This document shows, piece by piece, positions 1-37,133 of a DNA stretch of 37,133 nucleotides; position 1 is the stretch's first letter; every line of letters begins with the position of its first letter. Under the pieces are notes generated by a model. It saw only the letters and a list, made by a program, of their open reading frames with translations, searched no databases and was not told the DNA's origin. The stretch comes from a virus. The translations under genes were made by a program, and so were the position numbers. The stretch covers positions 1-37,133 of the IMG/VR virus record IMGVR_UViG_3300045988_104136, one strand, 5' to 3'.

Positions 1-55
1 ATTGTTCCTCTTCCTAAACACTTTATCCAAACAGCACCATCTATCTTTGGTAAAT
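1..55. repeat. 55-bp exact direct repeat of the two window ends (1..55 = 37079..37133). This is a circular-contig overlap; unique genome length is about 37,078 bp
   Basis: Both ends read attgttcctcttcctaaacactttatccaaacagcaccatctatctttggtaaat. The repeat lies inside a minus-strand ORF that is complete only when the ends are joined. Confidence 0.95.
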
Positions 56-341
56 TTTCTTGTTTGTTTTGTTCATATATCCAATCTGTAAAATCATCAC
101 AAAATTTTGAGTTTTTAATATTTTCTAAAGCACTAAAACTAGCTTGTATAGAAAAATCAAATTGTATTTGTAGTCTCCTTCCACCGTCCGCATAATTTTG
201 CAATACTGGGTTTACTGGTGTTTCATCTATAGAATAACTTTGTGGTTTGTCCTTTATATAATCTACATTTACTTTTCCATTTTTTAATAATGGACAAGTT
301 TCTATAAACTCTTTTATTAATTCCATTTTTGATTTTTCCAT
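1..341 (-). CDS. Neck / tail-completion protein (Minor_capsid_3-like), N-terminal part. The ORF continues across the junction into 37009..37078 (136 aa when joined)
   Basis: ATG at 339..341 lies 5 nt after AGGAGG. The joined product is MEKSKMELIKEF...VIPIQVAYEEDY. The gene sits between the neck genes and the major tail protein. Confidence 0.7.
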   Translation of the reverse strand, partial: MEKSKMELIKEFIETCPLLKNGKVNVDYIKDKPQSYSIDETPVNPVLQNYADGGRRLQIQFDFSIQASFSALENIKNSKFCDDFTDWIYEQNKQENLPKIDGAVWIKCLGRGT

Positions 342-342
342 T

Positions 343-789
343 TTAGCCTCCTGTTTTTATATAGTTTTCTACATCTTTAACTAAATCGCTTTTTCTTCTT
401 TGTAACATTAACTTATCCCATTTTGGGCCAGTTCCAGAAGTATGATATGTTAGATTTTTAGATGTTGCTATCTTTATTTCTCCTCTTGGAGACCACCATC
501 TTCCACTTTTTAATGGTATTCCAGACACCCCTAATTTTGGACTTATATACATTTTTCCATAGTACTGATATTTTGCATATGGGCTAGTATACTTAATAGA
601 ATGATTATTAGGATAAGTTTTATTTCTTCTAAGCATTCCGTTGTCCATTGGTATAAAAGGGTTCATAAATCTTTCTGCTGTTGTTAGCAAATATTGTTGC
701 ACTCTACCATCTTCATTAAGTCCATAATCTTTTAGTATTTTACTAACACTATTTATTTTTACTTTTACTTTAAATCCACTACTATCCAT
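343..789 (-). CDS. Neck / minor capsid protein (Minor_capsid_2-like head-tail joining protein)
   Basis: 148-aa ORF, stop/start coupled to its neighbours, in the neck block of an A118/Sfi11-type morphogenesis module. Family name is from recollection only. Confidence 0.6.
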   Translation of the reverse strand: MDSSGFKVKVKINSVSKILKDYGLNEDGRVQQYLLTTAERFMNPFIPMDNGMLRRNKTYPNNHSIKYTSPYAKYQYYGKMYISPKLGVSGIPLKSGRWWSPRGEIKIATSKNLTYHTSGTGPKWDKLMLQRRKSDLVKDVENYIKTGG

Positions 790-1124
790 TATTCGGACAC
801 TCCTATTTTGTAATGCTGCAAATTGCCCTTCCTATTATCGTCTACACTTACTACTTTAAAGACCTGATATTTTTCTTGTAGTTTAGATAATTCAAATTCA
901 TCCCCTACAATTCCTTCTACTACATAATCATTAGTAGAAATATTAAGCTTTTCTGTAGTAGGTATTGTGATAGAGCCTGTACTTCCTTCTTGGAGTCCTT
1001 TATCAACTAGGTTAGTCTTTTTATTATGTCTAAAATAAACCTTGTCAAAATGGATTTTCGTAAAAATTTCATCGTCTTCTGTATGGTAGACTGTTATTTT
1101 ATGTATAAAAAATCTATTATTCAT
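789..1124 (-). CDS. Neck / minor capsid protein (Minor_capsid_1-like)
   Basis: ORF track starts at GTG 1133. ATG at 1122..1124 follows GGGGTG and the upstream stop, so it is the preferred start. Call rests on position in the neck block. Confidence 0.55.
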   Translation of the reverse strand: MNNRFFIHKITVYHTEDDEIFTKIHFDKVYFRHNKKTNLVDKGLQEGSTGSITIPTTEKLNISTNDYVVEGIVGDEFELSKLQEKYQVFKVVSVDDNRKGNLQHYKIGVSE

Positions 1125-1126
1125 AA

Positions 1127-1510
1127 CTAGCACCCCATTCCACTATATAGTAATGGATTTCCATCTGTTCCAATTACATTCCATAATTGTTCTTGTAGCA
1201 CAGTGTATTTTTTGTTTGAATAGTCTTGTTTTATTTCATCAGATGTCATATAGCTTTCAGACCATCCCTCAATATTTTGTGATTTAAGATTTCCTATCTT
1301 GGATAATTTGTCATTTTCTTCGTTGATTAAATCAATAATCAAGCAAGTAGCATATTGCACTTCTTCTGGAACGTTATCTTTATCAACTCTCCCACGAGTA
1401 TTAAAGTTAATATAACTACTTGCTTTAATCACTAAATTATTAAAATTGTCAGGTATGCTTTCTTTACCTAACAATTTCTTATATTCATCTTCTGTTATGT
1501 ATTTAAGCAT
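1127..1510 (-). CDS. Head-tail connector (gp6-like / DNA-packaging head-completion protein)
   Basis: 127 aa, first gene after the capsid block, with an MLKYITEDEYKKLLG-type N-terminus typical of connector proteins. Confidence 0.6.
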   Translation of the reverse strand: MLKYITEDEYKKLLGKESIPDNFNNLVIKASSYINFNTRGRVDKDNVPEEVQYATCLIIDLINEENDKLSKIGNLKSQNIEGWSESYMTSDEIKQDYSNKKYTVLQEQLWNVIGTDGNPLLYSGMGC

Positions 1511-1521
1511 ACCTTGTCCTC

Positions 1522-1824
1522 CTACTCTGCAAATATTGCATTTGCAAAATTTAATTTTACGACACTTTTCTTATCTACTATAACTTCCCAAGTGTCTGTT
1601 TTTTCTGTTCTAAAAATTATATCTTTATCGAATGGTATATCTTTCTTTGTTTCTGTTCCATTCTTCTTAAATGTCATCTTAGAACCTGTTACAGTTAAGC
1701 TGAATGGGAAATAATGTCCACTTTGTTCTTCTTCTACTGAGCTAAAATCTGTAAATCCTTCTACTTTTTTCAAAGTAGCTTGTACATTCCCGCTTTCATC
1801 TACTGTTGCACCAGGTTCTATCAT
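1522..1824 (-). CDS. Beta-rich 100-codon ORF, probably expressed as a +1-frame C-terminal extension of the major capsid protein rather than independently
   Basis: No Shine-Dalgarno before ATG 1822..1824 (upstream reads AATAAAAAAATATCTGAT). The same frame stays open upstream to 1905, inside the A9 run at the capsid stop. Confidence 0.5.
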   Translation of the reverse strand: MIEPGATVDESGNVQATLKKVEGFTDFSSVEEEQSGHYFPFSLTVTGSKMTFKKNGTETKKDIPFDKDIIFRTEKTDTWEVIVDKKSVVKLNFANAIFAE

Positions 1825-1894
1825 ATCAGATATTTTTTTATTTAGCCAATTTGAATCTTGACTTGGTATTGTTACCTTTTTATTAAGCGCTACA

Positions 1895-3055
1895 CTACTT
1901 TTTTTTTAAGTTAATAACAACGTTTTCTGTTTTCGCACTATCTTCAACTTCAACAGCACCAATAACATCTCTTTTCATATCTTCTGCAGTAACTCTATAT
2001 AATCCTGTAGAATTTTTATTTGCTTTGAATACAGCATTACCACTTGCATTAGTTGTCTTTATTTGCCCATTAAAGTTAACTTTAGCTCCTTCTACATTTG
2101 CTGCTTCACCATCTTTAACATTAATTGTTATATCTACTCTACCTTCAGAATATGAACCAGGTAATATAACAGCAAATGGAAATCTTACTGATTCATCTGG
2201 TTGTAATGAATTTATTGGATTTGGTATTTCCCAACCAAGTCTCATTGTTACTCTTAAGGCAACCATATCATCTTGTGCCAAGTTATATAAAATTTCTCCT
2301 GTTGCTGGATCTTGAATTACAGCTTGATCTAATACTTTAAAAGTAATGTCTTGTCTAATTGCATAAACTGCTTGTGAGAAATCCCCTACAATCATTTGTG
2401 CTAATGATTTATCCCAAGCTCCATTATCAACATATGCTTTATTTAATCCATCAATTTCTGTTCCTTTAATTGGTTGTCCGTTGTTATCTAACATTGTTCT
2501 AAATGCAGATTTTACATTCATACCACCAACTATACTATTTGGATTATATCCACTTTCTTCTACATATGACATAGCTTTATCTATAGAAAGATATAATGTA
2601 TCTAAAGGTGTTACAGATGCTCCTGCATTTAATGTAGATGTTAATATATCAGCTCTAAATCCTGTTGGCTTATCTACCCCTGTAAATACAGCTTGATCAA
2701 ATTTTTTTCCCATAGCCTCTTCTACTCTTGGTCTTACTTCTCCCCAAATATCATAATCGGCATCATCTAATACATTCTCTGGAATAGGTACTATAACAGC
2801 CATTTCTTCAGCTGTAATATACTTTTTATCCCAAGCCATCTTTGTTAATTGTTTTCTAGCATTATCGCTTCCTTGCCAATACACTAGTGGTAGTGCATCT
2901 AACACTCTCATTTTTGTTTTATTAGAAGTCATATTAGGTAGTCTTCTAAACATTTGCATTGCTCTTGATTGTTTTATAGCACCTTGTATAATTTCTTGAG
3001 CTACTTGTTCATCAATCAATGTTTCTGCATTACTTCTTGATATCATTTGTCCCAT
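1895..3055 (-). CDS. Major capsid protein (HK97 fold) with a C-terminal CarboxypepD_reg/prealbumin-like display domain
   Basis: 386 aa downstream of the scaffold gene. Typical MCP core (…AEEMAVIVPIPENVLDDADYDIW…). C-terminus reads GRVDITINVKDGEAANVEGAKVNFNGQIKTTNASGNAVFKANKNSTGLYRVTAE. Confidence 0.9.
   Translation of the reverse strand: MGQMISRSNAETLIDEQVAQEIIQGAIKQSRAMQMFRRLPNMTSNKTKMRVLDALPLVYWQGSDNARKQLTKMAWDKKYITAEEMAVIVPIPENVLDDADYDIWGEVRPRVEEAMGKKFDQAVFTGVDKPTGFRADILTSTLNAGASVTPLDTLYLSIDKAMSYVEESGYNPNSIVGGMNVKSAFRTMLDNNGQPIKGTEIDGLNKAYVDNGAWDKSLAQMIVGDFSQAVYAIRQDITFKVLDQAVIQDPATGEILYNLAQDDMVALRVTMRLGWEIPNPINSLQPDESVRFPFAVILPGSYSEGRVDITINVKDGEAANVEGAKVNFNGQIKTTNASGNAVFKANKNSTGLYRVTAEDMKRDVIGAVEVEDSAKTENVVINLKKK
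1898..1908 (-). other. Candidate recoding site: A9 run (minus strand AAC TTA AAA AAA AAG TAG) at the 3' end of the capsid gene
   Basis: T9 on plus at 1899..1907. The 0-frame stop is at 1895..1897 and the +1-frame upstream stop is at 1906..1908. The two frames therefore overlap open only within the homopolymer. Confidence 0.45.
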
Positions 3056-3077
3056 TATAAAATTCCTCCTTTAATAT

Positions 3078-3110
3078 AAAAAATAAAAAGATTAGTATAT
3101 TAACTAATCT
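3078..3110 (-). terminator. Weak terminator-like hairpin between the scaffold and capsid genes
   Basis: Minus RNA reads AGAUUAGU-UAAUAU-ACUAAUCU followed by UUUUAUUUUUUAU. The 8-bp stem is AT-rich and overlaps the scaffold stop. Confidence 0.4.
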
Positions 3111-3673
3111 CTTGCAGAACGTATTAAATCGTTCATAATTTTATTTGTTTCATTTTCGTTATTTAATTCTTTTCCATCTAGTTTTAAACTAGAACCCACT
3201 TTTCTTTTAACAACTGTAGTTTCTGAATTAAATTGTGGATTTTTTGCTTTATATGCTTTTAATGCAGTATCAAAATCAAGTGTATCACTTACTTGACCTA
3301 ATACTTCACTTGCAACAAATTTAGCAAATTCGGGTTTTATTCCTGCTTTAACTACTTTTGTTGTTGCATCTAACATAGAATATTTAGAGTTAAGCTCTTC
3401 ATATTTAGATTTATAGTCATCTCTCTCAGTTGTGATGTTCTTAAGCTTTGCATTAATTCCATCATCTCCTTGAATAGATGCTTCTAAATCCTCGTACTTT
3501 TTCTTGTAATCTAAATTTTTAGCTTTTTTTAAGTCATCATCATATTTACTTTTAGCAATATATCCTCCTGCAGAAAGATTAGCTAATTTCATTCCTTTTT
3601 CTTCAATAGCTTTCGAAAAATCATCATATGATAATGAATTTTCACCAAATAAATTTTTTAATTCTTCATCCAT
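3104..3673 (-). CDS. Capsid scaffolding protein (DUF4355-like)
   Basis: 189 aa, charged and coiled-coil, N-terminus MDEELKNLFGENSLSYDDFSKAIEEKGMKLANLS, immediately upstream of the capsid gene. Confidence 0.8.
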   Translation of the reverse strand: MDEELKNLFGENSLSYDDFSKAIEEKGMKLANLSAGGYIAKSKYDDDLKKAKNLDYKKKYEDLEASIQGDDGINAKLKNITTERDDYKSKYEELNSKYSMLDATTKVVKAGIKPEFAKFVASEVLGQVSDTLDFDTALKAYKAKNPQFNSETTVVKRKVGSSLKLDGKELNNENETNKIMNDLIRSARD

Positions 3674-3799
3674 ATTTTATTCCTTTCTACGCTGATTTTT
3701 TTAAATGATAGTTCACTCTATCAACTGCGTGCTTGCATTTATATCTCGACAAGCTAGAGTTATTTTTGGTTTCTTTAAAGCTCTAACCATAAAAAGAAT

Positions 3800-3873
3800 T
3801 GGCGCAAACTAATGGATTCGAACCAATACAAACAGTTTTGGAAACTGTTGTGCTACCATTACACTAAATTTGC
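3800..3873 (-). tRNA. tRNA-Trp (anticodon CCA), 74 nt with encoded CCA end
   Basis: Hand-folded sequence: GCAAATT TA GTGT AATGGTA GCAC A ACAGT TTCCAAA ACTGT TTGT ATTGG TTCGAAT CCATT AGTTTGC G CCA. There is one U-U mismatch in the T stem and one G-U in the acceptor stem. Confidence 0.75.
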
Positions 3874-3901
3874 ATAAAAATAAGAGCTATTTCTAGCTCT
3901 T
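3874..3901 (-). terminator. Intrinsic terminator-like hairpin just upstream (in transcription) of the tRNA
   Basis: Minus RNA reads AAGAGCUA-GAAA-UAGCUCUU followed by AUUUUUAU. Perfect 8-bp stem with a GNRA loop. Confidence 0.6.
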
Positions 3902-3924
3902 TATTAAAAACATATTTTTTACCG

Positions 3925-4149
3925 TTAAATTTCTTTTTCAAATTCTAGTATTTTGTCTTGTATACTTTCATATTCTATTGCTTTTTCTGTCATATCTCCA
4001 CTCTCATTTAAATTCTCTTGTATTACGCTATCTAATCTTTCTATAATATCTCCTGTTTCATCTATTGTATAATTACCATCTTTTATTTTTATTCCTACCT
4101 TATTTAATAACTCTATCTCTTCTTGTTTTAATCTATTCTTCAATTCCAT
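3925..4149 (-). CDS. Small acidic protein; candidate immunity partner of the MuF C-terminal domain
   Basis: 74 aa, Glu/Asp-rich. Its start overlaps the last 17 nt of the MuF gene, which suggests translational coupling. Confidence 0.6.
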   Translation of the reverse strand: MELKNRLKQEEIELLNKVGIKIKDGNYTIDETGDIIERLDSVIQENLNESGDMTEKAIEYESIQDKILEFEKEI

Positions 4150-5620
4150 ATTTTTTCTTTTCCCTTCTACTTGTCTGTCTTACTGTTGCTAGTTTTCCTG
4201 TTTCTGGATTAACTGCTATTGTTATATTTTTTCCATGCACATAAAAACTCTTTCTACCTTTTGAATCTTCTTTAATTGTACCATATCCTATTGGATTTTT
4301 CAATGTGTCTTGTACATCTTCAAATGTTACATTTCTAGCATAAGTCCTTGATATTATATGTTCTCCAATTTCTGTTATTTTTACTCCATTTACTTTACTT
4401 CCTATAATATCACTATTATTATACTTGTTAGCTATTTTAGTTACATTAGCTATTTGTGTACTAATATTTTTATCCTGATTTCCCATGTATAATCTACTAT
4501 TATCTTTAACTAATGATGTTTGTTTTATAAAATCATCTAACTCATTTTGATGTGTTTTATAAATTAATGAACGTTTTGCAAAATTAGTTTTTGTTTCTAA
4601 AATAAGTTTATTATCATTCATATTAGATTTCAGAATGCCTTGTAATCCTGCTAATTGTTTTTTATCATTTCTAATTTGTCTTTCCATTCTTCTTTGTATT
4701 TGTGTTGCTTCATATTTGCTTATCTTTTTTCCATTATATTCTACTTTTTCATTTTTCCAAGCATTTAATTGTTCTTGTGAATATGTCCTAGCAGAGCCTT
4801 CTAAATATGGATGCCAATCATGTCTGCAATTTACTCCTTTAAACCCTGTTACTTCTCCATAACCAATATCTCGCAAACTTAAATATCCTTTTTTTCCACT
4901 TCTACTAACTATCTTTCCTTGCCATTTTGCATGTTCTGGTCGTGCTCCACTGTGTGCTGTAATCTCCATTAAATCCCAACCTAATTCATCAGCTCTTGCT
5001 TCTTGTATCTTTCCACAATTTTGATTTATAGCTGTTACTATATTTGTTCTAACTGCACTTTCTATACTTCTTTTAGCACCAGATGGATATTGTATTATTG
5101 CCCCTTGTTTACTTATACTTTTTATTTCATCTAATATTGCTTGTGTATAGCTTTTAACACCTGTACTTGTATACATATAAGCATTATTTATAGCATTATA
5201 GAACTGAGTCTGTGCTGTATTTGCTGTTGTCATACATAAATTTTGCAAATTACCTGATGTTCTTTGTATAGTTGCATTCATTGTTTGTTTTATACTTTCA
5301 CTTTGCGCTAAAGGTGTAGGATCTAATCCTGCTTCTTTATATATTTCGTCATCATAACTTAATGATATTTCGGATGCTTCTGTAAATATTCTGTTTACTT
5401 CTTCATAACTTGTATTATTATATTCTGCTACTAGTTCTACTATATCCTGATATAAAATGCCCATTTCTTGAGCAATTTTTATATCATTTATAACTACGGT
5501 ATTCGCATATCCAAAATTAGCTATTCTTGTTGCTATTTCTTCTATTATTTGTAATTCTAAATTACTATAAATAGAATTAGCTTGTTTTTCTATATTAATA
5601 AAATCTTTTTCTGTTAGCAT
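4133..5620 (-). CDS. Minor head protein, SPP1 gp7 / Mu F family, with an extra ~110-aa toxin-like C-terminal domain
   Basis: MuF core motif is present (…SIESAVRTNIVTAINQ…ITAHSGARPEHAKWQGKIVS…NCRHDWHPY). The C-terminus reads ITEIGEHIISRTYARNVTFEDVQDTLKNPIGYGTIKEDSKGRKSFYVHGKNITIAVNPETGKLATV. Confidence 0.85.
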   Translation of the reverse strand: MLTEKDFINIEKQANSIYSNLELQIIEEIATRIANFGYANTVVINDIKIAQEMGILYQDIVELVAEYNNTSYEEVNRIFTEASEISLSYDDEIYKEAGLDPTPLAQSESIKQTMNATIQRTSGNLQNLCMTTANTAQTQFYNAINNAYMYTSTGVKSYTQAILDEIKSISKQGAIIQYPSGAKRSIESAVRTNIVTAINQNCGKIQEARADELGWDLMEITAHSGARPEHAKWQGKIVSRSGKKGYLSLRDIGYGEVTGFKGVNCRHDWHPYLEGSARTYSQEQLNAWKNEKVEYNGKKISKYEATQIQRRMERQIRNDKKQLAGLQGILKSNMNDNKLILETKTNFAKRSLIYKTHQNELDDFIKQTSLVKDNSRLYMGNQDKNISTQIANVTKIANKYNNSDIIGSKVNGVKITEIGEHIISRTYARNVTFEDVQDTLKNPIGYGTIKEDSKGRKSFYVHGKNITIAVNPETGKLATVRQTSRREKKKYGIEE

Positions 5621-7065
5621 TACTCTTCTTCCTCTGCATTGTTAGGAGTAAATCCAAAAGCCTCTTGATTACTCATTTTTTCTTGCTGTATTTTTTCTAA
5701 TTCTTCTTTTACTTGTTGCTCATTTAAGTTTCTATAATTAATCATATAAGATTCTTTGCTTCTTAAGTTTTGAGACACTTCTTGCATTGCCCTTACTTTT
5801 TCTGCTCCTCTATCTTCTATTATGCTATCATCAAAATCTATTGTTACAACACTCGCATCTATACTGACATTTCCAAAAACAGTAGAAGCATAAGCAATTG
5901 CTTTTATAATAGTAATTAAACTATCTTCTAACATTTGCTCATGCTTCTTTATTGTTCTGAACATATCTGAATTTTCGGATATAACCCCTGTGGCTGTTTG
6001 TATTGCTTGTCCATCAAATTTGTATCTTTCTTGTCCAAATCCAACCTTACTTGATAATATGTTTAATTGATAATTTACTGTACTAATAAATTGATCTGAT
6101 CTTAAATTTGCATCATCATGTTCTATCATTTGGTCTTTCTTAAAACCTTGTGGCATACGATATACGGATATATCATTTGGGTCAAATACCATTTTGCCTT
6201 CGCCATCATCATATGATAACATTTCACTTGATACAAAAATTCTTCTTCTTCCTATTGTAGTCTCGTTATCTAATCCATCATATGCATTATCTAAACACTT
6301 TAATGTATCTATTGCATTAGCATAAACAGATAAACCGAATGGCGTTTCGCTATCTATATTGTTACAAATATTTGGTTTAATAATAGAAAACCATGGAATA
6401 TCACTCTGTGTATCAAATTCTTCTAAAAATCCTTCTTTTTCTTTTTCATTTGCTTCTACAAAAGAACTATATTTACCTTTAAACATATAGTTCTTTATTA
6501 CATAATTTCCTTTATCATTAAAAACATGCATTGCTATATAAATATATGTTTGTCCTTTTTTATGTTTGGTTGTAACAAAAGCACATTCTGTTATCTTTCC
6601 ATTTTCCCATGTTAAAGGTATTATTTTTTTACATTCTACAAATTCTAATTTTATTTTTGCATTTGTTACATCTAATATATTCTCTTCTTGTTCTATGTCC
6701 TGTACTGAAACTACTAATGCTCCTGTACCAATAGCAAATGATTTTTCTAAACCTTGATTTATAATTACTTCTGCGTTGTTTTGTTGTAATATTTCATTTA
6801 ATGCTTTTGTATCTTCATCTTTTTGCAAATTAATAGATACTTTTTCATTAAATAATAAATCTGCCCAATCTTCTGCGACTTTTTTAGCTCCTTGCATAGA
6901 CTTCTTTTCCATTTTTACTTTTCTTTGACCATTATAAATATAGTAATTATGGAATCTTCGTACTTTGCCTCTATACCAACTTGACCAAATATCTATATAT
7001 TTTTCCCAATTTAACTTTTCTGATATGTCATATCCTTCATTACTAAAAAATTGTTGTAAGTTCAT
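5620..7065 (-). CDS. Portal protein (SPP1 gp6-like)
   Basis: 481 aa between TerL and MuF, stop/start coupled, with the acidic C-terminal tail typical of portals. Confidence 0.9.
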   Translation of the reverse strand: MNLQQFFSNEGYDISEKLNWEKYIDIWSSWYRGKVRRFHNYYIYNGQRKVKMEKKSMQGAKKVAEDWADLLFNEKVSINLQKDEDTKALNEILQQNNAEVIINQGLEKSFAIGTGALVVSVQDIEQEENILDVTNAKIKLEFVECKKIIPLTWENGKITECAFVTTKHKKGQTYIYIAMHVFNDKGNYVIKNYMFKGKYSSFVEANEKEKEGFLEEFDTQSDIPWFSIIKPNICNNIDSETPFGLSVYANAIDTLKCLDNAYDGLDNETTIGRRRIFVSSEMLSYDDGEGKMVFDPNDISVYRMPQGFKKDQMIEHDDANLRSDQFISTVNYQLNILSSKVGFGQERYKFDGQAIQTATGVISENSDMFRTIKKHEQMLEDSLITIIKAIAYASTVFGNVSIDASVVTIDFDDSIIEDRGAEKVRAMQEVSQNLRSKESYMINYRNLNEQQVKEELEKIQQEKMSNQEAFGFTPNNAEEEE

Positions 7066-7068
7066 CTT

Positions 7069-8292
7069 TTATCTCCTACTATTAATTAAATTTTCATAAA
7101 AACTATTTATTGAATATTCAAATGCGTCCAAACTGTCTATGTCTGTTGTTCCATCGTCTAATCTTTCATCTGGTTTATTATCATTCCACAAAGCATCTTG
7201 AAAAGCTTTTGTTATTATCGTATTTTTTCTTAATATAAAGAATCTTCTTTGTGCCATTAATGTGCTACTTAAAAATATTCTGTCATTTATTAACCCTTTA
7301 CTACAATCTACTACTTGCACTGGTAATCTCTCCTTTTGACATCTTCTGATTAATCCTAAAGTTATTACATTCCCTAATGCTCCATAATCACAAAAAGCGT
7401 ACTGACATTTATCATATTTGTCGTACACTCTTTTATAAAACTCTATAAACTTTTCATATATTTGCTCTGGGTCATAAACTCCAGATAAATCCATTTCGTC
7501 TAAAACATAAACATTTCTAAAATTATATGTAATGCCACTTGCTACAAATTTTATTTTAGACTTTCCAGCACCATAGTCTACTCCTATTGTTACTATTGCT
7601 AGTTGCTCTTTTACATTATCTACTAAAAAGTCCTTTGTCTTATCAGCAAATAACATATATATTGTTCCTTCAGCAGCTTTCCAATCTCCTAATATATATC
7701 TATCAAAAAATACTGTTCCTCTATATTCTGTTTCTAACGCTTGTAAGACTTCTTTTGCTAAAAATGGATTGTCATATAAAGTATATTTTTGTTGATAAAT
7801 ATCCGCATCGCTATCTAAAAATTTCTTAAACCAATGTGAAGGTCCTTCTGGATTGCAGGTTCCGTCAAATTTACTGTATGGTTTGTCTAACCTAGATTTA
7901 AGCATTTGGAAAACGCCTTCATCCCAAGTCGCAACCTCATCTCCATAGCAATATTTAAAACTTGGCCCTCTTATTTTATTTATATGCTTTTTGTTGTCTG
8001 CTCCTAAACAGTAACATTTTTCTCCAAACAAATAAGCTGTATTATCAGCCTTTATTTCAGAAACTAATTCTGTTCCCCATATGTCTTGTAATGGCTCTAT
8101 TACATTTCTTTGCAAAGTTCCTTTAGTATTTCCTAATATTACAGTTAGTCCTGGTTTTCCTATTCCATTTCTTATTCTTTTAGGTATTACATAATAATCT
8201 AAATATGTTTTTCCACTTCTTGTAGCTCCATATTTTATATTCCATCTTCTGTTGGCATTGTCTAAAAATTCGCTTTGCTTTTCTGAAAACAT
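7069..8292 (-). CDS. terL: Terminase large subunit (PBSX-type, headful)
   Basis: 407 aa. Walker A-like YGATRSGKTY is present, along with the nuclease-half acidic residues, and the gene precedes the portal. Confidence 0.9.
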   Translation of the reverse strand: MFSEKQSEFLDNANRRWNIKYGATRSGKTYLDYYVIPKRIRNGIGKPGLTVILGNTKGTLQRNVIEPLQDIWGTELVSEIKADNTAYLFGEKCYCLGADNKKHINKIRGPSFKYCYGDEVATWDEGVFQMLKSRLDKPYSKFDGTCNPEGPSHWFKKFLDSDADIYQQKYTLYDNPFLAKEVLQALETEYRGTVFFDRYILGDWKAAEGTIYMLFADKTKDFLVDNVKEQLAIVTIGVDYGAGKSKIKFVASGITYNFRNVYVLDEMDLSGVYDPEQIYEKFIEFYKRVYDKYDKCQYAFCDYGALGNVITLGLIRRCQKERLPVQVVDCSKGLINDRIFLSSTLMAQRRFFILRKNTIITKAFQDALWNDNKPDERLDDGTTDIDSLDAFEYSINSFYENLINSRR

Positions 8293-8834
8293 TAAACAAC
8301 ACCACCTAATCCTTTTAATACTTCATCTAATTTATCTAACGTTTCCTTATTAGCTTCTTTATCATTTCCAATTATTTCGTTTAAATCCTTTAAAGCAGAT
8401 GCAAGCATCTTTAATCCTTGTCTATCGATTATTCCTTGCATAGTTTCTATTTCTTCATTTTCAATGATTTCTTCCTCGCTAGGTTTATTTGCTTTATAAT
8501 CATATTTTACTTTTTTTGTTTTCTTTTTGTTTTTCACTAGGTAAGTTTCTAATTGACTATTCGCTTTTATAATATTAAGTGCTAAATCATTTGCAATTGA
8601 TTTTATATCTACTATTTGTTGTGCTTCTTTTTCTGCTTCTTTTTCTATTACTTTTTCTATTGTTTTTGATGTTTTTTTGATGTCTTTTTGATGCTTTTTG
8701 ATATTCCATTCTTTTGTTTGTGTGTTTGTAGTTTTATTTCTTGATATTCCTTTTTCTTTTAAAAAAGCATTTACTGATTTATAATTTCCTGAAATGTATT
8801 CCTTTTCTAACTGCTTCCAATCATATTTTGCCAT
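8292..8834 (-). CDS. terS: Terminase small subunit
   Basis: 180 aa with an N-terminal HTH-like segment and a Lys/Glu-rich coiled coil. ATG 8832..8834 follows GGTGGGAG (the ORF track used TTG 8837). It overlaps the terL start. Confidence 0.7.
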   Translation of the reverse strand: MAKYDWKQLEKEYISGNYKSVNAFLKEKGISRNKTTNTQTKEWNIKKHQKDIKKTSKTIEKVIEKEAEKEAQQIVDIKSIANDLALNIIKANSQLETYLVKNKKKTKKVKYDYKANKPSEEEIIENEEIETMQGIIDRQGLKMLASALKDLNEIIGNDKEANKETLDKLDEVLKGLGGVV

Positions 8835-8849
8835 CAACTCCCACCTGCT

Positions 8850-9014
8850 TTATTCTCTTTTTCTGTTATATTCTATACATTTACAATTAACACATTTAGC
8901 TTGTCCATCGATTGCTACTACTACACTACATTCTTTATATTCTCTATCCTTGTAATGCATACAATTAGGACATATTTCTTTTTCATACTTTTTAATTATT
9001 TCATTATCATTCAT
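8850..9014 (-). CDS. 54-aa Cys-rich (CxxC…CxxC) small protein, below the 60-aa track cutoff
   Basis: Hand translation gives MNDNEIIKKYEKEICPNCMHYKDREYKECSVVVAIDGQAKCVNCKCIEYNRKRE. GAGG lies 8 nt upstream of the ATG. Confidence 0.45.
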   Translation of the reverse strand: MNDNEIIKKYEKEICPNCMHYKDREYKECSVVVAIDGQAKCVNCKCIEYNRKRE

Positions 9015-9042
9015 ATTTTTACCTCATAACTATATAAACACT

Positions 9043-9115
9043 ATGTAAGATAAAGTCACCGTCGACTTTTTTGTGCACTCAGGCTAGACTCCCACCAGCT
9101 TGCTTTATCCTACAT
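9043..9115. other. GC-rich island bracketed by a 13-bp inverted repeat. Candidate cis-acting RNA, late-promoter element or pac-region element
   Basis: atgtaagataaag (9043..9055) pairs with ctttatcctacat (9103..9115), 12 of 13 positions. The 47-nt core contains the palindromes GTCGAC (9061) and GTGCAC (9073) and looks unusually G+C-rich by eye for this genome. Confidence 0.35.
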
Positions 9116-9129
9116 ACTATTTATATTTT

Positions 9130-9170
9130 TTAAAAGAAATAAAGAGTAAGCATTTAAAACACTTACTCTT
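9130..9170 (-). terminator. Intrinsic terminator after the late-regulator gene
   Basis: Minus RNA reads AAGAGUAAG-(11 nt)-CUUACUCUU followed by UAUUUCUUUU. Perfect 9-bp stem. Confidence 0.7.
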
Positions 9171-9287
9171 AAGATTAGAGGACAATATACTTGCCTAAAA
9201 CGGTAGCATGGGCTTGCCAATGAATTAGCACTACCTTTTTTACCTACTACCATTTTACTATTGTTTTACCGGACAAAACGGACAAAT

Positions 9288-9710
9288 TTAATTTTTTTGA
9301 AAAAATCTTTTAATTTTCTTTCTTGCGGTATCTTCACTATTGTATTGCATTTTTATTTGTATCTGAATCCAGCTTAAATTATCATAATATCTAAATCTAA
9401 TAATTCTTCTTATCTCTGAATCATCTATATAATTTAACTCATATTCGATTTGCTTTACCATTTTTTCATATCTATATTTTTTACTTCTTAGCATCTTTTT
9501 GTATTGTCGTTTTGTTTTACTACTAAAAAGCTTATTGGATATTCCATTAACCCTAAAGTTTCGCTTTATGTAAGGATATTCATGTTCGCTCCCTGTTACA
9601 GAATCACCTAATATTGTTTTTTCTCTTTTTTCTATGTTCTTTAATCTTCTTTCTATATCTTTTATTTCTTCTATTAGGCTATCTGCTTGTTCTAGTAACT
9701 CTTTAGTCAT
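9288..9710 (-). CDS. Putative late-gene transcriptional regulator (ArpU/RinA-like position; sigma-70 region-4-like C-terminus)
   Basis: 140 aa. The C-terminus IRRIIRFRYYDNLSWIQIQIKMQYNSEDTARKKIKRFF resembles a region-4 HTH. It is the last gene before the packaging module. Confidence 0.5.
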   Translation of the reverse strand: MTKELLEQADSLIEEIKDIERRLKNIEKREKTILGDSVTGSEHEYPYIKRNFRVNGISNKLFSSKTKRQYKKMLRSKKYRYEKMVKQIEYELNYIDDSEIRRIIRFRYYDNLSWIQIQIKMQYNSEDTARKKIKRFFQKN

Positions 9711-9730
9711 TTGTGCCTCCTTAATTATTA

Positions 9731-10042
9731 TTAATTTATTTTATAACAGTCTTGTTCGTATTTCTCATGTGTTAGTATTGTTTTAATATCACCTTCACAC
9801 ATACATTTGGCATTTGTTTCATCTCCTGTTGTTTCTAATACAGGTATTTCTCCATTAAACAAATATTTATCAATTACTTCATTTTCATTTACAAAATCTC
9901 CTACTTCTATTAAATCTATTATGTTAAAGCTATGTTTTACTATTTCATTATCTTTTCCTAAATATGCTCTACCTTTACCATATTTAAAAATTTTTCCTTT
10001 TTTAGTTCTAACATATTCGTTTATACATATTTTTTCTTCTAT
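9731..10042 (-). CDS. 103-codon open frame with no ATG/GTG/TTG near its 5' end; function unknown
   Basis: The frame opens right after a TAG at 10043..10045 and begins ATA GAA GAA AAA ATA TGT. The first canonical start leaves under 40 aa. Product reads IEEKICINEYVRTKKGKIFKYGKGRAYLGKDNEIV…EKYEQDCYKIN. Confidence 0.3.
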   Translation of the reverse strand: MEEKICINEYVRTKKGKIFKYGKGRAYLGKDNEIVKHSFNIIDLIEVGDFVNENEVIDKYLFNGEIPVLETTGDETNAKCMCEGDIKTILTHEKYEQDCYKIN

Positions 10043-10491
10043 CTAGCTTCTAGTCCTTTCTTTGTTTTTCCAATTTTTCTCATATTCTCTGCCATTTTAG
10101 TTTTATCTCTTAATCCTATTTTATAAGAATGTTGCATATTTTCTTGACAATCACACCATTCTAAATTGTCCATTTTATTGTTTTGCTTATTTCCGTCTAT
10201 ATGATTTACTTGTGGTAAATCATTCGGATTAGGAATAAAAGCAGTTGCAACTAACCTATGAATTTTATATGTTTTTCCTTTTGAATTTTTGTCATATAGT
10301 ACTACTCCTAAATATCCTTTTGTTAATTTTAATGGCTTTAAAATCATTTCTTGTTTAAATGCTTTCTTTACGTTCTTGATTCCTACATTTACCAATTTTG
10401 CTTTTCTTCTAATTCTGCCTAAATTACTTACCTGGTAATTTTCATAATTCTCTATATCTTTCCAATATTCTTCTACTTTAAGATTGTCCAT
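10039..10491 (-). CDS. HNH homing-type endonuclease (NUMOD4 + HNH_3 architecture)
   Basis: Motifs YQVSNLGRIRR and HRLVATAFIPNPNDLPQVNHIDGNKQNNKMDNLEW are present. Confidence 0.85.
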   Translation of the reverse strand: MDNLKVEEYWKDIENYENYQVSNLGRIRRKAKLVNVGIKNVKKAFKQEMILKPLKLTKGYLGVVLYDKNSKGKTYKIHRLVATAFIPNPNDLPQVNHIDGNKQNNKMDNLEWCDCQENMQHSYKIGLRDKTKMAENMRKIGKTKKGLEAR

Positions 10492-10494
10492 ATT

Positions 10495-10899
10495 TTATAT
10501 TTCCTCCGAATTATCTAATATAAATTGTTTTACAGTTTGTCCTGAATATTTATATGCTCTGTCATCTATATAAATTTGAGCAGGTAATTTTCTATTTGTA
10601 ACTCCTATAAAATTAAGTTTATTCCAAAATTTTTCATCATCATTTATACTTATAGCTTCACACCAAAAACCTTGTTTATTTCACCAATTTATAATTTGCA
10701 TTGGCTCTCTTGTTGAACATATAAATACTGGTATATTTAGTTTTTGTAATAATAACATTAAGTCTAATACATTTTTATTATATTCATCATAAATACTTCC
10801 ATCTTGCCAGCCTTTTGAATATTTATGTATTACTCCGTCAAAGTCAAAACATACTGCGTGTCCTTCTTTTAATTTTAAATCTAATCTTTTAATTTCCAT
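10495..10899 (-). CDS. HAD-superfamily phosphatase/nucleotidase-like gene interrupted by one in-frame TGA (72 aa + TGA + 61 aa)
   Basis: Motif I CFDFDGVI lies upstream of the TGA at 10681..10683. The same frame continues [47 protein letters not shown]…, which carries the Lys and DD motifs, to a TAA at 10495. Confidence 0.6.
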
Positions 10900-10908
10900 T
10901 GTTACCTC

Positions 10909-11223
10909 CTAATTTTCTTCTGCTTTATTTTCAAAATACTTTTCAAAATCTTCTTGTTTTATTAATTCAGCTATAACATAATCTTTATCTGCAGTTAATA
11001 TCATTTGTAAGACTACTACATTTTTATACTCTTTTATTTTTTGACTATATCTATACATATCATCATAATCTTTAAAAAGAATTTCAGCTTTGTTGCCATT
11101 TAAATACAAATATTCAAACCAACTTTCTTTATATGTTTTATATATTCCTCCACTACAAGCATTTATTTTTATATTCGTATCCCCTTCATTATAATTATTA
11201 AACATCTTCCACTTTCCTTTCAT
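10909..11223 (-). CDS. Hypothetical protein
   Basis: 104-aa ORF in the co-directional early/replication operon. The start may be ATG 11223 or ATG 11205. Confidence 0.5.
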   Translation of the reverse strand: MKGKWKMFNNYNEGDTNIKINACSGGIYKTYKESWFEYLYLNGNKAEILFKDYDDMYRYSQKIKEYKNVVVLQMILTADKDYVIAELIKQEDFEKYFENKAEEN

Positions 11224-11605
11224 AGTGTTGTTTTATTTCTTTAAGACTTTTATTTGTAAAATTATAATTTCTTTCTTTTATTTCTTCTGCCATTAAATCT
11301 ATCATCTTGTCTTTCTTCTTAATTTCTTGTGCGCTTTCCTCTAATGTTTTTCCTTGCTTTGTTACAATACTTTTATAGTTTGGATTTTTTTGTAACTTTT
11401 TTACTTCTTTTACTCTATTTCTTAGCTTTCGCAATAGATCTTTATTATGTTTTCTTAATTTCTCGACTTCTCTATCTCTTCCTTTTAGCATATTTAAAAT
11501 TGCTTCTAAATCGTCTATAAGTACTATTGTTGTATATCCACCTGAAAGTGGAGAATCTATATCGCTATTTAATCGGTAAATTATTTTTTCCTGCTCTTTA
11601 GTCAT
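11198..11605 (-). CDS. Hypothetical coiled-coil protein
   Basis: 135 aa, Lys/Glu-rich heptads, with a GGAGGAG ribosome-binding site upstream. Confidence 0.55.
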   Translation of the reverse strand: MTKEQEKIIYRLNSDIDSPLSGGYTTIVLIDDLEAILNMLKGRDREVEKLRKHNKDLLRKLRNRVKEVKKLQKNPNYKSIVTKQGKTLEESAQEIKKKDKMIDLMAEEIKERNYNFTNKSLKEIKQHYERKVEDV

Positions 11606-11620
11606 TTACTCTCCTCCTTC

Positions 11621-11809
11621 TTATTGCATTACTGACATCTCACAGCCTTCACATTTAGCCCATAAATGTCCATTATATGTATTTTTTATTGCATCTGCTT
11701 TTCCATTACAAATTGGACAAGTAAATTCATAATGTTTACCTCTTTCTTTACAAGTTTCATTTGCTACTTTTAGAAATTTTAAAAAATCTTGTATTTCTTT
11801 ATCTTCCAA
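11621..11809 (-). CDS. Small zinc-finger protein (CPIC…CEGC)
   Basis: TTG 11807..11809 lies 9 nt after GAGGAGG and is preferred over the track start at 11827. Four Cys are arranged as two CxxC pairs. Confidence 0.5.
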   Translation of the reverse strand: MEDKEIQDFLKFLKVANETCKERGKHYEFTCPICNGKADAIKNTYNGHLWAKCEGCEMSVMQ

Positions 11810-11810
11810 T

Positions 11811-11960
11811 TTATTTTTCCTCCTCAAAATTTAAAATAACATCGTTAAGTTTAATTAGATTCTTTGTTTCCTGCTTTAATCTGTTATACTTTTCTTTGCT
11901 TATATTTATTGACTTTACTCCCATTGCTATAAGCTGTTCTATCTTTTTATCTTCTGTCAT
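11811..11960 (-). CDS. 49-aa hypothetical protein, below the track cutoff
   Basis: Hand translation gives MTEDKKIEQLIAMGVKSINISKEKYNRLKQETKNLIKLNDVILNFEEEK. It fills an otherwise empty gap in the operon. Confidence 0.35.
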   Translation of the reverse strand: MTEDKKIEQLIAMGVKSINISKEKYNRLKQETKNLIKLNDVILNFEEEK

Positions 11961-11971
11961 ATCTATTCTTC

Positions 11972-12283
11972 CTATCCTTTCCCTAATACTTTTTCTTTAA
12001 ATTCTTTATATGTAAGATTAGATATTTCTTCTATATCTTCTAACATTTCTTTTAATGTAATTCCTCTTTGTCTTTTATCCCATATTCTTCTTACTAAAGT
12101 TCTATCTCCAAAAGATCCTACTTCAAATATATTCATTATTCCATCTTCTGTTCTATAATATAATTCATACATAATTGCATTGCTTCCCCATGTATTCTCT
12201 TTTGGTTTATCTTCATAAAATACAACACTATAGTTTATTATGTTATTTATCGGTTTCTTATTTTCTATCTCTTCTTCTGTCAT
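11972..12283 (-). CDS. Hypothetical protein
   Basis: ATG 12281..12283 overlaps the helicase stop (ATGA), which suggests coupling. The ORF track began at an upstream TTG. Confidence 0.55.
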   Translation of the reverse strand: MTEEEIENKKPINNIINYSVVFYEDKPKENTWGSNAIMYELYYRTEDGIMNIFEVGSFGDRTLVRRIWDKRQRGITLKEMLEDIEEISNLTYKEFKEKVLGKG

Positions 12284-13710
12284 TGCTTGTCCCCCCAATA
12301 CTTACATTCTTTAAAATTGCATACCCCAATATCTCTGTCCCTTTCTATTTCAACTATTTCATTATTATTTTTTCTATAATAACTTTTTCTAGTTTTATAC
12401 ATATTTTCAAAATATTTATTTGGATCTACCAAATCATAACAAATTGGATTTTTTTTATTTTCAAATTTTCTTTCTATTCTTCCAACAGCTTGTATAACTG
12501 TTGCTTTATCTCTGTGTGGGCTAGCTAAAATAAGCCTGTCCAACCTAGGTATATCCAACCCTTCTTTTGCTAGTCCATAAGTAGCAAATAAAACTTTCTG
12601 ATTTCCTTGTCTAACTTCTTCTATTGCTTTTTCTCTAATATTCTTTTTTGTTTTACCATCTATGACATTTCCATATCCTAATTTATCTTGCAAGTAATAT
12701 AATTGATTTACTCTATCTGCTAATACTAATGTATAATTGTTTTTACACTTCTCTAATAAGCTTAATATTAATTTATTTCTTTCTTTATCTTCTGATAATG
12801 CTGTTGTTAATGTTGCATATTTTATTGTTCCATCTATGTCCAAGCATTTATTTGGAATCTCATAAAAATTTGTATATTGTTTTATTATTGTTGCAGGTAC
12901 TATCCTATTTCCAATTACATCTTTATCTAATTCAATTATTGTTTTTCCTAATAAACTAAACATTGCTTTTTCTGTACCTTTTACATTTCTATAAGGTGTT
13001 GCTGTTAACCCGTATTTATATCTAGCTACTAATTTATTTATTACCTTATAAAACATACCTGCTTTTGCAGGAGTACCACAAACTCTGTGGCACTCATCTA
13101 CAATAATGCAATCCCAAGTATCAGCATATTCTTGTAAGTCTATACTTTTAAGTGTTTGCACTGTAGCAAATGTAATATGTGTTCCGATTTCAATCTTACC
13201 ATTTGCTATTTTACCTAACCCAATATCTTTAAAATTGTTTTTAGCTCTATCATAAGATTGATTTAATAAATCTATAGTATGTGTTATCCAAAGCGTCTTT
13301 AATTTTAATCTTGCAATAATCTCTAATGCTGTTTGTGTCTTTCCACTTCCTGCAGGCATAACAATTATTCCATTTTTCCTTAATATTGCCTTTTTGCAAA
13401 CCTCTTCTTGATAATCAAATAATTTAATATTACTTTTATAAGTAACATATTCTCCTAGAACTATTCTATTTTCAAACATCTCTATTGGATACATTGCAAA
13501 TAAATCTGTTAAGCAGCCAAATGGCAAAATCAATTCATTTCCATTAATCTCATAAAAAACCAAATATTGCGATGTTTTATAATTAGAATAGCCTAACCTT
13601 TTATTTCTTATATATTCTGGATTTTCCATAACTAAATTTTCTTCTGCATAATCTTTAATTCTTCTATCTGGAGCTTGTATTCTTATGTTATTTGATACTA
13701 TTATTTTCAT
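12280..13710 (-). CDS. Superfamily-2 DEAD/DEAH-box DNA helicase
   Basis: Motif I MPAGSGKT, motif II VDECH, motif III LTATPYR and motif VI QAVGRIER are all present. Confidence 0.9.
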   Translation of the reverse strand: MKIIVSNNIRIQAPDRRIKDYAEENLVMENPEYIRNKRLGYSNYKTSQYLVFYEINGNELILPFGCLTDLFAMYPIEMFENRIVLGEYVTYKSNIKLFDYQEEVCKKAILRKNGIIVMPAGSGKTQTALEIIARLKLKTLWITHTIDLLNQSYDRAKNNFKDIGLGKIANGKIEIGTHITFATVQTLKSIDLQEYADTWDCIIVDECHRVCGTPAKAGMFYKVINKLVARYKYGLTATPYRNVKGTEKAMFSLLGKTIIELDKDVIGNRIVPATIIKQYTNFYEIPNKCLDIDGTIKYATLTTALSEDKERNKLILSLLEKCKNNYTLVLADRVNQLYYLQDKLGYGNVIDGKTKKNIREKAIEEVRQGNQKVLFATYGLAKEGLDIPRLDRLILASPHRDKATVIQAVGRIERKFENKKNPICYDLVDPNKYFENMYKTRKSYYRKNNNEIVEIERDRDIGVCNFKECKYWGDKQ

Positions 13711-13714
13711 TACT

Positions 13715-14077
13715 TCACATCCATTTCTTTTGTAATCTTAAATCTATACTTTTCTCCTCAAAATTAATTTTATTTATAGGTATTAAATAAATATCTTCAT
13801 TATATTTAATTGCTATAAAATATCTTGTATTTCCACATTCAAAAAATTTTTTACTAGCTTCTATCTGGTTTTGTTCTATTCTGTTAAGTGGAAATAAATA
13901 ATTATTACATGTTTTGCAATCTATCAAAATTGCTTTACCATTTTTTACTGCAATTAAATCTGCAGGTTGGCTACCTATATGTGTTTTTGGTGTTAATAAA
14001 GTAACCCAAAATCCATTATCTGATAAAATCTTTGCCAATTCTTTTTCAAAATCATTTCCTATTTTTTTATTACTCAA
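13715..14077 (-). CDS. Holliday-junction resolvase-like PD-(D/E)xK nuclease (Hjc-type)
   Basis: 120 aa with GNDFEKELAKILSDNGFWV…PADLIAVKNGKAILIDCK, matching the E…D…D/E-x-K pattern. Confidence 0.7.
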   Translation of the reverse strand: MSNKKIGNDFEKELAKILSDNGFWVTLLTPKTHIGSQPADLIAVKNGKAILIDCKTCNNYLFPLNRIEQNQIEASKKFFECGNTRYFIAIKYNEDIYLIPINKINFEEKSIDLRLQKKWM

Positions 14078-14282
14078 TTTTAAATCCTCCTAACACTTTA
14101 TCTTTAGATACCTCTTCTTTTCTCATAATTTCTTTTAGAAAGAATGATGCAACTTCTTGCATTTCATTTATATCTTCTACATAATCATCAGCTTTTTCTG
14201 GATGTTCTGTTATGTAATTTATGCCATTTTGATATCTTTGTAATAGATGATTATACATTTCCTTATATTTTTTAATATCCAT
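14070..14282 (-). CDS. Hypothetical protein
   Basis: ATG 14280..14282 follows AGAAAGGA and is preferred over the track TTG at 14354. It is the first gene after the iteron region. Confidence 0.5.
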   Translation of the reverse strand: MDIKKYKEMYNHLLQRYQNGINYITEHPEKADDYVEDINEMQEVASFFLKEIMRKEEVSKDKVLGGFKIE

Positions 14283-14385
14283 TTTTTTATCCTTTCTTGT
14301 TACATCTTTTTCTATTGCTGTTACCTTACTGTTACATATGATGTGTAGCAACAAAGCCGTTATATTTCTAATATTATATTGATTT

Positions 14386-14579
14386 GTTACACCGTTACAC
14401 CCATTTTTTAATTTATTACATATATATAATTAATAAAGTACATACATCTATTTTCCTTATACATATATATAAATATTATTTTAGGTGTAACATATACATA
14501 TTATTTAATTAAAATGCTTGTAGCTCTAATATTTTAATTGTTACACAGCTACGTGTATCTATGGTGTATCATGTGTATC
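14386..14579. repeat. Origin-like iteron cluster with an AT-rich spacer
   Basis: GTTACAC occurs at 14386, 14394 and 14540, with an inverted copy at 14485. GTGTATC occurs three times at 14553, 14564 and 14573. TACATATATATAA-like AT tracts lie between them, and the cluster abuts the helicase gene. Confidence 0.45.
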
Positions 14580-16424
14580 AAAGTATATATTTTTGATTCT
14601 TATAATTCTTTGTTGTGTACCATTTATTCTTGTATTTACTTGATATTTGCCTTGACCATCTAAAGCAATATATCCTTTGTGTAACATTTTATTTTTTATT
14701 CCATTCCAATTAATATGATTTTCTTTTAAAATTTCATATAATCTCGTTGGAATAAAATCATAATACATAATAGATCCTTTACCATCTGTTGTTTTTTCTA
14801 GTTTTCCCCAAACTTGTCCAGCCGGTGGAAAACTTTTATCATTATCATAAAAGTTATTTATATTTGCATTTGCTATATCTATTATTAAGTTTATATATCT
14901 ATCTGTTTCATCAATATCATTCCTTATATATTCTTTAATATCATCTAAGCTTAATGGCTCATCATGGAATATTAATTTACTACAATAGTAATCAGCTGTC
15001 ATAATACAAGCAAAAGCATTTACTTGTTTTTTATATTCTGTTAACTCAGAAATATCTTTTGCAAATTTATTGTTTACTTGTTCTAATTGTTCTCTATTTG
15101 CTATAAGATCTATAAATTCTTTTCCTGCATATCCATAATTATCTTGAATGAATTTAACTGTTGCATTTCCATCTTCAATTATTGGAGTATCATCATTTAT
15201 CTCTATTACTCTGTTTTTAACACCTTCTTTAGAAGTATCTGATGTTATTGGCTCTTCTCCATTTAGAATAATTATTGTCTGCCAACTTGTCTGTTCTCTT
15301 ATTCCATTGTCTACTGTTCCTCTTTCTTTTCCTTTACCTTCTGTAAGAGTATAGATAACTTCATCAAAGCTTTTATATCTTGCTTTAGCTATTTGTAATT
15401 CATCTAAAAAGATTGGCATATTTCTATAAAAATTACATAATCTTTCATTTGCTATCGCTGTATTACTTAAATTGCTAATCATATTGTTATCTGGTCTACC
15501 CCAGATACTTGAACAAACCATCTCTGCTACAGTTTTTCCATTTCCACTTTTCCCCCATAGATGCACTATAAAAGTATTTAATTTAAAGATTCTTACTAAA
15601 ACTCCCGCAAAACTAGCTGCAATCATAAATCTTAATGTTTTACTATCTTTCCTTAAATTTCTTATATATTCTTTCCATTCTTCATAATTTCCACTTTTTG
15701 ATATAGAATCTATTTTTTGTTTAAATTCTTTGTCTACATCTAAAATATATTTATCTGTGTAAGGTACAAAGTCTTTATCTATCCAACCTAAATGATTTGT
15801 GGAAACCTTGGGTTTTATGTCATTTAATTCTAATACATCTGCCAGATATGTAATTAATTCTTTAGCATTATTTTCATTTACTTCTATTCCAAAATTAGCT
15901 AATTGTAATATCTTTGATTTACTAGCTATTGTTGTTTTTTCTACTATAACCGTTTGCCATTTCTGGTCCTTATAAAAAGCTAATTTAATTTTTTCTAAAT
16001 TCGTATCTAAATTAATTAAGCGTTCAATAGGTATAATTGGGTGGCTACATGCTTTTACTTTAATAGGAGTCATTGTCGTGTCATATTTGTATTTAAAAAT
16101 TTCAATATCAGTTGCTTCCCATTCACCTGTCTTCATAGAAGGATATGGACAATTTGTAAAATTCGTTTTTTTACTATTTGATGATTTTTGTTGAATTACC
16201 ATCTCTGCCTGGTATGCTTTCATTAAATTTGTAAAATTTCTTTTTACATTTAATTCTTTTGCTCTATCTTCAAATTGATTTAACACTTTTTGTTTTTGTA
16301 CTGGATTTTCTATAGCAAATATATATTTTATTTTTTCTTCACTTAATAATTCTTCTTTAGATAATTTTTTTATGTCATATATATCTGCTGTATCTAGTAA
16401 CTCATCAGCCATATCTTTTTGCAA
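14559..16424 (-). CDS. Replicative primase-associated SF3/AAA+ helicase (P4/D5-like, DUF927-type)
   Basis: 621 aa with Walker A WGKSGNGKT and Walker B-like IFLDELQ. It is coupled to the upstream CHC2 zinc-finger gene. Confidence 0.8.
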   Translation of the reverse strand: MQKDMADELLDTADIYDIKKLSKEELLSEEKIKYIFAIENPVQKQKVLNQFEDRAKELNVKRNFTNLMKAYQAEMVIQQKSSNSKKTNFTNCPYPSMKTGEWEATDIEIFKYKYDTTMTPIKVKACSHPIIPIERLINLDTNLEKIKLAFYKDQKWQTVIVEKTTIASKSKILQLANFGIEVNENNAKELITYLADVLELNDIKPKVSTNHLGWIDKDFVPYTDKYILDVDKEFKQKIDSISKSGNYEEWKEYIRNLRKDSKTLRFMIAASFAGVLVRIFKLNTFIVHLWGKSGNGKTVAEMVCSSIWGRPDNNMISNLSNTAIANERLCNFYRNMPIFLDELQIAKARYKSFDEVIYTLTEGKGKERGTVDNGIREQTSWQTIIILNGEEPITSDTSKEGVKNRVIEINDDTPIIEDGNATVKFIQDNYGYAGKEFIDLIANREQLEQVNNKFAKDISELTEYKKQVNAFACIMTADYYCSKLIFHDEPLSLDDIKEYIRNDIDETDRYINLIIDIANANINNFYDNDKSFPPAGQVWGKLEKTTDGKGSIMYYDFIPTRLYEILKENHINWNGIKNKMLHKGYIALDGQGKYQVNTRINGTQQRIIRIKNIYFDTHDTP

Positions 16425-16944
16425 GTTGGTCCACCTTCTTTCTAAAAGAACTATCTTTATATAGTTCTATTTTTTCTTCGTTTGTTCCATAGATAAAAGC
16501 ATCTAAGTAATAATCTATAGTTGATAAATTCTGGTCTTTTTCTATAAAGTTCATTTTATGTATACTATTGCATAATGTTTGAAATGTCCTATTTTCCCAT
16601 AACATAAATTGCTGTTTTGCCATTTGTTTTTGCTTATATCTATTAATTTTTATTTCATCAGTTTTACCTTTAAAATCTAGCCCTAAACCTAAATTGTCAT
16701 TTATATATTTAGCTGCTTGATAAGCATTTATTTTCAATAAATCTTCTACTAAATTGATTGCATCTCCACCTTTGCCACAGCCAAAGCATTTCCAAACTTG
16801 TTTCTTTTCTGATATAGATAAACTAGCTGTCTTTTCAGTATGGAAAGGGCATTTACAAAAATGCGATTTATTTAGTTTTAGACCTAATAAGTTTGCTACA
16901 TCAATTATGTTCACTAATTCTTTTACTTCTTTGATTTTATTCAT
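16405..16944 (-). CDS. DnaG-type CHC2 zinc-finger primase domain protein
   Basis: CPFHTEKTASLSISEKKQVWKCFGCGKGGDAINLV is present. Confidence 0.8.
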   Translation of the reverse strand: MNKIKEVKELVNIIDVANLLGLKLNKSHFCKCPFHTEKTASLSISEKKQVWKCFGCGKGGDAINLVEDLLKINAYQAAKYINDNLGLGLDFKGKTDEIKINRYKQKQMAKQQFMLWENRTFQTLCNSIHKMNFIEKDQNLSTIDYYLDAFIYGTNEEKIELYKDSSFRKKVDQLAKRYG

Positions 16945-16956
16945 CTGATGGACCTC

Positions 16957-17541
16957 CTAGAAAGGAAGTTCATCATTACTTGAATATCCGACATTGTCAA
17001 ATGGATCTTCTTGCTTTTCTACTTTCTTTATTTCTGGAACCTTATAATTTCCTTCTCTAATAGCTTCTGTGCTTCTTATTTGAACTACTTTTGTACTCAC
17101 ACCAATTGTGCCATCCATTTTTTCGTATTCTTCTTCTCCGAATATTGCTCCAACATGTAATCCAATTATTTTAGTTTCATCATGATTACATTCTAGCCAA
17201 TTGAAATTATCGTTTGATTTCTCAATTGATGTCATTAAACCTTTAAATCTTTCTAACCAGTAACTTCCTTCTAGTACATATCTAATTACTGCATTGTTTG
17301 GATATTTAGCAGGTTTATCCGGTGTACTTGTTTTCTTTCTATTCTCAAATTGATTCATAAAAAATTTTGAATAATCTCCCTCACAAATATCTAATGCTAT
17401 ACTTAACATTTTTTTACCAGTTTTACTCTTTTCGTTTTTTACATTTAATATTTTACAAATATATCCTCCTGCAGGTAATCTAACTACCTCTCCATCAAAA
17501 GCTTGTGCCTTTTTATAATTTTCTTCATTAAAATCTACCAT
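16957..17541 (-). CDS. DUF669-like protein (ssDNA-binding partner of phage recombinase ATPases)
   Basis: FDGEVVRLPAGGYICKILNVKNEKSKTGKKMLSIALDICEGDY is present. ATG 17539..17541 lies 7 nt after GGAGGA. Confidence 0.65.
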   Translation of the reverse strand: MVDFNEENYKKAQAFDGEVVRLPAGGYICKILNVKNEKSKTGKKMLSIALDICEGDYSKFFMNQFENRKKTSTPDKPAKYPNNAVIRYVLEGSYWLERFKGLMTSIEKSNDNFNWLECNHDETKIIGLHVGAIFGEEEYEKMDGTIGVSTKVVQIRSTEAIREGNYKVPEIKKVEKQEDPFDNVGYSSNDELPF

Positions 17542-17545
17542 TTTC

Positions 17546-18178
17546 TTATCCTCCAATTTCATAATATTTTCTTATAATTTCATCTACATGTTTTAAGTCA
17601 TTATCAATTGTGTCCTCTTTAAACATATCAATAGGTGTTTTTACAACATCTTTACCATCTGTATGTGTCTTAAAAACGTACTTTCCATCTTCTATAGTTG
17701 TTCTTAAAACTATAGTAAACATACCTTCTATACAGACTTTTTCATCTAGCAATTTACCTATTGTCTTAGGCTTTACATCTCCAGAATCATTTTTATCTTC
17801 ATGCATCATAAAATATACAATTTTATCTGGAGCAACTTTATTTTTCATAAATTCAATCAAATTCCAAAATCTATCTGCTAAATCATTGTATAAATTAAAT
17901 ACAGAATTACCTCCTGCAGATTTAGAATGATTTTTCATAAATTGATTTGTTATTAAATATCCTGCATCATCAATTGCAATTGATTTTTTTGTAGTTTTAT
18001 AAATTTTTTCTACAATAGTTCTATAATCATCTGTTTCTAATATACTTTCAAATTTCTTCCTAAAAGGTAATGGTTTCTTTATAACATTTACAAGTGCTAA
18101 TTCTTGTTCTCCAAAATTCCTAAGGCTTGTACTTTTACCAGAACCTGATTTACCTATGATTAATACTGGTATAGCCAT
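17546..18178 (-). CDS. P-loop ATPase (Sak4/AAA_24-like position)
   Basis: Walker A IIGKSGSGKST, Walker B-like SIAIDDAG, adjacent to the DUF669-like gene. Confidence 0.65.
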   Translation of the reverse strand: MAIPVLIIGKSGSGKSTSLRNFGEQELALVNVIKKPLPFRKKFESILETDDYRTIVEKIYKTTKKSIAIDDAGYLITNQFMKNHSKSAGGNSVFNLYNDLADRFWNLIEFMKNKVAPDKIVYFMMHEDKNDSGDVKPKTIGKLLDEKVCIEGMFTIVLRTTIEDGKYVFKTHTDGKDVVKTPIDMFKEDTIDNDLKHVDEIIRKYYEIGG

Positions 18179-18465
18179 TACTTATTACCTCCTTTATATA
18201 AATTTTTTTTAAGTGTTTTATAAATTCCTTTGTTTATATTTCTTCTTCCATTTAAATAAATTACTAAAACATTCATAAAATCTTCTGTTGTAAGTTTCCA
18301 TTCTTTTCTCTACGCTTTTATTTGTTCTCTTCTAGTATTTTTAAAATAGTTTATTATTTGTTTAGATTTTGATTTATCTTTTGTATTTATTCTGCAGCCC
18401 CAAGTTTTATTTTTTATATCTACATAAAAACAAGTATTACCATTCCAAATATAATTCTCCTCCAT
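18178..18465 (-). CDS. Small early ORF interrupted by one in-frame TAG (51 aa + TAG + 43 aa)
   Basis: It has TAATG overlaps with both neighbours (18465 and 18178). The TAG is at 18310..18312. A single frame runs MEENYIWNGNTCFYVDIKNKTWGCRINT…EQIKA * RKEWKLTTEDFMNVLVIYLNGRRNINKG…. Confidence 0.4.
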
Positions 18466-18950
18466 TAACGTATACTCAACCTTTCTCCTCTTGGCTCTAA
18501 ATGTGCAAAAGGTAAACTTTCTCCATTTTCTAATGCTTGTCTAATTTTAGATGTATCATTTTCTATTACAGTTTTTGTATATTCTTCTGGAACACCCCCG
18601 TCTATTGTTAAAGCTTGTTTCCCTCCATTTTTTACAATATTGAAACTAAACAAGTTTGTCGTAAATTTTGTTTTACCTGTTATTTTCATACAGTTAAATA
18701 AATTGCTTTTTAGCATTTTTATTCTATTATCCATTGTTTGTGCACTTTCTGTTAATCTCTTAGCTTCTTCTTTTCTTGCTTTACTTTGTGCTTCCAATTC
18801 TTTTATAATCTTTGCATATCCATCTGCTTTATCTTCTATGTCTCCTTCAATACTTTCTAAAGTATCTAATAATACTTTTTCATCTACATCTTCGTCATAT
18901 AACATGTTTAAAAGATGTTCATAATTTCCAGTTAATTCGTATATATTCAT
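18465..18950 (-). CDS. Siphovirus Gp157-family protein
   Basis: MNIYELTGNYEHLLNMLYDEDVDEKVLLDTLESIEGDIEDKADGYAKIIKELEA… is present. It is the first gene of a Sak4/DUF669-type replication block. Confidence 0.7.
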   Translation of the reverse strand: MNIYELTGNYEHLLNMLYDEDVDEKVLLDTLESIEGDIEDKADGYAKIIKELEAQSKARKEEAKRLTESAQTMDNRIKMLKSNLFNCMKITGKTKFTTNLFSFNIVKNGGKQALTIDGGVPEEYTKTVIENDTSKIRQALENGESLPFAHLEPRGERLSIR

Positions 18951-18970
18951 TTTTTCCTCCTTGATTTATT

Positions 18971-18998
18971 TCTCTAATTATGTTAATATAATTAGAGA
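18971..18998. promoter_or_regulatory. Perfect 11-bp inverted repeat (tctctaattat-gttaat-ataattagaga) in the intergenic region
   Basis: Read directly. No U-tract follows on the minus strand, so it is either a protein-binding palindrome or an RNA stem. Confidence 0.35.
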
Positions 18999-19023
18999 GA
19001 ATATTTTGTTATGTTCTTTTTTG

Positions 19024-19317
19024 CTATGTGTTCTGTTTTAGCGGATAGATACATAGCATTTTTAATTTTTCGTGAATTATTTCTAATTTTTGTCTTGCTT
19101 CTTCTTCATTGTGTTTTGAATTACTAACTAGTAATAAGAATTTAGTTGTATCTTCTATTTCAAATAAACTTTTTGCTATATTTGCATCTAATTCAGCTTC
19201 ATCATATTTATATTTCTTTATTACTCGATTGGATACCTGCTCTAAATTTCTTACACTGTTTTCTAGTTTCACTTTTCTTAATGTATTATCTAAATATAAC
19301 TTGTCCAACTTATCCAT
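19024..19317 (-). CDS. Hypothetical early protein
   Basis: 97-aa helical ORF in the early leftward operon. Confidence 0.5.
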   Translation of the reverse strand: MDKLDKLYLDNTLRKVKLENSVRNLEQVSNRVIKKYKYDEAELDANIAKSLFEIEDTTKFLLLVSNSKHNEEEARQKLEIIHEKLKMLCIYPLKQNT

Positions 19318-19321
19318 ATAC

Positions 19322-19591
19322 TTATTTCACCTCCTTCAAAATTTTTATTGTTTGTCCTTCTTTCAATTCGCTTGATGTCATATTGTTTATGTTTTTTATT
19401 TCATATATGTAATCTCTTATATCTCCATCTGAATGATCTGCTGCTATGCTCCACAATGTTTCTCCTCTTCCAACTGTGTAATCTATGTATTCTTTTTTAG
19501 CTTGAGATATTGAAATGCAAAAGATTCCTAAAATTATAAGTATTAATATCGTTGTGCTTCTAATAAATTTAAATTTGTTTTTAATTTTCAT
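19322..19591 (-). CDS. Membrane-anchored LysM protein (YneA-like architecture)
   Basis: An N-terminal TM segment TTILILIILGIFCISI is followed by LysM YTVGRGETLWSIAADHS…LKEGQTIKI; 89 aa. Confidence 0.7.
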   Translation of the reverse strand: MKIKNKFKFIRSTTILILIILGIFCISISQAKKEYIDYTVGRGETLWSIAADHSDGDIRDYIYEIKNINNMTSSELKEGQTIKILKEVK

Positions 19592-19607
19592 TTATTCTCC
19601 CTCCTTT

Positions 19608-19859
19608 CTAAATAATCTGTCTTGCTATTTCTTGTAATACTGTTTGTAACTTTTCTCCTTCTAAACCTAAGTCGTGTAGTAATACTGCCCTTTTGTCTGC
19701 TAATTGTTTCACTCCAGTTCCTTTAATTCGTGGAAAGTCTTTACTGTTAAATATCTCTCTAGCCTTGGTTTCTCCTATTCCTCTCCAGTCTGCATAATCA
19801 TATGGTGTTATTGTTTCTGGTAAATCTTTATAATTTTTAATTGGTTTCTTTTCTTGCAT
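19608..19859 (-). CDS. Small putative DNA-binding protein (HTH/excisionase-like; uncertain)
   Basis: 83 aa with WRGIGETKAREIFNSKDFPRIKGTGVKQLADKRAVLLHDLG. Confidence 0.4.
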   Translation of the reverse strand: MQEKKPIKNYKDLPETITPYDYADWRGIGETKAREIFNSKDFPRIKGTGVKQLADKRAVLLHDLGLEGEKLQTVLQEIARQII

Positions 19860-19861
19860 TT

Positions 19862-20605
19862 TTAAATCACCTCTTTTAAAAATTTATTTACAAAATATAT
19901 TTGCCCTTTACCAGTTACCTTAGTTGTAGGTTTTGTAATAGGTGTTCCATCTGGTTTGTTTATTACTGTCTTTTTTACTTCAAATAATCCCATATCCATT
20001 GCTTTTTGTGTTGGTAAATTCCAATTCTGTCCTTTTTGTTTTATTAAATATCCTTCGTTTCTTAATTTTTCGAATAACCTGTTTTGACCAATTTCATATC
20101 CATTTTGTTTTAATATTTTTGCTAATTCATTTATAAGGACACTATTTTTAGATGTTTCTACACTATCTGCAAATAAAACTTTTGGTTTTTGCTTTTCTAA
20201 TTCTTCAGCTAATTCTGCCGCTTTTCTTAATGCTTCTGGTAATGTTTTAGGAATTTCAAACATTTGTCTAGCTTTCTTTTCTACTTCAATAAAATATCTT
20301 CTAATTTTTCTACCTTGCTCATTATTCTCTACCATTGCTATTTCTTTTGCTGTATCTAAAGTAAGTGCATATTCTGTTGTCTTGCTTCCTAAATTACTCC
20401 CTTCACGTTTCACAAAATTGTGATATGTGGTAAAATCAACATCTTCAACGAATCCATATTGTTCTATTCTTTGTTTTATCCAATCACTAAATTTTCTTTT
20501 ATTGTTTAATGCTGTATGTAATTCTCTTGCATTAACTAATTGTTCTTGTCTATCATTTTCATAGATTTTTATTAATCCATCTTGAAACAATGTCATATTA
20601 ATCAT
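19862..20605 (-). CDS. Antirepressor (AntA N-terminal domain + KilAC C-terminal domain)
   Basis: The N-terminus reads LVNARELHTALNNKRKFSDWIKQRIEQYGFVEDVDF. The C-terminus reads LINELAKILKQNGYEIGQNRLFEKLRNEGYLIKQ…. Confidence 0.8.
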   Translation of the reverse strand: MINMTLFQDGLIKIYENDRQEQLVNARELHTALNNKRKFSDWIKQRIEQYGFVEDVDFTTYHNFVKREGSNLGSKTTEYALTLDTAKEIAMVENNEQGRKIRRYFIEVEKKARQMFEIPKTLPEALRKAAELAEELEKQKPKVLFADSVETSKNSVLINELAKILKQNGYEIGQNRLFEKLRNEGYLIKQKGQNWNLPTQKAMDMGLFEVKKTVINKPDGTPITKPTTKVTGKGQIYFVNKFLKEVI

Positions 20606-20877
20606 TTACTTTCCTCCTTATATTTAAGATTATTAAATTCATCTTTTTTTGTTTTAAATTTACTATCACCAGTAAGCCATTCAATTTGCACATTATATGT
20701 CTTGGAAATTTTTTGTAATGAATTAATAGATGGATTTGCTCTTCCTGTCTTCCAATCAGTAATATTTCCTTGACTTAAACCTGTATTTTTAGCAAATTCT
20801 TTTGCAGTTAATTTGTTTTCCTCCATTAGCATAAAAATCCTTTTTAAAGTTATATCCTTACTTTTGCTTTCTTTCAT
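20602..20877 (-). CDS. Cro-like XRE-family HTH regulator, first gene of the leftward early operon
   Basis: LTAKEFAKNTGLSQGNITDWKTGRANPSINSLQKISKTYNVQIEWLTG is present. It is divergent from the CI-like gene. Confidence 0.75.
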   Translation of the reverse strand: MKESKSKDITLKRIFMLMEENKLTAKEFAKNTGLSQGNITDWKTGRANPSINSLQKISKTYNVQIEWLTGDSKFKTKKDEFNNLKYKEESK

Positions 20878-20913
20878 TTTTTATCTCTTTTCACTTCCTT
20901 TCTTATAATTTCA

Positions 20914-20942
20914 TTGACAATTTAAAATTCTTATAGTAAAAT
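20914..20942 (+). promoter_or_regulatory. Rightward sigma-A-type promoter candidate (TTGACA-17-TAAAAT)
   Basis: TTGACA at 20914..20919, a 17-nt spacer, TAAAAT at 20937..20942. It lies about 230 nt upstream of the CI start. Confidence 0.5.
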
Positions 20943-20958
20943 AGTAATATACGAATTA
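20933..20958. promoter_or_regulatory. Operator-like repeats, left set
   Basis: ATAGTAA occurs at 20933 and 20941. The 18-mer ATAGTAATATACGAATTA (20941..20958) matches 21128..21145 at 16 of 18 positions. Confidence 0.45.
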
Positions 20959-21024
20959 GGCAAGAAAAAAAACACTTCTAGCGTATAAATACTATAAAAG
21001 CCTAATTTGTATATTGTTACTAGT

Positions 21025-21064
21025 AGAGCACACTTGATTCCGCCAAGTTTCAATGGTGTGCTTT
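21025..21064 (+). other. GC-rich hairpin inside the switch region (possible plus-strand attenuator or small-RNA terminator)
   Basis: agagcacac (21025..21033) pairs with gtgtgcttt (21056..21064) across a 22-nt loop, followed on plus by ACUAAU. Confidence 0.35.
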
Positions 21065-21099
21065 ACTAATGTAATTTATATTTTACTTTTGATATTGCT

Positions 21100-21128
21100 A
21101 TTATAATAGTAAGATGTGAAAAAGTCAA
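21100..21128 (-). promoter_or_regulatory. Leftward early promoter, near-consensus (TTGACT-17-TATAAT)
   Basis: The minus strand reads TTGACT TTTTCACATCTTACTAT TATAAT. The -35 element is at 21123..21128 and the -10 at 21100..21105. Confidence 0.65.
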
Positions 21129-21145
21129 TAGTAAATTACGAATTA
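21106..21145. promoter_or_regulatory. Operator-like repeats, right set
   Basis: ATAGTAA occurs at 21106 (in the spacer abutting the -10) and at 21128 (abutting the -35). The 18-mer ATAGTAAATTACGAATTA is at 21128..21145. Confidence 0.45.
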
Positions 21146-21171
21146 TTTTTAAAAAATTTCGGAGGTGTGAA

Positions 21172-22146
21172 ATGTCTACTGTTGACAGAATTTTAGAACT
21201 CGTTAAAGAAAGTGGTTTAACAGCAAAAGAATTTGCCGAAGGCGCTAATATTGCTGGTGGTAGTATAACTGATTGGAAAACTGGTCGTTCAAAACCATCT
21301 GTTGAATCTTTACAAAAAATTGCAAAATATTGCAATGTTCAATTAGAATGGTTGACTGGTGATAGCGACTATAGGACTAAAGAAGAAGCACTAGAACATT
21401 TTATAGATAATCAAAATCGAATTGTAACTTTACAAACCATACAATTAAACTATGATAAAGTAATTGATTGTAATTTAAATGAAAAAGATATTGATGAGAT
21501 AGTTGAATTATTAAATTTTAGGCATTTAACCTCATCTCCTAAAGAATATTATGTTAATTATATAAAAAAATATTTGGATAAATTCGAACCTCAAAAAAAG
21601 AAAAAAATTAAAGATTTATTTATTGAGATTCTTAAAGCTATGATTAGGCAAATTGATAATAATCATTATTACCATTATTTAGTTTCATCAATTGAAAAGA
21701 TGATTTCTAGTAATCACTCAAACAATAAATCAAATGATAATAAATTATTTTATATTCCTATTGTTGGAAAAATAGCTGCTGGAAAACCAATATTAGCTGA
21801 AGAATATTTAGAAGACTATTTACCTATAGATCCTAGTATTTATGGTTTAAATACTTCTGATGATTTGTTTTTTTTAAAGGTATCTGGAGAAAGTATGAAT
21901 TTAAAAGTACACAATGGAGATTATGCATTAATCCATAAACAAGATTATGCAGAAAATGGAGATATTATTGTTGCTATTGTTAATGGAGATGATGAAGCAA
22001 CTTTAAAAAGATACAAAAAAATTAATAATGAAATAATAATGTTAGAACCAATGTCCACATATCCAATGGAACCAATTATTATTAATTTAAAAGAAACTAA
22101 TTTTAAAATAATAGGAAAAGCTATTGGACAATTTGGAAAATTTTAA
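21172..22146 (+). CDS. CI-like repressor: XRE HTH + long linker + S24 (LexA-like) autopeptidase domain
   Basis: The N-terminal HTH reads LTAKEFAEGANIAGGSITDWKTGRSKPS. The C-terminus carries VSGESMN (Ser) and ATLKRY (Lys). GGAGGTG ribosome-binding site. Confidence 0.9.
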   Translation: MSTVDRILELVKESGLTAKEFAEGANIAGGSITDWKTGRSKPSVESLQKIAKYCNVQLEWLTGDSDYRTKEEALEHFIDNQNRIVTLQTIQLNYDKVIDCNLNEKDIDEIVELLNFRHLTSSPKEYYVNYIKKYLDKFEPQKKKKIKDLFIEILKAMIRQIDNNHYYHYLVSSIEKMISSNHSNNKSNDNKLFYIPIVGKIAAGKPILAEEYLEDYLPIDPSIYGLNTSDDLFFLKVSGESMNLKVHNGDYALIHKQDYAENGDIIVAIVNGDDEATLKRYKKINNEIIMLEPMSTYPMEPIIINLKETNFKIIGKAIGQFGKF

Positions 22147-22150
22147 ACAA

Positions 22151-22181
22151 AAGATAAGTAGAAATACTTATCTTATTTTAT
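22151..22181 (+). terminator. Intrinsic terminator after the repressor gene
   Basis: aagataagta-gaaa-tacttatctt forms a perfect 10-bp stem, followed by attttat. Confidence 0.75.
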
Positions 22182-22192
22182 AGGAGGCAAAA

Positions 22193-22306
22193 ATGGATTA
22201 CGAAAAAATAAATAAAGCTATGATGGAAGTGCTAGAAGAAAAATATAATGTAAAAATTGAAGCTAAAGTTTTAAGAAAGGAGGATTGCAATGGCAAAAAG
22301 AGGTAA
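22193..22306 (+). CDS. 37-aa ORF overlapping the integrase start (uncertain)
   Basis: AGGAGG lies 5 nt before the ATG. Product reads MDYEKINKAMMEVLEEKYNVKIEAKVLRKEDCNGKKR. Confidence 0.3.
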   Translation: MDYEKINKAMMEVLEEKYNVKIEAKVLRKEDCNGKKR

Positions 22307-23432
22307 TGGAGAAGGTTCTATCTTCTACTCTGAAAAATTAAATAGATGGGTTGGACAATTTACTGCAGGTAGAAAAGCAGATGGTAAATTAAATCGTAAA
22401 TCTGTTTATGGTAAAACTAGAAAAGAAGTAAAAGAAAAAATGACTAAAGCATTAGCAGAAGTACAACAAAGAACTTTTATTGAAAAAAATGATATAACAG
22501 TTTATCTTTTAGGCAATGAAATGTTGAATTTAAAATATAATTCAAATACTATAAAAGGTACATCATATACAACAATGCATTATCCTCTTATGAAGATAAA
22601 AAATAGTGATCTAGGTAATATGGAAATTCAAAAAGTAACTAGAAGTAACATACAAACATTCTTAAGCACGATTACAAATCTTTCTAATTCATATATTGAA
22701 AAAATAATTATTGAGTTAAATACAATTTTTAATGAAGCTATTAATAGAGATTATATTATTAAATCTCCAATGAAAAACATAGTTATACCAATATCAAAAA
22801 AAATTGATAAGAAAGTTGAAGCTTTTACTATAGATGAACAAAAAAAATTAATTAGTAAATTTAAAACTAATAAATATGGCGATTTATTTTCTATTGCAAT
22901 GTTTTCTGGAATGAGAATTGGAGAAATATTAGCATTAACACCAAAAGACGTTGATTTGACTAACAACATAATACATATAACTAAAACTATTTCTAGATCT
23001 AAGGATAATAAAAATATAATAGGAAAGACGCCCAAAACATCTACTTCTTATAGAGATATACCAATAACAGCACTTTTTAGAAAAAATATTGAAAATGCTT
23101 TAAACAATATGCAAAAAAATCCTAACGATTTAATTTTTTGTACAAAGCAATTAACAATACTAAAATCCAGTAATGCAAATTGTTTTTTTAAGAGGCTATG
23201 TAACAAAGAACCAAAAATAAATAGAAACGTTAATTTGCATATGCTTAGACACACATATGCAACTAGATGTATTGAAAGTGGAATGCCTGCAGAAGTTTTA
23301 CAAAAATTATTAGGACATAAAAATATAACGACAACAATAAATACTTATACAACAATTTTTGATAAATACAAAACAGATGAAGTATTGAGAAGTACTCAAA
23401 ATATTGCATTAAATTTAGGATTAAAAATCTAG
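22290..23432 (+). CDS. int: Tyrosine site-specific integrase
   Basis: Catalytic signatures FSGMRIGEILAL, HMLRHTYATRC and LGHKNITTTINTYT (R…HxxR…H…Y) are present. Confidence 0.95.
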   Translation: MAKRGNGEGSIFYSEKLNRWVGQFTAGRKADGKLNRKSVYGKTRKEVKEKMTKALAEVQQRTFIEKNDITVYLLGNEMLNLKYNSNTIKGTSYTTMHYPLMKIKNSDLGNMEIQKVTRSNIQTFLSTITNLSNSYIEKIIIELNTIFNEAINRDYIIKSPMKNIVIPISKKIDKKVEAFTIDEQKKLISKFKTNKYGDLFSIAMFSGMRIGEILALTPKDVDLTNNIIHITKTISRSKDNKNIIGKTPKTSTSYRDIPITALFRKNIENALNNMQKNPNDLIFCTKQLTILKSSNANCFFKRLCNKEPKINRNVNLHMLRHTYATRCIESGMPAEVLQKLLGHKNITTTINTYTTIFDKYKTDEVLRSTQNIALNLGLKI

Positions 23433-23453
23433 TTGCATTAAAATTGCATTAAA
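23404..23453 (+). repeat. TTGCATTAAA repeats (3 copies): candidate integrase arm-type sites, left set
   Basis: Copies at 23404, 23433 and 23444. The last two are 11 bp apart and lie immediately after the int stop. Confidence 0.45.
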
Positions 23454-23682
23454 TTAATAATCTTATTTATATAAAAAATAGCTGTAACCTTTATATTGCA
23501 ATAGTTACAGCCAATAATGTATTGTTTATTAGTTTTGTGTATATGGTAAATTTTGTACTTTTTGTATTTTCTCTTCATTTATTATATTTTTTTATAACGT
23601 GCTATTTAAAGCACTTTTCTAGCTTTTCAATTTCTCGTACTTTTTATAATTTTACTTCGTTTTTTATAACTTTTCTTTGGCG

Positions 23683-23704
23683 TTGCATTAAACTTTGCAT
23701 TAAA
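23683..23704 (+). repeat. TTGCATTAAA repeats (2 copies): candidate arm-type sites, right set
   Basis: Copies at 23683 and 23695 (12 bp apart), about 230 bp from the left set. Confidence 0.45.
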
Positions 23705-24023
23705 ATTTATATTTATTTTTTGTCTATTTTCAGTGAATTTTTTAGAGAACTTTTCAATGAACCTTAAATATTTTTTTATTATATGTATTTTTTTATATAA
23801 TGTCAAAAATGTTTAGCAGTTTATATTAGTATTCTATGTATGGCTTGATACCACTGCATTTCAGCAGTATTATCGTGACAATCGATTCTAAGGCATTTTT
23901 ATTATCAAATAGAGTAATTATATGGGTGAAATTATACATTTTTTGTTAATTTTCGGATTTTTCTAAAACTTTCCGTTTAACTTATGTATTTATGTTTACT
24001 TTGTCGTAAGAAATTTGTCGAAA

Positions 24024-24064
24024 CAAAAAAGTAATTAGAATTTAATCTAATTACCTTTTTTTGA
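24024..24064. terminator. Bidirectional intrinsic terminator separating the TAC cassette from attP
   Basis: gtaattaga-atttaa-tctaattac forms a perfect 9-bp stem, flanked by an A-run (24024..24030) and a T-run (24056..24063). It overlaps the stop of the SecB-like gene. Confidence 0.8.
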
Positions 24065-24457
24065 ATCTAAATCTTTAATTACATTATTTACATTTATAAC
24101 AGGTAGTATTAACCCATTAACATTTGAATTAATAGTATATATAGAAACTATTGATCTAACATAAGGATATAAAATTGCTATTGCATTTGGTTCAAAATTT
24201 ATATTTTCATCATTTTTTTCTTCTGTAAAATATCCTGTAAGCTTTACTATCATTTCAAATGGGAAATTATTTTCTTCTGCATTTTCGAATACTTTTGTTA
24301 CTAATTCTACCTTCATGTTATTTTCTTCTCTTTCTATATTTTTATATATAGAAAAATCTATTGTAACTGGTTGTGGCTTGAAATTATCATTATTTTTAAA
24401 ATTCACTTCATTAACTACATATTTGTTAAATCTCAATTTACTTTTATATTTCTCCAT
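24047..24457 (-). CDS. SecB-like chaperone (candidate chaperone of a TAC system)
   Basis: LRFNKYVVNEVNF, FEMIVKLTGYF and NAIAILYPYVRSIVSIYTINSNVNGLILPVINV parallel E. coli SecB …[32 protein letters not shown]. It has a TAATG overlap with the upstream gene. Confidence 0.75.
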   Translation of the reverse strand: MEKYKSKLRFNKYVVNEVNFKNNDNFKPQPVTIDFSIYKNIEREENNMKVELVTKVFENAEENNFPFEMIVKLTGYFTEEKNDENINFEPNAIAILYPYVRSIVSIYTINSNVNGLILPVINVNNVIKDLDSKKGN

Positions 24458-24708
24458 TATGCTGCCTCCAATAAATTACTTTTCATTTTTTTGTTTATTT
24501 TCATTTTTTCAAATTTATTCTTTTTATTCTTATGTACCCAAGTATTTTCTATTTCTATATTTATATCATAATAACTACTTTTTTCATATTCATCAATTAT
24601 TAAGCCATTATCAATTAGCTCTTCTAAAAGTTCATCCGCAGTCATATTTTCCACTAACTCATTTACTTTTTCTTCAAATTCTTTTAAATTCAAATCAAAA
24701 ATATCCAT
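24457..24708 (-). CDS. 83-aa protein with an acidic N-terminal half and a Lys-rich tail (candidate antitoxin with chaperone-addiction tail)
   Basis: Product reads MDIFDLNLKEFEEKVNELVENMTADELLEELIDNGLIIDEYE… then WVHKNKKNKFEKMKINKKMKSNLLEAA. A GAGAGGTG ribosome-binding site is present, and the gene sits between the ART-like and SecB-like genes. Confidence 0.55.
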   Translation of the reverse strand: MDIFDLNLKEFEEKVNELVENMTADELLEELIDNGLIIDEYEKSSYYDINIEIENTWVHKNKKNKFEKMKINKKMKSNLLEAA

Positions 24709-24724
24709 TTTACACCTCTCATAA

Positions 24725-25315
24725 TTAATAAAAATAAACTATACTATCATATTTTTCTTTGCTTAATTCATTATATTCATATATATTATATATATATTTA
24801 TTATCTTTTACACATACCATTTTTCTAGGATAGTTTTTTAAGGATTGTAAAAATCTATTCGTTTTAATTGTTTCTATAAAAGTTTTTATTATTATATTCC
24901 TTTTGATAAGCTTTCTTTGATATAGCATATTTATTATTGCTGCTGTTTTATTTTTAGCGTTTATAAATTCTGGCTTTGTTGATAATTTTCCTTGATATTT
25001 TTCAACTAATATTTCAAATTTTAAAAGCATTTCTTTATCGTCCAAATTCAAAATATCTGTATCTTTACATTTAATATCAGCTTTAACTACACTCCTTTTA
25101 TTTTGTAGTTCATCGTATTTAGGAACTCTATTTAAATCGTCCCTTAATTCTTTAACATTCCAGTCAACAGCATCCTCATACTCAAAAAAGAAATATGCAC
25201 CGAAGCCTAAAAATAGTTTATTCTTTAAATCTTTTTTTATTTCAAAATTATTGCTACAAATTGATTCGATATTCTCTTTATCTGTTCCATGATATCCTTC
25301 TATTTCTACATCCAT
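24725..25315 (-). CDS. Candidate H-Y-E (PARP-like) ADP-ribosyltransferase-fold toxin
   Basis: GYHGT (His9), LGFGAYFF (Tyr41) and a C-terminal YIYNIYEYNE are present. An AGGAGA ribosome-binding site is present. Fold assignment is by motif recognition only. Confidence 0.5.
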   Translation of the reverse strand: MDVEIEGYHGTDKENIESICSNNFEIKKDLKNKLFLGFGAYFFFEYEDAVDWNVKELRDDLNRVPKYDELQNKRSVVKADIKCKDTDILNLDDKEMLLKFEILVEKYQGKLSTKPEFINAKNKTAAIINMLYQRKLIKRNIIIKTFIETIKTNRFLQSLKNYPRKMVCVKDNKYIYNIYEYNELSKEKYDSIVYFY

Positions 25316-25472
25316 TTTTTCTCCTATTATATTATATGTTTTAATGTATTAATAGTTTATAATAATTTATTTTTATTTTCAACATTTAAATCATATTATA
25401 TTATCAATATTATTTGCAAAAAAGACTTAAATTAATCAATTTATTTTATTTTCATATCGTTTTTTATGTTTT

Positions 25473-25515
25473 ATTAACATTTTCATTACATTTCTATTAC
25501 ATTTTATCACATTTT
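25473..25515. repeat. Four helically phased degenerate repeats (ATTAACATTT / ATTACATTT / ATTACATTTT / ATCACATTTT) upstream of the TAC cassette
   Basis: Starts at 25473, 25485, 25496 and 25506, giving spacings of 12, 11 and 10 bp. Confidence 0.35.
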
Positions 25516-25557
25516 TTATATTATGTAAATAAGTTAGTATAATCCTTGATTTATAGG

Positions 25558-25599
25558 CATAAAAAAAGAGGTGTAGCATAAACATTACACTACACCTCT
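25558..25599 (-). terminator. Strong intrinsic terminator after the endolysin gene
   Basis: Minus RNA reads AGAGGUGUAG-(13 nt)-CUACACCUCU followed by UUUUUUUA. Confidence 0.85.
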
Positions 25600-25612
25600 T
25601 ATACTTTTTATA

Positions 25613-26344
25613 TTATTTTACTCCACCTGTCCATTTAGCGAAGCCTATTTTGTAGTTATTAGATCCATCCACTTTATATCTAACCATAGGTCTATCATTA
25701 AATATACCAAAACAATCACACTCTTCACGAGGATTTAAATATCCTATCTTTTTAGTTAAACTTGTATCAGCATATATATTTTCTATTGTGCTTCCATTTA
25801 CATATTTTCTCACTGGTTCATCACTTCCTCCACTATAATCTTTTTCTTCTACAGGTTGTGCTTGTAAACCTAATTGTTCTCTTATTTTATTCAAAAATCT
25901 TTCCCAGCCTAAATCTAGAGTCCTGTGTGGGCAATATTTACCGTTATAATCTTGGTGTTTTGTAACCTTCTCTATTCCCCAACCGTATTGTTTTAAAAGA
26001 TAAGCTATATAACATGCTGCTAAATTTTCTGCTTCATCAAAGCGTTCTCCAGCAGACTTGCTATAACAAATTTCTATAGATATTTGAGTTCTATTACCTT
26101 TACCACTTCCACCATCTCCACAATGCCAAGTATTGCGATTAAAAGGTATTCCTGTTACTACTCTTTCATTATCTACTGCTGCATGAAATGATACCTTATT
26201 GTTATTACCTAACATATAAGAAATCTCTGACATGGCACTTGCATCATTTGCTGTGTTATGTACGCAGATTCCTTGTGGTGTCATCTCATATGGGCATTTA
26301 ATAGAATATTTAGAAGTTGGACACGTTACATTAGTTATTTGCAT
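25613..26344 (-). CDS. Endolysin: N-acetylmuramoyl-L-alanine amidase (Amidase_2/PGRP fold) with a C-terminal wall-binding domain
   Basis: GICVHNTAND…SFHAAVD…WHCGDG…ISIEICY…KHQDYNGKYCPHR is present. ATG 26342..26344 lies 9 nt after AGGAG and is preferred over the track start at 26353. Confidence 0.9.
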   Translation of the reverse strand: MQITNVTCPTSKYSIKCPYEMTPQGICVHNTANDASAMSEISYMLGNNNKVSFHAAVDNERVVTGIPFNRNTWHCGDGGSGKGNRTQISIEICYSKSAGERFDEAENLAACYIAYLLKQYGWGIEKVTKHQDYNGKYCPHRTLDLGWERFLNKIREQLGLQAQPVEEKDYSGGSDEPVRKYVNGSTIENIYADTSLTKKIGYLNPREECDCFGIFNDRPMVRYKVDGSNNYKIGFAKWTGGVK

Positions 26345-26459
26345 CAGTATCATCTCCTATTCCATCATTTTCTGTATTTGAAAAGTCATTTTCTTTTATA
26401 TTTTTTTGATATAATTCTTCATTAAACTGTACAGTTTCTTCAAATATATTATCGTCCAC
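26331..26459 (-). CDS. 42-aa very acidic mini-ORF between the holin and endolysin genes (speculative)
   Basis: GTG 26457..26459 lies 7 nt after AGGAGG. Product reads VDDNIFEETVQFNEELYQKNIKENDFSNTENDGIGDDTDANN and overlaps the endolysin start. Confidence 0.25.
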   Translation of the reverse strand: MDDNIFEETVQFNEELYQKNIKENDFSNTENDGIGDDTDANN

Positions 26460-26461
26460 GA

Positions 26462-26806
26462 CTATTCCTCCTTTTTGTTTTTTAATATGTCAAATATTTT
26501 AAGCTCTAGTCCTGCTTTCTTTAAATTTTCTGCAATTGACATTATTTCCATTACACATATGTAAATTGTTATTACACTTGCTACTGCACTTAAATTAAAC
26601 GCATATTCTACTACATAGCCAATAACAATAGCTACTATTAATAAGCACTTATGTAATAGTCCTTCTCGCATTACTTTACTATCTACCTTCTTATTTATTA
26701 CTGCTTGTATATATCCTGTTAAAATATCAAGTCCACTAAAAATTAGCGGTGTTATTACTTGCCATGCTATACTGCTAAAACTTAATGTTTTTATTATTTC
26801 TTCCAT
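26462..26806 (-). CDS. Holin (Phage_holin_4_1 / TcdE-like family)
   Basis: LDILTGYIQAVINKKVDSKVMREGLLHKCLLIVAIVIGY… is present with multiple TM segments. ATG 26804..26806 lies 5 nt after GGAGG. Confidence 0.85.
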   Translation of the reverse strand: MEEIIKTLSFSSIAWQVITPLIFSGLDILTGYIQAVINKKVDSKVMREGLLHKCLLIVAIVIGYVVEYAFNLSAVASVITIYICVMEIMSIAENLKKAGLELKIFDILKNKKEE

Positions 26807-26808
26807 TT

Positions 26809-27174
26809 TTACCTCCATGAAATTCTTTTGATTGTACTAGAAGTGTCTCCACTTCCACCATTCTGTACAAAACCTGTATTAAAGTCTACTGTAGAAATAG
26901 CGTGATGATTTGTATTGTTATTCCACTCGACATAAGATGCATGAAGCCATTTTCCACTATCTGCACGTGTAAAGTATAAATTCATTTCTACATTGTTTGC
27001 TCCTGTACTATACAGTTGTACTTCATTTGCATTTTTGATGTCTTCTATAGTTACACTTGCTCCCATTCCTAAGTTAACATCTTGACTTTTCCATTCGCTG
27101 TTTTGTTTTGTTTTTATTTTGTCTTCTGGTGCATTTATTCTTTCTTGTAATTCTAAAATAAGAGGCTTAGACAT
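26809..27174 (-). CDS. Small tail-fibre-associated beta-rich protein
   Basis: ATG 27172..27174 follows AGAGGTG. The N-terminal PLILELQERI resembles the ILELEKRI of the upstream gene. Confidence 0.5.
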   Translation of the reverse strand: MSKPLILELQERINAPEDKIKTKQNSEWKSQDVNLGMGASVTIEDIKNANEVQLYSTGANNVEMNLYFTRADSGKWLHASYVEWNNNTNHHAISTVDFNTGFVQNGGSGDTSSTIKRISWR

Positions 27175-27282
27175 CGTCTTCACCTCTTTTCTTTATTTCA
27201 CTAAAATGTAGCTCTCTCTTTCTCTCTTAGAGTATCAATGGTTTCACGTTTCAGTATTCTTTTCATTTTACATCTTCCTTTC

Positions 27283-27768
27283 TTAATCTACAACTTCTAC
27301 TGTTAGTTGATTGTCTGCACTTTTCTCTGTTTTAAAATTCGCATTATCCATCGCTACATATAATTGTATTAAATCTCCCTCTTGAACTTCTATATAATCT
27401 TTAAATATTGCTATAGTATATGGTTGAGTTGTCTGCATATACATGATTTGCGTCGATATTATTGATCCGTTTTTTCTAATATATAAATAAACTGGTCTTC
27501 CATCGGATTCTGTGTGAGTAAATGTAACAATTCCTTTAACATTTATATGATTTATTCCTGCTCCGATTTTAATGCCATTAGTTTCAAATGTTAATTTATC
27601 ACTAGGATTACCTCTGCTACCTTGAAAACGTAAAGGTTCTTGTAAATATATATTAGCTCCAGTGTGGTTATAACTTTGTTCTGCAGTTGTATAAATAGTC
27701 ATATTTGTTTTTCCTTTTTCTAGCGCTTTAATTCTTTTTTCTAATTCTAAAATCTTTGATTCTGACAT
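27283..27768 (-). CDS. Small fibre-tip-like protein (short coiled coil + beta domain)
   Basis: MSESKILELEKRIKALEKGK is followed by a beta-rich 140 aa. The gene is stop/start coupled to the fibre gene. Confidence 0.5.
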   Translation of the reverse strand: MSESKILELEKRIKALEKGKTNMTIYTTAEQSYNHTGANIYLQEPLRFQGSRGNPSDKLTFETNGIKIGAGINHINVKGIVTFTHTESDGRPVYLYIRKNGSIISTQIMYMQTTQPYTIAIFKDYIEVQEGDLIQLYVAMDNANFKTEKSADNQLTVEVVD

Positions 27769-28403
27769 TATTCTTCCTCTTTTCTTACTATTATTTCTAA
27801 GTTACTACCAATTGGTACATTCCAATCTTTAAACTGAATGTGTGTTACGTCAGCTTCTATGTAATTTATATCTTTAATAAGCTTACACCCTTCAAAATAG
27901 ATTTCTATAGAATTATTGCCTAACACATATTCTGGAACTTCATAGTTTGTGTTTTGTTGAATCTCTTCTTCTGTAACTAAAGACGTAATCTGTCTAGTTA
28001 TAGTTTTAATATTATTTATTTGTGTTTGTAAATTTTGAATTTGAGTATTAATCTCTGTTAAATCTATTTGTGGAGTATATTCAGTCCACCCTTCATCTCC
28101 ATATGCATAATTTTTATTTTCACTTGAAACAGAATATATATCTCCATTTTTAGGATTTTCTATTGTAATTAAAGCACTATAATTTGTTACAGAACCTCTA
28201 TATGTTAGAGCAGGAGCAACAACTATATTCATTTTTCGGTCTAGTTCCTCAACTTTATCTTTCGCATTATCTAATTCTGTGGCATTGTTGTTTACTACCT
28301 CTTTTATTTCATTCATATTCTCTGCTGTTGTTTTATTTTGCTCTGGAATATCTGGTAAAGTTTGATATGGAGCTTTATTTCCATATTGTATTTTTTCAGC
28401 CAT
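27768..28403 (-). CDS. Tail fibre / receptor-binding protein candidate
   Basis: The N-terminus reads YGNKAPYQTLPDIPEQNKTTAENMNEIKEVVNNNATELDNAKDKVEELD, followed by the coiled coil QIQNLQTQINNIK. Confidence 0.6.
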   Translation of the reverse strand: MAEKIQYGNKAPYQTLPDIPEQNKTTAENMNEIKEVVNNNATELDNAKDKVEELDRKMNIVVAPALTYRGSVTNYSALITIENPKNGDIYSVSSENKNYAYGDEGWTEYTPQIDLTEINTQIQNLQTQINNIKTITRQITSLVTEEEIQQNTNYEVPEYVLGNNSIEIYFEGCKLIKDINYIEADVTHIQFKDWNVPIGSNLEIIVRKEEE

Positions 28404-28414
28404 TTTCTATCCTC

Positions 28415-28933
28415 CTACTTTAAAACTTTTACTTGTAAATAACCTTCTAGGATTTCAGTTTGCCCTGCCGTTTGACTTTCTAGAATTGCACTAATTCTAT
28501 CCCCATTACTTACTTGCATTATTGTTGGTATTGATATTCCCCACCAACCAGTCGTCGCTTGTTGGTAGTATCCATCCACTTTTTGCCCATTTTTCATTAT
28601 CATTAGTTCTTTGTCACCACTGCCACCATAGTACCCTAAACCTCTAGTAAATAAGACTACTTCAATAAGATTAACATCATTTCCAATTACAATGTCGTTG
28701 TTTTCTTTAACTAAATAATTATTTATGTTATCGTTGTTTATCTCAATAGCGTTAAGAGGTACTGTTACTCTACCATACGAACCTGATGTAGTTAAATTTT
28801 GCCTATTAATTCTTGCTTTAATTATCGGAATGGTATTTATTGCTTCGTTAATATTATCTTGTAAAGCATCCAATGTCTCTTCAGATAATCCAGGATATTG
28901 ATAATCAGTAAAATTAATTTTTTTTAATTTCAT
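28415..28933 (-). CDS. Baseplate/fibre-associated protein
   Basis: 172-aa ORF in the distal tail block. Call is by position only. Confidence 0.5.
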   Translation of the reverse strand: MKLKKINFTDYQYPGLSEETLDALQDNINEAINTIPIIKARINRQNLTTSGSYGRVTVPLNAIEINNDNINNYLVKENNDIVIGNDVNLIEVVLFTRGLGYYGGSGDKELMIMKNGQKVDGYYQQATTGWWGISIPTIMQVSNGDRISAILESQTAGQTEILEGYLQVKVLK

Positions 28934-28936
28934 TTT

Positions 28937-29866
28937 TTAACCTCTTTCATAACGGATTTTTAATTTTGTTATTTGTCCAAATCTTTCTAATTGTTTATAT
29001 TGCACATAAAAAAGACCCGTATCTTGCAACGTTGGAGGTTGCTCTGGGTCTGTAAATACTTTTCTAAATAATTTAAATTTGTAAATTAATAAATTAGCTG
29101 TTCCTTCTTGTGGGTATAAATCTGGCCTTGGATATAAATCTTCTCGAGGAAATAAATCATTTTTTGCATAATTATTCAATGCATTGTCTATTGTTATTTC
29201 TCCAATACCAGTTTTGGCTATATTTAAGTTTTCTACTAAATATTCATCCGTATATTTGTACGGTAACGCTCCAAATCCTATGCTATAAAGCTTTGGAATT
29301 ACTGTATCATACTCATACCCATTTACTTTTAGTAAACCTTTAGTTGTTAAATGATATGGACATTTTACGGCATTAGCGTTACTCCAGAAATTCATATCTG
29401 TAGAAACTTTATCCATTCGACTTATTACAATAGGTTGGCCTTCTTGTACAACAATATTGTATTTACTCACATCTAAATACGCATATAACTCAAATTTCTT
29501 TGCTTCATAATCATAAATTCCAAAGCCAATTTGCTTTATGTATTGTCCTATAAAACTGCTTAAAGGCGGATATCCAGCTAATGAATTTTCATAATTATAT
29601 TTGTTTATTACTGTATTTTCTGTTAACAATTCACCTCTTTCGGCAGAATTAAATTCTAATATTGTATCGAATGGCATTTCTGTACTTTCTGCTGTTACAA
29701 GTGTTTTTTCATTTGTTAGGTTAACACAACAGAAATCCAGATTTTTATCTTTAAATTCTAAAAAGCTATCTGCAAATAAATCTAAATATTTATTTAATAT
29801 TAAATTAGTAAATTTATGTTGCTTATTACCTACTTTTATACTTACTTCTAAATTCTTTACTTTCAT
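28937..29866 (-). CDS. Tail tip/baseplate protein
   Basis: 309 aa, following the Dit-like gene. Call is by position only. Confidence 0.5.
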   Translation of the reverse strand: MKVKNLEVSIKVGNKQHKFTNLILNKYLDLFADSFLEFKDKNLDFCCVNLTNEKTLVTAESTEMPFDTILEFNSAERGELLTENTVINKYNYENSLAGYPPLSSFIGQYIKQIGFGIYDYEAKKFELYAYLDVSKYNIVVQEGQPIVISRMDKVSTDMNFWSNANAVKCPYHLTTKGLLKVNGYEYDTVIPKLYSIGFGALPYKYTDEYLVENLNIAKTGIGEITIDNALNNYAKNDLFPREDLYPRPDLYPQEGTANLLIYKFKLFRKVFTDPEQPPTLQDTGLFYVQYKQLERFGQITKLKIRYERG

Positions 29867-29871
29867 ATGTA

Positions 29872-31416
29872 TTAACCTCTTAAAATTGTATTTAATGTGT
29901 CGTTGTAGTCTTCATTCATTTCGATTTCGTGTATTTCGTTTATTTTTTCTTCTCCAGAATATTCTACAACGTATTCTGTTTCAATTTGACTATCTTGTTC
30001 TTCTGTATCAGAACTATTTCTAAATAAATCAATGTAATTTTCTAATAAGTTTGTATTTCTAAGTTCTACAGAGTAATTGGTTGGATTATTAGCTTCTTTG
30101 CTTTCATTTATCGCTGTTACAATAAAAATACCTTCCGTAAAATATTCTGGAAGGTCTATATCTATTCTATCGCCTATTTCTATATCGTTTTCTTTATCAT
30201 ATTTTAATGTGACCTGATTTGTATATTTATTATTAATAATAAATATATTTCTTATATAATCTATCAACTCTTGAACAGTAAACCAACCATTTTCTACATC
30301 TAATACTTTTTCTATTTGTCCAGAAGTTGTTATCTTACCTTCGTTTTGTTCTATCTCTTGCCAATTTATTAATCGCATATTTGCATATCTTAAAAATGTT
30401 TGGCTTCTAATAGAATTTACTGTTATAGTATTTTCTCCTTTATATGTAATACCTGTTGCTAAATTTTTAAATGTACTATCCATTGTAAGAACAAACAAAG
30501 CACCTGTGCTGTCATCTGTTGCAATATCTTTCATATTAAGTCCATCTTGAATTTCTCCATCTACATTAAATCCACATTCTACATATGCACGAGAAGAACC
30601 ATTGTATATTAGCTCCAAATTTGTACACGTTGTAGTCTGATTAACTGCTAATGCTCCAACTATTCTTTCTGCTGTTCCTAAACTTATATCTATTGGATTT
30701 TCGAAATCTATTCTATCTCCATTTTTTAGTGTTACATTAACCTGCTGTGTGTTATCATAAAATATCCTTGCATTTTTAATGTTTATAATATTAGCATAAT
30801 CTAGATTTTCTACAGTTGGAGAAATACTTAAGAAACCATTTATTTGTTGCTTATAGTTTTTTATATTAATATTTTTTTTAGGTACTTTGTTAAATAAATA
30901 ATTAATATCATCTATTTCTATTTCTTTAAATTCATTTATATTCCAATAAAGGCTATATTTATTAGATAAGTAATTAAGTACCTCTTCTACAGTTTTGCTT
31001 ATTAATTTTAACGTTACAGATCTATCTTCTATATTTAATGTCTTTAGCACAAATCCATCTTGATAAAGTGGCATTAATACTTGTGTAATAATTTCACTAA
31101 GCATTGCTGTTCTCATAATTGTTACAGTTCTTTTTGTTGTCATCTGCCTTGGTGTATATAAGCTTAAATTAAGTTCTTTTTCTGGAGTAATTATTTTTTT
31201 TAGCTCTGGTAATTTATAATCAGATACAAAACCAGTAAATTTTAGCTTTCCATCTTTATCTATAATTTGTACTTCTTGCTGTGCATAAGGTAAATCTTCC
31301 ATAGTACATTTAGAAAAGTCTAGCTTAAGGTCTGTATATGTAACCTCTCTACTAGACTTTTTTATTTCTATACTATCAATTATTCTATAATCTTTATTAT
31401 TCCATCTTGCTATCAT
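29872..31416 (-). CDS. Distal tail protein-like (Dit position, enlarged)
   Basis: 514 aa, with ATGA-type coupling directly after the tape measure gene. Confidence 0.55.
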   Translation of the reverse strand: MIARWNNKDYRIIDSIEIKKSSREVTYTDLKLDFSKCTMEDLPYAQQEVQIIDKDGKLKFTGFVSDYKLPELKKIITPEKELNLSLYTPRQMTTKRTVTIMRTAMLSEIITQVLMPLYQDGFVLKTLNIEDRSVTLKLISKTVEEVLNYLSNKYSLYWNINEFKEIEIDDINYLFNKVPKKNINIKNYKQQINGFLSISPTVENLDYANIINIKNARIFYDNTQQVNVTLKNGDRIDFENPIDISLGTAERIVGALAVNQTTTCTNLELIYNGSSRAYVECGFNVDGEIQDGLNMKDIATDDSTGALFVLTMDSTFKNLATGITYKGENTITVNSIRSQTFLRYANMRLINWQEIEQNEGKITTSGQIEKVLDVENGWFTVQELIDYIRNIFIINNKYTNQVTLKYDKENDIEIGDRIDIDLPEYFTEGIFIVTAINESKEANNPTNYSVELRNTNLLENYIDLFRNSSDTEEQDSQIETEYVVEYSGEEKINEIHEIEMNEDYNDTLNTILRG

Positions 31417-33290
31417 TAATAAGCACCTGCCCCTCGCAAAGTTTTAGTTACAGCAGGTGTTACTGCTCTACCAACTTTTGTACTATCTAGATAAATATCA
31501 CTAGGCTTCATTAAAATATTAGCTGTAAATAATTTATTATTAGTTGCTGTTGTACTTAAATTAGCACTTAGTTTTTGTGTTTCAAAGTCTACTGCAGATT
31601 GCATATTTTTATATACCTTTCCGATATTGTCATCAAATCCTTCTCCTAATCCTAATGCCAAAAATTTTCCTACTTCATCAGCAAAAACTTTAGATGGAGA
31701 ATGAATACCAAAAAATCCTTTTATCTTATCTACAATTCCACTACAAAATCCACTAATCTTATCCCATAGCCAACCTACAGCATTACTAATACCATTCCAA
31801 ATACCTTGAATTAGATTTTTACCAACTTCAAGCATTTTGCTAGGTAATGATTTCAAACCATCCCATATAGTTTGAATAATTGTACCTGCCATTTGTCCTA
31901 ATTTTCCAAGTACACTTCCAACACCTTCAATTAATTTTCCAATTAATTGTACACCAACTTGTAAAATCTTAGGTAAATTTTGAATTAATGCTGTAACTAA
32001 TTTCATTATAATTTCTGGTGCCTTTTCTATTAATAAAGGAAGTGCATTAATTAAACCATCTGCTAATCCTAAAATAAGTTGAATTGCTGCATCTATTAAC
32101 ATATCTATGTTGTCTAATAATCCATTCACAATTGTTATTATTGCATTTATGGCTTGTGGTATTAATAGTGGCAGCATTTGTGCTATTCCTAAGATTAACT
32201 GTGTTATAAGTTGCATACCCATTTGGATTATCTGTGGTAACATAGTTATTAATCCAGTAATAAATGATTGTATTAATTGCATTGCGATATTTAATAATTG
32301 TGGCATATATGGCAATAAAGATTGTACTAATGCCATTAATACCTGTCCAATTGTGGATATCAAAGTAGGTGCATTTGTCATTATTAAATCTAAAATTTTA
32401 GGAAATATTTGATTTATTCCTGCTATTATTTGTGGTGTTGCATCAGAAAGACTTTGCATTAATTGAGGCAATAGTTGTCCAACTGCATTTACAATATTTT
32501 GTATTGCAGTTATTCCTGTATCAACTAATTGATCCATTGTTCCACTACCATTTAAAAAGTTATCAAAAGCTGATTTCATTGAACCAATACTACCAGATAT
32601 TGTAGATGCTGCTTCTTGTGCTGTTGTACCAGTTATACCTAATTCTCCTTGTATAACATGAATCGCTTGAAAAACGTCATTCAAATTGGAAATGTCATAT
32701 TTAATTCCAGTTATTTTTTCTGCATCAGAAAGTAATCTTTGCATTTCTGCTTGTGTACCACCGTAACCTAACTTTAAGTTATCTAACATTGTATAGTTTT
32801 GTTTAGCAAAACCTTGATATGCCCATTGTATACTTTCCATAGAGGTACCCATTTTGTTAGCATTATCAGCCATATCAATTAAAGCCATATTAGCACTATC
32901 AGCTGCTTTTTCTGTATCTCCACCAACACTTTGTAATAAACTAGCACTAAAACCAGTTACAGTTTCCATATATTGATTAGCACTCATACCAGCTGTTTTA
33001 TAAGCATTTTCTGCATTTTTTATTACTTTATCGGCACTACCTTTAAAAAGTGTTTCAATACCACCAATATTTTGCTCTAAATCAGCATAAGAATTTACAG
33101 AGGCTGTTCCAAGTCCTGCTAGAGCACTTGCAGCACCTCCAACTGCCGCTGTTACTCCTGCTAGTCCTGCTACAGCAATGCTACCTATTTTTCTAAAACC
33201 ACTTTTAACTTTACTTCCTATTCCATTTATTTCTTTTTCTAAACCTTTGCTGTCCCCATTTATTTCAATAGTAACTGAGCCGTCTGACAT
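31416..33290 (-). CDS. Tail tape measure protein
   Basis: 624 aa with Gly/Ala-rich TM-like segments, a TP901-type core (…YADLEQNIGGIETLFKGSADK…) and long helical repeats. Confidence 0.9.
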   Translation of the reverse strand: MSDGSVTIEINGDSKGLEKEINGIGSKVKSGFRKIGSIAVAGLAGVTAAVGGAASALAGLGTASVNSYADLEQNIGGIETLFKGSADKVIKNAENAYKTAGMSANQYMETVTGFSASLLQSVGGDTEKAADSANMALIDMADNANKMGTSMESIQWAYQGFAKQNYTMLDNLKLGYGGTQAEMQRLLSDAEKITGIKYDISNLNDVFQAIHVIQGELGITGTTAQEAASTISGSIGSMKSAFDNFLNGSGTMDQLVDTGITAIQNIVNAVGQLLPQLMQSLSDATPQIIAGINQIFPKILDLIMTNAPTLISTIGQVLMALVQSLLPYMPQLLNIAMQLIQSFITGLITMLPQIIQMGMQLITQLILGIAQMLPLLIPQAINAIITIVNGLLDNIDMLIDAAIQLILGLADGLINALPLLIEKAPEIIMKLVTALIQNLPKILQVGVQLIGKLIEGVGSVLGKLGQMAGTIIQTIWDGLKSLPSKMLEVGKNLIQGIWNGISNAVGWLWDKISGFCSGIVDKIKGFFGIHSPSKVFADEVGKFLALGLGEGFDDNIGKVYKNMQSAVDFETQKLSANLSTTATNNKLFTANILMKPSDIYLDSTKVGRAVTPAVTKTLRGAGAY

Positions 33291-33325
33291 CTTTATTCCT
33301 TCCTAGTTATCGGCTCATAATGGCA

Positions 33326-33469
33326 CTACTTAACATTTATTTTTATTTCAAACTCTTTTTTGCAATTTCTTCCTTTACATTTAATAAAAATCCCTTTTGC
33401 TTTTGATTTTTCTTTATCATACTTTATTGGCATTTCATATCCACAAAAAGGACATTTTACTTTTTCCAT
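33326..33469 (-). CDS. 47-aa zinc-ribbon protein, below the track cutoff
   Basis: Hand translation gives MEKVKCPFCGYEMPIKYDKEKSKAKGIFIKCKGRNCKKEFEIKINVK. GGAGGA lies 5 nt upstream of the ATG. Confidence 0.45.
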   Translation of the reverse strand: MEKVKCPFCGYEMPIKYDKEKSKAKGIFIKCKGRNCKKEFEIKINVK

Positions 33470-33478
33470 ATTTCCTCC

Positions 33479-33509
33479 ATAATAAAAGCACCAGAATTAA
33501 TCTGATGCT
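33479..33509 (-). terminator. Intrinsic terminator after the Bro-N/KilAC gene, inside the tail operon
   Basis: Minus RNA reads AGCAUCAGA-UUAAU-UCUGGUGCU followed by UUUUAUUAU. Confidence 0.65.
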
Positions 33510-33513
33510 ATTT

Positions 33514-34272
33514 TTATATTTCTACACATAATAATCTAAATGTTTCTCTTCCTTTTGGTGTTATTAATGTTTGTGTTCCTACCCAACCAGTTTTTTCATT
33601 TTTGCTTTCTTTTACTTCAAATAATCCCTTGTTTTTATCTGCAAATGGTTGCAATTTTCCTTTTTTATCTCTGTAAATATATTTATGTTCTAATAGAAAT
33701 GTAACAAACTTCTTTTCTTTTATATTTAATGCTTTTGCTGTTTCTCTAAATCCTGTTAATAAATTTCTGTCTACTAAATCATCAAAATATTCAGCTTTAG
33801 GCTTCATTATTTCATTTACTACTGTTAATTGTGAATTTTGCATTTGTAATTCTTTATTTTTATGATTTAATTCTTGTATTTTACTGTTAGCCATTAATAC
33901 TGCTTTTGCCATTAGTTCTTCATCTGTCATTTGTTCTTGTCCTGCTATATAGCCGCCATATTTACGAATACTAGGCAATACTTCACTTGTTACCCATTCT
34001 GTAAATTGTTCTGCTTCTGGTTTTCTGCTTTGAAATATAACTTTGTATAAGTTGCTTTCATTTATAAATGTAGCCTGCTGCTTTCTTCCCAAATTGTCGA
34101 TGACCTCGTTAGTAACGACCCCATCTTGTTTTAACCTTCCTTTACAATCACTTATATTTTTTATTTCTAATATTTTGCATACATCTGCTAAACAAACATA
34201 TGGACTATTATTAATTTCTGTTGTTCTTATTTCTCCAAATTTTTCATTTTTAAATATCATTAAATCACTCAT
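33514..34272 (-). CDS. Antirepressor-like protein (Bro-N domain + KilAC domain)
   Basis: The N-terminus reads MIFKNEKFGEIRTTEINNSPYVCLADVCKILEI…LYKVIFQSRKPEAEQFTEWVTSEVLPSIRKYGGY. The C-terminus reads AKALNIKEKKFVTFLLEHKYIYRD. ATG 34270..34272 lies 9 nt after AGGAGG. Confidence 0.85.
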   Translation of the reverse strand: MSDLMIFKNEKFGEIRTTEINNSPYVCLADVCKILEIKNISDCKGRLKQDGVVTNEVIDNLGRKQQATFINESNLYKVIFQSRKPEAEQFTEWVTSEVLPSIRKYGGYIAGQEQMTDEELMAKAVLMANSKIQELNHKNKELQMQNSQLTVVNEIMKPKAEYFDDLVDRNLLTGFRETAKALNIKEKKFVTFLLEHKYIYRDKKGKLQPFADKNKGLFEVKESKNEKTGWVGTQTLITPKGRETFRLLCVEI

Positions 34273-34286
34273 TATATTTTTCCTCC

Positions 34287-34529
34287 TCAACTTTTAATTA
34301 CTATAGTTTCTTTAGGCTCTAAAACATTTTTCACACAACTTTCTTTGTATATTTTCTTTAATCTATCTGGTCTATCTGCACTAAATATAAACATTTTTTC
34401 TTCTCCAATTTCTTTCATATAACCATAATTCTTTTCCCATTCTGTGCAATTAATATAATCCGCTTCTATATAAGTAATTCTTGGATTTTCATTTAACACC
34501 TCATAATTTCTTAAATTTTTAATTTCCAT
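34287..34529 (-). CDS. 80-aa hypothetical protein
   Basis: ATG 34527..34529 lies 10 nt after GGAGG. It is co-transcribed with the RHH-like and Bro-N genes. Confidence 0.5.
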   Translation of the reverse strand: MEIKNLRNYEVLNENPRITYIEADYINCTEWEKNYGYMKEIGEEKMFIFSADRPDRLKKIYKESCVKNVLEPKETIVIKS

Positions 34530-34658
34530 AATAAAAAGACCTCCGTTCAATTTTACTTGAATTTTAGGTCCTACTGTGATACAATATATTTGTAGGAACT
34601 AAAATTCTTACTTGTGAGATAATCTGTGCTGTTCGCCAAAACTTAGCAGGTTATCTCT

Positions 34659-34841
34659 CTATTTTTTTATTTCTTCATCAATTTTTTCTATGAGCCATTC
34701 TGTCTTAGTTTTATTTTTTTGTTTTAACGCTTTGTCTATGTTTTCGTATTTTTCTTTTGGTAATAATACATTAAACGCTTTTCTTGTTTTTCTTCTTTCT
34801 CTAAAATATTCGGCTCTACTTTTATTTTCTATTTTTAACAC
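34659..34841 (-). CDS. 60-aa basic protein, possible ribbon-helix-helix regulator
   Basis: SRAEYFRERRKTRKAFNVLLPKEKYENIDKALKQKNKTKTEWLIEKI is present. The start is uncertain because GTG abuts AGGAG with no spacer, and an ATA codon sits 8 nt downstream of the SD. Confidence 0.45.
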   Translation of the reverse strand: MLKIENKSRAEYFRERRKTRKAFNVLLPKEKYENIDKALKQKNKTKTEWLIEKIDEEIKK

Positions 34842-34863
34842 CTCCTAACTGTATCGTGCTATC

Positions 34864-34892
34864 ATTATATAGTAGTGTGATACAAAAGTCAA
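34864..34892 (-). promoter_or_regulatory. Consensus-like sigma-A promoter (TTGACT-17-TATAAT) inside the tail module
   Basis: The minus strand reads TTGACT TTTGTATCACACTACTA TATAAT. The -35 is at 34887..34892 and the -10 at 34864..34869. Confidence 0.6.
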
Positions 34893-34925
34893 GAGATATT
34901 TTAATTTTTTTTTAATATTTTTTTA

Positions 34926-34956
34926 AAATAAAAAACACCTACATTTCTGTAAGTGT
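34926..34956 (-). terminator. Intrinsic terminator after the TM2 gene
   Basis: Minus RNA reads ACACUUAC-AGAAAU-GUAGGUGU (one G-U pair) followed by UUUUUUAUUUU. Confidence 0.7.
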
Positions 34957-34960
34957 CTTT

Positions 34961-35188
34961 TTATTGTCTTAAAGGTGCTCCCGCATTATCTTTAAAACCT
35001 CCTGTTGCAATTTTTACTATATCCAATAGCCAACCAATTAGACATATCCCTATCGTGCAAGTATATAGTAAACCTTTCCCTATATTTCCAACATAATATT
35101 GGTGTAGACCAATCCAACCTCCAAATATACAAAGTTTTAATGCTGTACTCTTTGATTTATCGCTTGTCATTGTTGTATAATTTGCCAT
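34961..35188 (-). CDS. TM2-domain membrane protein
   Basis: ALKLCIFGGWIGLHQYYVGNIGKGLLYTCTIGICLIGWLLDIVKIATGGF is present. ATG 35186..35188 lies 7 nt after AGGGAGGTG. Confidence 0.8.
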   Translation of the reverse strand: MANYTTMTSDKSKSTALKLCIFGGWIGLHQYYVGNIGKGLLYTCTIGICLIGWLLDIVKIATGGFKDNAGAPLRQ

Positions 35189-35212
35189 TTTTGTACACCT
35201 CCCTTTTTGAGA

Positions 35213-35241
35213 AGTATATACCAAAATTTTACAATTTGCAA
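35213..35241 (-). promoter_or_regulatory. Sigma-A promoter candidate (TTGCAA-17-TATACT) for the TM2 gene
   Basis: -35 at 35236..35241, -10 at 35213..35218, immediately after the Gp15 stop. Confidence 0.55.
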
Positions 35242-35247
35242 CATATT

Positions 35248-35823
35248 TTATGAAAAAGCCTCTCCAAAATCATATTCTTTTTCTTCTTCTGTTCTCATAT
35301 CTGGTAATGCATATAATCTTTTCATTTTTTTATAATATTTTTTCATTTCTTTATCTTTTATTTCACTTAAATTTATTGCTCTGTATTTCATAATTTTAGA
35401 AAAAAGTACATCTTCATTTAAATTTGTAAACAAAGCTCTAAACTTCCACCAATGCAAATATCTAATACTATTTAAATCAATTTTGTATTGTTGCATAAAA
35501 GCAGAATAAATGTATTCTGCATCAAATTCATAGCTATAAATTTGTTTTATTTTACTATTATCTTTATTATTGTTTGTTCTATTTTCTATCTTGTCTCCAC
35601 CTTTATAAAACCATACAATTTCTTCTAAAGCTTTTTTTATATCTGTTATTTGGTCTGCTCTATAATAATATAGGCTTAAAATCATCTTTACTTTTTTATC
35701 ATCACTTATTGTTCTATCTTGCATTAGTAATTCAAATTTTATACTTTCCCTAAAATCTGTTCTTATTCTCATTCCACTATCCGTATGCTGTGGTAATTTA
35801 TTTATTAATAGATTACAATACAT
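35248..35823 (-). CDS. Phage Gp15-family tail assembly protein (gpT-position)
   Basis: 191 aa with …MRIRTDFRESIKFELLMQD…. It has a TAATG overlap with the upstream chaperone gene. Confidence 0.7.
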   Translation of the reverse strand: MYCNLLINKLPQHTDSGMRIRTDFRESIKFELLMQDRTISDDKKVKMILSLYYYRADQITDIKKALEEIVWFYKGGDKIENRTNNNKDNSKIKQIYSYEFDAEYIYSAFMQQYKIDLNSIRYLHWWKFRALFTNLNEDVLFSKIMKYRAINLSEIKDKEMKKYYKKMKRLYALPDMRTEEEKEYDFGEAFS

Positions 35824-36203
35824 TATCTTCTTCCTTTATATTTATTGTGCCTTCTTGTTTCTCTGTTAGGCATATATTTAGCTCTGTTTTCTAAAGTATC
35901 ATATAGATTTTGTGTAGCTTTTGTTGTTTCAATCTTAGCATTTATTATATCTGTAAATAATTCCATATGTTCTTGTAAATCTTTTTTTCCTTTAAATATT
36001 TTTTCTGATATTCCTTCTCCAAAAACTTCATCAAAAAACTCATCAATTATTTTACATTCTTCCCTAATAGCTTCTGACAAACTTATTTCTTTTTTATCTT
36101 TTAATTCAGATTTTTCTTTTACCTTTTTAGCTGCATTTTCTAATCTTTCTATGCAGTCGGCATCTGTAAAACTAAATTCAACTTCTATATCTTTTAATTT
36201 CAT
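35823..36203 (-). CDS. Tail assembly chaperone (gpG-position)
   Basis: Acidic helical 126 aa directly after the major tail gene. ATG 36201..36203 lies 5 nt after GGAGG. Confidence 0.6.
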   Translation of the reverse strand: MKLKDIEVEFSFTDADCIERLENAAKKVKEKSELKDKKEISLSEAIREECKIIDEFFDEVFGEGISEKIFKGKKDLQEHMELFTDIINAKIETTKATQNLYDTLENRAKYMPNRETRRHNKYKGRR

Positions 36204-36223
36204 AATTTCCTCCAAATTATTTA

Positions 36224-36245
36224 AGAGGCTTATTTCTAAGCCTCT
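36224..36245 (-). other. Perfect 9-bp hairpin overlapping the major tail gene stop (mRNA stabiliser or partial terminator)
   Basis: Minus RNA reads AGAGGCUUA-GAAA-UAAGCCUCU, followed by UAAAUAAUUU (poor U-tract). Confidence 0.4.
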
Positions 36246-36970
36246 GCTAATGTTATTTCTTTTAATACAGCTTTATTTGATACTGTAACTGCTACATCAT
36301 CTTGCGTTGTATACCCTTCTTTTTCTACAGTTATATTGCTGTATGAATCAGCATCTAAAATTACAACTACAATTCCTGTTGCATCTGTTAAATAAGATAC
36401 ACCCTCTATAGTAATCTTAGCATCTTCAACAGGTAAGCCTGAACTATCTTTAACTACAAAAGTTACTGGATATTCTGCTACTTCTTCTTTTGGTGTAAAT
36501 GTTGCCTTCATTCCATCTGCACTTACTACTGCTTTTCCTACAGTCATAGTACTATTTTTCTTAAATGCCCCTGCATAAGTATAAGCCTCTGTAGCATCTC
36601 CATCAGTATCTGGAACTGTAGAATATGTTCTTAATCTTGCTTTATATCCATCATCAATTGGTTTTGTGAAGTCAACTTGTAATATTTTTACAAGTGCATC
36701 TGCTCCTTTCTTTTCGTCATCTGCTATATCTGCTAATTTGTCATGTACTAGATTTCCTTCGTGTTGGTCGAAATTGTAAGATATTTCTTCACTATATCCT
36801 GTTACATCAGTTGTTTCTCCATCTTCATCAACATAAGTACGTGAATATTCTACAGGATTCTTAGATTTAGAAATTTCTGTAAATTTAGTCATTCTCAAGA
36901 AATTAGCTATAGTAGTTGTAGAAACATCCATGAAAGCAACTTTTCTATTTCTAGTTACTAATTTTTCCAT
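36236..36970 (-). CDS. Major tail protein (phi13-like) with a C-terminal CarboxypepD_reg-like display domain
   Basis: The N-terminus reads MEKLVTRNRKVAFMDVSTTTIANFLRMTKFTEISKSKNPVEYSRTYVDEDG. The C-terminus reads PVTFVVKDSSGLPVEDAKITIEGVSYLTDATGIVVVILDADSYSNITVEKEGY. Confidence 0.85.
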   Translation of the reverse strand: MEKLVTRNRKVAFMDVSTTTIANFLRMTKFTEISKSKNPVEYSRTYVDEDGETTDVTGYSEEISYNFDQHEGNLVHDKLADIADDEKKGADALVKILQVDFTKPIDDGYKARLRTYSTVPDTDGDATEAYTYAGAFKKNSTMTVGKAVVSADGMKATFTPKEEVAEYPVTFVVKDSSGLPVEDAKITIEGVSYLTDATGIVVVILDADSYSNITVEKEGYTTQDDVAVTVSNKAVLKEITLAEA

Positions 36971-36990
36971 CTTTATATTTTCCTCCTTAC

Positions 36991-37020
36991 ATAAAAAATA
37001 GAAGACTATTAATAGTCTTC
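36991..37020 (-). terminator. Terminator-like hairpin between the neck genes and the major tail gene
   Basis: A 20-bp perfect palindrome gaagactattaatagtcttc spans 37001..37020. Minus RNA forms an 8-bp stem with a UUAA loop, then UAUUUUUUAU. It overlaps the stop at 37009..37011. Confidence 0.5.
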
Positions 37021-37133
37021 TTCATAAGCTACTTGTATAGGTATTACATATATTGCTGTTGAATCTGTTGTCTGTAAAATTGTTCCTCTTCCTAAACACT
37101 TTATCCAAACAGCACCATCTATCTTTGGTAAAT
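37009..37133 (-). CDS. C-terminal part of the junction-spanning neck gene (same gene as 1..341)
   Basis: The frame continues from 1..341 through the circular junction and ends …LQTTDSTAIYVIPIQVAYEEDY with a TAA at 37009..37011. Confidence 0.7.
   Translation of the reverse strand, partial: LPKIDGAVWIKCLGRGTILQTTDSTAIYVIPIQVAYEEDY
37079..37133. repeat. Second copy of the 55-bp terminal overlap
   Basis: Identical to 1..55. Confidence 0.95.

What the first reader, a model, noticed from the sequence alone, without database searches (positions are those of the whole stretch)
1522..1908. Probable +1 recoding (ribosomal or transcriptional slippage on an A9 run) that fuses a 125-residue extension onto the major capsid protein
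Seen in the sequence: the capsid gene ends AAC TTA AAA AAA AAG TAG (A9; T9 on plus at 1899..1907). The downstream 100-codon ORF (1522..1824) is in the +1 frame. It has no Shine-Dalgarno, unlike essentially every other gene here. Its frame stays open upstream through 25 further sense codons (SSVALNKKVTIPSQDSNWLNKKISD) back to a TAA at 1906..1908. The 0 and +1 frames therefore overlap open only within the homopolymer. A +1 slip of tRNA-Lys on AAA, or loss of one A by RNA polymerase slippage, gives a ~510-aa product with junction …VVINLKKSSVALNKK…. Established knowledge: longer capsid and tail variants made by programmed frameshifts at the 3' end of the gene are documented, for example Lactobacillus phage A2 (-1) and Listeria phage PSA (+1). 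Runs of 9 or more A/T are known transcriptional slippage sites. Inference: a minor fraction of capsid subunits carries an extra beta-rich surface domain.
Basis: partly seen in the sequence, partly recalled or inferred. Interest (0 to 1): 0.7.

Follow-up and report, generated by a model that had tools for sequence, protein, structure and literature searches.

The report
Frameshift-added extra domain on phage capsid protein
The small gene after this gut phage's capsid gene is almost certainly an add-on capsid surface domain, reached only when the polymerase or ribosome slips on a run of nine A's; the trick is known, but here the shift is +1 while most relatives need -1.

Summary
The capsid gene (1895..3055, minus strand) ends AAC TTA AAA AAA AAG TAG. 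The next ORF (1522..1824) is in the +1 frame and has no Shine-Dalgarno. Its frame is open for 27 start-less codons back into the A9 run (1899..1907).

About 190 related loci show that this ORF is a C-terminal capsid extension, not a free gene:
- Gene callers place its start inconsistently.
- The residues before the ATG are conserved and belong to the predicted beta-sandwich fold (pLDDT 94.7).
- The same domain is fused in frame to capsids of three Pfam families.
- Nearly every relative has a slip site at the capsid stop.

High-GC relatives carry a classical -1 cassette: a G-rich heptamer plus a covarying hairpin. Low-GC relatives carry A9-A12 tracts with no structure, mostly in -1 geometry.

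The window is a minority +1/-2 variant. It is identical in many independent assemblies, so it is not a sequencing error. A second, diverged lineage (L137) has the same AAG TAG junction.

I favour RNA polymerase slippage (A9 to A8 or A11). Ribosomal -2/+1 slippage is the main rival, and a frame-broken, silent extension is not excluded. I class it as a new member of a known kind (T7/T3 10B, phage A2, Listeria PSA).

The parts
1895..3055 (-). Major capsid protein gene (386 aa, HK97-type; 0 frame), stop TAG at 1895..1897
   Evidence: Pfam PF05065 Phage_capsid E=1.5e-29 over aa 13-277; PHROG 10 major head protein E=6.6e-50. AAAGGAGG Shine-Dalgarno before the ATG.
1898..2158 (-). In-frame C-terminal Ig-like domain of the capsid protein (about aa 300-386)
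   Evidence: Weak, sub-threshold Pfam matches to Big_1 (aa 307-358), CarboxypepD_reg (aa 309-382) and FixG_C. Some relatives have a 281-aa capsid type without this domain but with the same downstream extension.
1899..1907 (-). A9 slip tract (TTA AAA AAA AAG in the 0 frame); the only place where the 0 and +1 frames are both open
   Evidence: One of only two homopolymers of 9 or more in the window, and the only one in coding sequence. Low-GC relatives have A9-A12 at the homologous spot, never shorter than 9.
1906..1908 (-). TAA that closes the +1 frame upstream, which sets the 5' limit of any frame change
1825..1905 (-). 27 sense codons in the +1 frame with no ATG/GTG/TTG (KKSSVALNKKVTIPSQDSNWLNKKISD): flexible linker plus the first structured elements of the extension domain
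   Evidence: The residues are conserved across relatives (...[VT][IV]PxQ...LxxKxxS[DE][ML][IV]). AlphaFold2 pLDDT is 97 for residues 11-30. pN/pS is 0.36-0.66 in this frame, while the other two frames contain stops.
1522..1824 (-). The rest of the extension domain (the '100-aa ORF'), including stop TAG at 1522..1524
   Evidence: No Shine-Dalgarno. Family of 572 representative clusters. Beta-sandwich model with pLDDT 94.7. PHROG 31690, function unknown.

Best explanation
ORF 1522..1824 is not a free-standing gene. Together with the 27 codons upstream of it, it encodes a linker plus a roughly 115-residue beta-sandwich domain. This is appended to the C-terminus of a minority of major capsid protein molecules.

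Most expression ends at TAG 1895..1897 and gives the 386-aa capsid protein. On the A9 tract a fraction of events changes frame by a net +1 (equivalently -2). That yields a 510/511-aa protein made of capsid, Ig-like domain, linker and beta-sandwich domain, which co-assembles into the shell and displays the extra domain on the head surface.

I think the shift is made mainly by RNA polymerase slipping on the nine-A tract. This would give A8 mRNA (junction ...NLKK-SSVAL...) or A11 mRNA (junction ...NLKKK-SSVAL...), which are then translated normally.

Shown: the anatomy, the homology, the conserved slip site across relatives, the in-frame fusions elsewhere, and the absence of start signals. Inferred: that this lineage makes the fusion, the level at which slippage occurs, the stoichiometry, and the domain's surface-adhesin or decoration role.

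The confidence given (0.45) is for this full statement, including the transcriptional level. That the fusion is made by slippage at either level I put at about 0.7.
For: 1. The upstream gene is the major capsid protein.
2. There are no initiation signals: no Shine-Dalgarno, and 27 start-less open codons, the longest such lead among 50 minus-strand ORFs. No terminator-like site was found between the two ORFs.
3. In relatives, gene callers start the ORF at three non-homologous places (GTG 'VPEQ', TTG 'LTIP', ATG 'MI'), none with a Shine-Dalgarno. The internal Met is not conserved in distant relatives.
4. The residues before the ATG are conserved and are part of the confident fold.
5. In about 190 related loci the domain ORF follows a capsid gene out of frame, with a slip site at or within two codons of the capsid stop: A AAA AAG or A AAA AAA (A9-A12), G GGG GGT, G GGG GAA or G GGA AAA.
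6. In-frame fusions exist. L056 is 435 aa and L096 is 513 aa, both with PF05065. P0096, P0165, P0105 and P0122 join the domain to capsids of PF05065, PF03864 and PF25209.
7. The +1 geometry is real and stable in this lineage. It recurs with the same AAG TAG yrT AGC junction in L137, which has an unrelated 421-aa capsid, belongs to a different domain subgroup (54% identity to the window's domain) and has an intact linker and domain. It also recurs as A12 in L092/L132.
8. Points favouring the transcriptional level:
- Every low-GC junction type has a tract of at least 9, although a -1 heptamer needs only 6-7.
- A run of 9 A/T is the length at which bacterial RNA polymerase slippage is efficient, matching its 9-10 bp hybrid (Atkins et al. 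2016, PMC5009743).
- No significant structure lies 3' of the tract (z between +1.3 and -1.3), whereas the high-GC relatives have a hairpin (z -3.2, three covarying pairs).
- The sequence just 5' of the tract shows no GGAGG-like Shine-Dalgarno stimulator (read from the sequences).
- Geometries of -1, +1 and in-frame coexist among near-identical junctions. A polymerase that adds or drops A's tolerates this more easily than a directional ribosomal shift.
- Homopolymers of 9 or more are otherwise avoided in this genome.
Against: - There are no protein or RNA data.
- The window lineage is nearly clonal: 5 synonymous SNPs in the capsid gene and none in the extension. Purifying selection on the extension after the switch to +1 therefore cannot be tested.
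- The family norm is -1. The window looks like a -1 junction (L122 type) that lost one base just after AAG, which could simply be a disabling mutation.
- In Thermus dnaX, slippage on 9 T's mostly adds bases. A9 here needs two added A's or one lost, so the fusion fraction may be low.
- Some singleton tract-length variants come from low-coverage contigs (5-11x) and may be assembly noise.
- pN/pS on a 25-codon linker has little statistical power.
Confidence: 0.45

Rival explanations
1. The same fusion protein is made, but by the ribosome. One route is a -2 slip of tRNA-Lys from AAG (with the TAG stop waiting in the A site) back onto AAA, after which AGT is read; this gives ...NLKKK-SSVAL.... The other route is a +1 slip within AAA A, giving ...NLKK-SSVAL....
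For: - A AAA AAG is the most shift-prone bacterial heptamer where a single tRNA-Lys reads both codons (PMC5009743).
- The 0-frame stop lies directly after the tract in both 'AAG TAG' lineages, the window and L137. It also lies directly after the heptamer in the high-GC relatives. A slow stop codon in the A site is a known stimulator of P-site slippage, as in Listeria phage tsh CCC_UGA.
- The high-GC relatives clearly use a ribosomal -1 cassette, so ribosomal recoding is ancestral in the family.
Against: - There is no 3' hairpin, and no Shine-Dalgarno-like sequence just 5' of the tract (sequence).
- +1 re-pairing from AAG onto AGU is poor.
- Programmed -2 shifts are rare and, where known (arterivirus nsp2TF), need a trans-activator.
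- It does not explain why every low-GC tract is at least 9 long.
- The other +1 lineage (A12, L092/L132) has no adjacent stop.
Confidence: 0.22
2. This is a frame-broken variant. A 1-nt loss just after AAG disconnected the extension from the family's -1 shift. A -1 slip now ends after two codons (...KKKVV*), and the extension is silent or made only in traces. It is still intact because the lineage is young or because the decoration is dispensable.
For: - The window is 1 nt shorter than its closest -1 counterpart L122 at exactly this spot.
- The -1 frame closes at GTA GTG TAG.
- The lineage is almost clonal, so decay would not yet be visible.
- -1 geometry dominates among junction types.
Against: - The lineage is widespread, with 46-49 collection blocks holding the exact proteins.
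- The same AAG TAG +1 junction occurs in L137, in another domain subgroup, with the linker and domain intact and several synonymous differences from the window.
- A third +1 lineage (A12) appears in two independent assemblies.
- The frame stays open exactly back into the tract.
Confidence: 0.2
3. The ORF is translated on its own from ATG 1824, by re-initiation or weak initiation. The resulting free 11-kDa protein binds the capsid in trans as a decoration protein.
For: - An ATG exists, and gene callers annotate a free ORF.
- Many family members in the databases are called as proteins of 100-190 aa.
Against: - There is no Shine-Dalgarno, in a genome where most genes have a strong one.
- The ATG lies 70 nt after the capsid stop, which is far for coupling.
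- The Met is not conserved in distant relatives, which have Leu or a gap there.
- A 100-aa product would lack about 17 conserved, confidently folded N-terminal residues.
- Called starts in relatives are inconsistent and also lack a Shine-Dalgarno.
- The domain has no recognisable capsid-binding part of its own and elsewhere occurs covalently fused.
Confidence: 0.07
4. The A9 length is a sequencing or assembly artefact, and the real genome has A10 (-1 geometry) or A11 (in frame).
For: Homopolymers are error-prone, and singleton length variants occur among low-coverage relatives.
Against: - The junction is identical in six distinct contigs from different samples and assemblers.
- The exact 386-aa capsid protein, which requires this frame, is present in 46 collection blocks.
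- The window differs from the A10 relatives by the sequence after the tract as well, not only by its length.
Confidence: 0.02

Closest known systems
Lactobacillus phage A2 major head protein gp5A/gp5B (-1 ribosomal frameshift near the end of the capsid gene; Garcia et al. 2004, cited in PMC10885494 and PMC5009743)
   Same: - It infects a Firmicute host.
- It has an HK97-type capsid gene whose 3' end is extended in another frame, giving a longer second capsid component.
- The added part is an Ig-like domain.
   Different: - A2 shifts -1 at a short heptamer with a downstream structure.
- The window needs a net +1/-2 shift on an unstructured A9 tract.
- The added domain belongs to a different, uncharacterised family.
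- A2 has protein-level proof; this case has none.
T7/T3/K1F gene 10A/10B (-1 frameshift giving a minor capsid protein)
   Same: - Two capsid forms come from one gene.
- Only a subset of subunits carries the extension.
- The T3 extension is Ig-like.
   Different: - It is a podovirus of Gram-negative hosts.
- The shift is ribosomal -1 at a G GUU UUC-type site (from my own knowledge).
- The T7 extension is short and is not a folded domain family like this one.
Listeria phage PSA Cps (+1 frameshift) versus A118/A500 Cps (-1)
   Same: - Close relatives reach a capsid extension by opposite shift directions.
- This is the 'indifference to +1 or -1, or in-frame' pattern noted in PMC5009743, and it is what is seen here between the window and its relatives.
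   Different: PSA shifts +1 at a rare CCC proline codon next to a pseudoknot. Here the site is a lysine homopolymer with no detected structure.
dnaX: E. coli ribosomal -1 shift at A AAA AAG plus hairpin, versus Thermus thermophilus RNA polymerase slippage on a run of nine
   Same: - Homologous genes obtain two products either from a structured ribosomal cassette or from an unstructured 9-nt homopolymer.
- This parallels the high-GC (heptamer plus hairpin) and low-GC (A9-A12) branches of this phage family.
   Different: - dnaX is a cellular replication gene, and its shifted product is the truncated one.
- In Thermus the long form is the unshifted product.
- For the phage family, the level at which slippage occurs has not been tested.
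Ig-like domains on phage virion proteins (Fraser et al. 2006; T4 Hoc)
   Same: - A small beta-sandwich module is found on capsid, sheath and decoration proteins, in frame or by frameshift.
- Foldseek gives only Ig/FN3-type matches.
   Different: - There is no Pfam family for it.
- The PDB matches are weak (E about 0.02, TM 0.3-0.5), so it is not a member of Big_1/Big_2/I-set by sequence.
- No binding function has been tested.

Membership tests
Phage major capsid protein C-terminal extension by programmed recoding (T7/T3 10B, A2 gp5B, PSA/A118 Cps) | The upstream gene is the major capsid protein. | tested here: met
   PF05065 E=1.5e-29; PHROG 10 E=6.6e-50.
Phage major capsid protein C-terminal extension by programmed recoding (T7/T3 10B, A2 gp5B, PSA/A118 Cps) | The downstream coding region is in another frame, is open back into the end of the capsid gene, and lacks its own initiation signals. 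| tested here: met
   +1 frame; 8-nt overlap inside A9; 27 start-less codons; no Shine-Dalgarno.
Phage major capsid protein C-terminal extension by programmed recoding (T7/T3 10B, A2 gp5B, PSA/A118 Cps) | A shift-prone sequence lies in the overlap and is conserved in relatives. | tested here: met
   The window has A9. Low-GC relatives have A9-A12, and about 100 high-GC relatives have G-rich heptamers, always at the capsid stop.
Phage major capsid protein C-terminal extension by programmed recoding (T7/T3 10B, A2 gp5B, PSA/A118 Cps) | Both short and long capsid forms are present in virions. | not testable with these tools
   This needs SDS-PAGE and mass spectrometry of virions. Predicted masses are 42.6 and 56.4/56.5 kDa.
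Phage major capsid protein C-terminal extension by programmed recoding (T7/T3 10B, A2 gp5B, PSA/A118 Cps) | The extension is a folded surface (Ig-like) domain. | tested here: inconclusive
   The beta-sandwich model is confident (pLDDT 94.7). PDB matches to Ig/FN3 domains are only weak (E about 0.02). Strong matches are only to uncharacterised phage proteins. No Pfam hit.
Canonical -1 programmed ribosomal frameshift cassette (X XXY YYZ plus 3' stimulator) | The heptamer is in the 0 frame and the -1 frame leads into the extension. | tested here: not met
   A AAA AAG is present in phase, but the -1 frame reads GTA GTG TAG and stops, and the extension is in +1. This feature is met in most relatives.
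Canonical -1 programmed ribosomal frameshift cassette (X XXY YYZ plus 3' stimulator) | A stimulatory hairpin or pseudoknot lies 5-9 nt downstream. | tested here: not met
   Window: MFE -14 kcal/mol, z -1.3, 21 of 200 shuffles fold as well. High-GC relatives: a 13-bp hairpin 5 nt after the heptamer, z -3.2, three pairs with compensatory changes.
Programmed transcriptional slippage (Thermus dnaX, IS elements, Shigella mxiE type) | A homopolymer of about 9 or more A/T lies at the point where the frames must be joined. | tested here: met
   A9 at 1899..1907; relatives have A9-A12, never shorter. The length threshold is taken from PMC5009743.
Programmed transcriptional slippage (Thermus dnaX, IS elements, Shigella mxiE type) | The mRNA population is heterogeneous in tract length relative to the DNA. 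| not testable with these tools
   This needs RNA sequencing or amplicon sequencing with a DNA control.
+1 programmed frameshift of the prfB / PSA type | The P-site tRNA can re-pair in +1, and the A-site codon is slow (a stop or a rare codon). | tested here: inconclusive
   AAA to AAA (+1) re-pairing is possible inside the run, but the next codon there is an ordinary AAG. At AAG TAG the A site holds a stop, but +1 re-pairing onto AGU is poor, and only a -2 slip re-pairs perfectly (read from the sequence).

The most novel reading that the evidence does not exclude
In the low-GC branch of this phage family, the ancestral ribosomal -1 cassette (heptamer plus hairpin) has been replaced by a bare A9-A12 tract on which the host RNA polymerase slips. 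Because slippage both adds and removes A's, the tract can sit in -1, +1 or even in-frame register. Its length, which mutates easily, then acts as a heritable dial for the fraction of capsid subunits that carry the surface domain. The window would be a natural 'low setting' of that dial. This would be the first capsid-decoration stoichiometry set by transcriptional slippage in a phage, and a viral parallel to dnaX in E. coli versus Thermus.
Probability: 0.35. Interest if true: 0.7.

Novelty: new member of a known kind. Interest (0 to 1): 0.5.

Why it matters
Annotation: this ORF and hundreds of homologues in gut-phage and metagenome databases are annotated as free hypothetical proteins with arbitrary start codons. 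They should be joined to the capsid gene.

Biology:
- The phage head would display a second, sub-stoichiometric beta-sandwich module. The same module also occurs on tail sheaths and in multi-repeat surface proteins. That suggests a role in adhesion, for example to mucus, glycans or cell surfaces, for abundant phages of gut Clostridia.

Recoding:
- The family offers a natural comparison of three solutions to one problem: heptamer plus hairpin, a bare homopolymer in -1 or +1 register, and in-frame fusion.
- Tract-length polymorphism between near-identical genomes makes it a ready-made system for asking whether polymerase or ribosome slippage sets capsid composition.

Tried and rejected
- DNA similarity to deposited phages found only two distant capsid hits, so protein-level and metagenome searches were needed.
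- A within-lineage selection test failed for lack of variation: 5 synonymous SNPs in the capsid gene and none in the extension.
- An IMG/VR scan for AAAAAAAAGTAGNNTAGC gave 38 matches, none followed by the domain. No further 'AAG TAG' lineages were found there.
- A word-indexed protein search with a junction-spanning query from the in-frame variant L124 found no protein covering both sides (maximum 53% coverage). The frequency of in-frame A11 variants therefore could not be estimated. They rest on three contigs (L123, L124, L128): L128 is low-coverage, and coverage for the other two is not given.
- A promoter-like match at 1849..1820 is at chance level (16 found against 16.3 expected), so an internal promoter is rejected.
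- ATA (1866..1864), preceded by AAAGG, was considered as a non-canonical start because relatives have GTG at the aligned codon (the aligned residue appears as M in the called proteins). I rejected it because ATA is not a recognised efficient start codon and the relatives' starts have no Shine-Dalgarno either.
- The phage A2 paper (PMC355979) is not held in the library. A2 details are taken from the review and from citation lists.
- The paper describing Flavonifractor phage Chenonceau does not mention a frameshift.
Full report
**1. Observation**

On the minus strand the 386-aa ORF 1895..3055 ends ...GTT ATT AAC TTA AAA AAA AAG TAG. The A9 is the T9 at 1899..1907 on the plus strand. It is the major capsid protein: PF05065 E=1.5e-29 and PHROG 10 E=6.6e-50. 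It also has a weakly scoring in-frame Ig-like domain at about aa 300-386.

The next ORF (1522..1824, 100 aa) is in the +1 frame. That frame is open for 27 further codons (KKSSVALNKKVTIPSQDSNWLNKKISD) up to TAA 1906..1908. The two frames are therefore both open only over 8 nt inside the A run.

Supporting measurements:
- The ATG has no Shine-Dalgarno, whereas most genes here have matches of 4-10 nt.
- The start-less lead is the longest among 50 minus-strand ORFs (median 4 codons). The composition-based chance is about 0.06 for no stop and about 0.016 for no stop and no start.
- Homopolymers of 9 or more are depleted in this 28% GC genome: 2 observed against 12.7 expected. The other one (34905..34913) is intergenic.
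- The exact capsid and ORF proteins occur in 46-49 blocks of the public collection. Six distinct contigs show the identical A9 junction.

**2. What the ORF is**

A search with the 127-aa +1-frame translation found homologues of 93-129 aa. Their called N-termini fall at three non-homologous positions (alignment). At the DNA level these 'starts' are GTG, TTG or the internal ATG, and none has a Shine-Dalgarno. The residues upstream of the window's ATG (...VTIPSQ...WLNKKISD) are conserved.

An AlphaFold2 model built on that alignment has pLDDT 94.7. Residues 11-30 score 97, so the fold begins well before the ATG. Foldseek finds only weak Ig/FN3 matches in the PDB (E about 0.02) and strong matches only to uncharacterised phage proteins. 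There is no Pfam family, and the PHROG match (31690) has unknown function.

A full HMMER scan finds 572 representative clusters. Besides short 'ORFs', the domain sits at the C-terminus of proteins of 300-500 aa. Four of nine tested are capsid proteins, from three Pfam families: PF05065, PF03864 and PF25209. In fetched loci it is fused in frame to capsids (L056 at 435 aa, L096 at 513 aa), embedded in a tail sheath (L021), and placed at the end of a 234-aa protein (L098/L099). Up to eight matched stretches occur in giant proteins such as P0035.

It is therefore a promiscuous module of virion surface proteins that is normally attached covalently.

**3. The junction across relatives**

I examined about 190 loci from IMG/VR, GTDB genomes and metagenomes. 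In nearly all of them the domain ORF follows a capsid-sized ORF, is out of frame with it, and overlaps it at a shift-prone sequence at or within two codons of the capsid stop. The capsid identity was confirmed by Pfam only for a sample of these loci.

*High-GC relatives.* These include Flavonifractor phage Chenonceau (ON453904). They have G GGG GGT TAA, G GGG GAA TAA/TGA or G GGA AAA TAA, always in -1 geometry. A 13-bp hairpin follows 5 nt downstream: -30.7 kcal/mol, z -3.2, with three pairs showing compensatory changes. This is a textbook -1 ribosomal frameshift cassette.

*Low-GC relatives.* These have A9-A12 tracts and never anything shorter. They show no significant downstream structure (z between +1.3 and -1.3), and the sequence just 5' of the tract has no Shine-Dalgarno-like element. 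Most junction types are in -1 geometry, for example GTA AAA AAA AAG ACA GCT TAA and TTA AAA AAA AAA TCA GTT TAG.

Tract length differs between otherwise near-identical junctions:
- AACTT-A(n)-TCAGTTTAGCAAC has n=10 in many contigs (-1). With n=11 it gives a single 514-aa capsid+domain ORF in L124; L128, with a near-identical 3' flank, is also n=11 and in frame.
- L129 is a related +1 variant: n=9 with a slightly different 3' flank (TCAGCTTAGCACC).
- AACTT-A(n)-TCAAGTTAGCACC has n=10, and n=9 in L006.
- ATTCTT-A12-TCAAGTTAGCACC is +1 in two independent assemblies (L092, L132).
- AGAGT-A(n)-TCAAAGTAAATC has n=11 (in frame, L123) and n=12 (+1, L135).

Several of these singleton variants come from low-coverage contigs and should be treated with caution.

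**4. Where the window sits**

The window has the same capsid type and the same TTA AAA AAA AAG as L122 (-1 geometry: AAG ACG GTG TAA...). It is one base shorter immediately after AAG (AAG TAG TGT AGC...). This creates the TAG stop and moves the extension from -1 to +1/-2. A -1 slip in the window ends after two codons.

The same arrangement is found in L137: AAG TAG yrT AGC, with the same 34-nt distance to the VTIPSQ codons. L137 has an unrelated 421-aa scaffold-capsid protein and an A11 tract.

By domain identity the window belongs with L122/L005/L002/L092 (84-90%). L137 belongs with L018-L020 (77-85%; 54% to the window). The +1 'AAG TAG' junction therefore either arose twice or was exchanged by recombination. 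In both lineages the linker and domain are intact: SSVALNKK versus SSIAENKN, with several synonymous differences, pN/pS 0.52 in this frame and stops in the other two frames.

The window lineage itself is almost clonal, so selection after the switch cannot be measured directly.

**5. Mechanism**

The shown facts establish that the ORF is the distal part of a capsid extension and that entry into it must occur within 1898..1905. How entry occurs is inference. I favour RNA polymerase slippage, for five reasons:
- All low-GC tracts are at least 9 long, although a -1 heptamer needs only 6-7.
- Nine A/T is the length at which bacterial RNA polymerase slips efficiently, matching its 9-10 bp hybrid. 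Thermus dnaX exploits exactly this, where E. coli uses A AAA AAG plus a hairpin (PMC5009743).
- The low-GC branch has lost the hairpin that its high-GC relatives keep.
- Registers of -1, +1 and in-frame coexist among close relatives.
- The genome otherwise avoids such runs.

For the window, A8 transcripts give ...NLKK-SSVAL... (510 aa, 56.4 kDa). A11 transcripts give ...NLKKK-SSVAL... (511 aa, 56.5 kDa). Slippage in Thermus mostly adds bases, so the window would probably make less of the long form than its A10 relatives do.

The main rival is a ribosomal -2 slip of tRNA-Lys from AAG onto AAA while TAG occupies the A site, or a +1 slip within the run. A stop adjacent to the shift site recurs in this family and is a known stimulator. 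However, the A12 +1 lineage has no adjacent stop, and programmed -2 shifts are rare.

A third reading cannot be excluded: the 1-nt loss simply disabled a dispensable decoration in a young lineage. Independent initiation at the ATG and sequencing error are both unlikely.

My estimates: about 0.7 that the fusion is made at all, split into 0.45 for transcriptional slippage and 0.22 for ribosomal slippage; 0.2 for the frame-broken reading; and under 0.1 for the remaining two together.

**6. Comparison with known systems**

Capsid extensions made by programmed frameshifting are established for several phages:
- T7/T3/K1F gene 10B (-1).
- Lactobacillus phage A2 gp5B (-1).
- Listeria A118/A500 (-1) and PSA (+1).

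Ig-like domains have been noted to be added by -1, by +1 or in frame, apparently indifferently (PMC5009743; PMC13370021). The present case fits that kind in anatomy and in conservation. The defining protein-level evidence could not be tested.

It differs in three ways:
- The domain family is uncharacterised.
- The site is a bare homopolymer rather than a heptamer with a stimulator.
- The window has the minority +1/-2 register.

I file it as a new member of a known kind. The reading that the A tract is a transcriptional-slippage dial for capsid decoration is given separately as the novel case.

**7. Verdict**

Interest is moderate. The phenomenon is known, but the family-wide contrast between a structured -1 cassette and A9-A12 tracts in three registers is a useful natural experiment. 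In addition, hundreds of database ORFs of this family are mis-annotated as free genes.

Noticed in passing
window 1..55 and 37079..37133: There is an exact 55-nt terminal direct repeat. The window is therefore a complete circular contig of about 37,078 unique bp, and the structural gene order continues across the ends (an ORF spans the junction).
   Followed up: partly
window 3800..3873 (-): A tRNA-Trp (anticodon CCA) is encoded inside the head module, between the 74-aa ORF and the scaffold-like gene. A terminator-like hairpin lies just upstream at 3901..3882.
   Followed up: no
window 34905..34913: This is the only other homopolymer of 9 or more (T9 on the plus strand, A9 on the minus strand). 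It is intergenic, just after a stem-loop and in an A/T-rich promoter-like region. Overall, runs of 9 or more are about six-fold rarer than a first-order Markov model predicts.
   Followed up: partly
L009 about 2478..2540 (Flavonifractor phage Chenonceau ON453904) and about 100 high-GC loci: An unannotated canonical -1 frameshift cassette lies at the end of the major head gene: G GGG GGT TAA plus a 13-bp covarying hairpin. The downstream 'hypothetical protein' is annotated with a TTG start that lies inside the conserved linker. Many relatives use G GGG GAA, which is not a standard X XXY YYZ heptamer.
   Followed up: partly
L124 834..2378; L128; L123 1167..2381: A11 variants in which the capsid and the extension form one continuous ORF (514 aa in L124, 404 aa in L123). 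They are otherwise near-identical to A10 or A12 out-of-frame relatives. Either the tract length is truly polymorphic or these are homopolymer assembly errors.
   Followed up: partly
L021 2171..4153; P0035, P0085, P0106, P0144: The same domain is inserted near the N-terminus of a 660-aa tail sheath protein. In proteins of 1,100-2,700 aa it gives 4-8 matched stretches, which suggests a general surface-display or adhesin module shared by phages and possibly by their hosts.
   Followed up: no
window 36236..36970 (-): This 244-aa ORF corresponds by size and position to the 244/245-aa gene in relatives that has a weak CarboxypepD_reg (Ig-like) Pfam hit. It lies where a major tail protein would be expected. 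The virion may thus carry Ig-like modules on both head and tail.
   Followed up: no

Follow-up and report, generated by a model that had tools for sequence, protein, structure and literature searches.

A compact unit of three co-directional genes (1,269 bp) on the minus strand of a temperate phage genome is probably a toxin-antitoxin-chaperone module of the CmdTAC (PD-T4-9) kind, carried as an independently transcribed prophage moron beside the att site. The identification draws on the homology or fold of the three parts, their order and translational coupling, the degron-like end of the middle protein, the conservation of His and Tyr residues in the toxin, and the modular mobility of the unit as a whole. 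Anti-phage function and an RNA target may be proposed by analogy with the E. coli systems, and the same analogy suggests that toxicity, chaperone addiction, ClpXP dependence and the trigger could be shared. The reference systems are those of E. coli ECOR22 (Vassallo et al. 2022, PMC9519451; Vassallo et al. 2024, PMC11618068) and E. coli O112ab:H26 (Mets et al. 2024, bioRxiv 10.1101/2024.02.24.581848).

The window, the whole stretch of 37,133 nucleotides that was analysed, is a 37-kb temperate phage of an uncultured gut Clostridia lineage. It encodes a holin (26462..26818), an Amidase_2 endolysin (25613..26353), a tyrosine integrase (22290..23432) and a CI/S24 repressor (21172..22146), together with capsid, portal and terminase proteins. 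The cassette and its surroundings comprise the following features.

25566..25600, minus strand: intrinsic terminator ending the lysis operon, a 16-pair stem with a T-run, from folding
25501..25529, minus strand: candidate cassette promoter, with -35 TTTACA (25529..25524), a 17-nt spacer and an extended -10 TG-a-TAAAAT ending at 25501
25316..25500, minus strand: long AT-rich 5' leader ending in an AGGAG ribosome-binding site, from sequence and repeats
24725..25315, minus strand: gene 1, predicted CmdT-like ADP-ribosyltransferase toxin, 196 aa, from PARP motifs, AlphaFold2, Foldseek and hhalign
24713..24720, minus strand: gene 2 ribosome-binding site GAGAGGTG, within the 16-nt spacer between genes 1 and 2, from sequence
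24457..24708, minus strand: gene 2, predicted CmdA-like antitoxin, 83 aa, from the family alignment and C-terminal Ala-Ala
24047..24457, minus strand: gene 3, predicted CmdC-like chaperone of the SecB family, 136 aa, from PADLOC, Pfam, AlphaFold2 and Foldseek
24025..24060, minus strand: AT-rich intrinsic terminator overlapping the gene 3 stop codon, from folding, with U-runs on both strands
23433..24024, no strand: non-coding region, presumed attP, between the cassette and the integrase gene, where homology to integrated prophages breaks

An earlier sequence-only reading of this DNA had described three minus-strand genes of these sizes, and the open reading frames lie where it placed them; the peptide strings it quoted are all found in the translations, and the 16-nt spacer with its ribosome-binding site and the TAATG junction of genes 2 and 3 can both be read directly. 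At that junction the gene 2 stop codon (24459..24457) overlaps the gene 3 start codon (24457..24455), with GGAGG at 24469..24465 preceding gene 3, which is thus translationally coupled to gene 2. Gene 1 has its own ribosome-binding site, AGGAG at 25325..25321, and at all homologous loci spacers of 9-23 nt carry purine-rich ribosome-binding sites. Because conserved homologues exist for each of the three genes, and because AlphaFold2 models genes 1 and 3 with pLDDT values of about 90, these are real genes rather than chance open reading frames. The toxin-antitoxin-chaperone order proposed from the sequence as CmdTAC-like recurs at every locus examined (17 of the 17 related loci with genes listed), with toxins of 196-204, antitoxins of 83-94 and chaperones of 131-141 aa, and the triad is retained in relatives down to 29 % identity. 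The triads that the earlier reading suggested should be sought elsewhere are indeed present, at both phage and chromosomal loci.

The chaperone is the most readily recognized component. Gene 3 matches the PADLOC CmdC model PD-T4-9_C over its full length (E 8.2e-19), as do the chaperones of all six related loci scanned (1e-17 to 1e-22), and it shares 45 % identity with the chaperone of a canonical-type locus, L103. Pfam SecB is detected at E 8e-4, the family profile finds Haemophilus influenzae SecB (1fx3) at E 2.3e-6, and the AlphaFold2 model (pLDDT 90.4) is matched by Foldseek to SecB and Mycobacterium tuberculosis Rv1957 at TM 0.64-0.72, the upper value being that for SecB, all of which bears out the initial recognition of gene 3 as SecB-like. 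A housekeeping SecB of protein export was considered and rejected, since gene 3 scores 20.1 bits against the NCBIfam SecB equivalog TIGR00809, short of the cut-off of 102.8, and forms an operon with a toxin-antitoxin pair on a phage.

Gene 1 had been proposed as an ADP-ribosyltransferase (ART) on the strength of GYHGT, with His9, and LGFGAYFF, with Tyr41, and these signatures are borne out by conservation and by fold. The motifs of the predicted NAD site are Y8-H9-G10-T11 and L36-G37-x-G39-x-Y41-F42-F43; H9, G37, G39 and Y41 are invariant in all 115 superfamily sequences, and H9, G10, T11, G37, G39, Y41, F42 and F43 are invariant in homologues down to 52 % identity. Pfam PARP aligns to residues 8-42 with E 0.0056, below its curated cut-off. 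The structure check suggested for gene 1 gave an AlphaFold2 model (pLDDT 90.2, pTM 0.84) whose best Foldseek matches are ART folds: ART-fold toxins, diphtheria toxin and PARPs make up all of the top five and most of the top 13 matches, which include diphtheria toxin, PARP2, PARP4, PARP13, ParT, NatT and VPA0770, at probabilities up to 0.99 with E-values no better than 5e-3 and TM of about 0.44.

Placement of gene 1 within the CmdT superfamily comes from profile comparison. A canonical-type CmdT set was defined as 58 sequences with a [Q/E]-x-Q motif, 36 of them matching PADLOC PD-T4-9_A, and hhalign aligned the gene 1 family to this set over its full length (99.9 %, E 2.6e-34, 178 columns). PD-T4-9_A is matched by 56 of 115 remote relatives of gene 1, and BLASTP aligns gene 1 with the L103 toxin at 25 % identity (E 9e-12). 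Gene 1 itself matches none of the PADLOC CmdT models, even at E 10, and a single one of nine close clade representatives matches PD-T4-9_A, marginally (6e-4). A validated E. coli CmdTAC sequence was recovered neither by a tblastn search of plasmids and phages with a consensus-like member of the canonical type nor by blastn of locus L103 against complete E. coli genomes.

The third catalytic residue is where gene 1 departs from the canonical enzymes. A third-motif Glu had been suggested within YIYNIYEYNE, but the family alignment of 17 sequences shows that part of the protein to be variable, and the equivalent position is instead Met166. Glu148 (K-T-F-x-E) was also tried as a substitute acid; it is invariant in close homologues and is not conserved beyond them, either in the deeper H-Y-hydrophobic clade or across the superfamily. 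In the canonical set, the sole invariant E/D/Q column is the Gln of Q-I-C-V-K (58 of 58 sequences), and gene 1 carries Met166 in this column, within R164-K-M166-V-C168-V-K-D. Judged from strand order in the model, the Met166 column would correspond to the third catalytic residue of ART folds, so that the gene 1 toxin is better described as H-Y-hydrophobic than as H-Y-E. All 15 members of the H-Y-hydrophobic sub-clade have Met, Val or Ile at the Gln column, and two residues upstream the Gln or Glu of the canonical set is replaced by Arg or Lys (Arg164 in gene 1). Because [Q/E]-x-Q has become [R/K]-x-[M/V/I], catalysis, if the toxin is active, must proceed without an acidic or amide third residue, as it does in H-Y-hydrophobic mono-ADP-ribosylating PARPs such as PARP10. 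Across the 115 superfamily sequences the third position is Gln in 73, Met, Val or Ile in 26, Tyr or Phe in 10 and Glu in 6, a spread that suggests plasticity at this nominally catalytic site of the CmdT superfamily.

In mRNA, E. coli CmdT targets the adenine N6 of GA dinucleotides (published CmdTAC work). It is possible, if somewhat unlikely, that the cassette keeps the CmdTAC architecture with a different toxin chemistry or target, be it another nucleic-acid site, a protein or plain NAD+ consumption, and that the H-Y-[M/V/I] switch marks a functional shift within the CmdT superfamily. The concerted nature of the change, Gln to hydrophobic and Gln/Glu to Arg/Lys, accompanied by Ser29 to Asp and Trp35 to Phe, points in this direction, as do the closest sequence matches of known structure, since the gene 1 family profile finds PARP13 (best) and PARP10 in the PDB, with H9 and Y41 aligned to the PARP His and Tyr. 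PARP10 is a mono-ADP-ribosylating PARP of the H-Y-hydrophobic type (H-Y-I), and PARP13/ZAP is an inactive PARP. VPA0770 and NatT, which stand among the top structural matches, are members of NAD-degrading toxin families. However, the other conserved columns are all common to both clades, and the retention of the chaperone family and of the antitoxin design argues for the same overall logic.

The resemblance to PARP10 is itself bounded. As in PARP10, Y-H-G-T and G-x-G-x-Y-F align with the His and Tyr strands and a hydrophobic residue occupies the catalytic-Glu position; unlike in PARP10-type PARPs, similarity in sequence is limited to the first ~45 residues, the rest of the fold matches weakly (TM 0.26-0.44), and the gene 1 protein, bacterial or phage, has one domain only and is controlled within a toxin-antitoxin-chaperone system. 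The [R/K]-x-[M/V/I] sub-clade comprises at least 15 clusters at 50 % identity, always in toxin-antitoxin-chaperone operons. Tentatively, and with the balance of probability against it, this sub-clade could represent a functionally distinct branch of RNA-targeting ADP-ribosyltransferases, convergent on the H-Y-hydrophobic site of the interferon-induced mono-ADP-ribosylating PARPs and possibly differing from CmdT in nucleotide or target specificity; the co-switched Asp29 might partly stand in for the missing Gln. Vassallo et al. (2024, PMC11618068) note that ssRNA is modified in vitro by PARP10, 11, 14 and 15.

The missing third residue, together with an inactive PARP as the best PDB sequence match, also raises the idea that gene 1 is a catalytically dead ART-fold protein, either a decaying remnant or one with a non-enzymatic function. 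This is very improbable, because the NAD-site residues are under the strict conservation described above, all three open reading frames are intact in every copy with degron and translational coupling preserved, and a harmless protein would hardly call for an antitoxin and a chaperone to be maintained.

Gene 2 is the least recognizable of the three proteins by profile, with nothing at E <= 0.001 in any library searched, PADLOC included (best phrog_1352, 0.005), and an hhalign match to the L103 antitoxin that is weak (E 0.0017, probability 15 %). An invariant MDIFD N-terminus opens an acidic, helix-prone half, which is followed by a Lys-rich tail and a terminal L-E-A-A. In the family alignment A82 and A83 are invariant and E81 is conserved in >= 90 %, while deeper relatives end in EAA, GEAA, RRAA or LLVA; the terminal Ala-Ala is kept where toxins are 33-34 % identical, and is Val-Ala in a 29 %-identity relative. 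The C-terminus of E. coli CmdA, LAA or AA, is a functionally required ClpXP degron (Mets et al. 2024, bioRxiv 10.1101/2024.02.24.581848), and the gene 2 C-terminus is, by its sequence, degron-like in the manner of that report. The aromatic residues Y41, Y47 and W57-x-H59, three of which (Y41, Y47 and W57, in the tail half) do not vary in the family, have a spacing compatible with the description of chaperone-addiction (ChAD) elements, which have spaced aromatic residues (Mets et al. 2024, bioRxiv 10.1101/2024.02.24.581848). The initial suggestion of a small antitoxin agrees with an 83-aa protein, encoded between toxin and chaperone, whose invariant Ala-Ala end suggests a degradable tail.

The cassette appears to be transcribed on its own. 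The strong terminator proposed upstream of it is present at 25600..25566 (-21.6 kcal/mol, z -7.0 on folding), with the 16 pairs and T-run listed above; it is conserved at two other loci (L087 and L089) and insulates the cassette from late transcription. Downstream, the hairpin at 24060..24025 folds on the minus strand at -14.9 kcal/mol (z -5.6) and on the plus strand at -10.0 kcal/mol (z -3.7). A terminator consensus scan did not pick it up because its stem is AT-rich, and since a U-run follows on the plus as well as the minus strand, its earlier description as bidirectional is plausible. Between the upstream terminator and gene 1 lies the expected AT-rich region, put at ~245 bp in the first reading and measuring about 250 bp (25316..25565). 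The candidate promoter within it matches 10 of 12 consensus positions, plus the TG, and the same element, TTTACA or TTGCAA followed by TGATATAAT, stands upstream of the cassettes at L004 and L003, whose proteins are ~50 % identical. Sigma-70-like sites in the region show no excess over shuffles, so the promoter assignment relies on this cross-locus conservation rather than on the match. The leader contains a repeat, AAATGTAAT, of which there are two perfect copies, at 25504..25496 and 25493..25485, and a third that is imperfect; they are phased at 11 nt, directly after the -10, and are partly conserved in L004 and L003. As the repeat (AAATGTWAT) has no window-wide enrichment, it is its local phasing and conservation that are suggestive, and an operator role for it is a conjecture.

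The cassette had been placed between the lysis genes and attP, and the surrounding genes agree, with the endolysin on one side and the integrase and att region on the other. The integrated prophages L087-L089 remain homologous through the cassette as far as ~24023/23989 and again over a short patch at 23830..23991, beyond which the homology ends; they run on into host genes, without an integrase there. The cassette therefore abuts att, being the last phage unit before host genes in the integrated copies. There is no tRNA at the att region, the sole tRNA of the window lying elsewhere, and an Rfam scan of 23300-25700 found nothing above chance. The cassette also differs in composition from its surroundings, its GC content being 0.20-0.245 where lysis and tail genes have 0.29-0.345. 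Cassettes that are 98-100 % identical lie beside endolysins sharing 44 % identity only, phages with a 93-96 % identical endolysin lack the cassette, one of them having a Panacea-domain toxin-antitoxin pair in the same slot, and relatives of the cassette occur in both phage and non-phage chromosomal settings. In its own conserved promoter, flanking terminators, low GC and modular exchange, the cassette behaves as a moron. Against GenBank phages, a nucleotide search of 22000-27000 gave no match; tblastn against phages gave none for gene 1 and a single weak match for gene 3, to an unannotated faecal phage contig.

Position and mobility bear on two further explanations. A labile antitoxin with an Ala-Ala tail and a stable toxin form a classical addiction design, and the cassette sits at the prophage edge, so that it could stabilise the prophage by post-segregational killing upon its loss or excision, with no phage exclusion. 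Such a role is improbable as the sole one, given that the two CmdTAC systems studied by experiment both reside on prophages and work by anti-phage abortive infection, that the slot carries other toxin-antitoxin cargo in sister phages, a defence-hotspot pattern, and that the cassette is also found in chromosomal non-prophage settings; addiction and defence are, moreover, not mutually exclusive. It is scarcely credible that gene 1 is a host-takeover ADP-ribosyltransferase of lytic growth, like Alt, ModA and ModB of T4, which genes 2 and 3 would help to fold or be delivered. Gene 1 is phage-encoded, and ART domains from polyvalent proteins of phages are among its BFVD fold matches, but a strong terminator shields the cassette from the late operon, the cassette has its own promoter and occurs outside phages, and a degron-tailed partner with a CmdC-family chaperone indicates a restrained toxin rather than a virion or early effector.

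Set beside known systems, the cassette has much in common with CmdTAC. The E. coli PD-T4-9 system is 1,214 bp long (Vassallo et al. 2022, PMC9519451), compared with 1,269 bp here, both being units of ~1.2 kb with three genes in toxin-antitoxin-chaperone order, a toxin of the same ART superfamily, a small antitoxin ending in Ala-Ala, a chaperone matching the CmdC model, and a location in a variable prophage region, as described for E. coli (Mets et al. 2024, bioRxiv 10.1101/2024.02.24.581848). Tyr41 of gene 1 even has the number of E. coli CmdT Y41, whose mutation to Ala abolishes defence and toxicity (Vassallo et al. 2024, PMC11618068). Counted against this reading are Met166 (Met/Val/Ile in the clade) in place of the E, D or Q that completes the published H-Y-[E,D,Q] triad, with Arg rather than Gln/Glu two residues upstream; the failure of gene 1 to reach any PADLOC CmdT model, and the weak match of gene 2 to the L103 antitoxin; and the weak Foldseek E-values of gene 1. 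The host, an uncultured gut Clostridia lineage, is also different, and the antitoxin has 83 aa as against 121 aa in O112ab:H26, so its chaperone-binding tail is shorter.

Other systems share some of these features. As in M. tuberculosis HigBA1-Rv1957 and E. coli HigBAC, the toxin-antitoxin pair is followed directly by the gene for a SecB-like chaperone, spaced aromatics lie in a C-terminal extension of the antitoxin, and the gene 3 model superposes on Rv1957 with its ChAD peptide (5mtw, TM about 0.65); unlike in those systems, the toxin is an ART rather than a HigB RNase, and gene 2 has no recognisable HigA or HTH domain. DarTG, ParST, NatRT and VPA0770/0769 likewise pair an ART-fold toxin with a cognate restraining antitoxin and are among the top structural matches, but they are two-component systems without a chaperone, their catalytic motifs and antitoxin types differ (DarG is a macrodomain), and no homology of the cassette to them was detected at the sequence level.

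If the cassette works as CmdTAC does, a lysogen would express the operon from the cassette's own promoter, and the three products would form an inert complex in which the gene 3 chaperone holds the unstructured, Ala-Ala-terminated antitoxin tail while the antitoxin folds and neutralises the gene 1 ADP-ribosyltransferase. On superinfection, a newly made structural protein of the incoming phage would flood the cell and compete for the chaperone, and the antitoxin tail, once exposed, would be degraded by ClpXP. The freed toxin, with NAD+, would then ADP-ribosylate a nucleic-acid target, most likely single-stranded mRNA, whereupon translation would stop and the infection would be aborted. E. coli CmdT alone is not toxic, as it needs CmdA to fold (published CmdTAC work), so a comparison of gene 1 alone with gene 1 plus genes 2 and 3 would be a misleading measure of toxicity.

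The type of system, its mechanism and its carriage on prophages have been published, and Gram-positive CmdTAC homologues are already known (Vassallo et al. 2024, PMC11618068), so the cassette extends known biology rather than opening a new question. The proposal of a diverged CmdTAC-like system on a phage of Firmicutes is supported by the PD-T4-9_C match, the full-length hhalign alignment of the gene 1 family, the SecB and ART folds and the Ala-Ala end of the antitoxin family. Homologue names and profile libraries agree with the forecast that routine annotation would leave toxin and antitoxin 'hypothetical'. A whole branch of CmdTAC-like systems escapes current profiles, PADLOC seeing the chaperone alone, and because its toxin and antitoxin models miss this branch, counts of such systems in gut Clostridia and the phages of these bacteria are probably too low. 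In temperate phages of Clostridia, the slot between endolysin and att holds exchangeable cargo, a CmdTAC-like cassette here and a Panacea-type pair in a sister phage. The sub-clade is a bacterial parallel to the H-Y-hydrophobic antiviral PARPs, and its exchange of Gln for a hydrophobic residue is a natural experiment on which residues an mRNA-targeting ADP-ribosyltransferase needs.

Pfam scans of the genes neighbouring the cassette identify the window as that of a temperate phage, with the following assignments:

1895..3055, capsid (HK97-type)
5620..7065, portal
7069..8292, large terminase
19862..20605, antirepressor
21172..22146, CI/S24 repressor
22290..23432, tyrosine integrase
25613..26353, Amidase_2 endolysin
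26462..26818, holin

A phage-encoded tRNA-Trp gene (anticodon CCA) lies on the minus strand at 3800..3873, among the capsid-region genes. In three integrated sister prophages, a PBECR2/PBECR3-domain gene is found between holin and endolysin (L087:8267-8653, L088:8252-8653 and L089:8231-8617); a counterpart is absent from the 108-nt holin-endolysin gap of the window (26354..26461), and the only sizeable unassigned ORF nearby, at 26809..27183 beyond the holin, has no Pfam match.

The cassette, situated between the endolysin and the integrase/att region, consists of three minus-strand ORFs whose coordinates, when checked, were exactly those of an earlier sequence-only reading, and of the hairpins that bracket them:

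25600..25566, terminator hairpin between the endolysin gene and the cassette, 16 pairs plus a T-run (-21.6 kcal/mol, z -7.0 on folding)
25315..24725, minus strand, gene 1 (predicted toxin), ORF of 196 aa
24708..24457, minus strand, gene 2 (putative antitoxin), ORF of 83 aa
24457..24047, minus strand, gene 3 (chaperone), ORF of 136 aa
24060..24025, AT-rich terminator hairpin closing the cassette, U-runs on both strands (-14.9 kcal/mol, z -5.6 on folding)

Both flanking terminators had been predicted in that reading, and both prove stable when folded. The ATG of gene 1 is preceded at 5 nt by AGGAG. The 16-nt spacer claimed between genes 1 and 2 is indeed seen, and holds GAGAGGTG, as is the claimed TAATG overlap that serves as joint stop and start of genes 2 and 3; GGAGG lies just before the overlap, so that translation of gene 3 is coupled to that of gene 2.

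One link to a known system comes from gene 3, which is a SecB-like chaperone of the CmdC type. It matches over its full length (E 8.2e-19) the PADLOC model PD-T4-9_C, which represents CmdC, PD-T4-9 being the original name of the E. coli anti-phage system CmdTAC (Mets et al. 2024, bioRxiv 10.1101/2024.02.24.581848). Gene 3 itself matches Pfam SecB and NCBIfam SecB only below both thresholds, PF02556 is present in most of its 108 homologues, and a search with a 46-sequence profile of the gene 3 family recovers H. influenzae SecB (E 2.3e-6). The assignment to SecB had been offered as one that modelling could overturn, and the AlphaFold2 model (pLDDT 90.4) does match SecB, the top 18 Foldseek matches all being SecB or the M. 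tuberculosis TAC chaperone Rv1957 (TM 0.63-0.72).

Gene 1 is an ART-fold protein in the superfamily of CmdT, the toxin of CmdTAC. Its library matches are weak (Pfam PARP, E 0.0056, residues 8-42, and one unannotated PHROG), and a PADLOC scan returned no match, the curated toxin profile failing to recognise gene 1 directly. The family comprises 22 homologues at 52-99 % identity, every one of 196-198 aa, in which H9-G10-T11 and G37-x-G39-x-Y41-F42-F43 are invariant. AlphaFold2 models gene 1 confidently (pLDDT 90.2, pTM 0.84), and the best Foldseek matches of this model in the PDB are ART folds, namely the VPA0770 toxin, NatT, diphtheria toxin, PARP2, PARP4, PARP13, PARP12 and ParT, with probability up to 0.99 but E >= 5e-3 and TM ~0.44. 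This weakness is comparable to that of the match of CmdT to exotoxin A, with an rmsd of 6.9 Å (Vassallo et al. 2024, PMC11618068). Among 1.84 billion representatives, a profile search found 555 relatives, of which 115 were aligned; 56 of these 115 match PD-T4-9_A, the PADLOC model of CmdT. When the profile of the gene 1 family was compared with that of 58 canonical-type sequences, 36 of which match PD-T4-9_A, the probability was 99.9 %, with E 2.6e-34 over 178 columns. The invariant Tyr of gene 1 carries the same number as Tyr41 of E. coli CmdT, mutation of which abolishes toxicity and defence (PMC11618068).

The third active-site position is where gene 1 departs from CmdT, whose triad is described as H-Y-[E,D,Q] (PMC11618068). 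The Glu proposed in the sequence-only reading, within YIYNIYEYNE, falls in a variable stretch of the family alignment. Only one E/D/Q column is invariant in the canonical-type set, that of the Gln in Q-I-C-V-K, and three independent alignments place R164-K-M166-V-C168-V-K of gene 1 against [Q/E]-x-Q-I-C-V-K. In the clade nearest gene 1, with 15 members at 26-52 % identity, the motif is always [R/K]-x-[M/V/I], and two co-switches relative to the canonical clade (Ser29 to Asp, Trp35 to Phe) are seen, the remaining conserved columns being common to both clades. Among the 115 superfamily sequences, position 166 is Gln in 73, Met, Val or Ile in 26, Tyr or Phe in 10 and Glu in 6. At positions 164 and 166, further groups in this alignment have Q-x-Y, R-R-E or C-x-[I/V/M/F].

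PARP1 and PARP10 share the pattern [catalytic residue]-hydrophobic-x-hydrophobic-x-[D/N]. Because of the strand order in the AlphaFold2 model of gene 1 (strand 141-149, loop, strand 161-169) and the fit to this pattern, we infer that the position-166 column is the ART catalytic position. Since Met166 occupies this predicted column, gene 1 is, on the model, an H-Y-hydrophobic ART. Mono-ADP-ribosylating PARPs, PARP10 for example, belong to this motif class, and PARP10 is among the best solved-structure sequence matches of the gene 1 family. That gene 1 might be a dead enzyme is a lesser rival explanation; the strict conservation of NAD-site residues, antitoxin and chaperone argues that its product has remained a dangerous enzyme. 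By analogy with CmdT, gene 1 expressed by itself may fail to fold and so be non-toxic. Mechanistically, the main rival is an H-Y-hydrophobic clade whose chemistry or target has shifted relative to CmdT.

Gene 2 found nothing at E <= 0.001 in any profile library scanned (best phrog_1352, 0.005); CmdA, the CmdTAC antitoxin, is likewise too variable to serve in calling the system. In the alignment of the gene 2 family, the MDIFD start is invariant, as are the aromatic positions Y41, Y47 and W57-x-H59 and a terminal Ala-Ala that follows Glu; the N-terminal half is acidic and helix-prone, and the Lys-rich tail varies. Antitoxins beside toxins just 29-34 % identical end in GEAA, RRAA or LLVA, and that of L103, a canonical-type locus, starts with MDIY and ends in GDAA. 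The C-terminus of E. coli CmdA is LAA or AA; ClpXP degrades the protein, and replacing Ala-Ala by Asp-Asp abolishes its function (bioRxiv 10.1101/2024.02.24.581848). Judged by these sequence features, gene 2 resembles CmdA; an hhalign comparison of its family with the L103 antitoxin (E 0.0017, probability 15 %, one helix covered) does no more than suggest homology. In the Lys-rich KNKKNKFEKMKINKK tract (window ~24470..24530), the near-identical antitoxin copies P0284 and P0286 differ by in-frame losses of 3 and 6 residues, which suggests that the putative chaperone-binding tail is prone to slippage-type length variation.

A candidate promoter for the cassette, with a -35 TTTACA and an extended -10 TG-a-TAAAAT at 25529..25501, is kept upstream of cassettes ~50 % identical in protein, which supports independent expression, presumably in the lysogen. 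Directly 3' of this -10, AAATGTAAT occurs three times at 11-nt spacing, twice exactly and once imperfectly (25476..25504, minus strand); the motif is partly conserved in related loci L004 and L003, has no window-wide enrichment, and could be a candidate operator for autoregulation. In the cassette-integrase non-coding region, a perfect 12/12 sigma-70 consensus (TTGACA, 17 nt, TATAAT; 23778..23806, minus strand) faces the integrase 3' end, antisense to int, just past the loss of homology to integrated prophages (~23830). An antisense transcript, a small RNA or a 46-aa ORF at 23578..23438 might be expressed from this predicted promoter.

As a unit, the triad is both conserved and mobile. In all relatives examined, the gene of a toxin (196-204 aa) is followed by that of an antitoxin (83-94 aa) and then by that of a SecB-like chaperone (131-141 aa), with short spacers or overlaps between them, and PD-T4-9_C is matched by all six chaperones scanned from related loci (1e-17 to 1e-22); a host-takeover ART is a lesser rival for gene 1. 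In several unrelated phages (L004-L006, L093, L094) the cassette comes right after the endolysin and before an integrase or recombinase, and in the integrated prophages L087-L089 it is the outermost phage unit, with host genes beyond it. A pure prophage addiction module is likewise a lesser rival; at L001, L091 and L092 the cassette occupies chromosomal, non-phage settings. The cassette is 98-100 % identical in L087-L089, the endolysin just 44 % identical in two of them, and gene 1 is present at one of 80 IMG/VR loci with related endolysins. Cassette GC is 0.20-0.245, as against 0.29-0.345 in lysis and tail genes. The endolysin-att slot is an exchangeable site for toxin-antitoxin or defence cargo.

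At L009 (IMG/VR 7000000630_000159; endolysin 93 % identical to window 25613..26353), a two-gene unit fills the slot instead (L009:4153-5021). Its antitoxin has a SocA/Panacea domain (154 aa, Pfam E 2e-25), the overlapping partner gene encodes 134 aa and has no Pfam match, and an IS200-like transposase comes next; L007 (endolysin 96 % identical) has no cargo in the slot. Directly downstream of the cassette terminator lie an IS200/Y1-transposase element in L089 (11426-11935) and a ~940-bp insertion of similar size in L088 (11293-12230), both ahead of the conserved 23830..23991 patch. The clade near gene 1 is rare in catalogues. It occurs in two of 185,579 species genomes, each a MAG of uncultured Clostridia, and on six contigs in IMG/VR, and none was found among GenBank phages.

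By homology and architecture, the cassette is proposed to be a CmdTAC-type abortive-infection module. The chaperone would shield the degron-tailed antitoxin until an abundant structural protein of a superinfecting phage titrates it; the antitoxin would then be removed by ClpXP, and the ART would use NAD+ to modify RNA, blocking translation, as in the model established for E. coli CmdTAC (PMC11618068; bioRxiv 10.1101/2024.02.24.581848). The direct results are a parts list, motifs and genomic behaviour; toxicity, trigger, target and phenotype are inferred.

CmdTAC is published, sits in variable regions of E. coli prophages (bioRxiv 10.1101/2024.02.24.581848) and has reported Gram-positive homologues (PMC11618068), and defence surveys routinely list PD-T4-9. 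The type of system is therefore not new, and the sequence-only reading, largely correct in its reasoning from raw sequence, overstated the novelty of the cassette. The cassette resembles CmdTAC in toxin homology, chaperone, gene order and the degron-like Ala-Ala end of its antitoxin, but differs in that gene 1 is missed by the curated toxin profile and the third triad residue is not E, D or Q. What is new, within a system type already known, is that Clostridia phages carry a CmdTAC-like TAC whose toxin falls in an H-Y-hydrophobic clade; the chemistry and target of this toxin may differ from those of CmdT.
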